This document shows, piece after piece, positions 1 through 64,000 of a DNA stretch of 64,000 bases (positions within the stretch are counted from its first letter, which is position 1; each line of letters begins with the position of its first letter). Source of the DNA: an uncultured delta proteobacterium (lineage in GTDB: Bacteria > Desulfobacterota > Desulfobacteria > Desulfobacterales > Desulfosalsimonadaceae). The stretch lies in assembly GCA_963826785.1 (NCBI GenBank), contig CAWGYD010000004.1, forward strand, positions 1 through 64,000, read 5' to 3'. The translations under genes were made by a program, and so were the position numbers. The notes beneath the pieces were generated by a model. The model did no database searches. It was not told the origin of the DNA and worked only from the letters and a program-made list of their open reading frames with translations.

Positions 1-978
1 TGGTGTAGGTGCTAGTCGAGTACGTGATTTATTTGCCAAAGCAAAAAAGAACTCACCTTCTATTATTTTCATAGATGAAATCGATGCCGTAGGTCGGGCC
101 GCGGCTCAGGGCATGGGTGGTGGCCATGACGAGCGCGAACAAACCCTTAACCAGATTCTTGTAGAAATGGACGGATTTGAACAGGGTACTAACGTCATAG
201 TTCTAGCAGCTACAAACCGTGCAGATGTGCTTGATCCGGCTTTGCTGAGGCCTGGGCGTTTTGACCGGCGGGTGAATATTGTTTTGCCGGACCGGCAAGA
301 TCGCAAAGCAATTTTGAAAGTGCATTTCAAAAAGAAACCAATCGATGATCATGTTGACCTAGATGCCCTAGCTGCCAAAACTGCCGGTAGCAGCGGTGCT
401 GACCTTGCCAATATCGCCAACGAAGCGGCGATAGTAGCGGCCAGACATAATCGCAAAGTAATTAGTCAATGCTGATGTTACGGCTGCTTTTGAAAAAGTA
501 GCAATAGGTCCAGAGCGCAAAAACAAAATTATGAGCGACAAAGAAAAGGAAATTACCGCTTATCATGAAGCCGGACATGCAATTGTCGGGCACGTTTTAC
601 CAGATAGCGATATGGTCCATAAAGTAACTATAATCCCGCGCGGCGGCACCGGCGGCGTCACTTGGTTTTTTCCACCAGAAGATAAAAGCTACATAGCAAA
701 GTTACGAATTTAAAGACGTTTTAGCCAGAACGATGGGGGGCAGGATTGCTGAAGAGATTATATACGGTAAAGACCGCGTAACAACTGGTGCCGGTAATGA
801 CTTGCAAAAGGCCGCTGAGATAGCACGAGACATGGTAATTAACCAAGGCATGGGCGATAAGCTACGCGATCAAGTATTTCATGAAGATAATGGCGGGATG
901 GTGTTTGACAAGATTACCCACGAACCCCATATAGCGATGATACGGCCAAAGAAATCGATGGTGAAGTCGAAGGTCTTA
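1..978 (+). pseudogene. ftsH: FtsH ATP-dependent zinc metalloprotease, 3' part; 5'-truncated by the window, several frameshifts, C-terminus missing
   Basis: Walker [29 protein letters not shown], second region of homology [20 protein letters not shown], Zn motif HEAGH and GAGNDLQKA, spread over ORFs 113-475, 531-713 and 733-987. Homology ends at ...AKEIDGEVEGL near 978. Confidence 0.92.
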
Positions 979-979
979 A

Positions 980-1820
980 TCTTGTAATAGTGTTCGTATT
1001 TCTTGTATTTCAAGATCGTTAGAATCTTCCGGCACTCGCCAGTACATCTTAACTCTAACGCTACCAGCGCCAGGGGATACAATCTTAATGTTCTCTAACG
1101 TAATGGCAAGCACACCAATGTGCCAAATCTTCATCATTCAATAACGGGCTTTTTATAAAATTTAGTTCTGGTATTCTGGTATATTCAGTATGTAATTCAT
1201 CCCCTAATCTGATTAAAGCTGCGAGTAACCTTAAACGACGATAATATCCAGCTGATTTAAAGCGCTCATATTGAGTTTCGCTTAATTTATCCCAAAAAAT
1301 TCGGCCACTATGCGAAAAAGCAACCAATGCGCTGTCATAAAGAAATGATAAGTGGTGATCAGGTAAACCAATATAGGGGCCACCCCGATTATCAGGCAAG
1401 CTCCTGTTAATTGTGTCCATGATCATTTCATGACCTAGTTGAACATGTTTTTTTCTAATTGATGTTGCGTGAATTCTTCCAAAGGTTTTGGGTATTTTTC
1501 GTATTGCATACCGATATCGTGTATAAGAGCTGATATTCCAAGCACAGTTGCTTCATATGATGAAAGATTGCTGTTGTCAGGTTTCAATTTTTCAAAATCT
1601 CTATGGCCTTAATTAAAACCTGTAAACTATGATTAATTCCATGATCAACAAACCGGTAAAGCTGAGGGCTTTTCCATATGGTATCTGCAAAGTCAAATAC
1701 ATTTCCCACAAGCGCATCTAATGAAGCTGAGTGAAACCGTTTGCCACGCAAACCAAGTAAATCAACAAATGAAGTAGAATCAATTGGATCAAAATTAAAC
1801 TCGTAATTCATCATTATCAC
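980..1820 (-). CDS. HD-domain phosphohydrolase of HD-CE type (frameshifted, 3'-truncated at ~980)
   Basis: Joining frames gives DHGINHS...ALIHDIGM (~1507-1521)...IRKKH...AFSHS...LIRLGDELH...AHW, the H..HD..H..H..D..HW pattern of HD-CE-like domains. Confidence 0.75.
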
Positions 1821-2763
1821 CCAGATATTTTGGTAATCGCTTATAATTTAGCCCTTCGCTAGGTTTACATAATGATAGTAATTTACTTTCATTTAAAAAT
1901 CGCGAAGCAGCGCACTCCAAGTCAAAAACACAGATTGATCGTTTTACCTCTGCGTTATTACTTAGGGCTAACAATGTCATTAAATCAATTTCGCGACCTG
2001 TAGCATTCACATCTTCAACAATACAAACTTGTTTTCTATTGAGTTGACGAAGTACATTAGCACTTAAAGACGAAAAATTTGGAAAAGGTCCTAACCGATC
2101 GATTATAATAAGCTTCTTGTCCTCGAATATTCTATTCAGAAACAATCCAAGGATGTATGCAGTGTTGCTCCCGACGATAAAAATATCTTCATCAACTTCT
2201 TTGTTGTATCCGTCGGTAAGAGAGTATCCCATATGATAGGCAATGAGTAGCGCGAGATTGCTATTTCTTAATATAGCTTTGACATCTATCCACTTATTTG
2301 CCCATGTGTCATCGTGTAATTTGATATACCTGCTTCCGTGTGGAGGTTGTCTTATATATTCTTGACTTAGATTCATTAAAAACTGAGCGAAATATTCTTG
2401 CCTAATCTCAACGATGGTCTTTTCTGATATATGACTTTGAAAAATATCCTTTATTTTTCTGCTGCCTTTTCCATAAAAATTTGATTCTATCACTTTGCCA
2501 GTTTCATCTTCTGTTACTAAAACTGAAATATTTTTGAGTAATTGTAGCTGTTCAAGCGCCATGCTGGATCTTACAACGACTATAAATGGAATTCGCTTAT
2601 TAAGCTCTAATAATGATGAAAAGCGTTTTTGAGCACCCAAACTTGGCAAAGGAGATAGGTCAACCATTACTTTTTTGTCTTTATTTCTATGCAACTTTCC
2701 TAATTAATTGTTGCAGTCTATCCATATCTCTTTCACCACCATATAAAGCGATAGATTTCTTAA
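1795..2763 (-). CDS. Type I phosphoribosyltransferase-domain protein, 3' part (5' part at 4302-4387; split by IS701)
   Basis: PRPP-binding loop VCIVEDVNATGREI and upstream YIKLHDDTWANKWIDVK hood-like segment. Removing the IS joins it to the ATG at 4387, with one further 1-nt indel near 2697. Confidence 0.75.
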
Positions 2764-4301
2764 CCCTACAACGCTACTTAGCTAAGATAAAACTTGATCA
2801 AAGTCCTTTTTTGGGGCATATTACATGATAAAACCCCTAAAAGAGGAGGTGCCCCATGCTGCCCGACATGCGACAATCGGATTATCTCTACCCAGTGCCA
2901 AAATTTGATCTCAATCAGGACGATGTGGATGGATTTACAAATGAATTAAAAGGCTTCCATGAACAATTCGATGACTGTTTTTTCAGGTCAGAGTCAAGAG
3001 ATAATTTTTTTCGGTACATGGCCGGCCAGTTCAGCCAAATAGAGCGAAAATCAATTGAGCCGATCGCCATTGCCATGGAAGGCGGGAAGGTTCGCGCAAT
3101 GCAACGCTTTGTCAGTGATGCGCCCTGGGATGATAAAAAATTGATATCTAAGTATCGTAAATTATTTATGGACGATTTGGGTCATCCGGACGGCGTAGTG
3201 ATTTTCGATGAATCCGGGTTCATCAAAAAAGGTGATGACAGCATTGGCGTCGGCAGGCAATATTGCGGAACCGTCGGCAAAGTCGACAATTGCCAAGTCG
3301 GCGTTTTTGCGGCCTATGCTTCACCATACGGCTATGGGTTGATAGACAAGCAATTATATATTCCACAGCACTGGTTTGACGATGATCACGAAGAGCGAAG
3401 AAATAAATGCAAGCTGCCGGAAAATGTTATATTCCAAACCAAGCCGCACCTGGCTGCCGGCATGCTCAAGCATCTCTATGATGAAAAGACCATTCCCTTT
3501 CGCTATGTGCTGGGCGATTCGGTATACGGGACAAGTCCGGAATTTATTGCTACGATCGAAAGCATGGTGGGAATGACCTATTTGGTGCAGGTCCCCGAAG
3601 ATACATTATGTTGGGCAAAGCGACCGATCACAATCACAAAAAGTTATTGTTACGGCGGCAAAAAGCAGACGAAGCGTATTCTGTCTGACACATCCGGCGA
3701 TCCAATTAAATTCAAAACATTGGCTTCCGGGATTCATAATTATTTTTGGTATCGGCGCAAAGTGTCGGAGGGAACCAAGGGGCCGATCGAATATGAATTT
3801 ATGAGACGTCGTGTGGTTTTGTCCAACAAAGGGCTTCCGGAAAAGGAAGTTTGGTTGTTGGTCAGAAGAACGATGGGCAAGAATCCGGAATACTCCTATT
3901 ATATTAGCAATGGTTCACAAAGCGTGAAAATGAGCACCTTGATCTGGCTGAGCGGTTTACGCTGGGCCATTGAGCAGTGCTTCGAAGAATGCAAAACAGA
4001 GTTGGGGATGGACCATTATGAAGTTCGTAAATTTCCTGGATGGCACCATCATATGCTCACATGCATGCTGGCCCATTTCTTTCTTTGGCACCTGAAAATC
4101 AGGTTGGGGAAAAAAAGCACCGTCGCTTACTCTATCGCAGCTTAAGATTTTATTGAACGTACTGCTGCCGTTTAGGATATTTGGCCTTGCTGAATCCATC
4201 GACCTGGTTGGCTGGATTCAGCGTAAAAATCATAAAGCCTATCTGTCCCACCGGAAACGGAAGCTGATGAGGCAGAATGATAGTTAAATATCGTTGTAGG
4301 G
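2764..4301 (+). mobile_element. IS701-family insertion sequence, 1538 bp
   Basis: Imperfect 21-bp terminal inverted repeats CCCTACAACGCTACTTAGCTA (2764-2784) and TAGTTAAATATCGTTGTAGGG (4281-4301), 18/21 match; flanking TTAA duplication at 2760-2763 and 4302-4305. Confidence 0.93.
2856..4287 (+). CDS. IS701-family DDE transposase (main ORF ends 4145; C-terminal tail in the +1 frame after a G4A7 run, to 4287)
   Basis: FDESGFIKKG..S.GV.RQYCGTVGKVDNCQ, GDSVYG, RWAIEQCFEECKTELGMDHYEVR; SD GAGGAGG upstream. Confidence 0.93.
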
Positions 4302-4387
4302 TTAAGTGAATTCGAAATTCCTTCTTGGATAAGCGTTTGCAAAATGTTCAGATAATGATCAACAATACCAATATTATCAGCGAGCAT
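4302..4387 (-). CDS. 5' fragment of the IS-disrupted PRTase gene (MLADNIGIVDHYLNILQTLIQEGISNSL)
   Basis: ATG at 4387 overlaps the stop of the upstream ATPase gene. The frame continues across the empty TTAA site as KKSIALYGGERDMDRLQQLIRK. Confidence 0.6.
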
Positions 4388-5328
4388 GGCCTTCCCCTAA
4401 TGCTTCGACATAAAATTGAACGCCAGGAAAAACCTTTGGCGGCCCTTCTTACGGTTTTTTTAATTATCAAGTTTTGAAAAGCGTCTTATGCTTAAAAAGG
4501 TATTGTTAAAGTTTAAAAACGACGACGCACCGCCTGATCTTACACGTACAACGCCATGAAGTCGGCTGGCAAATTGGACTGCTCTGAGAATCCGGCTCCC
4601 TCTCGATTATGATATCGAAACAATAGGGCTTTATTTATTGCAACTTAATCAAGCGGATATGGTAGCCATTATCGTTATAGGCTTCTTGTAAAACCAATAC
4701 CGTTGTCACCAATCGTGCAAGTTAAACGATTACATATCTCGCTTTTTGCTCTGATAATACAAAATAACCCCATCCTCTCCCTGCCCACCCCGACTATGCG
4801 AATTAGATTTCTATTGCTCAGCGATTAAATAAGATGGTTGTATAACAGTAAAATCCAGCTCATCAAGAATATCAGATTAAAAATCTGAAAATGTATTATG
4901 TAAATAAGATGACGAGAATTTATTGATTGATGAAATACCAACTTTCCAGAACCTCAATAAATACTAGATGCACGTGTTTCTTCGAGCATATATAATCATA
5001 AATTTCAAATATATTTGTAATAGATAAAGTTTCCGAGCATTCTAAGAAAGTAGGACCATTTTAAAAAATTTAGTTGCCATTTGTCGGATAGGAAGCTCTA
5101 AAAATCATTTTTCTTTTCACTTAAACAATCTCCGAGCAATAGAATCCATAGCATTCCATCTGAATCAATAAAATCCAAACCACGGAGGGAAAGAAATAGT
5201 TCAGGATCATCAGAGGAAAAAAATTTGGATAAATATGTGAATGATTGCGCAATAACATCTTCCCATTGCAATCTTTTTTTTCTATCCGATTGTTTTCTTA
5301 CAATCTGTGATAAACGTATTTGGATCAA
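4377..5328 (-). pseudogene. STAS-like N-terminus plus GHKL/HATPase_c ATPase (multiply frameshifted)
   Basis: N-terminal LSLRGLDFIDSDGMLWILLL; G1 box LTCTIGDNGIGF (~4690-4716); G2-like EGAGF; VRVRSGGA (~4530); terminal strand FPGVQFYVE (~4404-4430). The motifs lie in different frames. Confidence 0.65.
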
Positions 5329-5904
5329 GGAATTACTCTTTGGATGGTCAATATTAATTTACAGGAAATTGCTTTCTGAAAACGAGAATTGGCAGGATGA
5401 TACCAAAAATCGAAAAGATAATCAAAATTAATATAAGATTATATTTTCGATTTTCTTTGAAATTTAATTTCTAATTCGCAAGTTCGTCTTCGCTACCGAA
5501 TAGAGAATTTCAATATATCCTATATGTGCTATAATTGCTATACCTAATAAAATTGTGATTTTGAAAGTATAGAAAAGTTTTTGTTCGGAATTAATAAATC
5601 CAACAATTCAATAATTCTAAAAGTACTACACGTTTTTTGGCGTAATGAAACGATTGGAATTTGCCAGTCTTGCACGCCAAACAAATCCTCTCTCAAAGAG
5701 CATACAATAGCAGCCCTCCAGCATTCCTGAAAACCGGCAACCACAAGATATGGGGGAAGCCCAAAATCAAGAATTGCCGGTAAGGCTTATCGACTGTGCC
5801 GCACTGCTGGAAAAATTTGGAAATACATCATGTTTGAAATACTTATAACGATTTGCCCCTTTAATGAAACCAAACGTTGTTTTTGAATTTGTGTAACATT
5901 TCTT

Positions 5905-5932
5905 TTGACACTGTAACAATATGTGATACAAT
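5905..5932 (+). promoter_or_regulatory. Sigma70-type promoter of higBA with overlapping TGTAAC...GATACA operator; likely leaderless mRNA
   Basis: TTGACA-N16-TACAAT; the ATG lies 8 nt after the -10 box and there is no SD. Confidence 0.7.
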
Positions 5933-5939
5933 ATAATCT

Positions 5940-6215
5940 ATGATAAAAAGTTTCAGGCATAAGGGACTTGCCGAGTTATTTGAAGGTGGCCGATCTCGAA
6001 GGTTAAGTCAGGATTTACAAGAGCGGTCCCTAAGACGTTTAGATGCTCTTGATCAAGCGGAATCATTGACGGATTTAAATGTTCCTGGCTTTAATTTTCA
6101 CGGCCTTCAAGGAAAGCCAAAACGTTATAGTATTCATGTTAATGGTCCATGGTGCATTACCTTTGAATGGGAATCTGGTGATGCATTTAAGATTGACCTT
6201 GAACAATATCATTGA
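5940..6215 (+). CDS. higB: HigB/RelE-family toxin (plasmid maintenance killer type)
   Basis: MIKSFRHKGLAELF...FHGLQG...YSIHVNGPWCITFEW...LEQYH. Confidence 0.92.
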   Translation: MIKSFRHKGLAELFEGGRSRRLSQDLQERSLRRLDALDQAESLTDLNVPGFNFHGLQGKPKRYSIHVNGPWCITFEWESGDAFKIDLEQYH

Positions 6216-6225
6216 GGTAAAAACC

Positions 6226-6555
6226 ATGGGAGAATATGTAGTTAAACGCCCTATTAAAAGACAACCAGTACATCCTGGTGAAATTTTACGTGAAGATGTT
6301 CTTAAAACTCTTGGCCTGTCTGTCAGCGATGCAGCAAGGCGTCTTGGTGTTTCCCGCCAGCAACTTCATCGAATATTAGCTTGCACCCACCCCATTACAA
6401 CTGAAATGGCGCTCCGGATTGGCAAGTTTGCAGGAAATGGGCCTGGGCTTTGGTTACGTATGCAACAGGCTTATGATCTGTGGAACGCTGAAAACAAAAT
6501 GGCAGGTGAACTTTCCAAGATTAAGACGGTTGTATCCAATAATCTCCATTCCTGA
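6226..6555 (+). CDS. higA: HigA antitoxin (XRE HTH)
   Basis: HPGEILRED...AARRLGVSRQQL...ITTEMALRI...WLRMQQAYDLW; SD GAGG before ATG 6226. Confidence 0.92.
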   Translation: MGEYVVKRPIKRQPVHPGEILREDVLKTLGLSVSDAARRLGVSRQQLHRILACTHPITTEMALRIGKFAGNGPGLWLRMQQAYDLWNAENKMAGELSKIKTVVSNNLHS

Positions 6556-6964
6556 AAAGCGCAATGGAATTCTAAAACAGTAGGGCCAATATGAAATGAC
6601 GCCGAGCCGTATGCCGGGTGTTCAACAGTCTTCACCCCTATAACCCAACCTTCCAGTGCACCATACAATGGCTTTTTGGCACCTCAACCAGGAACTCTGC
6701 TACCACAAGATATGGTGCTTTTTATCTTTCTCGAATCGCATTTCACGCGCAAGATAAAGGGCTGAATCACGGAAACCTGCAGCGAGGGGGTGAGAGAGAT
6801 GGAATTTCAAAACCGCCCATCTCATCGATTTTGAAATACCACAGCATCAGCGACGCCGTGGGGGACTCGGTAGCCCGGAGAACATCTATGAGATGTTTGT
6901 TGGAGATAAGCAGCATCTATATCTATAGGATAATGCTTCAAGCGACGGCCACGGGTGATTCCAT

Positions 6965-7168
6965 TCACAGCCGAAATCGCCAGGGTTGTGATGAACCTTT
7001 AAGAATACGTTTCCGCTTGTTAATGCAGGCAATACAATTGCATTTCGGCGTCAACGGGTGCGGGCCCTTTTCCTGCGCTTTCTGCATCCCGGCTTCGATC
7101 ATCTCAATGATCAGGCGGCGCTCTGCATGAATTTTTTTTCTGATATCCGAATCGCCCATGTTTTGCAT
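6965..7168 (-). CDS. Small Cys-motif hypothetical protein (CxCxxC), likely partner of the upstream NTase
   Basis: 67-aa ORF directly downstream of the NTase, containing KCNCIAC and ending WRFRL. Confidence 0.55.
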   Translation of the reverse strand: MQNMGDSDIRKKIHAERRLIIEMIEAGMQKAQEKGPHPLTPKCNCIACINKRKRILKGSSQPWRFRL

Positions 7169-7184
7169 TTCCCGAAAGGGTTCA

Positions 7185-7763
7185 TCATTTAGCGTTTAAT
7201 GCCGGCAACAGCGATTCCAAATGATCTAAAATACCGAATCTATCTGCGAAATGCGTTAATCGCGCCACGTCAATGGCATTAAAACGCTCATCGACAAAGC
7301 CGGCGGCGGTTGTCTTGAAGAGCGCTTCCAGATCAGCGGTATCGTGAATTTTTCGATCGGGATTGTTGGCAATGGCCATGAGTTTCAGCACGGCATAATC
7401 CGTAGGCTGCACCACTGGAATTTCACCGAAAAATTCATCTTTCAATGATATTGCCCGCTCAAGGATGGCAAGCCCATCTTCAGTTCGGGCAAACATGAAA
7501 TCGACTTTGCCATAAACGCCAAGTTCGGAATCAAACTGGGCAAAGGCATCTGTATTCTGAAAACAATCAAACCCCAACTCTGCCATTAAATCCCGTATCT
7601 TCTCCCGGTGCCGGGCTTCGGTAAGCAGGTCAATATCAGCTGTATAGCGGGGCATTCCATATAGCGCCAGCGCCAAGGCACCGATCAGGGCGTGGGCAAT
7701 TCCTCTTTCCGCCAGCTGTTTATGCAAAACTGACAGTATACTTTTAAGTTTTGGTGACGGCAT
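7185..7763 (-). CDS. Pol-beta superfamily nucleotidyltransferase (AbiEii-like/DUF6036-like)
   Basis: LIGALALALYGMPRYTADIDLL (G[G/A]...DxD), LKLMA...DR..HDTADL; SD GGAGG. Confidence 0.8.
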   Translation of the reverse strand: MPSPKLKSILSVLHKQLAERGIAHALIGALALALYGMPRYTADIDLLTEARHREKIRDLMAELGFDCFQNTDAFAQFDSELGVYGKVDFMFARTEDGLAILERAISLKDEFFGEIPVVQPTDYAVLKLMAIANNPDRKIHDTADLEALFKTTAAGFVDERFNAIDVARLTHFADRFGILDHLESLLPALNAK

Positions 7764-8001
7764 TACCCCTCCCGGCGAAATGCAAACTCATTGTCTTTTG
7801 CAGCAGGCAACGGCCCCCCTTAATACTGCCGTTTTGATCACAATCTGCGTAATATGCTTTACGAAGGCATCGCTTATTATATATATCCTAAATGATATCT
7901 GAGGCAACAGTAAGAATCAGCCATATCTTGTGTTGGTCCTCAAGGCGAGAAGAGGCGCAGGGTCACGCGGCAAATAAACGTAAACCACAAGGGTTCGTAA
8001 A

Positions 8002-8568
8002 ATGGCCAAATGTTTGATCTGTAATTCCAGAAAAGGAAAACGAAAATGTACCATCCAGGAGGGACTTATCTGCAGCCAGTGCTGCGGGGCGACCCGCGCT
8101 TCCGATAAATGCGCCGGCTGCTCCTATTTCCGGGATGAGAAATCCATGCGAAACTATCGCAATATCCCATACCACCCGCTTTCGGACATGTCGGCCGACT
8201 GGAATCTCCAGAATCAGGCAAATGTCATTGAATCGGCAATCTGCAGCTTTGACCAGGAATGTGGCAGCATAATGGATAACCAGACCGCGCTTGAAATTGT
8301 CCAACGACTCCTGGACAAGTACCACTTCCGGGATAAAAACCCGGCCATTTCGAATCCTCTGGTAAAACAGGGATTTTTTGCTGTAGATAAGGCGATTGAA
8401 GCGGATCTTTCATCTCTGATGCCGGAAGAAATCACTCGGCTGCTTGGCGCCATTGCCCGCTCGATAACCCGTCACGATGAAACCCGGCGGGCCTATATCG
8501 ATTTTATCCATGAGCATGTCGGTCTGCGTGTCGCCAGCGGGGTCCGCCTGATGCCAAGGAAGATTTAA
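8002..8568 (+). CDS. Hypothetical protein with N-terminal Cys-rich (putative Zn-binding) domain
   Basis: CLIC...KRKC...CSQCC...CAGC. Confidence 0.75.
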   Translation: MAKCLICNSRKGKRKCTIQEGLICSQCCGATRASDKCAGCSYFRDEKSMRNYRNIPYHPLSDMSADWNLQNQANVIESAICSFDQECGSIMDNQTALEIVQRLLDKYHFRDKNPAISNPLVKQGFFAVDKAIEADLSSLMPEEITRLLGAIARSITRHDETRRAYIDFIHEHVGLRVASGVRLMPRKI

Positions 8569-8615
8569 ATGATGGTCAGATCATCCGGGGTGTCCGGGTC
8601 GCAGCATCCGATTTA
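8559..8615 (+). repeat. ~56-bp direct repeat, copy 1
   Basis: GAAGATTTAAATGATGGTCAGATCATCCGGGGTGTCCGGGTCGCAGCATCCGATTTA; differs from 9664-9719 by 2 substitutions and 1 indel. Confidence 0.9.
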
Positions 8616-8734
8616 CTGATGCTTTGTTCCTTTTCTGTTTCTTGTATCTGGTTTCTTGTTTTACAGTGCCTTCAGCCAATTTTTCGAAACTCGGCGGACA
8701 TACACTACTTTCATCTTCTCGAACGCCGGTTTTT

Positions 8735-9161
8735 TCAATGTTTGGAATTTGCATTACCTGGTGATATTGTTTTGGCGATTACGGACTTCACTTCGGCAAC
8801 AAACTTTTCTGCAGAATCAAGGCTCATCCGGGCATCTTCATGAGAAACCTGAAATTGCGCCTCATAGTCACACCGCTGGCGTAAATCAAACGCCCTGTGA
8901 AGCCACCGCGAGAAGTCCTTTGAAAAAATGTCTGTCTTGACGAATTCCCGGTCAAATAAACTTATCGCACCGGCATGTTTTGAGGTTTCCTTTTTGTTAA
9001 TGGCAAGCAATGCCAAGACAGCGTAAAACATGGCATAATAAGAGTTATTGATCGAACGCCTGATTATATCCTGCTGAAACAACATGCGATGCCGCTTTGA
9101 TTGATTCTTCGGCTTGTTCGAGACGGTATTGAACCAAAGCTTTGACTTTTTCGGTTATCAT
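8735..9161 (-). CDS. HEPN-domain protein (1-nt frameshift near 9086)
   Basis: YRLEQAEESIKAA...INNSYYAMFYA...SKHAG...LRQRCDY; ATGA overlap with the MNT stop at 9158-9161. Confidence 0.85.
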
Positions 9162-9475
9162 GCCGGCACACCTTCGCGCAGGATATTTTCAACCAAGGTG
9201 CTTTCGGACATGGGACCGTCATCGAATTGGCGTTGATCTATGATCACGGTGGTGATCACCCTGTCGTTTTCGAATCCGATCTCCCAGCAGATATCCCGAA
9301 TAGCTGCCTCGGCCGATTCGTCTTTTTGCGGCAGGACAATGCAGACGTCGAAGTCGGATTCCCATGTTGCATCCCCGCGTGCACGTGATCCAAAAGCCCA
9401 GACTCGGGCGGTCGGATATAGATCCCGGATTCTTTTTGCCAAAATTTCGAGAATTTTTCTGTCATCCGCCAACAT
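9158..9475 (-). CDS. Minimal nucleotidyltransferase (MNT) antitoxin
   Basis: AFGSRARGDATWESDFDV...ENILREGV. Confidence 0.9.
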   Translation of the reverse strand: MLADDRKILEILAKRIRDLYPTARVWAFGSRARGDATWESDFDVCIVLPQKDESAEAAIRDICWEIGFENDRVITTVIIDQRQFDDGPMSESTLVENILREGVPA

Positions 9476-9663
9476 CTTGATGTTCTTCCTCTCTGCCGCA
9501 TTTGAGGGCTAAGGGCAGTTGAATAAATAACCTGTATTAATGTAATGACTAAATACATAACAAGATTTGCTCCCCGCATCAAGTTTTGCATAAATTAAAA
9601 GCCTTGGGGGGACGGGTTGATAAAGTGTACAAACTAATTTTTCCTCTATATCTGGACTGTTCC

Positions 9664-9719
9664 GAAGACTTAAATGATGGCCAGATCATCCGGGGTGTCC
9701 GGGTGCAGCATCCGATTTA
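9664..9719 (+). repeat. ~56-bp direct repeat, copy 2
   Basis: GAAGACTTAAATGATGGCCAGATCATCCGGGGTGTCCGGGTGCAGCATCCGATTTA. Confidence 0.9.
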
Positions 9720-9725
9720 GAATGC

Positions 9726-10181
9726 TTATATCTGCTTCGCCTTATTCCGGGAGACGATCAAATGATCGTACCCCAAGTCTTTCAATGCTTGGGGAAAGAA
9801 GGCGAACATGGGCCGGACCAGGGGGAGGAGTTTGAGCATGGCGGTGATTTTTCCTCCCTGCTTGATCTTGCCCCGGGTCACTGAGGCCACGGGGTTCTCC
9901 AACCCGTGCCAGAACCGGTGGGAGTGGTCCGCGCTCTGCCTGGACCAGACGTCCTCCTGCAGATCACAAGGTCCGAGATAATAGTTGCCGAAGAATCCCT
10001 CCTTTTGCGGCGGATTTCGAAGGTCGATGGTGATCTCCCCGTCCGGGTCCGTGTAGATCCACTTGATGATGAGTCCGGATTTGGCCAGTTTCGGCCCCAC
10101 CTTGGGATCGGTGAGGATCTGCTCCATGAAATACCCGTAGATTTTGTACAAATGGTCGATGTCCTTGTAGTATTCACCCAT
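9726..10181 (-). CDS. SCP2 (sterol-carrier-like) lipid-binding domain protein
   Basis: YTDPDGEITID...SADHSHRFWHGLENPVASVTRGKIKQGG..TAMLKLLP; SD GGAGGAGG before ATG 10181. Confidence 0.7.
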   Translation of the reverse strand: MGEYYKDIDHLYKIYGYFMEQILTDPKVGPKLAKSGLIIKWIYTDPDGEITIDLRNPPQKEGFFGNYYLGPCDLQEDVWSRQSADHSHRFWHGLENPVASVTRGKIKQGGKITAMLKLLPLVRPMFAFFPQALKDLGYDHLIVSRNKAKQI

Positions 10182-10197
10182 GTTCGCCTCCTCCTTT

Positions 10198-11358
10198 TCA
10201 CTTTCGCTGATCAAACCGCCGCCCAAACAGCATGCTGGCCATGGTGACGCGCAGCATCTGCAGGGTGCCGCCGGCAACACCCCAGGCCCGGGCGTCCCGG
10301 GCCATCCGCTCGATGGGGTACTCCCGGGAGTAGCCGTACCCGCCGAAAACTTGCATGGCCATGTCGGTCACCTCCCGGACCATTTCATTGGCGTAGCATT
10401 TGCCCATGGATGCCTCGTAGATGGAGGGAAGCCCCTGACCGGCGTTGGTGGCCGCCCGGTAGACCAGCATCCGCGCCGCATCCAGCTTCATGGCCATATC
10501 CACGATGGTAAACTGGATGTTCTGGAATTCGCAGATGGGCCGGCCGAAGGCGGTGCGCTTGCCGGCATAGTCCCTGGCCGCTTCCAGGGCGCCGCCGGCG
10601 ATCCCGAGGCACATGGCCGCATTGCCGCACCGTTCGATGTCGAAAGTCAGCATGAGCTTGCCGAAATCCCCGGCCGGGATCACCACGTTCTCTTTGGGCA
10701 CCTTCACATCGTCAAAGTACAGGTCACAGGAGGGCATCCCGCGAAGGCCCATGTACTCCTCCTGTTTGCCGAAGGTAAATCCGGGCATTCCCTTCTCCAG
10801 GAGTATACCGCCGATCCCCTTATATCCCTTTGTCTCCCCGAACCGGGTGTAGACCATATAATGGCTGGCTTCGCCCCCGCCCGTAATGAAGCATTTCCTG
10901 CCGTTGAGCAAATAGTGGTCTCCCTTGTCCTCGGCCACTGTGGAAAGCGAAGTCAGGTCGGATCCCGCTTCGGGTTCTGTCATGCAGACCGATACGCTGT
11001 ATCTGCCTTCGCAGACCCCCGGCAGGATTTTTTTCTTCTGCTCCTCGGTTCCGAACATGTCGATCACCCGCACCGGCCCCACATTGGATTCAAACACCGG
11101 TGCGGCGATCATGGGGGAGAATTTGGCCAATTCCTCGATGGCAAGGACGGCCATCAGGGAGGCCTCCCCCGATCCGCCGTATTCAGGGGAAAGGGCCATG
11201 CCGATCAGGTCCATTTTGGCGAATTTTTCTATAAGGTGATGGGGAAACGCTCCGGTGGCATCGATTTGTGCGGCCAATTCGGCAAATTTTTCGCGCTTGC
11301 CCATGTCCCGCAGGGAGGTGATCAGCATAAGTTGTTCTTTTGAAAGGTTGAAGTCCAC
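10198..11358 (-). CDS. Acyl-CoA dehydrogenase
   Basis: CMTEPEAGSD, LNGRKCFITGG, MGLRG, RTAFGRPI..FQ, QVFGGYGYSREYPIER..RDAR; GTG start with SD AAGGAG. Confidence 0.95.
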   Translation of the reverse strand: MDFNLSKEQLMLITSLRDMGKREKFAELAAQIDATGAFPHHLIEKFAKMDLIGMALSPEYGGSGEASLMAVLAIEELAKFSPMIAAPVFESNVGPVRVIDMFGTEEQKKKILPGVCEGRYSVSVCMTEPEAGSDLTSLSTVAEDKGDHYLLNGRKCFITGGGEASHYMVYTRFGETKGYKGIGGILLEKGMPGFTFGKQEEYMGLRGMPSCDLYFDDVKVPKENVVIPAGDFGKLMLTFDIERCGNAAMCLGIAGGALEAARDYAGKRTAFGRPICEFQNIQFTIVDMAMKLDAARMLVYRAATNAGQGLPSIYEASMGKCYANEMVREVTDMAMQVFGGYGYSREYPIERMARDARAWGVAGGTLQMLRVTMASMLFGRRFDQRK

Positions 11359-11377
11359 AGGTGCTCCTTCTGATATA

Positions 11378-12772
11378 TTAAATGGTCTCGGTAATTTCTT
11401 GAATATCAATGATGTGTTCCAGATCAAGGACCCGTTTGACGATCTGTTTAATTTTTGAAGGTTTCTTTTTACTGCCGAAAGCATGAACTTTGGCGATGAT
11501 ATCCTCCCGGGTCATGGGCGTGCGAGGATCGCCCCCGGGCACCTCCACCTGGCGGGAAAGCGTTTTGCCGGATTTCAGGGTAATCTCCACCCGGGTGGCG
11601 GTCTTGTCCGGATACATGGCATTTAATGCATCGTCTGTGGAAACGCTGATTTTTCGGGAAAGGGCTATCAGCTTGGGATCGGCTATCCGGCTCTCTATGA
11701 GCTGCCGGGGCCCGAATTCGCCGTCGGCTATGGCCGCTGCCGTCACATAGGGGATGGAAAACTGTGCGGAGACAAATGAATCTTTTTCCTGAATCCCTTT
11801 CCCCACTGCCAGTTGGGCAATGCCATAGGTGAACACGTTGATCCGGTCGATATCATCTTGCACAAACCGCTGCTCGGCCGCAAGCTCCAGGGACGCCTGG
11901 ATGGCGCCGTGGGTGTGGCGGCAGGCGCTGTATGGTTTGAAATAGACATCGGAGATAGTGAAATGGGCGCCCAGGTTTTCGCTCAATTTCTCTATTTTAG
12001 GGTCGGATCGGGTAGTGATCTGCATGAACCCGCCGTTTAGGGCCGAGCCTTCCAGCACCTGGGGAAACCCGGTCAGACCGGCGCCGGCAAGGCCCGCGGC
12101 CAGGAGCCCGGACGCGGCCGCCTGCCCCCCCTGGACGATTTTAATCGTATATCCGCCCATGAGCTGCTCGGCCATGGACAACGGCAGGAGATAGCCGGCA
12201 TTGCTGACGGCGTTCAAGGTACGGCCGGCATCATATCCATAAATTTTGGCTGCTGCTGCAGCCGCCCCGAAGGCGCCGCAGGTGCCGGTAGGGAGAAAAC
12301 CGGACAGTGTGTGCCAGGGGTGCATGGCTGCCGCCGGGCGATTGGCCGCCTCGTAGCCAGCCACGATCGCTTCGATGATGCGCTGACCACTCGCCCCGGT
12401 TTCCTCGGCCGCGGCCAGGGCCGCCGGTATGACCGCGGTGCCGGGATGGTTGCCGCCGAAGCGCAGTCCGTCCTGGGCTTCGATGGCCTCGCCCGTGGTG
12501 CCGTTGATGAACACCGCATGCTGGGCATTTGTCTTGAATCCGCATCCCAGTACAGTAGTACCGCCGCCCTGGGTTGCTTTGCGGAAATAGTCGATGACAT
12601 TGTTGACGGCATTTAGTTCCAGAGAGCCGTAAACATTGGCGATATAGTCGAGCAGGCACAGTTTTGCTTTTTCGATCACATCGCCGGGCAGATCTTTGTA
12701 CCGCAACCCTGCACAGAACGTCGCCAGTGTTCTGCTCGGGCCTGGTGAATCTTGTTTTTCGTCAATTCCCAT
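11378..12772 (-). CDS. MmgE/PrpD-family protein
   Basis: KAKLCLLD, NHPGTAVIPAALA, AIVAGYE, FKPYSACRHTH, AQFSIPY, PGGDP. Confidence 0.92.
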   Translation of the reverse strand: MGIDEKQDSPGPSRTLATFCAGLRYKDLPGDVIEKAKLCLLDYIANVYGSLELNAVNNVIDYFRKATQGGGTTVLGCGFKTNAQHAVFINGTTGEAIEAQDGLRFGGNHPGTAVIPAALAAAEETGASGQRIIEAIVAGYEAANRPAAAMHPWHTLSGFLPTGTCGAFGAAAAAAKIYGYDAGRTLNAVSNAGYLLPLSMAEQLMGGYTIKIVQGGQAAASGLLAAGLAGAGLTGFPQVLEGSALNGGFMQITTRSDPKIEKLSENLGAHFTISDVYFKPYSACRHTHGAIQASLELAAEQRFVQDDIDRINVFTYGIAQLAVGKGIQEKDSFVSAQFSIPYVTAAAIADGEFGPRQLIESRIADPKLIALSRKISVSTDDALNAMYPDKTATRVEITLKSGKTLSRQVEVPGGDPRTPMTREDIIAKVHAFGSKKKPSKIKQIVKRVLDLEHIIDIQEITETI

Positions 12773-12828
12773 AAGAACGTCCAATGCTTTTTGCTGTAAC
12801 TGCAGGTTTTCTTTAGGTGAACGGTTTT

Positions 12829-13105
12829 ACACCCCCCTAACCCCCCTCAAGGGGGGAATTAAAGGGGGGGCCTCAAAGGAGGGGGCAAAGGGGGTGTCCC
12901 CTCAAGGGAGAAATCAACAAGTTGGTCCTCCTCAATGGTCCTCCTCAAGTGGTTCTCCTCAAACTGGTTCTCCTCAAGTGGTTCTCCTCAAGTGGTTCTA
13001 CTCAAGTGGTTCTACTCAAGTTGGTTCTACTCGGGCCTCCTCAAAGCGGGAATACAAGTGGGGCCTCCGCAAACCATTCCCCCCTTGAGGGGGGCAGGGG
13101 GGTGT
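12829..13105. repeat. Inverted pair of C/G-run REP-like units enclosing a 14-bp minisatellite
   Basis: ACACCCCCCTAACCCCCCTCAAGGGGGGAAT (12829-12859) and ATTCCCCCCTTGAGGGGGGCAGGGGGGTGT (13076-13105) flank about 8 copies of TGGTTCT(C/A)CTCAAG (12923-13032). Confidence 0.9.
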
Positions 13106-13116
13106 TCGTCGGCGTT

Positions 13117-13917
13117 TCAGACATACCCCCGCTTCTCATAAATGGAGATCATTCGGTGTGGATCGAGGACCTCCCGGATAATTTTAAGTTCGTCGGCCGC
13201 GGGTGGCAGCGTTTCATGTACATCATCAGCGACCTTCAGATCCCAGGGAGTGAGATCCCGGATCTCCTCGATGGTGCTGCCCGGGTGCCAGGACTCCAGG
13301 TAGGCCTCCCCCGAGGCCTTGTCGAACCGGAGCACTGCCTTGTTGGTGATGATGCACTCGGGTCCGGTCTTTTCGGGAAATCCCCATTTGGCGCGCGCAT
13401 CCGGGCCGTCGATATATCCCGGCGTTGTGATGAAATCGACTTTTTCCGAAAGCCGGCGTTTGTCATGCAGGGTGATGATCAGGATCTTTTTCGCTAAAGC
13501 CCCGATGGGGTTGGCCCCGCCGCTCCCCGGCAGCCGGCTGTGAGGAGCGGCGTAATCGCCGATGCAGGTGGTGTTGATATTGCCGAATTTGTCCACCTGG
13601 CTGCCCGACAAGAATCCCACATCCACCCACCCGGCCTGGAGAAACATGCCCATTACATCGATGAGGCCGCCCACCATGGCGGCTCCGGGGTTGAGGCAGG
13701 GATCTCCCACGGACAGGGGAGGCCGTGCGGGCCGGGCATCCACCACCCCGGATTCCTGCATCAGCACTGCCTGGGGCGCGTGGGTGTACTTGGCGATATT
13801 GGCGGACATGGCGGGAAAACCGGTGCCCACGATCACTACGTCATGGTCCCTGATTTCCCTGGCCCCGCAGCAGGCCATGAGTTCGGGCTTGATGTAGTCG
13901 GTTAAAGGACTGGTCAT
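13117..13917 (-). CDS. Family I CoA-transferase beta subunit (GctB/CatJ/IpdB-like)
   Basis: VIVGTGFP, catalytic Glu in LMQESG, QVDKFGNINTT, RLPGSGGAN, VDFITTPG. Confidence 0.92.
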   Translation of the reverse strand: MTSPLTDYIKPELMACCGAREIRDHDVVIVGTGFPAMSANIAKYTHAPQAVLMQESGVVDARPARPPLSVGDPCLNPGAAMVGGLIDVMGMFLQAGWVDVGFLSGSQVDKFGNINTTCIGDYAAPHSRLPGSGGANPIGALAKKILIITLHDKRRLSEKVDFITTPGYIDGPDARAKWGFPEKTGPECIITNKAVLRFDKASGEAYLESWHPGSTIEEIRDLTPWDLKVADDVHETLPPAADELKIIREVLDPHRMISIYEKRGYV

Positions 13918-13963
13918 AGGCGAGTTCCGTTCTAAATTTATAAATCATGCTTTTGGATCTACA

Positions 13964-14060
13964 TTTCCCCCCTTTTTTAAAGGGGGGCAGGGGGGATTTT
14001 CAACGGGTGCACGCAAATCTCTTTAAATCCCCCTAATCCCCCTTTGAAAAAGGGGGACTT
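13964..14060. repeat. REP-like inverted doublet
   Basis: TTCCCCCCTTTTTTAAAGGGGGGCAGGGGGGATTT ... AAATCCCCCTAATCCCCCTTTGAAAAAGGGGGACTT. Confidence 0.85.
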
Positions 14061-14120
14061 TGGGCCGCGGTTCGCGAATATACAGATATGAAATCACATA
14101 AGCATTTACATAAATGCTGC

Positions 14121-15056
14121 TCAATATGCATAGCTCACCGGCGGACTGTAATCGAACCCGGCCTGAAGTTTATGAAATGCATCATAGCCGAAGCGCTGGA
14201 TGTAATGGGTGATGTATGCGTTCCGGTCCGGGAGGTCATAAACCCATTCCTTTAAAAATGCCGAAAACCCTTCCACTGTGTTGGATGCCTGCTGGTACTG
14301 GTAGCCGAAGCCGAAATCCACATCGTAGAACCCGGGGGTGTACCCGGGATGGGCGCCGAAGGGCTCCTCCACCACGGCCGCCACCTTGAATGAGGGGACG
14401 ATGGTTCGCGACGGGTCCTTGCCGATCACCTCCCGGCTGACAATCCGCTCGCAGCTTACGATCACCTTTTTGGCCGCGTTGGCCCCGGCCTTGCAATCCC
14501 CGCCGATCCCCCAGATCTGGGCGTTTCCCTCCTCATCAGCCTGCTGGACGTGAATGACGGCCACATCCGGATTCAGGGCCGGCACCACTACAGTGGGTTT
14601 ACCGTCAAAAGGCGAATCGATGATCTTGAATTTGTCATCTCCCATGAATGACTTTATTTTCAGCAGATCGGTTCCCATCATGTCTTTGACCGGCACGAAG
14701 GGCATTCCCAGAGACCCGGCCATGAGCATCATCGGGAGCGACAGGTTGGTGTATTCCTCCAACTCGATTCTGTGCGGAATCCCCTTTTCGATGGATCGGC
14801 GGTAGCAGCGTCCCAGCCCGTAAACCCCCAAGGAAAGGAAGGTGCCGATAAATCGCTTCACCACGCCCGCGCCGATCATCATGTCAAAATCATCGGCCGC
14901 ATTGCTGCGGGTGACGGTGAGGTCTTTTCTGTTCTGCCGGATGATTTCGTGGATCACCGCAAACGGCGGCCGGCAGATATACCCGCCGATGTAGACAAAC
15001 GCACCGTCGAAGATGAACTTTTCCACCGCCTCCTTCGTGGTCATGACTTTGGACAT
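14121..15056 (-). CDS. Family I CoA-transferase alpha subunit (GctA/CatI/IpdA-like)
   Basis: MSKVMTTKEAV...HEIIRQ...AGSLGMPFVP...PDVAVIHVQQADEEGN...PFGAHP. Confidence 0.92.
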   Translation of the reverse strand: MSKVMTTKEAVEKFIFDGAFVYIGGYICRPPFAVIHEIIRQNRKDLTVTRSNAADDFDMMIGAGVVKRFIGTFLSLGVYGLGRCYRRSIEKGIPHRIELEEYTNLSLPMMLMAGSLGMPFVPVKDMMGTDLLKIKSFMGDDKFKIIDSPFDGKPTVVVPALNPDVAVIHVQQADEEGNAQIWGIGGDCKAGANAAKKVIVSCERIVSREVIGKDPSRTIVPSFKVAAVVEEPFGAHPGYTPGFYDVDFGFGYQYQQASNTVEGFSAFLKEWVYDLPDRNAYITHYIQRFGYDAFHKLQAGFDYSPPVSYAY

Positions 15057-15096
15057 TGAATGAAATCCTCTTTTTTTCCGTGAAAAACCGCTATTC

Positions 15097-15182
15097 AAGT
15101 CCCCCTTTAAAAAGGGGGATTTAGGGGGATTTTGCTGCCGGACGTCTTAAATCCCCCCAACCCCCCTTTGCGAAAGGGGGGC
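15097..15182. repeat. REP-like inverted doublet
   Basis: AAGTCCCCCTTTAAAAAGGGGGATTTAGGGGGATTT ... AAATCCCCCCAACCCCCCTTTGCGAAAGGGGGG. Confidence 0.85.
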
Positions 15183-15236
15183 AGAGTTCATCATTTCTTG
15201 TCTTTTTCGGACAAGCGGCCGGAATACAATTTACCT

Positions 15237-17618
15237 TTAAAATTCATACTCCATGCGTTCGATGATCTCGTCCTGGGCGATGTCGCTGAGGTTGATGAAT
15301 ATGCCGGAATAGCCGGAAATGCGCACGATCAGGTCCCGGTACCTGTCGGGGTGGGCCTGGGCGTCGCGCAGGGTTTCAGAGTCGACCATGTTGAACTGCA
15401 CCTGGACCCCGCCTTTTTTAAAATATCCCTGGATCAGGTTCATGGTGGCCTTGGCGGGGATCCGCTTCCCCGGCAGGCGCATGTTCAGGTTCATGCCATT
15501 TGACACGCGCGAAAGGGGCAGCTTGGCCACGGAGTTCATCACTGCCGTGGGGCCGGCAACCGCCCGGCCGTTGCTGGGAGTGACCCCGTTGCCAAGGGTT
15601 TCGCCGGCGGACCGGCCGTCGGCGGTGGCGCCGGTGAACGCCCCCATGGAAATGTGAAATCCCACGGAAAAAATCCCCGGCCAGAACCGGCCGCCGCGAA
15701 AATTGACATGGGGGGCCAGCCGGTTGCAGAAATGATGGATGACGCATGCGGCCATTTCATCCACCGCATCGATGTCATTGCCGTACTTGTCCACGTGGTT
15801 GCGCAGGTACTGCTGCTCCTCCTCATGGTCCATCCAGTCCTCGGCCAGCCATTGCACCAGGTCTTCCATTTTGAATCGGCGATCCTCGAAAACGGCCTTT
15901 TTAACGGCATAGAGGCTGTCGGCCGTGTTGGAAAAACCCATGAGCTGAACGCCGGTGGAATTATACACCGCGCCGCCCCGGGTGAGATCGCACCCCTTAT
16001 CCAGCGGCCCCTCGATCATGGCCGAGGCAAAGGGGGAGGGGGCCCGTTCGGCAATGGCCTGGTCCAGGCAGGCCATCCCTTTGACCATCTGGGAAAGAAA
16101 ATGGGTGAACTGGGCATCATATGCGTTCCATACATCGTCGAAAGAGGCAAATGCGGCAGGATCGCCGGTTTGGATACCGTTTTCCTGGCCGAAGATGTTG
16201 TCGATTCCGTTTGACAGCGCCAGTTCCAGGCACTTGATTCCGTTGAACTGCACGGCGAAGGTGGAGCCGAATGTTTTTCCCTGGGCGTTTGGCTCCAGGC
16301 ACCCCACGGTGGCATAGTTTCTCGCGTCGGCTTCGCTCAGGCCCGCGGCCAGGAGAGATTTGACAATTGCCTCGTCATTGAAGAAATGAAGCAGCACACC
16401 GTCTTTGGCATACTGTACCGCCCGCATGAAAAACAGCTCCGGCGTGCTTTTGCCGATGCGAACCCCGAAATTGGGCTGCACGGTGCGCACATCCGCATAG
16501 GCGTCCAGGCAGATCCAGCTCAACGCATTTACGGCATCCTTTCCGTTTTCATCGATGCCGCCGACCACCACGTTCTGTGTGGTTTTGCCTTCCGTGCCTT
16601 CACCTCCGGGCGTATATGCCTCCTCCAGCACATTCCAGATTTCATTGGTTTTGATGAAAAGCAGGGCGATGAGCTCCCGGGCCTGCTGCGGCGTGATCTT
16701 CCCATCTTCCAGGTCGTGCTGGTAATACGGGTACAGGATCTGGTCGATGCGGCCCAAGGATACGGAATTGCCTCCGGATTCGATCTGGGCGATCAGGTGG
16801 ATGAAGTAAAAGGACTGGACCGCCTCGTGAAAAGTTCGGGCGGGGTGTTCCGGGACCCGCCGGCAGACCGCGGCTATCCGTTGAAGTTCCTTTTTCCGCT
16901 CGGCATCGGTTTCGACCGCGGCCAATTCTTCAGCCAGGTCCGCATAGCGGCGGGCAAACATGATGGCTGCTTCAAGCGACCGGATCACCGCCTGGTAGAA
17001 CAGGCCCTTGCGGTTCTCCCGATCAGGAGAGGGGAGTGCATTGTACTTTCTCCGGGCATCTTCTATGATGCCGGACAGCCCTCCGGCGAGCACCCGGGGC
17101 TGATTCATGGTGAAATGGCCGATGCCGTATGTGATCTGAAGCATGATGGTGAAGATATACTTGTCGATATCGGCAAATACATCCTCGGGCATGAGCTCCT
17201 CGAACCGGTCCTCTGCGGTTCGGCCCACCCAGAAAGGGATGATCTCATCAAGGATCTCCTGTTTTTCGGATTCCGTGATCAGGGCACGCTGCACGACCCG
17301 CCTGTCGAAATTCTCTACATCCCCTTCGATCCATCGCACCTTGTTTTCCGGAAACAGGGGCGCGCCCTTGAGCTTGGCCGTGCGGCACCCCACGATGAGC
17401 TCCTCCGCCCGGATGGTGACGGTGATGTTTTCAAGGATGTGTTCAAGGGCCAGGCTCATCCGGATCAGGGGATCCTTTTCCCAGTGGGCCTTCATGGCGG
17501 CGGTGAGATACCGGGCACGCTCCACACAGACTTCCTGGGGGGCGGCGATGATCCGGTCCCGAAGCCGTCCGACCCGGGTATCCGCAATGAGTTGGGGGGA
17601 TGAAAGGGCGGTTTCCAT
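15237..17618 (-). CDS. Glycyl-radical enzyme (PFL-like superfamily, eliminase/dehydratase-type active site)
   Basis: 793 aa; Cys loop NYATVGCLEP (single Cys, CxE); Gly loop LIVRISGYS; SLGRIDQILYPYY; KYGND; ATADGR; SD GGAGG. Confidence 0.93.
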   Translation of the reverse strand: METALSSPQLIADTRVGRLRDRIIAAPQEVCVERARYLTAAMKAHWEKDPLIRMSLALEHILENITVTIRAEELIVGCRTAKLKGAPLFPENKVRWIEGDVENFDRRVVQRALITESEKQEILDEIIPFWVGRTAEDRFEELMPEDVFADIDKYIFTIMLQITYGIGHFTMNQPRVLAGGLSGIIEDARRKYNALPSPDRENRKGLFYQAVIRSLEAAIMFARRYADLAEELAAVETDAERKKELQRIAAVCRRVPEHPARTFHEAVQSFYFIHLIAQIESGGNSVSLGRIDQILYPYYQHDLEDGKITPQQARELIALLFIKTNEIWNVLEEAYTPGGEGTEGKTTQNVVVGGIDENGKDAVNALSWICLDAYADVRTVQPNFGVRIGKSTPELFFMRAVQYAKDGVLLHFFNDEAIVKSLLAAGLSEADARNYATVGCLEPNAQGKTFGSTFAVQFNGIKCLELALSNGIDNIFGQENGIQTGDPAAFASFDDVWNAYDAQFTHFLSQMVKGMACLDQAIAERAPSPFASAMIEGPLDKGCDLTRGGAVYNSTGVQLMGFSNTADSLYAVKKAVFEDRRFKMEDLVQWLAEDWMDHEEEQQYLRNHVDKYGNDIDAVDEMAACVIHHFCNRLAPHVNFRGGRFWPGIFSVGFHISMGAFTGATADGRSAGETLGNGVTPSNGRAVAGPTAVMNSVAKLPLSRVSNGMNLNMRLPGKRIPAKATMNLIQGYFKKGGVQVQFNMVDSETLRDAQAHPDRYRDLIVRISGYSGIFINLSDIAQDEIIERMEYEF

Positions 17619-17643
17619 AACAACCTCCTGATTGAAATGCCAT

Positions 17644-18474
17644 TTAAACCTTTATATCCATGTGATTCACCAGAATCGCATCTCGCAGGAATTTCGGGAG
17701 CACCCGGTTCAACCCCAGGAAGAAGGTACTCATGAAATCCACCTGGTTGTGAAACTTCGGTTTCTGCGCCTGAATCACCTTCACGATGCGCCTGGCCGCC
17801 TGTTCCGGTGTGGTGGCGGTCTTGATCAGTTCATTGTCGCGGTCGATGAACCGTCCGGCCCGTTCCCGGTAGGGAGAGCCTTCCGGCGGCAAATGATGAA
17901 TCTTGGCGGCAAAGGTGGTGGAGACCTGGGCCGGCTCGATGACGGCCACCTGGATGCCGAAGGGGGACAGTTCGTATTGGATTGATTCCACGAGCCCCTG
18001 GATGGCAAATTTGGATGCCGTGTAGATCGATTCAAAAGGAAAGGGGATCCTCCCCACCAGGGAGGACATGGCGATCAGCTTTCCGGCACCCGCCTTTCGC
18101 ATATGGGGGATAAAGGCCTGGAAAATGGAGGCGGCTCCGATCACATTGATCTCGAGGCATTTCAACGCTCTTTCCAGGTCGACCTCCTCAAAGGGCCCGA
18201 AAAAACCGATCCCTACATTAGAGACCACCGTATCCACGCGGGCGAATTTTTTCAGCACCGTATCTTTGAATCTCAGAATGCCGCCCCGGTCCGTGATATC
18301 CAGGGTTTCCAGGTGGCAGCGGGCGCCGAGGCCTGCAAGCTCCTGTGTAAGCGATTCGATGCTTTCGGCATCCACGTCGAATCCGGCGATGGTATGGCCG
18401 GCTTGTGCCAGCATTCGGGCGACCTCCCGGCCCATCCCCTGCGCCAAACCGGTGATGACCACTGTCTGCGCCAT
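17644..18474 (-). CDS. Short-chain dehydrogenase/reductase
   Basis: ITGLAQGMG, SNVGIG, SS, YTASK. Confidence 0.92.
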   Translation of the reverse strand: MAQTVVITGLAQGMGREVARMLAQAGHTIAGFDVDAESIESLTQELAGLGARCHLETLDITDRGGILRFKDTVLKKFARVDTVVSNVGIGFFGPFEEVDLERALKCLEINVIGAASIFQAFIPHMRKAGAGKLIAMSSLVGRIPFPFESIYTASKFAIQGLVESIQYELSPFGIQVAVIEPAQVSTTFAAKIHHLPPEGSPYRERAGRFIDRDNELIKTATTPEQAARRIVKVIQAQKPKFHNQVDFMSTFFLGLNRVLPKFLRDAILVNHMDIKV

Positions 18475-18515
18475 ATTCCCTCCTTTTACCGATTTTTCCA
18501 TCTGGTGTATATCGG

Positions 18516-18680
18516 CTGCCAGAACCCGTAAACCGGGGTCTGATCGCTCATGATCTTTTTGCGGATATCGTTAACTGCCGGTTGACCGTTTTAGTTCAGC
18601 ATCGATTGATCGCCGGTGTCGGCTTTTAGGGCAAAAATCTCAAATCTCGCTCTCCAGACCCCGGTTCACGGATTCGTCAG
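18516..18680. repeat. ~165-bp long-stem hairpin element, family member 1
   Basis: Arms GAACCCGTAAACCGGGGTCTG (18522-18542) and CAGACCCCGGTTCACGGATTC (18655-18675); inner motifs TCGCTCA..ATCTTTTTGC and GGGCAAAAATCT..TCGCTCT are shared with 45228-45394 and 56212-56340. Confidence 0.75.
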
Positions 18681-18739
18681 GGGCTGTCTGGTGGAAATTA
18701 CCTGGCCTATTTGAATTTGATAAACCCTTCCCGCAATTC

Positions 18740-18765
18740 GTCACTCCGGCGGAGGCCGGAGTCTA
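18740..18765 (+). repeat. Single GTCA-type REP-like palindrome
   Basis: GTCACTCCGGCGGAGGCCGGAGTCTA. Confidence 0.5.
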
Positions 18766-18833
18766 CAATTTGCTCGTTGGCAACGGTTTCGGCCACTTCA
18801 GGAATAATGGCATTGAAATCAAGTAGAATTAGT

Positions 18834-19817
18834 TCAAAAATTGCCATGGTACCATTCCCCCATCTGCTGCATGGAGGCTTCAAAATCCGGGTATTTCAAT
18901 TGAAACCCCGTCTGTTTGAGTTTGCGGTTGTCTACAACGTAGTCGTTATACAAATAGTTGACAGCGTCATATTCGATGTCCGGGATTTTGCCTTTGCGTT
19001 TTGCGGCCCAGCCGTCCAGGCGTGCGGCGAATTTCACGACGGACAGCGGCAGGTGCAGTTTGGGAACGGCGGTGTCGAATGTCAGCGCCGCCAGGGTAAG
19101 CGCATGCTTGAGTGTGGGGTTGGAATCGTCGGATAGATTGTATACTCCTCCCATGGCGGAATCGAGTTCCGAAAGGTAGATGGCGGCTTCGGCCACATCT
19201 TCGGCCCGGATGTTGGACAGCTTCTGGCCCCCCCTGCCCGGCACGGCGGTAATGGACGTGGGCCGGGAAAAGACCTTGCCGGCCCCGTCATTGCACCGGG
19301 GGCCGTAGACCGTGCAGGGCCGGACGATAATGGCGGGAAGCCCCTGCTTCATGCGGCCAAAGACAATGTCTTCGCCATCGCGCTTGCTTTTGCCGTAATC
19401 ATCCATGGGCGTGCGCGCATGGTTTTCCGCAAACGGCTTTCCTTTATAATAACCGTACACGCTGGTGGAGGTGACGTGGACAAACACCTTCACCCCTTTT
19501 TCCAGCGCCAGGCGGGTGATGTGGTCCACCCCGTGCACATTGGTGCTGCAAAGATTGCCATAGGGGGTGGAGAAGTTGCAGATGGCGCCCAGGTGGAACA
19601 CCCGGTCGATATCCCCGGCAAACAGCGGCGGCAGGGTTTCGGGCCGGGTGAGATCGGCGGGGATGTATTCGACCCCCAGGTTTTCAAAAAAGGACAGATC
19701 CGTCCGCGGCCTGGAGGTGGCCCGCACCCGGATGCCCCGGGCCGCAAGCGCCTCCACCATGTGGCTGCCCATGAACCCGGCTGCACCGGTCACCAGGGAT
19801 ATGCCTGAATGTCTCAT
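18834..19817 (-). CDS. Extended SDR, NAD-dependent epimerase/3-beta-hydroxysteroid dehydrogenase family
   Basis: VTGAAGFMG, VFHLGA, TSTSVYG, YGKSK, RPCTVYGP. Confidence 0.9.
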   Translation of the reverse strand: MRHSGISLVTGAAGFMGSHMVEALAARGIRVRATSRPRTDLSFFENLGVEYIPADLTRPETLPPLFAGDIDRVFHLGAICNFSTPYGNLCSTNVHGVDHITRLALEKGVKVFVHVTSTSVYGYYKGKPFAENHARTPMDDYGKSKRDGEDIVFGRMKQGLPAIIVRPCTVYGPRCNDGAGKVFSRPTSITAVPGRGGQKLSNIRAEDVAEAAIYLSELDSAMGGVYNLSDDSNPTLKHALTLAALTFDTAVPKLHLPLSVVKFAARLDGWAAKRKGKIPDIEYDAVNYLYNDYVVDNRKLKQTGFQLKYPDFEASMQQMGEWYHGNF

Positions 19818-20389
19818 CCGGATGCCCTCTTTTTTTCGACTTGCATTTTTTCATCTGGATTTTGGATTTCATTCTCCAGGATCTCTGCCCTGGCATGGGA
19901 GAGCCATTCCAGGAACATTTCATTGAGTCTGACGCCCAAGTCCCCCGTCAGCCTGACATAGGTTCCGCTCTTCTCCCATCTGGCCAGATTCTGTTTCCGC
20001 CGCTTCAGGCTTTTTTCATAACAGGCGATCTGTTCGTCGATGATGCGCAGGGAATCTTCGGGGTTGCCGAACCCGAAAAATACAAAGCGCATGAGAAAGG
20101 GGTCGCGAAGGAGCATGGCTTTTTCAGGCGATTTCTGCAGCCAGCGCTGAAATTCTTTCCTGCCTTTATCGGTGACGGAATAGAGTTTTCGCGGGGGGCC
20201 CTTCCGGTCGTTCTGAATGATTTCGGTCATGCGGATCAGGCCGCTCTCCTGGAGCTTTTTCAGGTTGGGATAGATCTGGCCGTAATTGATGGACCACATG
20301 TGTCCGAAGTTCTGTTCGATATGGGCTTTGATGCGGTATCCGTGCATGTCCTTGTACTGCAGCAGGCCGAGAATGGCATATTTGATCAC
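19814..20389 (-). CDS. PadR-family transcriptional regulator (AphA-like C-terminus)
   Basis: KYAILGLL...HGYRIK...W..NYGQIYPNLKKL...RKLYSVTDKGR; GTG start with SD GGAG; stop overlaps the next ATG. Confidence 0.92.
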   Translation of the reverse strand: MIKYAILGLLQYKDMHGYRIKAHIEQNFGHMWSINYGQIYPNLKKLQESGLIRMTEIIQNDRKGPPRKLYSVTDKGRKEFQRWLQKSPEKAMLLRDPFLMRFVFFGFGNPEDSLRIIDEQIACYEKSLKRRKQNLARWEKSGTYVRLTGDLGVRLNEMFLEWLSHARAEILENEIQNPDEKMQVEKKRASG

Positions 20390-20535
20390 AGGGCGTCTCC
20401 TTTGCGTTAATATATAAAAAATATATATACAGATTATATAATAGGTCAAGAAAAAAAATGCCCTTTCGCAAACGGGGCGCAGAGGCGTTCTTTTCCCGTC
20501 TTCAGGATGCCCAATCAGGGATCGACAGAAAAAAT

Positions 20536-20570
20536 TTGACATTCAAACAATTGTTTCATACAAACGTTTA
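20536..20570 (+). promoter_or_regulatory. Promoter and palindromic TetR-type operator upstream of the tetR-efflux operon
   Basis: TTGACA at 20536-20541; perfect palindrome AAACAATTGTTT at 20545-20556; second half-site-like AAACGTTT just downstream. Confidence 0.55.
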
Positions 20571-20608
20571 AGTCAATTTGAAAACGTCAGGCCAAAGAAA
20601 GGCATGTC

Positions 20609-21283
20609 ATGAACAAAGCCCCCTCTTCACATGTTGATGTTCCGGACAACACCCGGGACCGGATCCTGGATCAGGCGGAAATCCTGTTTGCCGAAAAAGG
20701 ATTCAACACTGTCAGCATCCGTGAAATCACTACTGCGGCCAGCTGCAATCTGGCGGCGGTCAATTACCACTTCGGCAACAAGCTAAACCTGTATATGGAC
20801 GTATTCCGGGAGCGGTGGCTCCCCCGGGCCAGGGGCGTCCAGAAGGCTTTTGCCGACACGCTTTCCCGGCAGGAGTCACCGTCCATACAGGATATCATTT
20901 CCGCCATGGCCGGGGCGTTTCTTTCCGGCCCCATGACGGATGTGGATCGCCGGCACCATGTGCAGCTGATGCAGCGGGAGCTGAGCAATCCCACCGAGGC
21001 GCTCAACCTGGTGATCGGGGAGGTGATCGAGCCGTTTAACATTCAGCTGCACCAGCTGATCGAGCCTCACCTGCTTCCCGGAGTCGATAAGAAGCGGCTC
21101 ACCCTGTTCATACTGAGCGTGATCGGCATGACGCTCTATTTCAGTTTTGCCCGGCCGGTGGTCACCCACCTGACCGGCTGTACCTATGATGATGCGTTTA
21201 AAAAGCAGCTGGTCAGCCATATCGCCCTGTTTTCCATGGACGGCATTCACGCCATCGCCCGGGAGGGAAAACTGCCATGCTGA
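20609..21283 (+). CDS. TetR-family regulator (CerR/YbiH-type C-terminus)
   Basis: TRDRILDQAEILFAEKGFNTVSIREITTAASCNLAAVNYHFGNK. Confidence 0.92.
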   Translation: MNKAPSSHVDVPDNTRDRILDQAEILFAEKGFNTVSIREITTAASCNLAAVNYHFGNKLNLYMDVFRERWLPRARGVQKAFADTLSRQESPSIQDIISAMAGAFLSGPMTDVDRRHHVQLMQRELSNPTEALNLVIGEVIEPFNIQLHQLIEPHLLPGVDKKRLTLFILSVIGMTLYFSFARPVVTHLTGCTYDDAFKKQLVSHIALFSMDGIHAIAREGKLPC

Positions 21284-22743
21284 CCGGGCGGAAAAAAATG
21301 CTCATCCTGTGCGGTTTTCTGCTGCTGACCGCCGGCTGCATGAAAATGGGGCCGGATTTTTCCCCGCCGGCCCCGCCGGCCGAACCGCCCCCGGCCTACC
21401 TGGAAGCCGGGGGCGTGACCTCCCCCTATGTCCCGCCCGATCGATGGTGGCGTCAATTCGGCGATGAACGGCTCGATTCAGTGGTGGAAAACGTGGTGGC
21501 CGGCAATCCCGATATCCGGGGGGCGGCGGCCCGGGTGGCAGAAGCCCGCTCTGCGCTGACCATCACCAATGCGGACCGGTATCCGGCCCTGGACGCACGG
21601 ATTCAGTATGGCCGGTCCCGACAATCGGTGGTCAATCCCGTGAGCGGCGGCCGGGAATCGGTGAACACGGAGGCCTACGGCCTTTCGTTGCCCGCCTCCT
21701 TCGAGCTGGACCTGTGGGGCCGCCTGGCCCGGGCAACGGAGGCGGCCCGGGCGGATCTGCTGGCATCCGAGGAAAATCGGCGCACCGTGATGCAGTCCCT
21801 GATTGCAGAAGCCGTGATCCAGTATCTGAATATCGCATCCATCGAGCGGCGCATCGCGGTGAACCAGCAAAGCGTTGAGTCCTATCAGCGCAGCCTTGAT
21901 CTGGTGGGAGCGCGCTACCGGCGGGGGTTGGCCTCGGTGCTCGATGTCCGTCAGGCCCGCCGCATCCTGGCCCAGGCCAAAGCGCAGCTGCCCGGGCTGG
22001 TGGAGGCGGCCGGCCGCGCCCGCCAGTCCCTGGCGGTGCTGCAGGGCCGGTATCCCATCAGCAATGCGCCCCGGATCGATGTGTCCGACCCGTTCCAGCT
22101 GCCGCCCCCGGTTCCCGCCGGTCTTCCTTCCGAACTGCTGGTCCGCCGGCCGGATATCCTGGCGGCCGAAGCCAAACTGGCAGCAGCCGGCGCCCGCATC
22201 GGCGTGGCCAAAGCCAGCCGGTTCCCCCGGATCAGCCTCACCGGCAGCTTCGGTTACACCAGCGATGCGCTCAACACCTTGTTCGATCCTGCAAGCGAGC
22301 TGTGGAGCCTGGCCTTCGGCGGCCTTCAGCCGGTGTTTGACGCCGGCCGTCTGGCGGCCAATCAGCGGGGTGCGGAAGCCCGTTACGCCCAGACCCGGGC
22401 CGAGTATGCCAAGGTGGTGTTAAACGCCTTTGCCGAAGTGGAAGGGGCGCTTCTGACCCGTCAGCAGCAGGTGGAGCACCGGTCCCGGCTGCTTTTGCTG
22501 CTGGATGAGTCGAATGCCACCCTGGATGCCGCCCAGAACCGCTATGAGCGGGGGCTGGTGGATTACCTGGCGGTGCTGGATGCCCAGCAGTCCGTATATG
22601 CGGCCAAACTGGTCCTGATAGAGACCGAATACACCCTGCTGGCCAACCGGGCCCGGCTTTACCGGGCCCTGGGGGGCGGCTGGGAGAAAACAATGGCCGC
22701 AGCAGACGATAAACCCTCCATCGATAACGGAAAAGATTCATGA
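21277..22743 (+). CDS. Outer-membrane efflux lipoprotein (NodT/OprM family)
   Basis: Lipobox LTAGC, WWRQFGD, SFELDLWGR, LPSELLVRRPDI..AE, LYRALGGGW. Confidence 0.95.
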   Translation: MLTGRKKMLILCGFLLLTAGCMKMGPDFSPPAPPAEPPPAYLEAGGVTSPYVPPDRWWRQFGDERLDSVVENVVAGNPDIRGAAARVAEARSALTITNADRYPALDARIQYGRSRQSVVNPVSGGRESVNTEAYGLSLPASFELDLWGRLARATEAARADLLASEENRRTVMQSLIAEAVIQYLNIASIERRIAVNQQSVESYQRSLDLVGARYRRGLASVLDVRQARRILAQAKAQLPGLVEAAGRARQSLAVLQGRYPISNAPRIDVSDPFQLPPPVPAGLPSELLVRRPDILAAEAKLAAAGARIGVAKASRFPRISLTGSFGYTSDALNTLFDPASELWSLAFGGLQPVFDAGRLAANQRGAEARYAQTRAEYAKVVLNAFAEVEGALLTRQQQVEHRSRLLLLLDESNATLDAAQNRYERGLVDYLAVLDAQQSVYAAKLVLIETEYTLLANRARLYRALGGGWEKTMAAADDKPSIDNGKDS

Positions 22744-23924
22744 AAAAGACGTATCGCAACCTGATTCAGGTCTGTTTGACCCTGGTGATCATCGTCGCCG
22801 GCATATCCGGATTTAAGATGCTCAAATCCAGCCGGGAAGCCCTGGGCCGGCAGGAGCAGGAGGTGCCGCTTCCCATTGTCCGTTCGGTACCGGTTGCTAT
22901 CAAACCCGTTGAAATGACCATCAGTGGACAGGGGACCGTGCAGCCCCTTCAGGAAATTCAGGTGGTGCCGGAAGTGAGCGGAAAGGTCCTGGCCATATCC
23001 AAAAACCTGGTCAACGGCGGCACCTTCACCAAAGGGGAGGTCCTGCTTCAGATCGATCCGGCGGATTACGAAATCGCGCTCACCCTGGCCGAAGCCCGGG
23101 TCAAGGATGCGGAAAGCAAATACCGGCTGGCGGTGGAGGATGCCGCTGCCGGCGCGGATGAATGGCAATCGCTTCACCCGGGAACCGATCCGCCGCCGCT
23201 GGTGGCCAAGGCCCCCCAGCTGGCCGCCGCACAGGCACAGCTCGAGGCGGAACGGGCCAGCCTGAAAAAAGCGCAGCTTCAACTCCAGCGCACCCGGCTC
23301 ATCGCCCCTTTCGACGGGCGGGTGGAAGAAGAAAAGGTGGATGCCGGCCAGTATGTCACCCCCGGCCAGGCCCTGGCGACGGTTTATTCCATCGATGCGG
23401 CGGAAATCATTGTACCCGTTCAGGATCAGGATCTGTACTGGTTTGACGCCCCGGGGTTCACGGCCGGTGGCAGAGGCGGCGCCGAGGTCACCGTGAGCGC
23501 AAGGGTGGCAGGCGTGCTGTGCACATGGCCCGGCCGGATCGTCCGGGTGGAGGGCCGCATCGATGAACAGACCCGCATGCACCAGGTGGTGGTCCGGGTG
23601 GACCACCCCTATGCCACCCAGCCGCCCTTGTCCGTGGGGCAGTTTGCCGGCGTGGACATCCGCGGCCGGGGGCTTCCGCAAGCGGCCCTGATCCCGCGAT
23701 CGGCCCTGCGCGATGGCAATACGGTATGGGTGTATGTACCGGAAGAGGAACGGCTTCGCTTCCGGTCGGTGGACGTGGCGCGGACCGATTTCAGGGGGGT
23801 GGTGATCAAAGGCGGACTGTCCGGAGGCGAACAGGTGGTGGTTTCCCGTTTGAAGGCGGCCACCGACGGCATGAAGGTCCGGTCCGTCTCCATGGATCCG
23901 GAAGAGACGGGAGAACCGATATGA
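22740..23924 (+). CDS. RND efflux membrane-fusion (periplasmic adaptor) protein
   Basis: N-terminal TM, GTVQP...PEVSGKV, LQIDPADY, RTRLIAPFDG. Confidence 0.93.
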   Translation: MKKTYRNLIQVCLTLVIIVAGISGFKMLKSSREALGRQEQEVPLPIVRSVPVAIKPVEMTISGQGTVQPLQEIQVVPEVSGKVLAISKNLVNGGTFTKGEVLLQIDPADYEIALTLAEARVKDAESKYRLAVEDAAAGADEWQSLHPGTDPPPLVAKAPQLAAAQAQLEAERASLKKAQLQLQRTRLIAPFDGRVEEEKVDAGQYVTPGQALATVYSIDAAEIIVPVQDQDLYWFDAPGFTAGGRGGAEVTVSARVAGVLCTWPGRIVRVEGRIDEQTRMHQVVVRVDHPYATQPPLSVGQFAGVDIRGRGLPQAALIPRSALRDGNTVWVYVPEEERLRFRSVDVARTDFRGVVIKGGLSGGEQVVVSRLKAATDGMKVRSVSMDPEETGEPI

Positions 23925-26900
23925 AAGGTGCCGTCGCCTGGTTTGCGGACAATCATGTGGCCGCCAACCTGCTGATGCTCTTTGTGCTGGGGGCCGGGAT
24001 ACTGACCGCCATAGGGATCAAACTGGAGGTCTTCCCCGAGACGACCCTGGATGTGATCACCATTACCGTCGAGTACCCCGGGGCCTCGCCGGCCGAGGTG
24101 GAGGAGGGGGTGGTCCGGCGGATCGAGGAGAAGATCGCGGGCTTGACCGGCATCGAGCGGATCGATTCCGCCGCCCGGGAAGGCATGGGGACCATCAATG
24201 TCGAGGTGATGAAGGGATGGGACATCAAGAAGCTCCTGGATGAAGTCAAATCCGAAGTGGACCGGATCACCACCCTTCCCGATGAAGCCGAGGAACCGGT
24301 GGTGCGGGAGGTCACCCGCCAGTCCCAGGTGGTGAGTATCGCCGTTTACGGCGATGCATCGGAAGGGGCCATCAAGCACATGGCGGAAAAGATCAAGGAT
24401 GATCTCACCAATCTGCCCGGCATCACCCTGGCCGATGTGGCCGCCGTCCGCAGCAGTGAAATCCACGTGGAGATCCCGGAAGAAACCCTGCGCAAGTACG
24501 GGCTCACCCTGGGCCAGGTGGCGGACCTCATCACGAAAAACAGCCTGGACCTGCCCGCCGGCCGAATCCGGTCGGAAAACGGGGAGGTGCTGATCCGGAC
24601 CAAGGGGAGGCGCTATTATGCCGCCGATTACGCCAACATCCCGGTGATCACCCATGCCTCGGGCGCCGTGGTCACCCTGGGGGACATCGCGGACCTGAAG
24701 GAAGGGTTTGCCGATGTGGACCTGTTTGCCGGATTCCAGGGCAAACCGGCCGCCATGATCAACGTGTATCGGGTGGCGGACCAGAATGCCTTGAAAGTGG
24801 CGGGTGCGGTCAAGCAGTACCTCAAGGAGATCCGGCCGGGCCTTCCACAGGGCATCGATGTCGAATACTACAATGATTTTTCGAAGATTTTAAAAAGCCG
24901 CATCAACCTGCTGAGCCGCAACATGATCTACGGCCTGATGCTGGTGAGTCTCATGCTGGGGGTGTTTTTAAATGTCCGTCTGGCCTTCTGGGTCACCCTG
25001 GGCATCCCCATCAGTTTTGCCGCCGGCCTTCTCCTGCTGCCGCAGTTTGATGTGTCCATCAACATGATTTCCCTTTTTGCCTTCATCATGGTGCTCGGCA
25101 TTGTGGTGGACGACGCCATCGTGGTGGGGGAAAACGTGTTCAGCAAACAGGAGGAGGGAATTGCGCCCCTGCGGGCCGCCATCGACGGCACTGTCGAAGT
25201 GGGGCGCCCGGTCATATTTTCCGTGCTCACCACCATGGTGGCCTTCTGGCCGCTGCTCCTGGCCGGCGGCATGATGGGCAAGCTGATGCGCAACATCCCC
25301 ATCGTGGTGATTGCGGTCCTGTTCGGGTCCCTGCTGGAATCGCTGTTCGTGCTGCCCGCGCACCTGGCCCGGAGCCGGGCCGCGGCCGTGAGCGCAAGCC
25401 ACAGGGAAAAATTCATGGTCCGGGCGCTGGCCTGGGTGATCCGCAAACCCTATGCGGCCCTGGTGTCGTTCTGCGTACGGTGGCGGTATGTGACTCTGGC
25501 AGCGGGCCTTGCCGTGCTGATGATGACCATGGGACTGTGGTCTTCGGGCCGGATCAAGTTCACCTTCTTCCCCAAGGTGGAAGGGGACGTGCTCCAGTGC
25601 CTGATCACCATGCCCGCCGGGACGCCGGTGGAGCGAACCCGGGAAGTGGTGGACCGGATCGAGGCGGCGGCCAAGCAGGTGATCGCGGCCCGGGAAAAGA
25701 AACGGCCGTCGGATGCAGCCCCCCTGATGGAATACAGCGCCTCGCTGATCGGCAGCCAGTTCGGCCGGCACGGCGCCTCCGGTGAAGCCGGCGGCCACCT
25801 GGGCCAGGTCTGGGTGCAGCTGCTTGACGGTGAGGTCCGGGATGTAAGCTCCGCGAAATTGAACGATCAATGGCGTGAGGCCGTGGGCGAAATCGGAGAC
25901 GCGGAATCCCTGACGTTTTCCAGTGAAATTCACAGCGCGGGCACCCCGGTGGAGGTCCATCTCTCCCTGGACGATCACGAACACCTGCTGGCCGCGGCCG
26001 ATGCGTTAAAGGAGGAACTGGAAGGATTTGCCGGCGTGTTCGACATCCGGGACAGCTATCTGCCCGGAAAAATGGAGATGCAGCTGATGCTCAAACCGTC
26101 TGCGGAAAACCTGGGGCTGACTTTAAACGATCTGGCCCGGCAGGTGCGCCATGCCTTTTACGGTGCCGAGGCCCTTCGATTCCAGCGGGACAAGGACGAG
26201 GTCAAGGTGCTGGTGCGCTACCCGGAAGATGAGCGAAAATCGATCCACAATGCGGAGGAAATGCGCATCCGGACCGCATCGGGGGCCGAAGTTCCGTTTA
26301 GCACGGTGGCCGACATCCACATGAGCCAGGGATATGCCACCATCGAACGGGCCCAGCGGCTGCGGGTGATCAAGGTCATGGCCGACGTGAATGAAAACGC
26401 GGCCAACGCCAATGAAATCCGGACCGACCTGGAAGCCCGGGTGCTGCCCGCGCTCCAGAACCGGTTTCCGGGGCTGCGCTATGCCATGGAAGGCGAAGGC
26501 AAGGAACAGAAGGAATCGCTGGCCGATGTGTTCAAGGGGTTTCTCATCGCCCTTTTTGCCATTTACGTGCTGCTGGCCATCCCCTTTAAATCCTTTTCCC
26601 AGCCGCTGATCGTGATGACCGCCATCCCGTTTGGAATCGTGGGGGCGGTGCTGGGGCACCTGATCATGGGATTTAACTTAAGCATCGTCTCCATCTTCGG
26701 GATCGTGGGGCTCTCCGGCGTGGTGGTTAATGACTCCCTGGTGCTCATCGACCGGATCAACCGGCTCCGGGCGGAGGGATACAGCGCCCGTGACGCCGTG
26801 CTGCAGGGGGGGAAGCTCCGGTTCCGAGCCATCATCCTCACCTCCCTGACCACCTTTGCGGGGCTGACCCCCATGCTCATGGAAAAGAGCCTCCAGGCCC

Positions 26901-27094
26901 GGTTCCTGGTGCCCATGGCGGTCAGCCTGGGCTTCGGGGTGATGTTTGCCACCCTGATCACGTTGCTGCTGATTCCCTGCGGGTATATGGTTTTAGAGGA
27001 CATCCACAATCTGTTCGGTAAATTAAAATTCACCGGTGCTGCGGAAAAGGAAGAACCCATTGCCGCGGAACCGGATGCATACAGGAAATCGTAA
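23921..27094 (+). CDS. RND efflux permease (AcrB/AcrD/AcrF family)
   Basis: NHVAANLLM, GIVVDDAIVVGEN, GVVVNDSLVL, RFRAIILTSLTTFAGLTP. Confidence 0.95.
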   Translation: MKGAVAWFADNHVAANLLMLFVLGAGILTAIGIKLEVFPETTLDVITITVEYPGASPAEVEEGVVRRIEEKIAGLTGIERIDSAAREGMGTINVEVMKGWDIKKLLDEVKSEVDRITTLPDEAEEPVVREVTRQSQVVSIAVYGDASEGAIKHMAEKIKDDLTNLPGITLADVAAVRSSEIHVEIPEETLRKYGLTLGQVADLITKNSLDLPAGRIRSENGEVLIRTKGRRYYAADYANIPVITHASGAVVTLGDIADLKEGFADVDLFAGFQGKPAAMINVYRVADQNALKVAGAVKQYLKEIRPGLPQGIDVEYYNDFSKILKSRINLLSRNMIYGLMLVSLMLGVFLNVRLAFWVTLGIPISFAAGLLLLPQFDVSINMISLFAFIMVLGIVVDDAIVVGENVFSKQEEGIAPLRAAIDGTVEVGRPVIFSVLTTMVAFWPLLLAGGMMGKLMRNIPIVVIAVLFGSLLESLFVLPAHLARSRAAAVSASHREKFMVRALAWVIRKPYAALVSFCVRWRYVTLAAGLAVLMMTMGLWSSGRIKFTFFPKVEGDVLQCLITMPAGTPVERTREVVDRIEAAAKQVIAAREKKRPSDAAPLMEYSASLIGSQFGRHGASGEAGGHLGQVWVQLLDGEVRDVSSAKLNDQWREAVGEIGDAESLTFSSEIHSAGTPVEVHLSLDDHEHLLAAADALKEELEGFAGVFDIRDSYLPGKMEMQLMLKPSAENLGLTLNDLARQVRHAFYGAEALRFQRDKDEVKVLVRYPEDERKSIHNAEEMRIRTASGAEVPFSTVADIHMSQGYATIERAQRLRVIKVMADVNENAANANEIRTDLEARVLPALQNRFPGLRYAMEGEGKEQKESLADVFKGFLIALFAIYVLLAIPFKSFSQPLIVMTAIPFGIVGAVLGHLIMGFNLSIVSIFGIVGLSGVVVNDSLVLIDRINRLRAEGYSARDAVLQGGKLRFRAIILTSLTTFAGLTPMLMEKSLQARFLVPMAVSLGFGVMFATLITLLLIPCGYMVLEDIHNLFGKLKFTGAAEKEEPIAAEPDAYRKS

Positions 27095-28129
27095 ATGTAT
27101 CTGGCAAAAGATCTGATCAACGGAAAAAAGGTGTATTTTATCCGGGAAAGCATCGAACAAAACGGGGTGCTCTCCAGCCGGACCCTGTTCGAACTGGGGC
27201 CGGACCCGGGCCGCTATATCATCTATCCGGGTGGAACCGCGTTTTACATCCACGGCGACATCCATGACCGGCTCGGCGAATTGGGGGTGGAGCCGGACAA
27301 CGTGGCCCTGGAGCAGGTATTCTGGCCGTTTCTGCACCCGGAGACCCGCCGGGTGATCGAAGGGTTTACCCGCAGAAACGGGCGCAAGGAGTCCATCCGG
27401 GAGCAGAACCGGCGCTGTGAAACCACCCCTTTTCACATGTTCGACATGCGGCGCATCCATTACTTGCGGTTTGCCCAGATCGACCAGACCCGGCTTTCCC
27501 GCGCCCCCCGGAAAATCTACCGGCCGCTGCTGGACAAATCCAGAGACGAGATCGAGCAGTACTTCATGGAACAGGAATCCGTGCTGGACGCCGATGAGAA
27601 AAAGACCTACACCTATGTGATTTTTAACGTGGCCGGCCATTTCCCCGGGGAATTTTCGAAAAAATTCCCCCACGCCCTTGCCCGGGACAAGGTGGACGAA
27701 TATTTCCTGGAAGAGGTCTGCCGCCTGGATGCGGATGCATCATTCTGGACGGGATTGCCCCGATCCGATGCGCTCCCCTCCTACCTGGTGCGTTATGTCT
27801 GCTGGTTTTTCGATCATGAATTTGCCCAGGTCCGGCTCATGGAAAACCTGTTCTCCGAATGGATGGACCGGCACCGGCAGTTTACCCCCCCGCCGCAAAA
27901 ATCCCGGATGGCGGCCGATGAGGCTTCCGAAGTCATGGGCATTCCCGTGGAATCGCTTTCGAACATGACGGTCAAGAATCTCACCCGGCAGTACCGCAAA
28001 ATGGCCAAGCAGCATCACCCGGATCAGGGCGGCGGCCACGACCGCTTCATCAAACTCAGCGAAGCCTACAAGGCCCTGCTGCGAAAGATCCGGGGGGGAA
28101 AGATGCGGTTTTCCACCAGCCGGGGATAG
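27095..28129 (+). CDS. Protein with C-terminal J (DnaJ) domain
   Basis: YRKMAKQHHPDQGG...FIKLSEAY. Confidence 0.8.
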   Translation: MYLAKDLINGKKVYFIRESIEQNGVLSSRTLFELGPDPGRYIIYPGGTAFYIHGDIHDRLGELGVEPDNVALEQVFWPFLHPETRRVIEGFTRRNGRKESIREQNRRCETTPFHMFDMRRIHYLRFAQIDQTRLSRAPRKIYRPLLDKSRDEIEQYFMEQESVLDADEKKTYTYVIFNVAGHFPGEFSKKFPHALARDKVDEYFLEEVCRLDADASFWTGLPRSDALPSYLVRYVCWFFDHEFAQVRLMENLFSEWMDRHRQFTPPPQKSRMAADEASEVMGIPVESLSNMTVKNLTRQYRKMAKQHHPDQGGGHDRFIKLSEAYKALLRKIRGGKMRFSTSRG

Positions 28130-28195
28130 TGCCAGGCAGTATTGATCGATATTCCGTAATCAATAATCAAGCTTTATGCATAAAGGAGACAAATT

Positions 28196-28639
28196 TTGAG
28201 GGCTTACCGTTTCTTTTTGTTAACCTGCTGTCTGTCGATATTGGTTTTATGTCTGGTATCGTGTGAAAAGAAAAAGAAGCAGGGCAAATTGGAGATTACC
28301 GGGCAGGAGTTTGTGATGAGGCAGGACACAGAAAACACCTTTACCATTGATGCAAAGGGGAAAATCAAAAATATTGGTGACGCAGATGTTAAAAATGTAC
28401 TTGTTACCGGTTACTGCAGATCATGCACCGGCGCTTGGGGGGTCGGTCAATGGCAGGCTTCTCCGGACATCGACAGAATGCCTCAGCAAACGGACACCAT
28501 AAACTATATCGTCGCCGGAGATGAAGAGCCATTCAGCTTCACAGAAGTCGCAGACTATTTATTGACAGGCGACCGAACCAAACCGGATTTACCTGAAAAA
28601 CTTGAAGTCGTCATTGTGTCTTTTGAAACCGTTGAATAG
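28196..28639 (+). CDS. Hypothetical lipoprotein with CxxC motif
   Basis: Signal peptide ending LVSC; CRSC; SD AAGGAG. Confidence 0.7.
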   Translation: MRAYRFFLLTCCLSILVLCLVSCEKKKKQGKLEITGQEFVMRQDTENTFTIDAKGKIKNIGDADVKNVLVTGYCRSCTGAWGVGQWQASPDIDRMPQQTDTINYIVAGDEEPFSFTEVADYLLTGDRTKPDLPEKLEVVIVSFETVE

Positions 28640-28722
28640 TGGGTATCGATTTGCAGTCGCATGCTATTTTCAATGGAAGTGTCATCGTGCAGTGACGGCA
28701 TCAGGGAACTGAGGGAATTTAT

Positions 28723-28763
28723 CTTGACGGGTGGCCTGATATTCCTTACCTTAAGTAAGAAAT
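28723..28763 (+). promoter_or_regulatory. vapBC promoter/operator
   Basis: TTGACG at 28723; inverted repeat CTTAC-CTTAA-GTAAG over the -10 region. Confidence 0.55.
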
Positions 28764-28781
28764 ATGGACAGGAGGATCAAG

Positions 28782-29024
28782 ATGGCTACTGCGAAGATTA
28801 CAAGTAAGGGGCAGGTGACTTTGCCGAAATCCGTTCGAGATGCACTGCATCTGCGTTCGGGGGACAAAATCGATTTTGTGTTCACCCGAGACAGAGAAGT
28901 CCTGCTTCGGCCGGTAACCCGTCGGGTTGATGAAATATTCGGAATTCTGCACCGGCCGGGTCAGAAATCGCTATCTGTTGAAGAAATGAATGCGGCCGTC
29001 CGGAAACGATTCGGGGATAAATGA
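28782..29024 (+). CDS. vapB: AbrB/MazE/SpoVT-fold antitoxin (VapB)
   Basis: AKITSKGQVTLPKSVRDALHLRSGD; SD AGGAGG. Confidence 0.9.
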   Translation: MATAKITSKGQVTLPKSVRDALHLRSGDKIDFVFTRDREVLLRPVTRRVDEIFGILHRPGQKSLSVEEMNAAVRKRFGDK

Positions 29025-29419
29025 TTGCGATTGATACCAATATCCTCGTCCGTTTTCTCGCAAAGGATGACCCGGCTCAATCAGATGCGGTTTATCGTTT
29101 GTTCAAGCGGGCGGAGGCAAACCAGGAAGTCCTGCACGTGTCGATACCGGTGTTGATGGAGACGATCTGGGTGCTGGAGTCTGCCTACGGTTTTGAAAGA
29201 AGCGCCATCACTCATGCGTTATCCCAATTGCTGCTGATCCCCATCCTCGATTTTCAAATGTTGCCCGCCATTCATGATTTTTTGAATGCCGCGCAGGAAA
29301 CCGCACCTGACCTTTCCGACCTGCTCATCGCCCATGTTGGAAAAACTGCCGGTTGCGATCACACCCTGACCTTTGATCGAAAAGCCTCACGCTATCCTTT
29401 GTTTAAGCTGTTGAAATAA
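29021..29419 (+). CDS. vapC: PIN-domain toxin (VapC)
   Basis: IAIDTNILVRF...ETIWVL...DLSDLLI...TFDRKA. Confidence 0.92.
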   Translation: MIAIDTNILVRFLAKDDPAQSDAVYRLFKRAEANQEVLHVSIPVLMETIWVLESAYGFERSAITHALSQLLLIPILDFQMLPAIHDFLNAAQETAPDLSDLLIAHVGKTAGCDHTLTFDRKASRYPLFKLLK

Positions 29420-29423
29420 TATT

Positions 29424-30848
29424 TCAGATACTTCCGTGCAAGCAGCCCGCCATGGCCTGGCCCAGCCGGGTGAGAAAATCCGGGAAGAGGCCGCCGGCCA
29501 CCATCAGCAGGATAAGCCCCAGCATCAGCAGGGTAAAGGCAAGCGGCAGCCGGATGGGGGGCAGCTCATGGTCCGGTTCCAGGAGGTAGGCGGCTTTGAG
29601 CACCCGCAGGTAGTAGTAGAGCGAGATCACCACGTTGACCATGGCCAGCAGCACCAGCCAGAACAGCCCTTTTTGCATGGCGCCGGTAAAGACCAGAAGC
29701 TTTGCGGTGAACCCGATGGTGGGCGGCACGCCGGCCAGGCCGAACAGGGCCAGCATGAGGGCAAGGGCCATGACGGGGCTGCGGCGGTGGAGTCCTGCCA
29801 GCTGATCGATTCCGATATTGCCCCCGTCGTCTCCCACCTCGGTCACCACTGCAAAACAGACGTATTTCATCACCATCAGCGAGGCCGCATAATAGATCAC
29901 GGAGACGGCGCCGATGAGATTGACGCTTAAAATCCCGATCATCACGTAGCCGGCATGGGCGATGCTGGAAAACGCCAGCATCCGTTTCAAATCGGTCTGG
30001 GCGATGGCGGCCAGGTTTCCCGCAAACATGGACAAAAGCGACAGGGCGATCAGAAAATAGATCAGGGGCTGACTGCTTCCCCCGGTCAGGGTGACCAGCC
30101 GCAGCAGCACGGCAATGGCCCCCACCTTGGAGGCGGTGGCAATGTAGGCGGAAACCGGGTGGGGTGCCCCCTCATATGCGTCGGGCGCCCAGAAATGGAA
30201 GGGGAACAGGGCCAGCTTGAAGAAAAATCCCGAAAGGGAAAAGACAAATCCCACCAGCACCACCGGGTCATCCATGTGCCGCGGCAGGAATTGGGCCAGG
30301 TGCGTCAGGTAGGCCGAACCGGCCGCCCCGTAGAGCAGGGCGAATCCGAACAGCATCAGCGCGGATGAGGCCGCGCCGATGAAGAAATACTTCAACCCCG
30401 ATTCGAGCCCCCCGGCCCGCCCCTTTCGCAGATACACCAGGATATAGAGGCTGTAGCTGGACATCTCCAGGGCCACATAGAGGGTGAGCAGATGAACGCC
30501 GGAAGTCAGCAGCATCAACCCCAGGGTGCCGGTGGACAGCAGCAGGTAGAATTCGCTGTGATGGTCTTTTCTGACCCCGGAGAGGTTTTTGCACAGGCTC
30601 ACCACCGCGAAAAACCCCGCGCAAATAAAAATCTTGAACACTTGTGAATACAGATCGATCTGGTAGGTGCCGGCAAACAGAAGACTCTTTTGATCGATCC
30701 ACAAAATGCTTATGCCAAGACCGATTCCGGAAAGCCACAGCGCGCAGTGGAAATCCCGCCGGGGCCGGTTTTTGAATAGCGACAGGACCAAAAACACCCC
30801 GGCCGTAAACAGGGTGAACAGCTCGGGGACAAACGGGACCCAGTTCAT
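29424..30848 (-). CDS. nuoN: NADH-quinone oxidoreductase subunit N
   Basis: ESGLKYF, FKLALFPFHFWAPDAYEGAP, KRMLAFSSIAHAGY. Confidence 0.95.
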   Translation of the reverse strand: MNWVPFVPELFTLFTAGVFLVLSLFKNRPRRDFHCALWLSGIGLGISILWIDQKSLLFAGTYQIDLYSQVFKIFICAGFFAVVSLCKNLSGVRKDHHSEFYLLLSTGTLGLMLLTSGVHLLTLYVALEMSSYSLYILVYLRKGRAGGLESGLKYFFIGAASSALMLFGFALLYGAAGSAYLTHLAQFLPRHMDDPVVLVGFVFSLSGFFFKLALFPFHFWAPDAYEGAPHPVSAYIATASKVGAIAVLLRLVTLTGGSSQPLIYFLIALSLLSMFAGNLAAIAQTDLKRMLAFSSIAHAGYVMIGILSVNLIGAVSVIYYAASLMVMKYVCFAVVTEVGDDGGNIGIDQLAGLHRRSPVMALALMLALFGLAGVPPTIGFTAKLLVFTGAMQKGLFWLVLLAMVNVVISLYYYLRVLKAAYLLEPDHELPPIRLPLAFTLLMLGLILLMVAGGLFPDFLTRLGQAMAGCLHGSI

Positions 30849-32327
30849 GGCAGGACCCCGCTGATCAGCCAGGCGGAGGCGCCGGTGATGGTATCGATCA
30901 TCAGATAGGGGAAAAGACCGAAAATAATGATGGCCGCGGCCAAAATCATCCGGGGAATGCCCAGTCCGAAGGGGACATCGATGAGTTGCGCAAATTTTTC
31001 ATTGGGCGGCCCGTAGAAAACCTTTGCCACCACCCGCAGGAGAAACCAGGCATTGATCACCAAAGCGGACAGGGCGATCACGGCAAAGATCGGGTATGCT
31101 TCAAATGCGCCGATGAACACCAAAAGCTCCGCCCAGAAACTGGCCAGGCAGGGGACCCCCATGCCGGCCAGGGCCGCCAGGATGAAATACGCGCTTGCCA
31201 CCGGAACGATTCCGGAAAGGCCGCCCAGTTCATTGATATCCCGGGTGTGGGTCCGGTCGTAGATATAGCCCACCGCCGAAAAGAACAGGGCGGTCATGAC
31301 CCCGTGGGCGAACATCTGGAACACGGCCCCGTTTAAGCCGTCCACGGTCATGGTGGAAAGCCCCAGCCCCACCACCCCCATGTGGGACACGCTGGAGTAG
31401 CCGATGACGAATTTCAGATCCGTCTGACGAAGGGCGGCCAGTGCGCCGTAGAGGATGCCCACCGCGGCCAGGGCCGCCATGAGCGGGGACCAGAAGGCCC
31501 ACCCGGAAGGGCACAGAAACATCCCCACCCGCAGGATGCCGAACGCCCCGATCTTCATGAGCACCCCGGCATGGAGCATGCTCACCGCGGTGGGGGCGGC
31601 CACGTGCCCGGGCGGGGACCAGGTGTGAAACGGCCACACACCCGCCAGTATGCCAAACCCGATATAAAAAAGGAAGAAGGCGAATTTCTGTGCCGCAGGG
31701 GAAAATGTGCCGTGCTGCATCAGGTCCACCAGGGAGAAGGTGTTAAGGCCTGAAACTACCACCAGGTAGATGATCCCGGGAAGGATCAGGGCGCTGCCCG
31801 CCAGAAGGTAGAGCATCAGTTTCATGGCCCCGTATTCCTTGCGGGTGCTTCCCCAGATGACGATCAGCAGGTACATGGGAAAGAGCGAAACGTCAAACCA
31901 GACAAAGATGAAAAAAAGGTCCAGCGCCATGAACATGCCGTACACCCCGATCACCAGCAGGATGAACAGGGCGAAGAATTCCTTGACCCGGTGGGTAAGC
32001 TCCCACATGGTGAGCACGCCGGTGAAATAGACGATGCCGGTCAGAAGGACCAGGGGGACGGAAAAGCCGTCCAGCCCGTTAAAATACGAGATCCCCAGCA
32101 GGGGCACCCAGTTGACGCGCTCCACGAACTGAAAGCCCAAAAGGCTTCTGTCATAGGCCGCAAACAGGCAGATGGAAATCAGAAGCGCCGCGCCGGCGCT
32201 GGCCGCACTTGCAATCTTGATGGCTTTTTTGTGCTCCGCCGGGATCAGCATCACCGACTAGAAGCCCCGCGACACAGGCGAGCAGAAGCAGGCTCAATAT
32301 TGGAAAGGGTGCAGCGTGCAGTTCCAT
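30845..32327 (-). CDS. nuoM: NADH-quinone oxidoreductase subunit M (1-nt frameshift near 32256)
   Basis: GLDGFS, PFHTWSPPGHVAAPT, KFVIGYSSVSHMG; likely start ATG 32327 (MELHAAPFPILSLL). Confidence 0.92.
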
Positions 32328-32343
32328 AATTTCCTTTATTCGT

Positions 32344-34212
32344 CTACAAAAAGAGCACCAGAACCGTCAGACCGAAGATCACCGCAAACATCACCATCAG
32401 CCGGGTCTGGATCAGCACCCGGTGGCCGGCAGCTGCGATCCTGCCCCAGCTGACCACACCCCGGGCCACCCAGTGGACGAATCCATCCACCACGTGCTGG
32501 TCGGTCCGGTTGCACAGGGCGGCTATGCCCCGGTCAACGACGTGCTGCGCAAGCCAGTTGTATATATGGTCCAGATACCACCGCTGACGGAAAAAACGCG
32601 CCAGGGCGGGCCATTTTTCCACAAACCCCTTTTGCGGGGCGCGCTTTCGTCCAAACTCCAGCCAGGCGATGATCAGGGCGGCTGCGGCAAGCGACAGGGA
32701 CACCGGTGCCAGCCAGTCCGGCCCGTGCATTTCTTCGGCCGCGCCGGGCAGGATGAAGTGGTGCAGATCATCCTGAAAGAAGCCCAGCACCAGGGTCACC
32801 AGGGCCAGGATCACCAGGGGGGCGGCCATGACTCCGTATCCCAAGCCACCGGTATGGTGGAGTGCGGCATGGCTGTTATCGGATGACGATGGGGATCGCC
32901 AGAGAACGAAGATCAGCCGGAAGGTGTAGTATCCGGTGAGAAATACCCCCGCCAGGCCGGCGGCCAGCCAGATGGGGTTGTCCAGGTGCGCCAGGGCGGC
33001 CATCACCGCCTCCTTGCTGAAAAACCCCGAAAACGGCCAGATGCCCGACAGGGCCGCAGCCCCCACGGTCATGCAGATCATGGGGATTTTGGCGCTTGCC
33101 CCGCCTTTTTGGGCGATTTGGAACATGTCGTTGGTGTCATAGAGGTGGATCAGTACGCCGGCGCACAGAAAAAGAAGCGCCTTGAACCCCGCGTGGGCGG
33201 TAAGGTGAAATATTCCGGAAAAATATCCCCCGGCGGCAAGTCCCATGAGCATGAGCCCCAGCTGGCTGATGGTGGAAAAGGCCCACACCTTTTTGATGTC
33301 GTTTGTCACCATGGCCATGGTGGCGGCCATGAGCATGGAGGCGGCGCCCACCGAAAGCGCCACGGTCATCACGATTTCAGAGGCGCTGAAAAAGGGAAAC
33401 AGGCGGGCAAACAGGTAGATGCCCGCGGCCACCATGGTGGCCGAATGGAGCAGGGCGGAGACCGGGGTGGGGCCTTCCATGGCGTCCGGGAGCCAGGTCA
33501 TCAGGGGGAACTGGGCGCTCTTGCCGATGATCCCCCCCAGGATCAGCAGTCCGCACAGGGTGACCGGAAAAGGGGGGAGCGCGCCGGGGTCGTTGAGCAG
33601 CGGGATCTGCCAGGTGCCGGTGGTGACAAGCAGCAGGATCAAACCAGTGAGAAATGCCGTGTCCCCCAGCCGGGTCATGATAAAGGCCTTTTTGCCGGCC
33701 TCGGAAGCGGAAAATTTTTCGAACCAGAACCCGATGAGCAGGTAGGAGGCGATGCCCACCAGTTCCCAGAAGATAAAGAGCTGGATGATGGCCGGGGCGA
33801 TCACCAGGCTGATCATGGCCCAGGCGAACAGGGACATGAAGGCATAATACCGGGCGTATCCGGGATCACCCGACATGTATCCCAGGGAATAGACCTGGAC
33901 CAGGAAGCTGATGAGCGTTACGATCACCAGCATGAGCAGGCTCAGCGGGTCCAGCAGCGCCCCGATGGGAATGGTCAGTTTTCCGGAAACCACCCAGGGC
34001 ACAAAGTATTGCAGGGGCGTGGAAATCCCCCAGTGCCGGACCAGCAGGTAGACCGCACACGAAAGCGATGCCGCCACTGCGGAGATGGATACTGCAGCGC
34101 CAGCCCGGGGGCGGTTTCGCAGAAAAATCAGGATGACGCCGAAGGCGATCAGGGGCGAAACCGCGGCCGTCCAGGCGGCGATCAGGCTGAATTGGGGTAT
34201 GGCTTCAGTCAT
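32344..34212 (-). CDS. nuoL: NADH-quinone oxidoreductase subunit L
   Basis: WELVG, GKSAQFPLMTWLPDAMEGPTPVSALLHSATMV, HAGFKALLFL. Confidence 0.96.
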   Translation of the reverse strand: MTEAIPQFSLIAAWTAAVSPLIAFGVILIFLRNRPRAGAAVSISAVAASLSCAVYLLVRHWGISTPLQYFVPWVVSGKLTIPIGALLDPLSLLMLVIVTLISFLVQVYSLGYMSGDPGYARYYAFMSLFAWAMISLVIAPAIIQLFIFWELVGIASYLLIGFWFEKFSASEAGKKAFIMTRLGDTAFLTGLILLLVTTGTWQIPLLNDPGALPPFPVTLCGLLILGGIIGKSAQFPLMTWLPDAMEGPTPVSALLHSATMVAAGIYLFARLFPFFSASEIVMTVALSVGAASMLMAATMAMVTNDIKKVWAFSTISQLGLMLMGLAAGGYFSGIFHLTAHAGFKALLFLCAGVLIHLYDTNDMFQIAQKGGASAKIPMICMTVGAAALSGIWPFSGFFSKEAVMAALAHLDNPIWLAAGLAGVFLTGYYTFRLIFVLWRSPSSSDNSHAALHHTGGLGYGVMAAPLVILALVTLVLGFFQDDLHHFILPGAAEEMHGPDWLAPVSLSLAAAALIIAWLEFGRKRAPQKGFVEKWPALARFFRQRWYLDHIYNWLAQHVVDRGIAALCNRTDQHVVDGFVHWVARGVVSWGRIAAAGHRVLIQTRLMVMFAVIFGLTVLVLFL

Positions 34213-34307
34213 ATTCCCTCATAAAGTGGTTTCAAAACTACCCTTTCAAGGAATTATCTTGGAAAAGCATTTAAAATAACTGTATTTTTTTGTTTCCGCA
34301 GGTTCCA

Positions 34308-34340
34308 ACACCCCCCTTGGTCCCCCCTCGAGGGGGGAAT
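34308..34340. repeat. REP-like unit
   Basis: ACACCCCCCTTGGTCCCCCCTCGAGGGGGGAAT. Confidence 0.8.
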
Positions 34341-34474
34341 AAAAGGGGTGTACCGGCGGCGGCCGTTATGATTCGAAAATTCCTTACTGCAAAGACACCG
34401 CGCTGCGGGGTCGGGAGCTCCTCCGATTTTCAACATGCTCTTCATTTCTGCCCATTTTTACTTCAGCCTTCCCC

Positions 34475-34789
34475 TTAATCCATCGTACACGTATCTTCTT
34501 CAATGCATTTGGGATGGACCGTTCCGGTCTGGCGGTAGATGCGTACGATCAGGGCCAGGCCCACGGATACCTCGGCTGCGGCCACCGCCAGGATGAACAG
34601 GGCGATGGTCTGTCCTTCGACCTGCTGCCACTGAAGCCCCGCCCCCACGAATGCCACCGCCGATGAATTGAGCATGATTTCAAGGCCGATGAGGATCATG
34701 ATCAGGTTCCGGCGCAAAACGGCGCAGGCCAGCCCCACGACGAACAGGAGACCGGCCAGCAGCAGAACATGGGTGTAGGGGACGATCAC
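34475..34789 (-). CDS. nuoK: NADH-quinone oxidoreductase subunit K
   Basis: RRNLIMILIGLEIMLN...AAAEVSVGLAL. Confidence 0.95.
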   Translation of the reverse strand: MIVPYTHVLLLAGLLFVVGLACAVLRRNLIMILIGLEIMLNSSAVAFVGAGLQWQQVEGQTIALFILAVAAAEVSVGLALIVRIYRQTGTVHPKCIEEDTCTMD

Positions 34790-35298
34790 GGGGCCTCCTT
34801 CTTCTGCTTTCCCCGGCCCAGCAGGAGAGTCCCCACCAGGGCGATGAGCAGCAGAGCGGAGATCATCTCGATGGCCAGCCAGTGCCGGGCAAACAGGTAA
34901 TAGCCGAATTTTGCCGGTATGGCCGCAGCTGCCTTCATGGGGGCCGGATCCGATCCCGGAGAAAGCACCAGGAGCAGGATGCAGCCGATGAAATAAGCTG
35001 CGCAGAGGCCGCCGGCAGCCACCGCATAGGGCCAGGCCGGGGCGTTTGCCGCCGGTTCGGAAACCCGGATCATCATGACGATGAACAGAAAAAGCACCAT
35101 GATGGCCCCGGCATAGATGATCACCTGGAGGATCGACAACATCGGCGCCCCCAGCAGGTAGAACATCAGCGCCGTGCCCAGAAACGACACCACCAGGTAG
35201 AGCACGGCATGCACCATGTTCTGCCGGGTGACCGCCATGACCGTGGAGGCGGCCATCAGCGCGGCAATCAGATAAAATGCGGCGGCGTAAACAGTCAC
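34786..35298 (-). CDS. nuoJ: NADH-quinone oxidoreductase subunit J
   Basis: NMVHAVLYL...QVIIYAGAIMVLFLF. Confidence 0.95.
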   Translation of the reverse strand: MTVYAAAFYLIAALMAASTVMAVTRQNMVHAVLYLVVSFLGTALMFYLLGAPMLSILQVIIYAGAIMVLFLFIVMMIRVSEPAANAPAWPYAVAAGGLCAAYFIGCILLLVLSPGSDPAPMKAAAAIPAKFGYYLFARHWLAIEMISALLLIALVGTLLLGRGKQKKEAP

Positions 35299-35348
35299 TA
35301 TAATCTATCCAGATGCGTTTATTTGAATCCGTTAAGTTTGTCCAACTA

Positions 35349-35456
35349 AATGGAATAATGGAATACTGGAATAATGGGTTTAAAGACGAATAGCACCAAT
35401 GATTGATTTTTCCATCATTCCATTATTCCATCATTCCACCATTCCAATATTCCATT
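35349..35456. repeat. Inverted arrays of an 8-bp unit (TGGAATAA / TTCCATCA)
   Basis: About 3 copies at 35351-35378 face about 5-6 complementary copies at 35410-35456. Confidence 0.8.
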
Positions 35457-35501
35457 AACCCTTAAATATCCTCATGCCCTGCCAAACCAATGTATGTGTT
35501 G

Positions 35502-36038
35502 CTACGGCATGTTGGTCCTGATATCCACGGGCGGCGCCTCCCCCTCATGCTCGCCCTTTCCGGCGAGTCTGGTCACGATGCCGGCATGCCGGTAGTAATT
35601 ATATTCCTTGTCCTTTCCGCAGTGGTCCACCAGGAGATCCGCCTTTTCGTAGACCAGGGAGAGGACGTCGCGCTTTAGATGATCGAAATTCGGGGTGAGC
35701 TGGATGGCCGAGGTGGGGCAGGCCTCCTCGCACAGCCCGCAGTAGATGCACCGGGCAAAATTGATGCGGAACCAGGCGGCATAGCGCCGTTCGTTTTCAT
35801 CCTCGGCGGACTGCATGGAGATGCAGTTGACCGGGCACACCCCCGAGCAGAGATAACAGGCCACGCACCGCTCGCCCCCGTCCGGGTCCCGGGTGAGAAT
35901 AATCCGGGCCCGCGAGCGTGCCGGCAGAATCCGTTTCTCCTCCGGGTAGAACTCGGTCACCGGCCGGGTGAAGGCGGTCCGGAGGGTAATCCAGAACCCC
36001 TTGGCCAGTGAAACCATAATGTCCAACAGGATCATCAT
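35502..36038 (-). CDS. nuoI: NADH-quinone oxidoreductase subunit I
   Basis: ERCVACYLCSGVCP and RCIYCGLCEEACP; real start near 36038. Confidence 0.95.
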   Translation of the reverse strand: MMILLDIMVSLAKGFWITLRTAFTRPVTEFYPEEKRILPARSRARIILTRDPDGGERCVACYLCSGVCPVNCISMQSAEDENERRYAAWFRINFARCIYCGLCEEACPTSAIQLTPNFDHLKRDVLSLVYEKADLLVDHCGKDKEYNYYRHAGIVTRLAGKGEHEGEAPPVDIRTNMP

Positions 36039-36086
36039 AAATTTTATAACCTGTTCATCTGCGCCATATAAGCAATGACCTTGTTT

Positions 36087-36176
36087 TTCCCCCCTTTCGC
36101 AAAGGGGGGCAGGGGGGATTTCGGTCTTCAGTATGCGAAATTCCCCTGAATCCAACCCCTTTAAAAAAGGGGGCTT
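36087..36176. repeat. REP-like inverted doublet
   Basis: TTCCCCCCTTTCGCAAAGGGGGGCAGGGGGGATTT ... AAATTCCCCTGAATCCAACCCCTTTAAAAAAGGGGGC. Confidence 0.82.
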
Positions 36177-37165
36177 TAAAAAATCACGATTGCCGCACCC
36201 GTCGCCAGGATATTGATCAGACCGGCCGGCACCAGCACCTTCCACCCCAGGTCCATGAGCTGGTCGTAGCGGAGGCGGGGGAGGGTCCCCCGGATCCAGA
36301 TCATCACCAGCGACACCCCGATGATCTTGATCAAAAGCCACACGGGTGCCGGCAGAAACGGCCCCCGCCAGCCGCCCAGAAAGAATACGGCGATGAGCGC
36401 GCCCAGCACCTGCATGTGGATGTATTCCCCCACGAAGAACAGGCCGAAGCGCATGCCGCTGTATTCGGTGTGAAACCCGGCCCCCAGTTCGGTCTCCCCC
36501 TCGGGAAGGTCGAAGGGGGTGCGCTTGCTTTCGGCAATGGAGCTGATAAAAAAGATCAAAAAGGCGAAGGGCTGCACCACGATAAAGGGGAGCTTCGCCT
36601 GGGCATTGACGATGTCCACCAGGGAAAAGGATCCGGACAGCATCACCACCGGGATGATGGAAAGCCCCAGGGCCAGTTCGTAGCTGACCATCTGGGCCGC
36701 CCCCCGGATCCCGCCCAGCAGCGCAAACTTGGAGTTCGACGCCCACCCGCCCAGGGCCACCCCGTAGACGCTGAGCGAGGACAGGGCAAACACATAGAGC
36801 AGCCCCACATTGATGTCGGAGACCACCATGGGGATTTTTCGGCCGAACAGGGTCAGCTCCGGGCCGAAGGGGACCACCGCAAACATTAAAAGGGCGGTGG
36901 CCGCCACCACCACCGGGGCCATCTTAAAGATCCACGCATCCGATCCGTCGAGCACCACGTCTTCCTTGACCAGCAGCTTGATCCCGTCGGCGAGCGGCTG
37001 GAGAATTCCGAAGATCCCGGCCCGGTTGGGGCCGTAGCGTGCCTGGAACCGGCCCAAAAGCTTTCGCTCCACCAGCACCAGGTAGGCGGCCAGGACCAGC
37101 AGTACGCCCATCACCAGCCCGATTTTAACCAAAAGGATCAAAAACCCGAGCAGCCACCACAGCAT
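36176..37165 (-). CDS. nuoH: NADH-quinone oxidoreductase subunit H
   Basis: ERKLLGRFQARYGPNR, QPLADGIKL, AESKRTPFDLPE, RLRYDQLM. Confidence 0.97.
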   Translation of the reverse strand: MLWWLLGFLILLVKIGLVMGVLLVLAAYLVLVERKLLGRFQARYGPNRAGIFGILQPLADGIKLLVKEDVVLDGSDAWIFKMAPVVVAATALLMFAVVPFGPELTLFGRKIPMVVSDINVGLLYVFALSSLSVYGVALGGWASNSKFALLGGIRGAAQMVSYELALGLSIIPVVMLSGSFSLVDIVNAQAKLPFIVVQPFAFLIFFISSIAESKRTPFDLPEGETELGAGFHTEYSGMRFGLFFVGEYIHMQVLGALIAVFFLGGWRGPFLPAPVWLLIKIIGVSLVMIWIRGTLPRLRYDQLMDLGWKVLVPAGLINILATGAAIVIF

Positions 37166-37182
37166 GGAAAAAATTCCCTTGA

Positions 37183-37322
37183 AGAAGCCAGAAGCCAGAA
37201 GTCAGAATTCAGAATAAAACTCATTTTCTGGCTATTTAAAAAAACAACGTTGATAGGTTGTTCTACTCGATGGGGACCACACTCTTCCTATTCCCCCCTT
37301 GAGGGGGGATTGAGGGGGGTGT
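37183..37322. repeat. Heptamer array (AGAAGCC/AGAATTC) plus a REP-like unit
   Basis: AGAAGCCAGAAGCCAGAAGTCAGAATTCAGAAT at 37183-37215; ATTCCCCCCTTGAGGGGGGATTGAGGGGGGTGT at 37290-37322. Confidence 0.78.
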
Positions 37323-37337
37323 CTCCCCCCGATGGTC

Positions 37338-39739
37338 CTAAAGAAGCAATATCTTCTTTTTGGATATAAATCGTCCGTCCGCATCCGCCTGCTGCCAGAA
37401 CAGGTCCAGCAGACGGGGGAGCACCAGGGTGTGTTTGGCCACGCGGCTCGATACCCTGGCCGTAAGATCCAATGGCTTGCGATCGAGATTTATCCGGACG
37501 CGGCCGCCGTCGGTGACCCCCAGCGCTTCGGCATCCGCTGTGTTGATGAGCAGTTCTTGCTGTTCACGCTCCCGGAGCCAGGGGGAGTATCGGCCTAAAC
37601 AATCGGCGCCGAACAGTGCGTCCGTCAGGATTACCTCAAAATCATGGTTTCTTTCGTCGGCCCCATTTTCGATTGGATGCGTCTTTTTATGGGCATCCGG
37701 CACCCGGACCCGGGCGCCGGTGCCCGGAAGCTCTTTTACGGGGGCAAGCTCGGCACAGGCATCGATCATGGAACCGATCACCTGCTCATGCGCGGGCGGC
37801 GCCGCAGTTTTCATTTCCCACTGAACAAGCGTCTGCCAGGCGGGCGGCATGCCCGTGCCCGGAATGTCGAGGGAAAAGGTCCGGGGCGGATGGCCCCCGT
37901 TTCCGGTGATGGAAATGGGAAATCCGCCGGAATGTGCGGCCATCGATTGCTGGACCTGTCCATGGCTGTTGACGAAAATGCCGCCGGATTCAAACACCGT
38001 CTGGACGGGGATAAACACATGGGCGCGCTCAGACAGCCCTGAATCCAGACAGTCCAACACTACCAGCAATTCCAGCCGGGACAGGGCCGCTTCCAGACGG
38101 GAGCGGTCCGGATAGGTTTCCCACAGGTCGCTTTCCACGGCGATCAATGCTTTGATGTTTTCGTTTTCGATCCCTTCCAGCAGGTCTTCAATGGCGGTTT
38201 TTCCCAAGTCCAGAAGCGCGGCTCCGAAGCTGTTCGCCGCAGGCAGGATGCAGAACAAGCCGGCCCTGCCGGCGGTTTTTTGCAGCTTTTCGGCCAGCAG
38301 GCCCGCTCCGGTCACCGTCTGTGCATCGGTTGTGTCCGTGCCGCAAATGATGACCGGAAATTTTCCGCCTTCAAGCATATCCGCGGCCACTCGCACTTGT
38401 TCATCGGCTGCCGATGCCTGGCTGTCAGCATTCATGGCCTCCGAAAGCCTGCCTAAAAATCCGGACAGGTCCGCCCGGCGCAGGTTCACATGGGCGCATT
38501 CAAACGGCAGGGCCACCGGACGCGGGTCGATTACCAGGATTTTGGCTTTTTTACGGGCCGCCTGGCGCAGGGATAGGGCCAGCACCGGGGCTTCATTGAC
38601 CGGGTCGGCGCCGATGACCAGGATCCGGTCGGCAGATTCGATTTGCGCGAGTGAGATGGCCAGGTCCGGCGACAAAGACGAAACAGCCGACATCACCTTG
38701 GCGGCGGTTTCCCGGCGCCACAGGGCCGGGCCGGTAAATCCCCGGGACCGGCAGAGGTGGCCGGCCGCAAAAAGGGTCTCCAGGCTGCTTCGGCCTGAGG
38801 CGATAACGCCGATGGCGCCGGGACCGAAACGCGTTTCGATGTCGGAAATCCGCACCAGGGCTTCCGCCGCCGCTTCCTGGGGCGCCGCCCGGTCCGATCC
38901 GGTTTTTCCGATCCGGGGGCGCAGTGCTGCATTGGTGTACTCAAACCCGTAGCGCCCCCGGTCGCAGATGAACCAGCCGTTCACCTCCGGGTTGAACCGT
39001 GACTCAATCCGGGGAATCCGGCGGTGGCGGGATGATATCATGGTGGCGCAACCCAGGCTGCAGTGGATGCACACCCCCGGGCTTCGCTGGTAGTCCCAGC
39101 GCCGGCCGTAATAGCGCGACGGCTTGTCCGTGTACACCCCGGTGGGGCAGATATCAATCAAGTTGCCGGAAAAGGGGCTTTTGAGCATCCCGTCGGAAAA
39201 CCGGCCGAAAAACACCCTGCCGGCGATGCCCATGACCCCCAGGTCCTTGTATCCCGCATAATCCTGGTAATACCGGACACAGCGATAGCACTGGATGCAG
39301 CGATTCATTTCGTGATGCACCAGCGAGCCCAGATACTGATCGGCATAGGTCCGTTTCTTGCCGGTATACCGTCGCCGTCCGTGGCCCCCGGCCACGGTGA
39401 GATCCTGGAGCAGGCAGTGCCCCCCCTCGTCGCACACCGGGCAGTCATGGGGGTGATTGATCATCAGCCACTCAATAACAGATTTTCGAAACTCCACGGC
39501 ATCCGGATCGTTGGTCAAAACGCGCATGCCGTCTTCCGCATCCGTCATGCAGCTCATTTGCAGACCCTTGACCGGCCCCTCCTCGATTTTCACCGCGCAG
39601 ACCCGGCAGGCCCCCACCGCCCCCAACGCTTCATGGAAGCAGAAGCGGGGAATGTAGATCCCCAGCCGCTGTGCGGCTTCGATCACCTTGGTCCCCTTGG
39701 GGACTTCGATTTCGCGGTTGTCGATGGTAGTTTGGGCAT
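37338..39739 (-). CDS. nuoG: NADH-quinone oxidoreductase subunit G (1-nt frameshift in codon 4)
   Basis: FCFH...GACRVC, HPHDCPVCDEGGHC, CIQCYRC, DICPTG, CIHCSLGC...FICDRGR; start MPKL(T)IDNREIEV at 39739. Confidence 0.93.
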
Positions 39740-39749
39740 ATGGTATCCC

Positions 39750-42138
39750 TCATCGATCCAGGTCCGCCGGGGTGTAATCCACCGAACCGAGAACGGCGAT
39801 GAGGTCCGGGATGGTGGCGCCGATGGTCATGGCCGGGATCACCTGCACGTTGGTGAAGCTGGGGCCCCGGATGCGCATCCGGTAGGCCGCGCCCAGGCCG
39901 TCGCTGACCGCGTAGTACCCCTGTTCGCCCCGGGGGGCCTCGGTGGCGGCATAGGCCTCGCCGCGAGGGATCTTGGGGCCGCGGGTCACGTTGATAAAGT
40001 GGTGGATCAGGCTCTCGATGTCATTTAACATGTCTTTGCGCTGCGGCACGGCATACCGGTAGTCGTCCGTGACATACCGGCCGCCGGGCATTGTGCTTGC
40101 CGCCTGGCGGATGATCTTGATGCTCTGGCGGCATTCCTCCAGTCGGATGGCGTATCGGGCCAGGCAGTCGCCTTCGGTGGCCGTGGGCACCTCGAATTCA
40201 AACCGGTCGTAGGCGCCATAGGGCATTTTTTTGCGCAGGTCCCAGTCCATGCCGCAGGCCCGGAGGTTGGGGCCGGTGACCCCCCAGTCGATGGCCTCCG
40301 CCAGGGAGATCACCCCCACCCCCTGGGTGCGCGCCTTGAAAATGGGGTTCTTAAAGAGCAGATTTTCGTAATCCTTCATCCGTTTGGATAAAACATCCGC
40401 GAAATGAAGGACCGCCTCCTTCCACCCCTCGGGCAGGTCGGCGGCCACGCCCCCCAGGCGGAACCAGGAGGGGTGGAGGCGGGCGCCGGTGATCATTTCC
40501 ACGATGTCCATGATCATTTCGCGTTCCCGGAAGGTATAGAAGTTGGGCGTCATGGCCCCTAGATCGTGCCCCATCACCCCCAGGTAGTTTAAGTGGTTGG
40601 AGATGCGGAAAAGCTCCGCCAGCAGCACCCGGATATATTCGGCCCGCTCGGGGACTTTGATGCCCGCAATCTTTTCCACGGCCGTCACGTAGGTCATGTT
40701 GTTGGCCGCACCGGCCAGATAGTCCACCCGGTCGGTATAGGGGATGTACTGGAGCCAGGTCTGGCGCTCCCCCACTTTTTCCGCGGCCCGGTGATGGTAC
40801 CCGATCTCCATGTCCATGCCGGTGATGATCTCGCTCTCCAGTTCCAGGATCAGCCGGAACATGCCGTGGGTGCCGGTGTGATGGGGGCCCAGGTTGAGGA
40901 TCATCTTCTCCCGATTGGGATCCGGGGCAAAATAGTCTTCGCCCTTGCGGGGCTGGCGCATTTCGGCATCCCGGCGGGTGTAGGGGGGCATCTGGGTGGC
41001 GCGGCCCGGAAACGATTTGCGTAAGGGGTGGCCTTCCCAGTCCGGGGGCATGAGGATGCGCCGCAGGTCGGAATGTCCGGGAAAATGGATGCCGAACATG
41101 TCGTAGATTTCCCGTTCATACCAATTGGCATTCGGCCACAGGTCGCACAGGGTGGGGGCCTCCGGGTGTTCGCCGTAAACGGGCGTCTTGATCCGTATGC
41201 GCAAGGGGGGATCAAAGGCGGTCAGGTGATAGACCAGGGAGAAATCCGGGTATTTTTCCCGTTGCCGACGGGCGGATTCGTCAATGGCGGTGTAATCTTC
41301 CAGGCGCAGAAATTTAGGGTTGGCCTCTGTTTTGAGAAACGTCAGGACCTTCTTCACCTTGTCTGCGGGGACGGTCACGGTGAGCATGTCCGAGGTGTGT
41401 TCTTCCGCCTGGAGATCTTCACCAAAGCGCTGGGCCAGGGCGGCCGACAGGTCCGTCGACTCCTGCCCCAGTGAGATACGGTGGGCAGGTGGCGTCCACA
41501 TCAGATCCGACCGGCTGTCGAAGAAATCCGGGCGGGGTGACGGAGGTCCCCCGGATGGAAATGCCGTTCATTCCCGGCCCCCGGGTATCCCGGGACTTGG
41601 TGATGCCGTCTGCGAGCACCGGCGCCTGAGTCCCCTGGCTGCCGCCCCCCAGGTGAAACACCTTGCCGGAGGGTTTTTCCTCGTTCATTATTTTTTTCTG
41701 GAGCAGGTCCACCGCCGCCAGCACCGCCTCGGGCCGGGGCGGGCATCCGGGGATGTAGACATCCACCGGCAGGATCTGGTTGATCCCCTGCACCACGCTG
41801 TAAACATCGTACATGCCGCCGCTGTTGGCGCATGATCCCATGGAGATCACCCACTTGGGTTCGGCCATCTGCTCATAGAGGCGAAGCACCACCGGGGCCG
41901 CTTTTTTAAATACCGTGCCGGAAATGATCAAAAGATCGCACTGGCGGGGAGAGAGGCGCAGCACCTCCGCACCGAAACGGGCCAGGTCGTAGCGGGGGGT
42001 CAACGAGACCGCTTCTTCCACAAAGCAGCAGGAGAGCCCAAAGTACATGGGCCAGAGGCTGTAGCTGCGGGCCCAGTTGATCAGCGGATCGAGAAGCCGG
42101 GGGATGGTTTTTACCGGATTTTGGATCGGGTATACCAA
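39750..42138 (-). CDS. nuoBCD: Fused NADH-quinone oxidoreductase subunit B/C/D (1-nt frameshift near 41530)
   Basis: Nuo[23 protein letters not shown]; Nuo[19 protein letters not shown]; NuoD NLGPHH..THG, TDRVDY, EAPRGE, ADLDR. One indel gives a continuous ...[16 protein letters not shown] linker. Confidence 0.88.
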
Positions 42139-42521
42139 TCAAGCCCCCCCTTGCGCCAGATGTAGATCAGCCCGGCCAGTAACACGATGATGAAAAAGGA
42201 CATCTGCAGAAGCCCTTTGACGCCCAGGGGCCGAACGGCCACCCCCCAGGCGAAGATAAACGCCCCTTCCACGTCAAAGATCAGAAAAAAGATGGCCACC
42301 ATGAAAAAGGGGACCGGGTAGTGGAGCCGTGCCGTGCCCGTGGGGATGATGCCGCTCTCATAGGGGCGCTGCTTTTCGGGATTTTTGCGCTTTTCCCCCA
42401 GCCACGCGGTTAAAAAAAGCATCAGGGCCATGAGAACCAGGACCGCCAGGGTAAATACGGCCATGCTGAAAACACCTGGCACCCAGGGGGACAACGCATC
42501 AGAAGTATTTACCGGGTCCAT
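42111..42521 (-). CDS. nuoA: NADH-quinone oxidoreductase subunit A
   Basis: [26 protein letters not shown]. Confidence 0.96.
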
Positions 42522-42692
42522 TTACAATGCCTCGTATGCAATTTTCGCCAGCAGGAAAACAAGTCGGATAATATCATTCATCCGTAAAATTTATAATAGC
42601 ATGGAACGATGATGAATATCAATTTAGGAAAAATGTCGCAATGGGGGATAGCATGTATTTCGGCCGTCAGGGGGGAAACATCCGGATGAAGA

Positions 42693-43367
42693 TCAGAAGG
42701 GAGGGCGCTCGATCAGAAGATAGAAAAACACGGCGCTGCCCAGGTAGAGCTGCATGACCAGAAAGGCCGCAGGGAATTTAAACCAATGCGATCGGCCGCT
42801 GATCTGCTGATAGGCGAAATAGGCGGACAAGCCCAGGATGATTTCCGGTATGACGATGTAAACCGCCACATGGCCGATCATGGCGACATTTTTGGCATAC
42901 CAGGAGGGCAGCATCCAGGAGAACTGCTCGGACCCGGCAAAAAGGATGAACGCGCTGATGGCCGCCGCGGCATATGCAGCTTTTTCGGAATAGCGGATGT
43001 AGAACCGTTCGCCGACAAAGACGATGACAAAAATCGGGATGGTCCATAACCCCGCCATGTACCCCGAGACCGTGCCGAACCTGAACAGGCCGTCCTCGGC
43101 AAAGACCAGCACCTGCAGGTGCTTTGACAAAAACCAGTCGGGAAACACCTGAAACACGCTGACAATGAGGGCAAAGAGCCACAGGCTGATCCATTCCCGG
43201 TCATTTCGAAACAGGCCCCACAGGGGCAGCATGAGGTTGTAAATGACCACCAGCGCCAACATCCGGATGCCCACGGGCTGACCCAGCGGCAGCAGCAGGA
43301 CCAGGGCGCACAGCGCGGCAAAGAGGGTATGGACGATCAGGAAATCCTTTTCATTGTCTTGAAACAT
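42693..43367 (-). CDS. Hypothetical integral membrane protein
   Basis: 224 aa with multiple hydrophobic segments and a VFPDWFLS motif. Confidence 0.75.
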   Translation of the reverse strand: MFQDNEKDFLIVHTLFAALCALVLLLPLGQPVGIRMLALVVIYNLMLPLWGLFRNDREWISLWLFALIVSVFQVFPDWFLSKHLQVLVFAEDGLFRFGTVSGYMAGLWTIPIFVIVFVGERFYIRYSEKAAYAAAAISAFILFAGSEQFSWMLPSWYAKNVAMIGHVAVYIVIPEIILGLSAYFAYQQISGRSHWFKFPAAFLVMQLYLGSAVFFYLLIERPPF

Positions 43368-43388
43368 GAAGCCTTTCTTCCCCTGTGT

Positions 43389-43874
43389 TCAAGGTGAATA
43401 ATCGGGATTGAGCGGACATTTCGTATTGATGCAGTTCGGGCATCCGGAAATTCGCAGGTGAACGGCCCAGAAACCGATCAATACGCTAAAATAGAGCGCC
43501 CCCCAGGCGGCCAGGGATTTTGAAAGGATGACTGAAACCGGCACCGCCACCCGCAGGCCATAGGCCAGAGTGGCCCATAAGAGCTGCATCCAGCCGAAGC
43601 CGGTCTCTTTCTTGGCAAAGAAGCGGTGGACGCAGCTGCCTTCGAGGGGGATGGGGCATCTTTTGCCGTAATAGGCGCAGTACCGGCAGGTGCCGGCATA
43701 GATGACCCCATAGGAGGCCGCCCATAGAAACAGATAGAGCAGCGCTGCGGAAATGCCGGCAAAAGAAGAAAGTGCCATCCCGATGATAAATACCGCCGCC
43801 AGCAACATCAGGGTCAGTGCATTGTCCGCGGCGGAAAAACGCGAAAGGTATTTTTTTCGACCGGGCCGGATCAT
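43389..43874 (-). CDS. Hypothetical membrane protein with two Cys clusters
   Basis: CRYCAYYGKRC and CPNCINTKCP between TM helices; ATGA overlap with the upstream gene. Confidence 0.75.
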   Translation of the reverse strand: MIRPGRKKYLSRFSAADNALTLMLLAAVFIIGMALSSFAGISAALLYLFLWAASYGVIYAGTCRYCAYYGKRCPIPLEGSCVHRFFAKKETGFGWMQLLWATLAYGLRVAVPVSVILSKSLAAWGALYFSVLIGFWAVHLRISGCPNCINTKCPLNPDYSP

Positions 43875-44815
43875 TTTTTTCTGCTCCGGACGGTTTCCTC
43901 AACGGTCTGCATGGAACTGTAGCCGGGGAAAAATCCCAACTCTTTTTTGGCCTTCTTGTTTGAGGCCACAAAAGGGTAGCGGATATAGTCGAGATACCCG
44001 CGATTGACTTCAATTTTAGGGCATCTCAGCCGCCACAGGCACTCCAGGGCGGGGTAGAGAATTTTCGCGGGAATAGGCGCCACCCGGGTTTTGAGCATTT
44101 TTGCGATTTCAGACACGGTCAGGGTTCCGTCCCCGGCGATGTTGAATGCGCCGGGGACCGGATTTGCCAGTGCCGCCATGCAGGCGGCAACGAAATCCTG
44201 TTCGTGGACGAACTGCACCGGCGGATCGCACCCCTTTACGCACATGGTGAGGGGGAGAAACAGCATCCGGGAAATATAATTGTCCACGGACGGGCCGAAC
44301 ACGGTGCAGGGCCGCAGGATGGTGATCTTCATTTCCGGGTGCCCGGCCGCATAATCCTGCATCATCTGGTCGGTGGCGGCCTTGTAAAAACCGTAGGGGA
44401 AGGTTTTGTTTCCCCGCAAAGGTGCGTCTTCCCGGATCCGTTTGGGATTGTCCGGATGGGCGCCATAGGCCAGTGTGGAACTGATGGCGATGAAATGCTT
44501 CACCCCGGACATGCGCGCAAGCTCCAGCATATTCCGGGTGCCGTTGACGTCGATGTCGTGCATTTTCTTAAGATTGTGGATCGGCTTGACCACAAAGGCC
44601 AGGTGGAGGACGGTATCAATGGAATGGCGGGAAAAAAGCGGGCCGATGGCATCGTCCCGGATGTCTTTTTGATAATATGTGATGCGGTCCGATGCCCGAA
44701 CCGGCGGGCGGATGTCCATGCCCACGACCTCGCCGGCCATCTCCTCATCGGCTAAAGCTTCGGCCAGCCGGGTCCCCAGGTATCCGGAAACGCCTGTGAT
44801 CAGGATATTTTTCAT
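43871..44815 (-). CDS. NAD-dependent epimerase/dehydratase (extended SDR)
   Basis: ITGVSGYLG, HLAF, SSTLAYG, YGFYK, RPCTVFGP. Confidence 0.92.
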   Translation of the reverse strand: MKNILITGVSGYLGTRLAEALADEEMAGEVVGMDIRPPVRASDRITYYQKDIRDDAIGPLFSRHSIDTVLHLAFVVKPIHNLKKMHDIDVNGTRNMLELARMSGVKHFIAISSTLAYGAHPDNPKRIREDAPLRGNKTFPYGFYKAATDQMMQDYAAGHPEMKITILRPCTVFGPSVDNYISRMLFLPLTMCVKGCDPPVQFVHEQDFVAACMAALANPVPGAFNIAGDGTLTVSEIAKMLKTRVAPIPAKILYPALECLWRLRCPKIEVNRGYLDYIRYPFVASNKKAKKELGFFPGYSSMQTVEETVRSRKK

Positions 44816-44906
44816 TCAGCTGTCCGTATCATAAAAAATGCGGAGGAACCGAGACGACATGCCAGCGGACTCCTCCCGCTCACTGTTCACTATTTTGATG
44901 CTTCTA

Positions 44907-45051
44907 TCAGACTGTTGAAAAACTGCGCCTTGAACCGCCATACTGCGTTGCGCGGTGATTCGACAATGCTCACATATTTTTCATATGCTGCGCTTATCAA
45001 ATCGCCGCGCGCCTTGCCTGGCGGCCCAATGCTTGTTTTTAAACAGCCTGA
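44907..45051. mobile_element. MITE-like element (~145 bp) with terminal inverted repeats and internal stem
   Basis: TCAGACTGTTGAAAAAC / GTTTTTAAACAGCCTGA (15/17 match); internal arms CCGCCA..GCGCGGTGATT / AATCGCCGCGC..TGGCGG. Confidence 0.7.
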
Positions 45052-45060
45052 CTCAACTCC

Positions 45061-45108
45061 GCTGCATCCTGGAAACTCGCCTCCGGCTCAGACAGTCCAG
45101 GATGCGGC
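45061..45108. repeat. REP-like stem-loop
   Basis: GCTGCATCCTGGA-AACTCGCCTCCGGCTCAGACAG-TCCAGGATGCGGC. Confidence 0.55.
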
Positions 45109-45227
45109 CGCTCCGTTTCGTCATGAAGCATTCGCAAAATAATGAAGCAATGTTCGCCGGGAGGAGCCCGCAGACATGTCTTTAGCCGTGCCTGCTTAAA
45201 TAAATTACAGTTTTCAAAAACCGGACG

Positions 45228-45394
45228 CCGACGGGTGCGTGAGCATGGGTCTGGAGAGCGAATCGTAGATTTTTGCCCTGAAGACCTGGGGCAAAAGAAT
45301 TACCGCTTCCTATCTCAAGGGCGGCGCTGATCGGGCTTTCCTGACCGGCAAAAAGATTCCTGAGCGACCAGACCCATGCTCGCGCACCCGTCAG
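45228..45394. repeat. ~165-bp long-stem hairpin element, family member 2 (opposite orientation to 18516-18680)
   Basis: Arms GACGGGTGCGTGAGCATGGGTCTGG (45230-45254) and CCAGACCCATGCTCGCGCACCCGTC (45368-45392), 24/25 complementary. Confidence 0.8.
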
Positions 45395-45436
45395 CCTCAG
45401 ATTCCTTCAATTTCATCCCATATCTCCAGAACCGGT

Positions 45437-46255
45437 TCAGGTCACATCCACCAGCGCGGAAATCCGATCGATAGCCGTATCCACATAATCGTTGTCTTCA
45501 ATATGGATCTCAATGGCCCCAGTGGGGCAAGCGTCGGCACACCGGCCGCACCCCCGGCAGACGTCGGCATCGATCATCGCGCGCTTGTTCTCCACGGAGA
45601 TGGCATTGACGAAACAGACGTTTTTCGTGCAGGTCCCGCATCCCACGCACGCATCGGTCACCTCGACTGAAACCCCGGGCATCCTGGATACCTTTTCGCT
45701 GATTTCCGGGGAGATGGCGGGCAGCACCTTCCACAGGCAGCAGCAGGGGCAGCAGTTGCAGATGGTCAGCAGCTTTTCGCCCGGCCCGACGCCCAGCCAG
45801 ACGGCATCCAGCTTGTTTCTGCCGATGAGGTGGACCAGTCCGGCCTCCCGGCAGCGCCGGACATGTTCCAATGCCTCTTCCACGCCGACCTCGCGGCCGA
45901 ATTTGGGGTTGATCGATTTGGCGGCTTCCCCCAGAAAGAGGCAGCCCAGATCCCGCGGATAATCCTTGCACCCGGTGGAATCCCGGCAGATGCAGAAATC
46001 CATGATCCACCGGGTCCCCGACGAACGGATGAAATGGTCCACCACAGCCGAGGGCGCCGCTATGCTGCCGGGTGGTTCGATGGCGGCATCGATGGGAATC
46101 ACGCCGTCTTTGGGGAGGTAGAAGATGTCGTCTCCTTCAAAAAGGAGATGATCCACCATCCGGCCGATAAACGGATACCGGGTGAGCTTCGACCAGAAAA
46201 AACGCTGGGAAAAGGTCTTGTTGATCAGAAATTTGATAAAATAGGGGTTGCCCAT
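45437..46255 (-). CDS. 4Fe-4S dicluster protein with additional N-terminal Cys motifs
   Basis: CICR, CNCCPCCC, CVGCGTC...CF, CRGCGRCADACP. Confidence 0.88.
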   Translation of the reverse strand: MGNPYFIKFLINKTFSQRFFWSKLTRYPFIGRMVDHLLFEGDDIFYLPKDGVIPIDAAIEPPGSIAAPSAVVDHFIRSSGTRWIMDFCICRDSTGCKDYPRDLGCLFLGEAAKSINPKFGREVGVEEALEHVRRCREAGLVHLIGRNKLDAVWLGVGPGEKLLTICNCCPCCCLWKVLPAISPEISEKVSRMPGVSVEVTDACVGCGTCTKNVCFVNAISVENKRAMIDADVCRGCGRCADACPTGAIEIHIEDNDYVDTAIDRISALVDVT

Positions 46256-46262
46256 GTCAAAT

Positions 46263-48359
46263 TCAGTTGGCGGCCATTTTGGCCCGGGCTTCTAAGGCCA
46301 GGTCCCGGACCCGGGCGATATCCTCGTCGGAGAACACGCCGTTGACACCGGAAATGGCCGCAAGCTTCATGCCGTGCTTCAGCCCCATCTTGTAGATGGC
46401 CTTGACCTTCTCCCACTCGATGTCCCGTCCGATGGTGAAGACCTCAAAGCGCCCCTCCAGGGCGAGCACGATGGTTTCCGCCAGACAGGCGTAGGCCACC
46501 TTGGGGGGCAGACCGATGTCCTTCATCTTGGGGTTGCCGGGGAGCAGGATTTCACCGGATTCGATCACCAATACATCCGGACGCTTGGCCACGTCCTTGG
46601 GGGGGATGTCCAAAGGCCGCGCCACATCGGTGATAACACATCCGGGCTTGACCTTGGTGATGTCTAAAATTTTCTTTCCCATCCCCGAGGTGGAGGTGAC
46701 GATGACATCCATGTCCGCCAGGTACTTGTCCGGGTTGACGGCGGGGTGGATCTTGACGTTGGGGGTTTCCTTTTCGATGGATTCCTTCAGGGCCATGAGC
46801 TTGATGATGTTTCGGCCGCACAGGTAGACCTCCTCGAAGGCCATGGCCAGCAGGCGGCAGCAGACCGAACCGATGGCGCCGGTGGCCCCGAACACCATGG
46901 TCTTGGCCTTTATTTTCTTGCCCGGTTCGATCTGGATCAGCCCCATGCGGCGCACGGCGTCCGCCGCGGCCCAGAGGGCGCCCGAAGCACTGTAGGAGTT
47001 TCCGGTGGTGATGGGAATATCGGCCTTTTTGGCCACGGTGACCCCGGCGTCTCCCACCACCTTGGTAAAGGCGCCCAACCCCATGATCTGGGCGCCCATC
47101 CGCTTGGCCATGCGCGCGGCCATGAGCAGGCGCTTGTAGGTGAATTCCGGGGAATGGAGCATCATCTGTTTGGGGGTCCCTCCCACGGTGATCAGCCATC
47201 CTTCGGCCTCCATCCCGGTGGGGGACTTGATGCCGGTCACCCTGGAGTAGACCCAGGGCGGGGAGTAGGCCACGATTTTCTCGATGGCATCCACCGCGCC
47301 GGGAATTTTCACGAACGGTTTGACCTTCTTTTCCAGTTTGAACTGTTCCTGGGACAGGGGGTGGATAACGAAGGCGAACCGGGAAACCCGCCGGGGATTT
47401 CCCGACGGGTAGACCACCCGGGGATGAAGGCCGGTCTTGGTGCTGGTCATCAGATCCAGCATTTCCTCATCGGTGATCTGGTGCTGTTTTTTCCCCAGGG
47501 CGGCGATCACCAGGGCTTCCTGGACATTGACCCCCACCACCCGCTTCAGGATCTTGGGGGTGGTGTCGATGATCACGTCCACGCCCTGCTTCCTCAAAAA
47601 TTCGATCCGGTCGTCATAGGCGGTGGTGGTGATCACGGTCTTTCCCCCCAGTTCCTCGGGGGTGCAGTCTTCCACATAGCTGAAAAAATTGTGATAGGGG
47701 ATCACGATGACATGGGCCTTCTGCATGGCCTTGTGGATGATGTGACGGTTCCATTTTTTTACCGGAATGGCCGAATCGGTGATCCGCTTGCTGGGGACCC
47801 ATTTGAGAATGTCATGGGCGCCATTGGCATACAGATCGAGTTCCTTGAAGGAATTTAAAAACTTGGGGACGCCGTTTTCCAGGATGGGGTCGGCGAACAT
47901 CAGGTTATCGGTGAATTCCGACATCACCTTCGCCATCTTGTAGTGGGTGATCCCGGACAGAAACAGCACCCGGGAATTGTTGAAATACCCGCTCTGCTCG
48001 AACTGCATGGAGCGAAGCGCCCATTCATAGGCGACATTGATCAGCCGGTCCCCGGTGGTGACGGGGGTCTTCAAGCGGGACCGGAGTTTGGCCACCTTGC
48101 TGGAATCGTCCCAGACAAAATCGAGTATGTCCAATGCCGCTTTGAAATAAGAGCTTTTCTGCCGGGAGGTCGGAAGCCGGATGCTGCCCAGACCGAAGGC
48201 GTCGGCCTCGGAATCCAGTTGAATCAGCAGGTCCACGGCCCGGTCGTAGTCTCCGTTGGTGCCGATGCGTCGAATACGAAACTTTTCTCCCAGAAATTTG
48301 GCCTCAAATTCATAGTCATTGGCGCTGGACCCCACACTGATGCTGAATACCTGCTTCAT
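46263..48359 (-). CDS. Two-domain fusion: uncharacterised N-terminal domain plus acyl-ACP-reductase-like (COG5322-type) NAD(P) oxidoreductase
   Basis: C-terminal half FAFVIHPL, GLGAFTKVVG, TTGNSY, GATGAIG, DVARP, YACLAET; SD GAGGGGG before ATG 48359. Confidence 0.75.
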   Translation of the reverse strand: MKQVFSISVGSSANDYEFEAKFLGEKFRIRRIGTNGDYDRAVDLLIQLDSEADAFGLGSIRLPTSRQKSSYFKAALDILDFVWDDSSKVAKLRSRLKTPVTTGDRLINVAYEWALRSMQFEQSGYFNNSRVLFLSGITHYKMAKVMSEFTDNLMFADPILENGVPKFLNSFKELDLYANGAHDILKWVPSKRITDSAIPVKKWNRHIIHKAMQKAHVIVIPYHNFFSYVEDCTPEELGGKTVITTTAYDDRIEFLRKQGVDVIIDTTPKILKRVVGVNVQEALVIAALGKKQHQITDEEMLDLMTSTKTGLHPRVVYPSGNPRRVSRFAFVIHPLSQEQFKLEKKVKPFVKIPGAVDAIEKIVAYSPPWVYSRVTGIKSPTGMEAEGWLITVGGTPKQMMLHSPEFTYKRLLMAARMAKRMGAQIMGLGAFTKVVGDAGVTVAKKADIPITTGNSYSASGALWAAADAVRRMGLIQIEPGKKIKAKTMVFGATGAIGSVCCRLLAMAFEEVYLCGRNIIKLMALKESIEKETPNVKIHPAVNPDKYLADMDVIVTSTSGMGKKILDITKVKPGCVITDVARPLDIPPKDVAKRPDVLVIESGEILLPGNPKMKDIGLPPKVAYACLAETIVLALEGRFEVFTIGRDIEWEKVKAIYKMGLKHGMKLAAISGVNGVFSDEDIARVRDLALEARAKMAAN

Positions 48360-48621
48360 TATACCCCCCTCTTCATCTGGTTTCCGGCAAAAATGCCGAA
48401 GATCCGGCAATTATACAATGGATGAGTGGAAAAACGACACGATGGATATTGGATCAAGGCGCTGCTTTGGGATTTATCTTCCCCATCTCGGATCAAAATG
48501 GCCAGAAACGCCCGTATTGCTTGTAAACAGCGTTAATAGTGACTCCTGTTTGACTAACACAAGTCGTTTTTGAACGCAAGCAGGGAAATTTAAGGCAAAT
48601 CCTTCACCATCAACCCGGATC

Positions 48622-48719
48622 AAAAAAATACCCCTTGTCCGTAGGGGAGCGGACAAGGGGGTTAAGAAGGGGTTTTATATTTAAACCAAGAGAAATCTTC
48701 CCGATGAAAACTTCTCTTA
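48622..48719 (-). ncRNA. Candidate sRNA, sibling A
   Basis: ATGACA-N16-TAAACT promoter (48753-48726); 5' hairpin AAGAGAAGUUUUC/GAAGAUUUCUCUU; C-rich linker; terminator CCCCUUGUCCG...CGGACAAGGGG plus U-tract. Confidence 0.55.
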
Positions 48720-48854
48720 TAAATAAGTTTAAACATCTCTTGATTTTTGTCATCCGGATGGATTTTTAAATAACGGGCAAAAACTCAAACCACATGTTTT
48801 TACAGGATTTAATAGACGAGAAAAAATGTTGATAAGTTCCGGTCCGGGACCGGG

Positions 48855-49853
48855 TCACTTGGCCAGGCGGATCACCTTGCGTCCGAATCCGCGGCCGTCC
48901 AGCATCTGCTGAATTTGGCCTTCCAGGTCTTCCAGGCCGATCTCCGTGGCCATTTCGTGCAACCCGGCCAGTTTCCATTCGCCGGCCAGTTTCTCCCAGA
49001 TAAGCCGCCGGGTGGTCATGGGGCAGTGCTGGGAATCGATGCCAAACAGGCTGATGCCCCTTAATATAAAGGGAAATACGGTCAACGGGAGGTCGGCTCC
49101 GGCCACATTGCCGCAGCTGGTGATGTTTCCGCCGATCATGGTGGATTTGATGGCCGTGGTCAGAACGTCTCCCCCCACCGTATCCACCACTCCCGCCCAT
49201 CTCTGGTTCAGCAGGGGCTTTTTCGTTTCATCGGTGAATACATCTGCATTCACAATTTCTGCGGCACCCAGATCGTTGACAAAACTTTTATCTTCAGCGT
49301 GCTTGACGAGCCCCGCTACCCGGTAGCCGGATTTCACTAGAAAGGAGATAGCCATGCTGCCCACCCCGCCGGAGGCGCCGGTCACCAGGATATCCCCCCG
49401 GTCGGGAGGGAGATCCTGGATGAGCTTGTAGACGGACAGCCCCGCCGTAAAACCGGCGGTTCCGTAAGTCATGGCCTCTTTAAGGGTCAGATTCGGCGGG
49501 AGTTTGACCACCCATCCGGCGGGAACCCGGATGTACTCGGCAAACCCGCCGGAAGTATTCATTCCCAGGTCGTAGCTGGTGACGATAACTTCTTCCCCGG
49601 GTGCGAACAGGGATGAGCCGCTTTCCTCCACGACGCCTGCCGCATCGATGCCGGGGGTGTGCGGATAATGGCGGGTAATGCCCCGGTTTCCAGAGGCGGA
49701 CAGCGCGTCTTTATAGTTGAGGGAAGAAAACATCACCCGCACCAGTACATCCCCGGCCGGCAGTTCGCTGAACGCCTTCCGGGCGATTTTTCTGGTAAAA
49801 TGATGATCGCCGGCCTCTTCCACCACAAATGCCTTAAATGTCGTATCGGTCAT
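48855..49853 (-). CDS. YhdH/YhfP-family MDR oxidoreductase (acryloyl-CoA reductase AcuI-like)
   Basis: SSLNYKDAL, PGIDAAG, GTAGFTA, VTGASGGVGS, VFPFILRG..L.GIDS. Confidence 0.92.
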   Translation of the reverse strand: MTDTTFKAFVVEEAGDHHFTRKIARKAFSELPAGDVLVRVMFSSLNYKDALSASGNRGITRHYPHTPGIDAAGVVEESGSSLFAPGEEVIVTSYDLGMNTSGGFAEYIRVPAGWVVKLPPNLTLKEAMTYGTAGFTAGLSVYKLIQDLPPDRGDILVTGASGGVGSMAISFLVKSGYRVAGLVKHAEDKSFVNDLGAAEIVNADVFTDETKKPLLNQRWAGVVDTVGGDVLTTAIKSTMIGGNITSCGNVAGADLPLTVFPFILRGISLFGIDSQHCPMTTRRLIWEKLAGEWKLAGLHEMATEIGLEDLEGQIQQMLDGRGFGRKVIRLAK

Positions 49854-49910
49854 TTCAAACCTCTCTTTTGCAACAGTATGGGGGCGCTGATCGCATTTTT
49901 CAAAAATAAT

Positions 49911-50004
49911 AAAAAAATCGCCCCTTATCCGATTTACGGACAAGGGGCTTTTCGGGGAGGGGGTGAGATGAAAATTTTTTTATATTTTCATTTATTTACT
50001 CACC
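49911..50004 (-). ncRNA. Candidate sRNA, sibling B
   Basis: ATGACA-N16-TATTCT promoter (50038-50011); hairpin GGUGAG..AUGAAAAU/AUUUUCAUCUCACC; CCCUCCCC linker; terminator GCCCCUUGUCCG...CGGAUAAGGGGC plus U-tract. Confidence 0.6.
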
Positions 50005-50080
50005 GTTTTAAGAATAACCACTCCGGTCGGGTTGTCATGTTTTTTTTTAATGCCTGCCATCAGTGCGGCATTTGGCGCTG

Positions 50081-50182
50081 AAATATAAAGCGCCCTGTCC
50101 GCAATTGCGGACAGGGCGCTTTTCTCAGGAGGTAGGATTATGAAAAAACAAATCGTAGGGAGGTTTATTCCTTCATTCCTAT
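50081..50182 (-). ncRNA. Candidate sRNA, sibling C
   Basis: CTGACA-N16-TATTTT promoter (50216-50189); single-stranded UUUUUUCAUAAUCCUACCUCCU (anti-start/anti-SD); terminator AAAGCGCCCUGUCCGC...GCGGACAGGGCGCUUU. Confidence 0.62.
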
Positions 50183-50246
50183 GAAATTAAAATAACCATG
50201 AAATCCGGTTTGTCAGTCTTTACGCTGCAACGTGTTCATTTTATGC

Positions 50247-51821
50247 TCATCCCCGTGAGGGGATGAAGCTCATGGCCCGCTCCGCCAGTGCGGTGATGGT
50301 CAGGCTGGGATTCGCCCCGATGTTGGCGGACACCGCCGAACCGTCCGTGATGAACAGCCCCGGATAACCAAACACCTGGTGACGGGTATCGATCACCCCG
50401 GTAGCGGCCGATTCCCCCATGTGGCATCCTCCCAGGATATGGGCGGTGGTGGCGGTGTTGCCGATGCTTTCGGTGAGAATGTTCAAGGGCAGGCCGCCGG
50501 TCACCTCACCCAGAACCCGGGCGGCATGGTTGGCCACGGGCAGGTAGGTGGGAGCGGACTTGCCCTTCACCGTCCTGGATTTTAAGCCCCTGCGGAACAG
50601 GAAGGAGGCTTTCCGGCCATAGACGAAGGAGATCTGGTTGTCCAGGTGCTGCATTACCGTCAGCACGGTCACCCGCCGGTTCCAATCTTTTGCCCCCCAG
50701 TTTTTCGCCAGGGTCGAGGGCCGGGCAATCATGGCGGCCAGGGTTTTGAGCGACCGGACGGCCGGATTTGGGTGATCCACTAAAGGGCCGGTCAGAAATT
50801 TCATGAAGTTATACCCTTTTGGAAACCGGTTCTGGGTGATGTGGGTGTGCGCGTCCGGGTAGAAATGGGAAGAAATGGCGGTGCCGTGCGTCAGGTCCTT
50901 TTCGGTGTCCGGGGAGAGCACCCCCACGATGGCTTCGCTGTTGGTCCGCACCACCCTGCCGAGCTGAGTGGAAACCAGGGGCAAGGTCCGGATGACGTCC
51001 CTGCAGTGAAACAGCAGCTCCAGGGTGCCCAGAACGCCCCCTGCCAGCACCACCTGCTTTGCATGGATGGACGGATATTTCCGGAAGGGTTTGGCCGGGT
51101 GCTTCATGTCCAGGCCGTATCCACCGGATTCAAGGGGGCGGATGGCGGTCACCTTGCGGAAAGGGAGCACGGATGCCCCCAGACGCCGGGCAAGGTAGAG
51201 ATAGTTTTTGTCCAGGGTGTTTTTGGACCCGTGGGGGCAGCCGGTCAGACATCTGCCGCACAGGAAGCATCCGCTCCGGTGGGGGCCTGCCCCCTTGAAG
51301 AAGGGGTCCGGAACCCGGACCTCCGGGGTGCCGAAATAGATGCCGTTGGGGGTGGGGCCGAAGGTCTGCTCCGCTCCCATCTTCTGAGCGGTCTTTCGAA
51401 GATATCCGTCCTGGATATCGGAGGCGGGATTATCCACCACCCCCAGCATGTTTGCGGCCGTTTCATAATGTCCGGCCAGTTCGGCCTTCCAGTCCATCCC
51501 CAGGTTGGCCCAGGCCGGGTCCCGGTAAAAGGCATCTTTGGGGCGCAGCAGCACGGCTGCATATACAATGCTGCCTCCGCCCACGCCCACTCCCCGGACC
51601 AGGGTCACGTGGCGAAAAAAATCCTGGGAAAAATAGCCGGTCTGCCCCAGGGCGGGTGCCCAGTTGAGGCGAAAAACACTGTCCTCGCCTTCTTCCATGT
51701 CTTCGGGCGCAACGGGTCCACCCTGCTCCAGCACCACTACCTTATACCCCTTTTCGGCAAGACGAAGGGCGGAGACGCTCCCCCCGAATCCGCTGCCCAC
51801 GATGGCCACATCATAGTCCAT
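50247..51821 (-). CDS. GMC-family FAD oxidoreductase (cholesterol oxidase ChoD-like)
   Basis: IVGSGFGGSVSALRL..KG, GVGGGS, CFLCGRCLTGCP, TAHILGG, GANPSLTITALAER. Confidence 0.9.
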   Translation of the reverse strand: MDYDVAIVGSGFGGSVSALRLAEKGYKVVVLEQGGPVAPEDMEEGEDSVFRLNWAPALGQTGYFSQDFFRHVTLVRGVGVGGGSIVYAAVLLRPKDAFYRDPAWANLGMDWKAELAGHYETAANMLGVVDNPASDIQDGYLRKTAQKMGAEQTFGPTPNGIYFGTPEVRVPDPFFKGAGPHRSGCFLCGRCLTGCPHGSKNTLDKNYLYLARRLGASVLPFRKVTAIRPLESGGYGLDMKHPAKPFRKYPSIHAKQVVLAGGVLGTLELLFHCRDVIRTLPLVSTQLGRVVRTNSEAIVGVLSPDTEKDLTHGTAISSHFYPDAHTHITQNRFPKGYNFMKFLTGPLVDHPNPAVRSLKTLAAMIARPSTLAKNWGAKDWNRRVTVLTVMQHLDNQISFVYGRKASFLFRRGLKSRTVKGKSAPTYLPVANHAARVLGEVTGGLPLNILTESIGNTATTAHILGGCHMGESAATGVIDTRHQVFGYPGLFITDGSAVSANIGANPSLTITALAERAMSFIPSRG

Positions 51822-51835
51822 GGTTTTCTCCCTGA

Positions 51836-52960
51836 TTATGGTGCCTGCACCTGTTCTTTCATGATTTTTTTTCTTCTTGTTGAGGCGGGTTTGATCCCGT
51901 TTTCCGGGACCAGGCGCTTTTCCATCCAGTCCAGCATGTAGGGCCAGGTGATCTCAGGCGCGTGCTTTCCGCAGATCAGGTCCACATGCCCCCAGTGGAG
52001 GCCCTCCTTTTCCCCGCCGAATACCTTGAACGTCTTATCTTTTGATCCGGCTTTTTCAAACGCTTCCATTACCGCTTCTTTGGGAACGGCCAGATCCCGG
52101 TCCCCGTTGACAAACAGGATGGGCGCATGGAGGTCTAAAACGGCGGATTCAAAATCGATGCGGCCGTCGCTGGACAGAAATTTTCCCTTGGCCCCCCATT
52201 CGAAAAAAAACTTGACGACATTGAAGCTGGTCCGGTCAAAGCCCTTGAGTATCCGCTCTTCCAGGATATCGCGCTCGATGCTGCCGGGATGCCAGATCTG
52301 CAGGGGGATTTTATACAGAGGGTGATCCAGAATCCCGAGCCCCAAAGACGCCAGCAGGCCGATGTAGTCGATGTAAAAAACGTCCGGCTGAAGCTGGGGG
52401 AACGGGTAGAACCGGCCTAAAGAGACCCCGGTGCGGGCGATGGCTTTGAGCAGCCGGTTGCCCCGGGCCATGGAGAAGGGGCCTCCGATGGAAATGACGC
52501 CGGCCAGACGGTCCTGATACCTGCTGCCCACGCAGTAGGCGATGGAGCCGCCCAGGCTGTGGCCCATGTAGAAGATTTTTTCATTTCCGGTGATCCTGGC
52601 GGCAGCGTCCACAAAAGCGGGCATGTCCTGGTGGAGATAGGTTTCAAATGCCTCCGGATACGTGCTGCCGTTGGCCCGGCTGAGGCCGTGCCCCCTCAGT
52701 TCGATGTTGAAGGTTTGAAATCCGTTGGCCACCAGATAATTTTCCAGGCTCCGCCGGGTCAGGGTCCAGGTGTAGCGGTTCTGGCCCAGTCCGTGGACCA
52801 GCATCACGTGGGAGCGAACCGGCTGGTCGATGGGCTGCTTACGGGTCATGATCAGATTCATGCCGTCTGCGGTGGATACTTCGTGAAGACTGCGGACATA
52901 ACGGACCGTCTGTCCGTCATTCACCACGTTGGTGACAATACGCTCACCGGCCATATTCAT
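51836..52960 (-). CDS. Alpha/beta hydrolase (lipase/esterase-like)
   Basis: LVHGLG, ELRGHGLS, GHSLGG, GDRD, WGHVDL. Confidence 0.9.
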   Translation of the reverse strand: MNMAGERIVTNVVNDGQTVRYVRSLHEVSTADGMNLIMTRKQPIDQPVRSHVMLVHGLGQNRYTWTLTRRSLENYLVANGFQTFNIELRGHGLSRANGSTYPEAFETYLHQDMPAFVDAAARITGNEKIFYMGHSLGGSIAYCVGSRYQDRLAGVISIGGPFSMARGNRLLKAIARTGVSLGRFYPFPQLQPDVFYIDYIGLLASLGLGILDHPLYKIPLQIWHPGSIERDILEERILKGFDRTSFNVVKFFFEWGAKGKFLSSDGRIDFESAVLDLHAPILFVNGDRDLAVPKEAVMEAFEKAGSKDKTFKVFGGEKEGLHWGHVDLICGKHAPEITWPYMLDWMEKRLVPENGIKPASTRRKKIMKEQVQAP

Positions 52961-52975
52961 TTTTCTCCTTGCTCC

Positions 52976-54697
52976 TCAGCTGCCGGATTTTGTCACCTGG
53001 TCCCGCAGTTCGCGTTTGAGAACCTTGCCGGCAGGGGAAACCGGGATCATGTCGGTGAAGGCCACCTCCCGCAGTTTCTTGTAAGCCGCCACCTGGCCGT
53101 TCACGTGGTCGATGAGCTGCTGCGCGGTGGCATTCTGCCCTTTTTTCAACTGGACAAAAGCCACCGGGTACTCGCCCGATTTTTCATCCGGCTTGCCCAC
53201 CACCCCGCACATCTCCACGGCCGGATGCGCATAGAGGATCTCCTCGATTTCCCGGGGATAGACATTGTATCCCTTGTAGATGATCATGTCCTTTTTCCGG
53301 TCGGTGATGAAGAAGTATCCGTCTTCATCTTCTTTCCCGATATCTCCGGTATAGAGCCAGCCGTCTTTCAACACCTCGGCGGTGGCCTCGGGCCGGTTCC
53401 AGTAGCCGCGCATCACCTGGGGGCCTTTGATGCAGATTTCACCCTCCCGGCCGGGGGGGAGGTCTTCGCCGGTTTCCGGATCGACCACCTTGAGCTGCGT
53501 GTCAAATATGGGCAGACCCACCGATCCGATTCGGGTCTTTTCGGGGATGGGCGGGTTGCAGGTGGCGCCCATGCTGCATTCGGTCAGGCCGTAGGCTTCG
53601 AGCACCACGGATGATGAAAAGGACCGGCGCATCTGTTCCAGCACCGTCACCGGCAGGGGGGCGGCCCCCGACCCGATCAGCCGGATATTGGAGAGATCCA
53701 CGGTCTTGAAGTCCGGGTGGTTGACCAGGGGCACGTAGAGCTGCGGTGCGCCCCCCAGGGTGGTGGCCCCAAATTTTTTCACCGCCTGGATGTATTCCGC
53801 CGGATCGAACCGGGGGAAGACCACCATCGTGGTGCCGCTGGACACCATGTTGTTGAGATAGCCGATGGTTCCCATGGCGTGAAACCAGGGGACCACCACC
53901 AGTGCGGTTTCCCGGTCCCGGGCCACGCATCGGTCGGTCTCGGGGTTCACCCCTTCCGGATAGACCAGTTCGATTCTGCCGTCTTTTTCCGCCAGCTGTG
54001 CGCCGTTGAACCAGCAGCCGAACTGGAGGGTGTTGGCGGCCACATTTCTGTGGGTCAGCATCACCCCCTTGGAAACGCCGGTGGTGCCGCCGGTGTAGGC
54101 CAGGTGGGCCAGGTCACGATCCACGTCGATGTCGACAACGGGCACTTCAGGCGGATGATTCTTGATCAGCTCCATCATGTCCATCGTGTCGGGCACCGGC
54201 AGTTTGCCCAACAGTTTCAACGGGGCGATGACGGCGTTGTAGCAGTCGCCGATGCTGGTGGAAATGACCCGTTTCACCGGGGTGTCCGGGATCACCGGGG
54301 CGATTCCCGGGTAGAGCAGGTCAAGGCTGAGAAGCGTTTCGGCGCCGGAATCGTTTAACTGGTGGGTGACTTCCTTGGGGGAGAGCAGGGGGCTCAAGGG
54401 GGTGAAGACCCCGCCGATCTTCAACAGGGCATAGTAGGCGATGGCAAACTGGGGCATGTTGGGCAGGTGGATGGCCATCCGGTCGCCTTTCCGGATCCCC
54501 AGGGCCGAAAGCGCGGCGGCAAATCGGTCCGTCAGGGTCTTGAGCTCTGAAAATGTCAGCACCATCCCGCCGAAATGAATGGCGATGCGGTCGGGTACCC
54601 GTTCGGCCGTACTTTCCAGGAAATCATGGACCGGTTTGTCAGGGTAGTTGAGTGACGTCGGCCATTGTTCGGGCCAGGATGTAAAATTTTTTGTCAT
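52976..54697 (-). CDS. Long-chain fatty acid-CoA ligase
   Basis: YTGGTTGVSKG, EAYGLTE, GWLYTGDIG, DRKKDMI, GKVLKR. Confidence 0.95.
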   Translation of the reverse strand: MTKNFTSWPEQWPTSLNYPDKPVHDFLESTAERVPDRIAIHFGGMVLTFSELKTLTDRFAAALSALGIRKGDRMAIHLPNMPQFAIAYYALLKIGGVFTPLSPLLSPKEVTHQLNDSGAETLLSLDLLYPGIAPVIPDTPVKRVISTSIGDCYNAVIAPLKLLGKLPVPDTMDMMELIKNHPPEVPVVDIDVDRDLAHLAYTGGTTGVSKGVMLTHRNVAANTLQFGCWFNGAQLAEKDGRIELVYPEGVNPETDRCVARDRETALVVVPWFHAMGTIGYLNNMVSSGTTMVVFPRFDPAEYIQAVKKFGATTLGGAPQLYVPLVNHPDFKTVDLSNIRLIGSGAAPLPVTVLEQMRRSFSSSVVLEAYGLTECSMGATCNPPIPEKTRIGSVGLPIFDTQLKVVDPETGEDLPPGREGEICIKGPQVMRGYWNRPEATAEVLKDGWLYTGDIGKEDEDGYFFITDRKKDMIIYKGYNVYPREIEEILYAHPAVEMCGVVGKPDEKSGEYPVAFVQLKKGQNATAQQLIDHVNGQVAAYKKLREVAFTDMIPVSPAGKVLKRELRDQVTKSGS

Positions 54698-54872
54698 GGT
54701 CCCCCTCCTTGATTGACTGATCGGATGATGCGGTAAGCCTTAGCGGTCGTTTCGATATCAAAAAACAGTGTTATGGGTTGATAACAAATGTTTTTCCATA
54801 ACATGATTTTTTTTAAATCGGGTAGGAAAATAAATGGGGGGCATGATCCGGTTTTATTTTACGGCCGGATTC

Positions 54873-55685
54873 CTAAAATGAAATCAATGGACTGGCCAGG
54901 TGCTGAACGGCAATGGTGACGGCGGTCTGTTTGGGGTCGACGGGTTCGGCCACCACGCTCAAGACCTTTTCCGGTGTGTTGTTGGTTTCGCTGAGATGGG
55001 CCAGCACCAGGTTTTTTAAATCCGCATGCAGGACCTCCATCAGCAGGTCCCGGGAGGATTCATTGCACAAATGCCCGCGGCGGCTCATGATCCGCTGCTT
55101 GACGGGCCAGGGATAAGGCCCTTCCTCCAGCATGCGCGTGTCGTGGTTGGCTTCCAGGATCAGGCAGTGGCAGGCATTCAGGTGGTGCCGGACCATGGCC
55201 GTGGCCATGCCCAGATCCGTGGCGATGCCGATTTTTTTGCCGCTGCAGGCGATGGTGAATCCTGCCGGGTCCAGGGCGTCATGCGAGGTGGAAAACGGCC
55301 GGACAGTCAATTCACCCACGCCGAAAGCGTCGCCGCAGGCAAATGCCCGTCTTTCGCTCAGGGTCCCGATGCCCAGATCCAGGCGACCTGTTTTATCGGA
55401 AAGGTATACCGGAAGCCGGTATTTGCGGGAAAGGACACCCACACCCCGGATATGGTCGGCGTGCTCATGGGAGACGATAATGGCGGAAAGTGTTTTGGGG
55501 GACAATCCCCTTGCGGCCATCCGGCGTTCGATTTCAATGCCGGACAGGCCGGCGTCGATCAGGATGGCGGTGTGCGGGGTGGCGATATAGATGCAGTTGC
55601 CTTTGCTGCCGCTGGCCAGCATGCAGACGCTTAAAACATCACCCGTGTCCGGCGGCGTGAGGACAGCGGCAGGAGCGGGCTTCAT
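54873..55685 (-). CDS. MBL-fold metallo-hydrolase (YycJ/WalJ-like)
   Basis: [42 protein letters not shown]. Confidence 0.9.
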
Positions 55686-56140
55686 CTTCCCGTATGCCCG
55701 AATCCGCCGCTGCTTCGCCGGGATTCATCGAGTTCATCCACCACTAAAAGGGCTGCCCGGCAAACCGGGCAAATGATCATCTGGGCCACCCGGTCGCCCC
55801 GGTTGACGGTATAAGCGGATTTGCCCAGGTTGATCAGGGCGATTTTGACCTCGCCCCGAAAGTCCGCATCGATGGTGCCGGGCGCGTTGGCCAGGCTGAC
55901 GCCGTGGTTGACCGCCAGGCCGCTGCGGGGCCGGATCTGGGCTTCGTATCCTTCGGGAAGGGCCATGGCAAAACCGGTGGGGATCAGGGCGATGTCGCCG
56001 GGGGCCAGAACGACGGGACGGTCCACGGCGGCACAGACATCCATGCCTGCGGCATGGGCGGTCATATAGCGGGGGAGGGGAATATCCGAATCCGCATCTG
56101 GCCGGATCCGGCGGCATTTGATCTCTATCGGGTCATGCAC
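55682..56140 (-). CDS. dut: dUTP diphosphatase
   Basis: [42 protein letters not shown]. Confidence 0.97.
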
Positions 56141-56211
56141 TAAAAAGGATCCTTCAAGATCTTTGAACGTATTCGACGCGTAAATTTTCTTTTGCGATTG
56201 ATTGGCTGCGG

Positions 56212-56340
56212 CTGACGGGCGCGTGAACAGGCGACTGGCCGCTCAGAATCTTTTTGCCGGCCACTGCTGCCGATCAGCTGAAGCTCCTGGGCCCGAAAAT
56301 CACTATTTATTGCGGTTTGAAAACCGGGTCCTTTGGGGCA
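56212..56340. repeat. Truncated member 3 of the long-stem hairpin family
   Basis: CTGACGGGCGCGTGAACAGGCGACTGGCCGCTCAGAATCTTTTTGCCGG..CCGATCAGC aligns to the reverse complement of 45394-45325; the closing arm is missing. Confidence 0.6.
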
Positions 56341-56381
56341 GGTCGGAAAAAATAGGCTTTGCCTGAACCATCTCGATGAGG

Positions 56382-56507
56382 AAGTCAGGAGTCAGAATCC
56401 AGAATTCAGAAGGAGGTATTCGCCTGCGGCTCAGTCAAATAAAACTTAAATGCCGAAGCGAAGCGACATCAATCATTCTGGCTCCTGACTTCTGACTTCT
56501 GGATTCT
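56382..56507. repeat. Inverted heptamer arrays (AGAAGTC-type)
   Basis: AAGTCAGGAGTCAGAATCCAGAATTCAGAA ... ATTCTGGCTCCTGACTTCTGACTTCTGGATTCT. Confidence 0.78.
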
Positions 56508-56544
56508 CATTTAAATTACGGCAAGCCCTTTCAAGGGGCATTTA

Positions 56545-56572
56545 AAGCCGGGTCATTTGAACCCGGATCTTT
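56545..56572 (-). terminator. Possible intrinsic terminator after pnp
   Basis: Stem CCGGGT..ACCCGG flanked by short A/T runs. Confidence 0.4.
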
Positions 56573-56608
56573 ACTCGTCCCCGTTTTTTTACAGGCTTCC
56601 GGTAAAGA

Positions 56609-58727
56609 TCAGACGGATTTCTTTTCCGGGTCCGAATCCTTTTCCGTGTCATCCAGCAAGGCCTTGCGGCTGAGCTTGATCTTGCCTTCCTTGGTGATCT
56701 CCAGCACCTTGACCTTGATGATATCGCCTTCTTTGACCACGTCCCGTGACATTCTTGACCCGGTAGGGGGCCAGTTCCGAGATGTGGACCAGGCCGTCGG
56801 TCTTGGGCTTGATCTGCACAAATGCACCGAAATCGGTGATTTTCACCACTTTTCCTTCGTACACGGCCCCTGGCTCGGGGTCCATGCCGATTTCCGCGAT
56901 GATGTCCGCCGCCCTCTCCCCTTCTTCCTTTGAAAACGCCGCGATCTTCACCAGGCCGGAATCATCGATTTCGATCTGGGTGTTGGTTTCCGCCTGGATG
57001 GCGCGGATGATCTTGCCGCCCGGGCCGATGATTTCCCCGATCCGCTCCGGGTTGACCCGGACCGTGAAGATATTGGGCGCATAGGGGGAAAGTTCTCCCC
57101 GGGGCGCTTTTAAAGTCTCCTCCATCTTTTTAAGAATGTGGAGCCGGCCTTCTTTGGCCTGCTGAAGCGCTTTGGCCAGGACCTCTTTGGGCAGGGAATG
57201 GATCTTGATATCCATCTGCAGGGCGGTGATCCCTTCTGCGGTGCCGGCAACCTTGAAATCCATGTCGCCGGTGTGGTCTTCATCGCCCAGAATGTCGGAG
57301 AGGACCACCACTTTGTCGCCGTCGGCCACCAGGCCCATGGCAATTCCGGAAACGGGGGCGGAAATGGGGACCCCGCCGTCCATCATGGCCAGGGAACCGG
57401 CGCAAACCGTTCCCATGGACGATGAGCCGTTGGATTCCAGGACTTCCGATACGATCCGGAGAGTGTAGTCAAAGTCTTCCTTCGGAGGCAAAACTTTCTC
57501 CAGTGCCCGTCTGGCCAGGGCGCCGTGGCCGATGTCCCGGCGGCTGGGGCCGGAAATGCGCCGGACTTCCCCCACGGAATAGGGAGGGAAGTTGTAATGG
57601 AGCATGAACCGAACGGTTTCATCCCCCAAAAGGGTTTCCACCCGCTGCTCGTCTGGCCCGGAGCCCAGGGTTAAAGACGCCAGCACCTGGGTCTCGCCCC
57701 GGGTGAACAGCGCACTGCCATGAACCCGGGGAAGCAGGGCCGCTTCACAGGTAATCGGCCGAACCTCATCGAATTTCCGATTGTCGATGCGATGGCCTTT
57801 TTCCAGGATAAACTCCCGGTTGACCTGCTTTTCGATGTCTTTGAGAATTTCCGAGACCTGTTTTTTGCGGTCCGCATATTCTTCCCCCAGGTTTTCCACA
57901 ATGTCGGCCTTGACCTGGTGAAGCGCATCGGTTCGCTTGGATTTTTCAGGGATGGTGACCGCTTCGGCGATTTTCGGCCGGGCTTCGGCCTCGAGTCTGG
58001 CCACCAGTTCGGGATCCCGCTGGGGCGGTTCAAATGCCCGCTTGGGGACGCCCGCGCTCTCCCGGAGTTTTTCCTGGAGTTCGATGATGGACTGCAGTTG
58101 TTCATGGCCATAGTAAATGGCTTCGGCCATTTCTTCTTCGGAAACGATATTGCCGCCGCCTTCCACCATGATGATGCCGGTTTTCGACCCGGCCACCATG
58201 ACGTCGATGTCCGAGATCTTGCGCTGTTCGATGGTGGGATTGATGACAAACTCGCCATCGACGCGGCCGACGCGGACGCTGGCCACCGGCCCTTCAAAAG
58301 GGATGTCCGAGAGCATGAGCGCCGCCGATGCCCCGTTTAAGGCCAGCACATCCGGGTCATTGACCTGATCCATGGACAGAACCGTTGCGATCACCTGAAT
58401 TTCGGAGCGGTACCCCTTGGGAAACAGCGGACGGATGGGCCGATCGGTCATGCGGGCGGTAAGCGTTTCCTTTTCGCTGGGCCGGCCGATTTCCCGACGG
58501 AAATAGTTTCCCGGAATCCGTCCGGCGGCGTAAATCTTTTCCATGTATTCGACGGATAGCGGCAGAAAATCGATATCGGGCCGCTCTTCCCGGCCGGATA
58601 CCACGGTCACCAGGATAATGGTTTCGCCGTACTGGACCATGACCGCACCGGAGGCCTGCTTGGCCACTTTGCCGGTCTGGATGGTGAGCGTCTCCCCTCC
58701 GATGGTGGTTCTAAATGAAATTTCCAT
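56609..58727 (-). CDS. pnp: Polynucleotide phosphorylase (1-nt frameshift near 56745 in the S1 domain)
   Basis: [53 protein letters not shown]1 domain continues [13 protein letters not shown] in the shifted frame. Confidence 0.97.
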
Positions 58728-58952
58728 ATTTTTTTCTCCTTTGGCTTGTCAGATGTTCAGAGGCCTTCGACCATGAACCCAGCCTCCCAGGCGCCAGAAA
58801 GGGGCATTTGCCACATGCTTATCCGCCGAATGATGAGTATGGGAACCTGTTTCAAGAAGGGATGTCATTTCAGTTCTGCATTCAGGCGAGGGCTGTGCCG
58901 CGTTTGCTTGCGGCGAAGCCAGTTGGTTGCCCGTGAATGCAAAATAAAGGAC

Positions 58953-59222
58953 TTATCTTCTTAATCCGAGTTCGCTGATGATGGAGCGGTACCGGTGAAC
59001 ATCCTTGTTTTTTACATAATTTAAAAGTCTTCGGCGCTTGCCCACCATGATGAGGAGTCCTCTTCTGGAATGGTGGTCTTTCTTGTGCGCCTTCAAGTGA
59101 TCGGTCAGGTGGACGATCCGGTCGGTCAGAAGGGCGATCTGCACTTCGGGCGAACCGGTGTCTGATTCATGCAGCTTGAATCTTTCGATGGTTTCCTGTT
59201 TCCTGCTTTCTGGAATATTCAC
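58953..59222 (-). CDS. rpsO: 30S ribosomal protein S15
   Basis: [13 protein letters not shown]...[11 protein letters not shown]...LGLRR. Confidence 0.98.
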
Positions 59223-59375
59223 ACTCTCCTCCTTTAATCGAATTCATTCCCAACGTGAAACTCAGTAAAAAAATAACTTGCAGCATCTGCCCGACAGATC
59301 TGCCCGTACCTGTCATATCGATAAAACGCTTTTTCTTCCCGGCCAGTTAAGGCTGTCCGTAGGCACGATATCATA

Positions 59376-60284
59376 TTATGCGTGTTGAAAAACACAACAA
59401 TAATCATACCGTCCCTGATCGGGGCAAGGGCTGACAATCGCCAGCAGCCGGTTGTCGGGGGTGATCACCTTGACGAAAGCTGCGACCGGAACCGGCGATT
59501 CAGGATGGTCATCGAAAGTGATCATCCTGCCGAAACGGATTTTTTCTTCCATCTCCGGGTCGGCGACCACCGCCGCCATATCCCCCAGTGCATCCGACAT
59601 GGAAATCAGGCGATCGGAAAGCACGTGGCCTTCGGATTGCCGCTCAATTTCCGACAGCTTCACCGCCGCGCTGATGTCAAATCCGCCGCATTCGGTCCGC
59701 CGCAGCGACGCCAGATGTCCGCCGCACCCCAGAACACTGCCCATATCCGCGCACAGGGTGCGAATGTAGGTGCCAGATGAGCACCTCACCTCGAAGGAAA
59801 CCGAAGGTAGGTTGATTTCATTGATTTTAATGTATGAAATATAAACCGGCCGCGCAGGCTTGTAAACCGGTTTTCCTTTCCGGGCATAGCGGTAAAGCGG
59901 CACCCCTTCGTGCTTTAGCGCCGAGTATGCCGGCGGCGTCTGTTGGATCTCCCCCTCAAACTGTCGGCACACCGCCCGGATTTCCGCTTCGGTGACGGCA
60001 TCGGCACAGCGCCTTTGGACCACCGATCCGGTGGCGTCCTGGGTATCGGTGTCCACGCCCAGCCGCATGGTGGCGGCATAGGTTTTGCTGCTGTTTAAAA
60101 AAAAGCGGGAAATCCGGGTGGCCCGGTTGATGGTGCAGATCATCACCCCGGTGGCAAACGGGTCCAGCGTTCCCGTATGCCCGGCTTTCCTGAAACCGGT
60201 AAGTTTTCGGATCCGGTTGACCACCCCTGCGGAGGTCATGTTTTCCGGCTTGTCCACAATTAAAATGCCGCTGGGTTCGTGCAT
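59376..60284 (-). CDS. truB: tRNA pseudouridine(55) synthase
   Basis: DKP, KAGHTGTLDPFATG, PPAYSALK, CSSGTYIRTL. Confidence 0.97.
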   Translation of the reverse strand: MHEPSGILIVDKPENMTSAGVVNRIRKLTGFRKAGHTGTLDPFATGVMICTINRATRISRFFLNSSKTYAATMRLGVDTDTQDATGSVVQRRCADAVTEAEIRAVCRQFEGEIQQTPPAYSALKHEGVPLYRYARKGKPVYKPARPVYISYIKINEINLPSVSFEVRCSSGTYIRTLCADMGSVLGCGGHLASLRRTECGGFDISAAVKLSEIERQSEGHVLSDRLISMSDALGDMAAVVADPEMEEKIRFGRMITFDDHPESPVPVAAFVKVITPDNRLLAIVSPCPDQGRYDYCCVFQHA

Positions 60285-60355
60285 ACTAAATATTCAAATC
60301 GCCATCTAAAATGGTATGTCCACCGAATCCTTCAGTCTTCAGCCGCAACGCTTAA

Positions 60356-61330
60356 TCACAGATGCGACGAAAACTGGAAAACAGTTGATTTCAGATCCAG
60401 CAGGCTGGTCTTGATATCAAACCCGGCGGCGGTCTGATGCCCGCCGCCCCCGAAGGAGGAGGCGATGGCCGCCACATTCACCGATCCGTCGGAACGGAGA
60501 CTGACATGGAAATGGCTCCTCCCATTGGAGCGTCCGGCGCTGCTCCGGCGCTCGTAGAGCAAAACCGCAAGCTTCACGTTCTCGATCCGTTTGGCATAAT
60601 TGATCAGGCCGTTGACGTCTTCGATGTGGGTGCCGCTGGCGTCCAGCATCTTCTGGGTCAGGGTCATGACCGACATCCTGCCGTTTTCAGAAAGCTCGAT
60701 GGTATCATAGAGCATGTTGAGCAGCTTGATCCGGTTGAGCGAAATGGTCTCATAGACATGGTGCGCCACCTTGTGCGGGTCGGCGCCCCGCCGCACCATC
60801 TCATGGGAGATCATGAACGCCTCCGGGGTGGTGTTCGAAAACCGGAAGGAGCCCGTGTCGGCCATGATGCCGGTGTAGATGGCATAGGCCATGCCGGTAT
60901 CCACCGGTATCTTGAGTTCCTGAATGATCCGGTAGACGATTTCCGCCGTCGATGATGCCGCCGGATCGATCAGCTGCAGCGCCCCGAAGCGGGTGTTTGT
61001 CGTATGATGATCGATATTGATGACCACCGGCAGCCGGCTGACCGCCGCTGCGGCATCGCCGATCCGGTGCAGGTCGGAGCAGTCGACGATGATCGCCGTG
61101 TCGTATTCGGCCAAGTCCCCGGTCTTATTCAAGATTTTGTGAATCGACGGCAGAAACTGGTACACCGCCGGCAGCGGACTCTCATTGTAGAGCCGCACCT
61201 TGCACTTGATCTGCTCCAGGGCGAGGCCGAGTCCGATCAGGGATCCGATGGCATCGCCGTCCGGGTGGACATGAGACGCAATGAAGATGTTTTTACTCTT
61301 CTTCAGGTGGCTTATAATCTGCTGTATCAT
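60356..61330 (-). CDS. nrnA: DHH/DHHA1 phosphoesterase (NrnA-like)
   Basis: HVHPDGDAIGS, IDHH, DTGSFRF, SLRS, GGGGHQTAAG. Confidence 0.92.
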   Translation of the reverse strand: MIQQIISHLKKSKNIFIASHVHPDGDAIGSLIGLGLALEQIKCKVRLYNESPLPAVYQFLPSIHKILNKTGDLAEYDTAIIVDCSDLHRIGDAAAAVSRLPVVINIDHHTTNTRFGALQLIDPAASSTAEIVYRIIQELKIPVDTGMAYAIYTGIMADTGSFRFSNTTPEAFMISHEMVRRGADPHKVAHHVYETISLNRIKLLNMLYDTIELSENGRMSVMTLTQKMLDASGTHIEDVNGLINYAKRIENVKLAVLLYERRSSAGRSNGRSHFHVSLRSDGSVNVAAIASSFGGGGHQTAAGFDIKTSLLDLKSTVFQFSSHL

Positions 61331-61673
61331 CTTTGACGATTTTTTTCAGCACCGAATCCATGTGAAATCCGTAATCAATCGATTCATCGTAATAAAAACG
61401 AAGATCAGGCATATATCGCAGATTCAGTTCCTGTGCAAGTGTATATTTGATGAATCCCTTGGCCTTATCAAAGCCTTCCAGGGCATCTGCTTTGCTGACA
61501 CTCCGGTCCGAAATGACGAAATAGACGCGCGCCAGTTTGAGATCCGGCGACATCTTCACGCCGGTGATCACCGCTGTTTCCAGCCGCGGGTCCTTGATCG
61601 ATTTTTTCAGCAGAAGCGAGAGGCTCTCCTGTATCAGGGCGCTCACCCGGTCGGCTCTGGCAAATGGTTTCAT
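61293..61673 (-). CDS. rbfA: Ribosome-binding factor A
   Basis: RADRV...IKDPRL...SPDLKLARVY...LRYMPDLRFYYDES. Confidence 0.96.
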   Translation of the reverse strand: MKPFARADRVSALIQESLSLLLKKSIKDPRLETAVITGVKMSPDLKLARVYFVISDRSVSKADALEGFDKAKGFIKYTLAQELNLRYMPDLRFYYDESIDYGFHMDSVLKKIVKDDTADYKPPEEE

Positions 61674-61957
61674 ATGTGAATGATCTCCATGGTCGTGTCG
61701 ATGGTCTCGGCCAAATGGAGATCATCGACAAACGCGAAGAGTTTATCGATTTTAGAGTTAACGAGGCGCGAATCATTCCCCACGAAGGCAAATCCGATCT
61801 GGGCCCGCTGGTGAAGGTCGTTATCACCGGTTTCCGCAATGGACGCATTAAACGCATTTTTCGACCGGGCCACAATGGATTTGACGACTTTGCGCTTTTC
61901 CTTGAGGGAGTGGGCGTCGGAAAGCTTCAGTATAATGGTGCCGAATCCGATAACCAT
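61670..61957 (-). CDS. DUF503 (YlxP-like) protein
   Basis: HSLKEKRKVVKS...FNASIAET..NDLHQRA; typical position between infB and rbfA. Confidence 0.9.
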   Translation of the reverse strand: MVIGFGTIILKLSDAHSLKEKRKVVKSIVARSKNAFNASIAETGDNDLHQRAQIGFAFVGNDSRLVNSKIDKLFAFVDDLHLAETIDTTMEIIHI

Positions 61958-61981
61958 TTGAAAAACATGCTCCCGTCACGA

Positions 61982-64000
61982 TCATATCGTCGGTTTGACC
62001 TCTTCGAGATAGTAGCATTCCAGCACGTCGCCGACCTTGATGTCATTATAGTTTTCGACGCCGACCCCGCATTCATAATTCTGGGCGACCTCTTTGGCAT
62101 CCTCCTTGAAACGCTTGAGGGAGTTGATCTTGCCGTCATAGGCGACGACCCCTTCCCGGATCAGGCGCACCGGCATGTTTCTCTGGATCTTGCCGGAGGT
62201 CACCATGCATCCCGCGATGGTGCCGATGGAGGGGACATGGAAGACCTGGCGGACTTCCGCATGGCCCAGCACCTTTTCCACGTACTTGGATTCCATCAGG
62301 CCGACCATGGCATCCTGGACATCCTTGATGGCGTTGTAGATGACATCATAATACCGGATATCCACGTTTTCCTCTTCGGCCAGGGAGGCCACCTTGGCCG
62401 ACGGCCGGACATTGAACCCGATGATGATGGCATTGGATACCGCCGCCAGAGAAATATCGGACTCGTGGATGGGCCCCACGGCGGAGTGAATGACGCTGAT
62501 CTGCACCTCTTCCCGGGAAAGCTTGAGCAAAGAATCCTTAAGCGCCTCGATGGACCCCTGGACATCGGCCTTGATGATCAGGTTCAGGTCCTTGACCTCG
62601 CCTTCCATCAGCCGTTCATACAGCCCTTCCAGGCTCATCCGGCTGGTGCGGGCCAGGTCCTTGGACCGCTGCTTCTGGAGCCGGTGCTCGCTGACCTGCT
62701 TGGCATCCTTTTCGTCGGCCAGGGTGGTGAATTCGTCGCCGGCCATGGGAACGCCGGACAATCCCACGATCTGCACCGGCATGGACGGGCCGGCTTCCTT
62801 CACCATTTCCCCGGTATCGTTGTACATGGCCCGGACCTTGCCGTAATACATGCCGCAGACCACCGGTTCGCCGGTATGCAGGGTCCCTTCCCGGATGAGA
62901 ACGGTGGCCACCGGCCCCCGGCCGAGGTCCATTTCGGCCTCGATGATGTTTCCCCGGGCCAGCTTGTTCGGGTTGGCCTTGAGTTCGAGCACCTCCGACT
63001 GGAGCAGGATCATTTCCAGCAGGTCGTCGATTCCCATCTGCTGCTTGGCAGACACATTGACGCAGATGGTGTCGCCCCCCCAGTCCTCGGGGACCAGGTT
63101 CTTTTCCGCCAGTTCGCGCTTGATCCGGTCCGGGTTGGCTTCGGGCTTATCGATCTTGTTGATGGCCACGATGATGGGGACATTGGCGGCCCGGGCATGG
63201 TCGATGGCTTCGATGGTCTGGGGCATGACCCCGTCATCGGCCGCCACCACCAGGATGACGATGTCCGTGACATGGGCGCCCCGGGAGCGCATGGCCGTAA
63301 AGGCTTCATGGCCGGGGGTGTCGAGAAAGACGATATCCCCGGAGTCCAGCTTGACATGATAGGCGCCGATATGCTGGGTAATCCCGCCGGCTTCGAGTTC
63401 GGTCACCTTGGTCCGGCGGATGACGTCCAGAAGCGATGTCTTGCCGTGATCCACGTGTCCCATGATGGTTACCACCGGCGGCCGGTGGACCATCTGGCCG
63501 GGTTCGTCGGTTTCGGCCCTTATGACCGTTTCTTCCTCGAAAGCGGCTTTTTCCACCTCGAAGCCGAATTCCGTGGCCAGCAGGCTGGCCGTATCGTAAT
63601 CAATGGTCTGGTTGACGGTGACCATCATTCCCATGTTCATCAGCCGCTTGATCAGCTCATTGGCCTTGATGCCCATCCGCTTGGCCAGATCCGCTATCAC
63701 AATGGTATCATCCACTTTGATCCGCCTCTTGATTGCTTTGGGTATGGTAATCTGGGTTTTCTGGTCGGCGGTTTCGTGGACCGGCTTCCCCTTTTTCCGG
63801 CCCTTGCGGGTCCGGCCGTATTTACTGTCATAGAGGGCGTCGCCTTCGATGACCTCTTTACGGCGCAGGGCGGTCTTCAGCTTGCCGACATTGCGGCCTT
63901 TTTCCAGGTCCGTAATTTTTTTCTTACCCTTTTTCTTATCGAGATCTTCCTCGATTTCCTTTTCCTTGGCGGCCGCGATATGGGGTTTTTTCTTTTCCGG
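61982..64000 (-). CDS. infB: Translation initiation factor IF-2 (5'-truncated by the window edge)
   Basis: [42 protein letters not shown]; the frame is open to 64000. Confidence 0.98.

What the first reader, a model, noticed from the sequence alone, without database searches (positions are those of the whole stretch)
980..5328. Hidden three-gene STAS/GHKL ATPase - PRTase - HD-CE operon: candidate nucleotide-targeting defence system
Seen: the ORF track shows only fragments. After removing the IS and stepping across single-base indels, three overlapping (translationally coupled) minus-strand genes emerge. Gene 1 (5328-4377) has a STAS-like start (LDFIDSDG) and GHKL boxes (IGDNGIG, GAG, RSG, FPG). 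Gene 2 (4387-1795) has a PRPP-binding loop (IVEDVNATG). Gene 3 (1820-<980) has the full H..HD..H..H..D..HW HD-CE-type pattern. The island is much more AT-rich than the rest of the window and adjoins a TA cluster. Established: HD-CE and PRTase domains occur with GHKL ATPases in predicted conflict systems. Inference: this stand-alone STAS-HATPase + PRTase + HD trio may sense infection and then make or destroy a nucleotide. I do not recognise it as a named, tested system.
Basis: partly seen in the sequence, partly recalled or inferred. Interest (0 to 1): 0.8.

Follow-up and report, generated by a model that had tools for sequence, protein, structure and literature searches.

The report
Kinase-switched nucleotide-attacking defence operon candidate
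A broken three-gene cluster with intact relatives in other bacteria pairs a kinase related to a known DNA-damage sensor of phage defence with two nucleotide-handling proteins instead of the usual RNA-cutting toxin, which suggests an untested way to attack the cell's nucleotides during infection.

Summary
The operon is real. An intact relative (L001, 72-78% DNA identity) and seven metagenome loci keep the same three coupled genes in order (8 of 8). Gene 1 is a STAS domain fused to a SpoIIAB/RsbW-type kinase. It is homologous to VapK/CapK, the ssDNA-activated kinases of tested phage-defence modules (HHalign 96%). Gene 2 is a STAS-like domain fused to an orotate-PRTase-like domain with a partly degenerate PRPP motif. 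The layout mirrors vapKSC, with PRTase and HD-CE replacing the VapC RNase. Best model (0.5): ssDNA activates the kinase, which frees the HD-PRTase enzyme from gene 2 to attack nucleotides. Against it: VapS's conserved phospho-Ser/Thr is not conserved (Ala here), and binding could not be tested. This copy is dead: an IS701-like element splits gene 2, and gene 3 ends at a probably chimeric junction with foreign ftsH. Its 17 frameshifts are probably read errors. Ten paper searches and PADLOC show no description of the trio, but the paper defining HD-CE was unreadable. Verdict: new variant of a known kind.

The parts
4377..5328 (-). Gene 1: STAS (about residues 1-110) fused to a SpoIIAB/RsbW-type GHKL kinase (about 126-324); CapK/VapK-like. 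Broken here by 13 frameshifts and 2 in-frame stops.
   Evidence: SpoIIAB Z 12.8, rmsd 2.9, 134 aligned; RsbS Z 8.8, rmsd 2.7, 94 aligned; 96% to D. gobiensis VapK
1795..4387 (-). Gene 2: STAS-like N-terminal domain plus an OPRTase/APRTase-fold domain with a partly degenerate PRPP motif. Split near codon 29 by the IS; one further frameshift near 2689.
   Evidence: (PRTase Z 17.0; STAS Z 7.3, rmsd 3.9, 102 aligned)
2764..4301 (+). IS701-like insertion sequence (DDE_5 transposase 2856-4145, intact frame), terminal inverted repeats, 4-bp TTAA duplication at 2760-2763 and 4302-4305; opposite in direction to the operon.
   Evidence: a 95.7% copy on C6 with CTAA flanks
975..1820 (-). Gene 3, 5' half only (residues 1-280 of 569): HD-CE phosphohydrolase domain with all metal ligands; three frameshifts. 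Intact relatives continue into an OPRTase-like domain and a CxxC tail, which are absent from this assembly.
   Evidence: (HD-CE 76 bits, cut-off 27; Pribosyltran 27.5, cut-off 26.3)
1..974 (+). Frameshifted ftsH fragment joined tail to tail to gene 3 at the contig end; probably a foreign (chimeric) piece and not part of the system.
   Evidence: (55-67% identity to the FtsH copies of the relatives searched; host has two own copies on C6)

Best explanation
A vapKSC-like, kinase-switched toxin-antitoxin defence operon in which the effector is a nucleotide-attacking enzyme instead of an RNase. Step 1 (inferred from homology): gene 1, a STAS-GHKL kinase of the CapK/VapK kind, binds single-stranded DNA made by DNA damage or phage replication. 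Step 2 (inferred): it engages, and in most relatives phosphorylates, the STAS-like domain of gene 2. Step 3 (inferred): gene 2 is the antitoxin. Its degenerate PRTase domain pairs with the PRTase domain of gene 3, as type I PRTases dimerise, and keeps it off until the kinase acts. Step 4 (inferred): the freed gene 3 product, an HD-CE metal phosphohydrolase joined to a PRTase with an intact PRPP motif, degrades nucleotides or PRPP and stops phage replication or growth. Shown here: domain content, conserved catalytic residues, gene order and coupling, patchy distribution, homology of gene 1 to VapK. Not shown: any binding, phosphorylation, substrate or defence. The window's own copy is inactive.
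For: Order and coupling are kept in 8 of 8 loci; intergenic gaps run from -23 to +6. The gene 1 profile matches D. gobiensis VapK over STAS and kinase (96%, E 3.7e-9, 209 columns), and that operon is listed as vapKSC in Dataset EV3 of PMC13373217. Kinase E177, N181, H185, D216, G218 and G220 are invariant in 14 of 14 rows. An aromatic residue sits at the VapK F54 register in 8 of 14 rows and in the window. Four of the other six rows have Tyr at the register I read by eye as CapK W68. HD ligands H59, H63, H100, D101, H125, H170 and D207 are invariant in 48 of 48, and the gene 3 DD pair in 47 of 48. Gene 2's first acidic PRPP residue is kept in only 42 of 65. All 4 loci with about 4 kb or more of flank have mobile or candidate-defence neighbours: PDC-S65 plus a Type IIG-like methyltransferase, PDC-S45, an integrase plus HEPN, and phage-like lysis genes. 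No full-length orthologue was found in 400 class or 400 phylum genomes, yet relatives are named in four phyla.
Against: VapS and CapS have an absolutely conserved phospho-Ser/Thr. At that register gene 2 has Ala in the window and L001, Thr in 4 of 8 trio loci, and Ser/Thr in 11 of 50 scorable family members. The STAS call for gene 2 rests on fold only (Z 7.0-7.3, below the tool's caution line of 8); there is no sequence match to D. gobiensis VapS. Only 2 of 4 long loci have a strong PADLOC neighbour, and 3 of 7 metagenome loci have under 1 kb of flank. A three-gene STAS-like unit tested by DefensePredictor was scored non-defensive (row VPUS; I did not check that it is vapKSC). VapKSC itself gave about 2 logs of protection against at least one named phage. 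Synteny was seen only for the near clade of gene 2.
Confidence: 0.5

Rival explanations
1. The PRTase activity is the poison and the HD domain is the antidote or off-switch. The kinase switches on a gene 2/gene 3 PRTase heterodimer that drains PRPP or makes an abnormal nucleotide, which HD-CE removes in uninfected cells.
For: PRTases are described as effectors or toxins in retron III, ShosTA and PsyrTA, and are essential in Ophion (passages of 10.1101/2025.09.30.679545). Gene 3's PRTase keeps H383, H391, R399, GTS and DD almost invariantly. Gene 2 keeps the D-R/K-L-G-P loop and TGxE, more than a pure scaffold would need.
Against: Maker and breaker would sit in one chain. Pfam assigns the HD domain to HD-CE, a family defined as a conflict effector (meaning recalled; paper not readable). 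Neither PRTase meets Pfam PRTase-CE (1 of 65 at E 0.077; none for gene 3).
Confidence: 0.2
2. A non-defensive partner-switch that controls a nucleotide second messenger or a general stress response, like SiaABCD in Pseudomonas.
For: The gene 1 kinase also resembles SiaB (Z 9.2, rmsd 4.3, 149 aligned). Kinase-STAS switches control biofilm signalling without a sigma factor (abstract of PMC7647112). PurR, a PRPP-sensing regulator, is among gene 2's fold hits (Z 15.8). The CapK paper itself says the line between defence and stress response is fuzzy.
Against: No PP2C phosphatase to reset the switch was seen among the neighbours scanned. The distribution is rare and scattered, the GC is low against the host in L001 and the window, and neighbours are mobile or defence genes.
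Confidence: 0.15
3. Same defence output but no phosphorylation of gene 2. The kinase acts by nucleotide-dependent binding and sequestration of the STAS-like domain, or phosphorylates another residue, for example on gene 3.
For: No conserved acceptor at the VapS S48 register; Ala in this lineage, Asp or Glu in 5 of 17 close members. Kinase ATP-binding residues are still invariant.
Against: Thr is at the register in 4 of 8 trio loci and one residue away in 2 more. S72 lies three residues upstream in the window's lineage.
Confidence: 0.1
4. Housekeeping pyrimidine salvage or synthesis, as the database label 'orotate phosphoribosyltransferase' on some gene 3 relatives suggests.
For: OPRTase-like fold and hood motif; JGI names.
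Against: Scores are far below NCBIfam pyrE cut-offs (22 and 17 bits against 106.8). No full-length orthologue was found in 400 class genomes. The genes are fused to HD-CE and STAS and coupled to a kinase.
Confidence: 0.03

Closest known systems
VapKSC (Chambers et al., EMBO J 2026, PMC13373217)
   Same: Three-gene operon: STAS-GHKL kinase, then a STAS protein, then a putative toxin. Gene 1 is homologous to a listed VapK over both domains and keeps the N-box Asn, the aromatic residue at the ssDNA-stacking register and (in most rows) a basic hairpin before the G1 box.
   Different: No PIN/VapC nuclease. The STAS-like domain is fused to a PRTase domain, the effector is an HD-CE-PRTase-CxxC fusion, and the phospho-acceptor is not conserved. 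The word phosphoribosyltransferase was not found in the main text or in 12 of 14 supplement files.
CapK + CapS (same paper)
   Same: Same kinase type and kinase-STAS logic; ssDNA activation shown for CapK.
   Different: CapK has an N-terminal HTH and CapS a winged helix that represses transcription. Neither is present here.
HD-CE and PRTase-CE conflict effectors (Nicastro et al. 2023, NAR 51:11479; seen only as a reference-list entry, content recalled)
   Same: Gene 3 meets Pfam HD-CE (PF24391) with all metal ligands.
   Different: The PRTases here are OPRTase/APRTase-like and do not meet PF24390. Whether that paper or its supplements already list this architecture could not be checked.
Clover (CloA/CloB, PMC12265719)
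   Same: An HD nucleotide hydrolase is the defence effector and is held in check by a partner in the operon.
   Different: CloA is a dGTPase restrained by a nucleotide (p3diT) made by an NTase. There is no kinase, STAS or PRTase.
SpoIIAB/SpoIIAA, RsbW/RsbV and SiaB/SiaC partner switches
   Same: Folds of the kinase and STAS domains.
   Different: No sigma factor, cyclase or resetting phosphatase was seen in the loci; gene 1's own STAS lacks a conserved acceptor Ser (2 of 14).

Membership tests
CapK/VapK kinases | STAS domain fused to a SpoIIAB-type GHKL kinase | tested here: met
   Model of the L001 protein: STAS 1-109 (RsbS Z 8.8), kinase 126-324 (SpoIIAB Z 12.8)
CapK/VapK kinases | Homology to a listed member over both domains | tested here: met
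   HHalign 96%, E 3.7e-9, 209 columns to D. gobiensis VapK
CapK/VapK kinases | Catalytic N-box Asn and DxGxG box | tested here: met
   Invariant in 14 of 14 rows; present in the window across frameshifts
CapK/VapK kinases | Aromatic ssDNA-stacking residue (VapK F54, CapK W68) | tested here: met
   Y/F/W at the F54 register in 8 of 14 rows and Phe in the window; Tyr at the W68 register in 4 further rows. Registers set and by eye from sequences printed; counts
CapK/VapK kinases | Kinase activity switched on by ssDNA | not testable with these tools
   Needs purified protein
VapKSC system | Second gene is a STAS protein | tested here: inconclusive
   Fold match of residues 5-144 to STAS domains at Z 7.0-7.3; no sequence match to D. 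gobiensis VapS
VapKSC system | Absolutely conserved phospho-Ser/Thr in the STAS partner | tested here: not met
   Ala in window and L001; Thr in 4 of 8 trio loci; Ser/Thr in 11 of 50 scorable members
VapKSC system | VapC-like PIN nuclease as third gene | tested here: not met
   Third gene is HD-CE plus PRTase in 8 of 8 loci
VapKSC system | Antitoxin binds and neutralises the toxin; anti-phage activity | not testable with these tools
   No complex prediction was obtained; needs experiments
CapKS regulators | Winged-helix DNA-binding domain on the STAS partner | tested here: not met
   Gene 2's C-terminal domain has the type I PRTase fold (Z 17.0)
HD-CE (PF24391) | Pfam gathering score | tested here: met
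   76 bits against 27 for L001; two window fragments 29.3 and 32.9
HD-CE (PF24391) | Metal-binding His/Asp set | tested here: met
   Seven positions invariant in 48 of 48
PRTase-CE (PF24390) | Pfam gathering score | tested here: not met
   1 of 65 gene 2 members at E 0.077; no hit for gene 3
Orotate PRTase (PyrE) | Type I PRTase fold with hood hairpin and acidic PRPP pair | tested here: met
   Gene 3: 4paw E 7e-8, DD in 47 of 48. Gene 2: fold met, first acidic residue in 42 of 65
Orotate PRTase (PyrE) | NCBIfam equivalog cut-off | tested here: not met
   16.6 and 22.1 bits against 106.8
Systems in PADLOC-DB 2.0.0 | Model match for the three proteins | tested here: not met
   No hit for the three L001 proteins. 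L003 gene 3 has only partial weak hits (RT_UG24 4e-6, PRTase_III-A 8.5e-4); L004 genes 1 and 2 have none

The most novel reading that the evidence does not exclude
A third output of the CapK/VapK ssDNA sensor in which switching runs through a PRTase heterodimer. A pseudo-PRTase antitoxin completes or blocks the active site of the effector's PRTase, and that site makes or senses an unusual phosphoribosylated nucleotide (possibly from a phage-modified or damaged base) that gates the attached HD-CE hydrolase. The system would then need two inputs, ssDNA and a nucleotide, before it destroys the nucleotide pool.
Probability: 0.15. Interest if true: 0.85.

Novelty: new variant of a known kind. Interest (0 to 1): 0.62.

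Why it matters
CapK/VapK kinases were described in 2026 with two outputs, a repressor and an RNase. This family would add a third: direct control of a nucleotide-targeting enzyme. It would also give a testable setting for HD-CE, a family I recall as defined by computation and for which my searches listed no experimental paper. Two OPRTase-like domains, one intact and one degenerate, point to a pseudo-enzyme used as antitoxin. Intact operons of about 3.7 kb are in hand (L001-L006), so the model can be tested with ordinary cloning.

Tried and rejected
Sequencing runs: none was listed for window 600-5700, so read error against real decay could not be settled on reads; no RNA holder listed. The HD-CE/PRTase-CE paper (Nicastro 2023) is not held in the library. 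Viral contigs: no relative with A3, A2 or A4. Phage records: none for gene 2. Plasmids: none for the distant gene 2 member P0031. Gene 2 against gene 1 or against D. gobiensis VapS: no profile match. Gene 2 against gene 3 PRTase: weak (53%, E 1.3e-4). The 11 other class-level matches (at most 30 bits against 301) were set aside on score and coverage without opening each locus. An HSP90-like chaperone reading of gene 1 was rejected: HSP90 hits have TM 0.14-0.19 against about 0.30 for SpoIIAB. An upstream palindrome (5406-5454) is absent from L001 and L002, so it is not a conserved operator. Simple pseudogene decay as the source of the frameshifts is disfavoured but not excluded. Paper searches listed no paper describing this trio. 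bioRxiv supplements are closed, and 2 of 14 supplement files of PMC13373217 were not searched.
Full report
Observation. The window is the first 64 kb of contig C4 of an 11-contig assembly. A search with the longest intact piece of gene 2 found one genome locus, L001, in a Desulfarculaceae MAG. It has 78% DNA identity to window 974-2755 and 72% to 4302-5327. L001 holds three open, overlapping frames of 327, 351 and 569 residues. The IS is 2764-4301 with a TTAA duplication, and a 95.7% copy lies on C6. The trio is 35.6% GC against 57.8% for 10-64 kb.

State of this copy. Gene 1 has 13 frameshifts and 2 stops, gene 2 has one frameshift and the IS, and gene 3 has three frameshifts and stops at residue 280 of 569 (exact placement depends on the aligner). 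The missing half is not elsewhere in the assembly. Beyond 974 lies an ftsH fragment with at least three frameshifts. It is 55-67% identical to the FtsH copies found in 19 of the 20 relatives searched, and the host has two own copies. I read it as a chimeric contig end (inference). The damage is rich in indels and poor in substitutions: second-position divergence from L001 is 0.097, 0.100 and 0.061, and conserved sites changed are 3 of 44, 2 of 42 and 0 of 87. Detectable frameshifts rise from 0.6 to 2.8 per 10 kb towards contig ends (an insensitive method, not directly comparable). This favours long-read error (about 70%, my estimate). The clean transposase and 900 clean bases in gene 2 show the damage is uneven, and no reads were available. 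The IS insertion is biological either way, so this copy is inactive.

Domains. Gene 1 (model pLDDT 83) is a STAS domain (RsbS Z 8.8) followed by a kinase whose best match is SpoIIAB (Z 12.8, rmsd 2.9, 134 aligned), then two RsbW-type anti-sigma kinases. The N-box E-x3-N-x3-H, DxGxG and GxG are invariant in 14 of 14 rows. Gene 2 (pLDDT 92.5) has a type I PRTase fold at about 152-343 (OPRTase/APRTase, Z 17). Among the 50 rows shown, two STAS domains match its residues 5-144 at Z 7.0-7.3; that is weak. Its first acidic PRPP residue is kept in 42 of 65, while T286, G287, E289 and D291 are kept in 60 or more of 65. Gene 3 meets Pfam HD-CE and Pribosyltran. Among 48 aligned sequences (the reference and 47 of the 49 hits; a fragment of the query and a 342-residue partial hit were left out), seven HD ligands are invariant and the DD pair and CxxC are kept in 47.

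Distribution and context. Gene 2 has 79 clusters at 50% identity, gene 3 has 49 hits and gene 1 has 9. All 7 metagenome loci found with gene 2, and L001, carry the three genes in order; two are cut by contig ends. The pattern used reaches only the near clade. No full-length orthologue appeared in 400 class or 400 phylum genomes. Named relatives are Desulfarculaceae, Anaerolineales, Gemmatimonadaceae and Coriobacteriia. The four loci with long flanks hold a Type IIG-like methyltransferase and PDC-S65 (L001), PDC-S45 and a phage-type clamp gene (L002), an integrase and a HEPN protein (L005), and an endolysin-like gene (L006). The window has HigBA, an AbiEii-like NTase and an MNT-HEPN pair. This is the pattern of mobile defence cargo, though only two of the four have a strong PADLOC neighbour.

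Closest known system. A distant gene 1 relative led to plasmid operons of ATP-binding protein, DUF4325 STAS and PIN. An earlier scan note pointed to Chambers et al. 2026. I read its abstract, sections 11, 12 and 14, passages of section 13 and appendix file 6, and searched 12 of 14 supplement files. It shows that CapK is activated by ssDNA and phosphorylates CapS. It also shows that VapS neutralises the VapC toxin and that vapKSC gives about 2 logs of protection against one named phage; VapK activity itself was not tested in vitro. The D. gobiensis operon I had fetched is in their vapKSC list, and gene 1 matches its kinase at 96% over 209 columns. The paper's VapK numbering runs five ahead of its printed sequence (my hand count), which puts F54 just before the STAS loop. 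Gene 1 has Tyr, Phe or Trp there in 8 of 14 rows and Phe in the window. Four of the remaining rows have Tyr at the position I read as CapK W68. These are two clades, so this is not independent covariation.

Mechanism. By analogy, ssDNA activates gene 1, which acts on the STAS-like domain of gene 2 and frees gene 3, whose HD-CE and PRTase domains attack nucleotides or PRPP. That type I PRTases dimerise is established knowledge; that the two PRTase domains here pair with each other is inference, and no complex prediction was obtained. The main weakness is the acceptor. VapS and CapS have an invariant Ser/Thr, while gene 2 has Thr in 4 of 8 trio loci, Thr one residue on in 2, and Ala in L001 and the window. 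The system therefore works like vapKSC but is not a member. Rivals are a PRTase toxin with an HD antidote (0.2), a non-defensive second-messenger switch (0.15), switching without phosphorylation of gene 2 (0.1) and salvage (0.03).

Literature. Ten searches listed no paper on this trio. What I saw of other papers: Clover PMC12265719, passages; retron survey PMC13712802, passages; DefensePredictor PMC13092281, passages and supplement rows; modularity-network preprint 10.1101/2025.09.30.679545, abstract and passages; SiaABC PMC7647112, abstract; PIN classification PMC5499597, one table row noting PIN.4 coupled to DUF4325; PMC7924643, one table row; PMC12839542, one reference entry. Nicastro 2023, which I recall as defining HD-CE, was not readable; it or its supplements may already list this architecture as a prediction. 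DefensePredictor scored one three-gene STAS-like unit as non-defensive, a caution on how easily such modules show activity.

Verdict. This is a rare but conserved operon that joins a VapK-like sensor kinase to a double-PRTase, HD-CE output: a new variant of a known kind, interest 0.62.

Noticed in passing
window 1-974: Frameshifted ftsH fragment only 55-67% identical to FtsH of the host's relatives, fused to gene 3 over a few shared bases: probably foreign DNA at a chimeric contig end. Its source was not identified.
   Followed up: partly
window 5701-6672 and G000 C6:374194-375165: A 972-base module with HigBA occurs twice in the genome (99.5%, no gaps). It is bounded by imperfect repeats that recur on C3 and C8: a small mobile cassette or repeat-bounded TA unit.
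   Followed up: no
window 5406-5454: 18-base inverted repeat (94% complementary, 13-base spacer) upstream of gene 1; not found upstream of the L001 or L002 operons.
   Followed up: partly
G000 C6:706560-708108: Second IS701-like copy with CTAA flanks whose transposase frame is broken by many indels, unlike the window copy.
   Followed up: partly
window 7185-9475: AbiEii-like nucleotidyltransferase, a cysteine-rich 188-residue ORF with no Pfam match, and an MNT-HEPN pair (PDC-S09) extend the TA cluster.
   Followed up: no
L022:1303-3414 (G444): A 703-residue HD-CE protein fused to an IF-2B-family domain: another HD-CE joined to a sugar-phosphate-binding fold, parallel to the HD-CE-PRTase fusion.
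   Followed up: no
L001:501-6047: SIR2-like PDC-S65 gene, a 237-residue ORF with no family match and a 1016-residue N6 methyltransferase lie divergently next to the intact operon.
   Followed up: no
L006:9017-11769: Three unannotated ORFs between the trio and an amidase-SLH gene in a prophage-like stretch; no clear PADLOC or PHROG name.
   Followed up: partly
gene 3 family (A3), residues 383-399 and 555-558: Near-invariant H383, H391, C398 and the terminal CxxC could form a zinc site tying the tail to the PRTase hood (inference).
   Followed up: no
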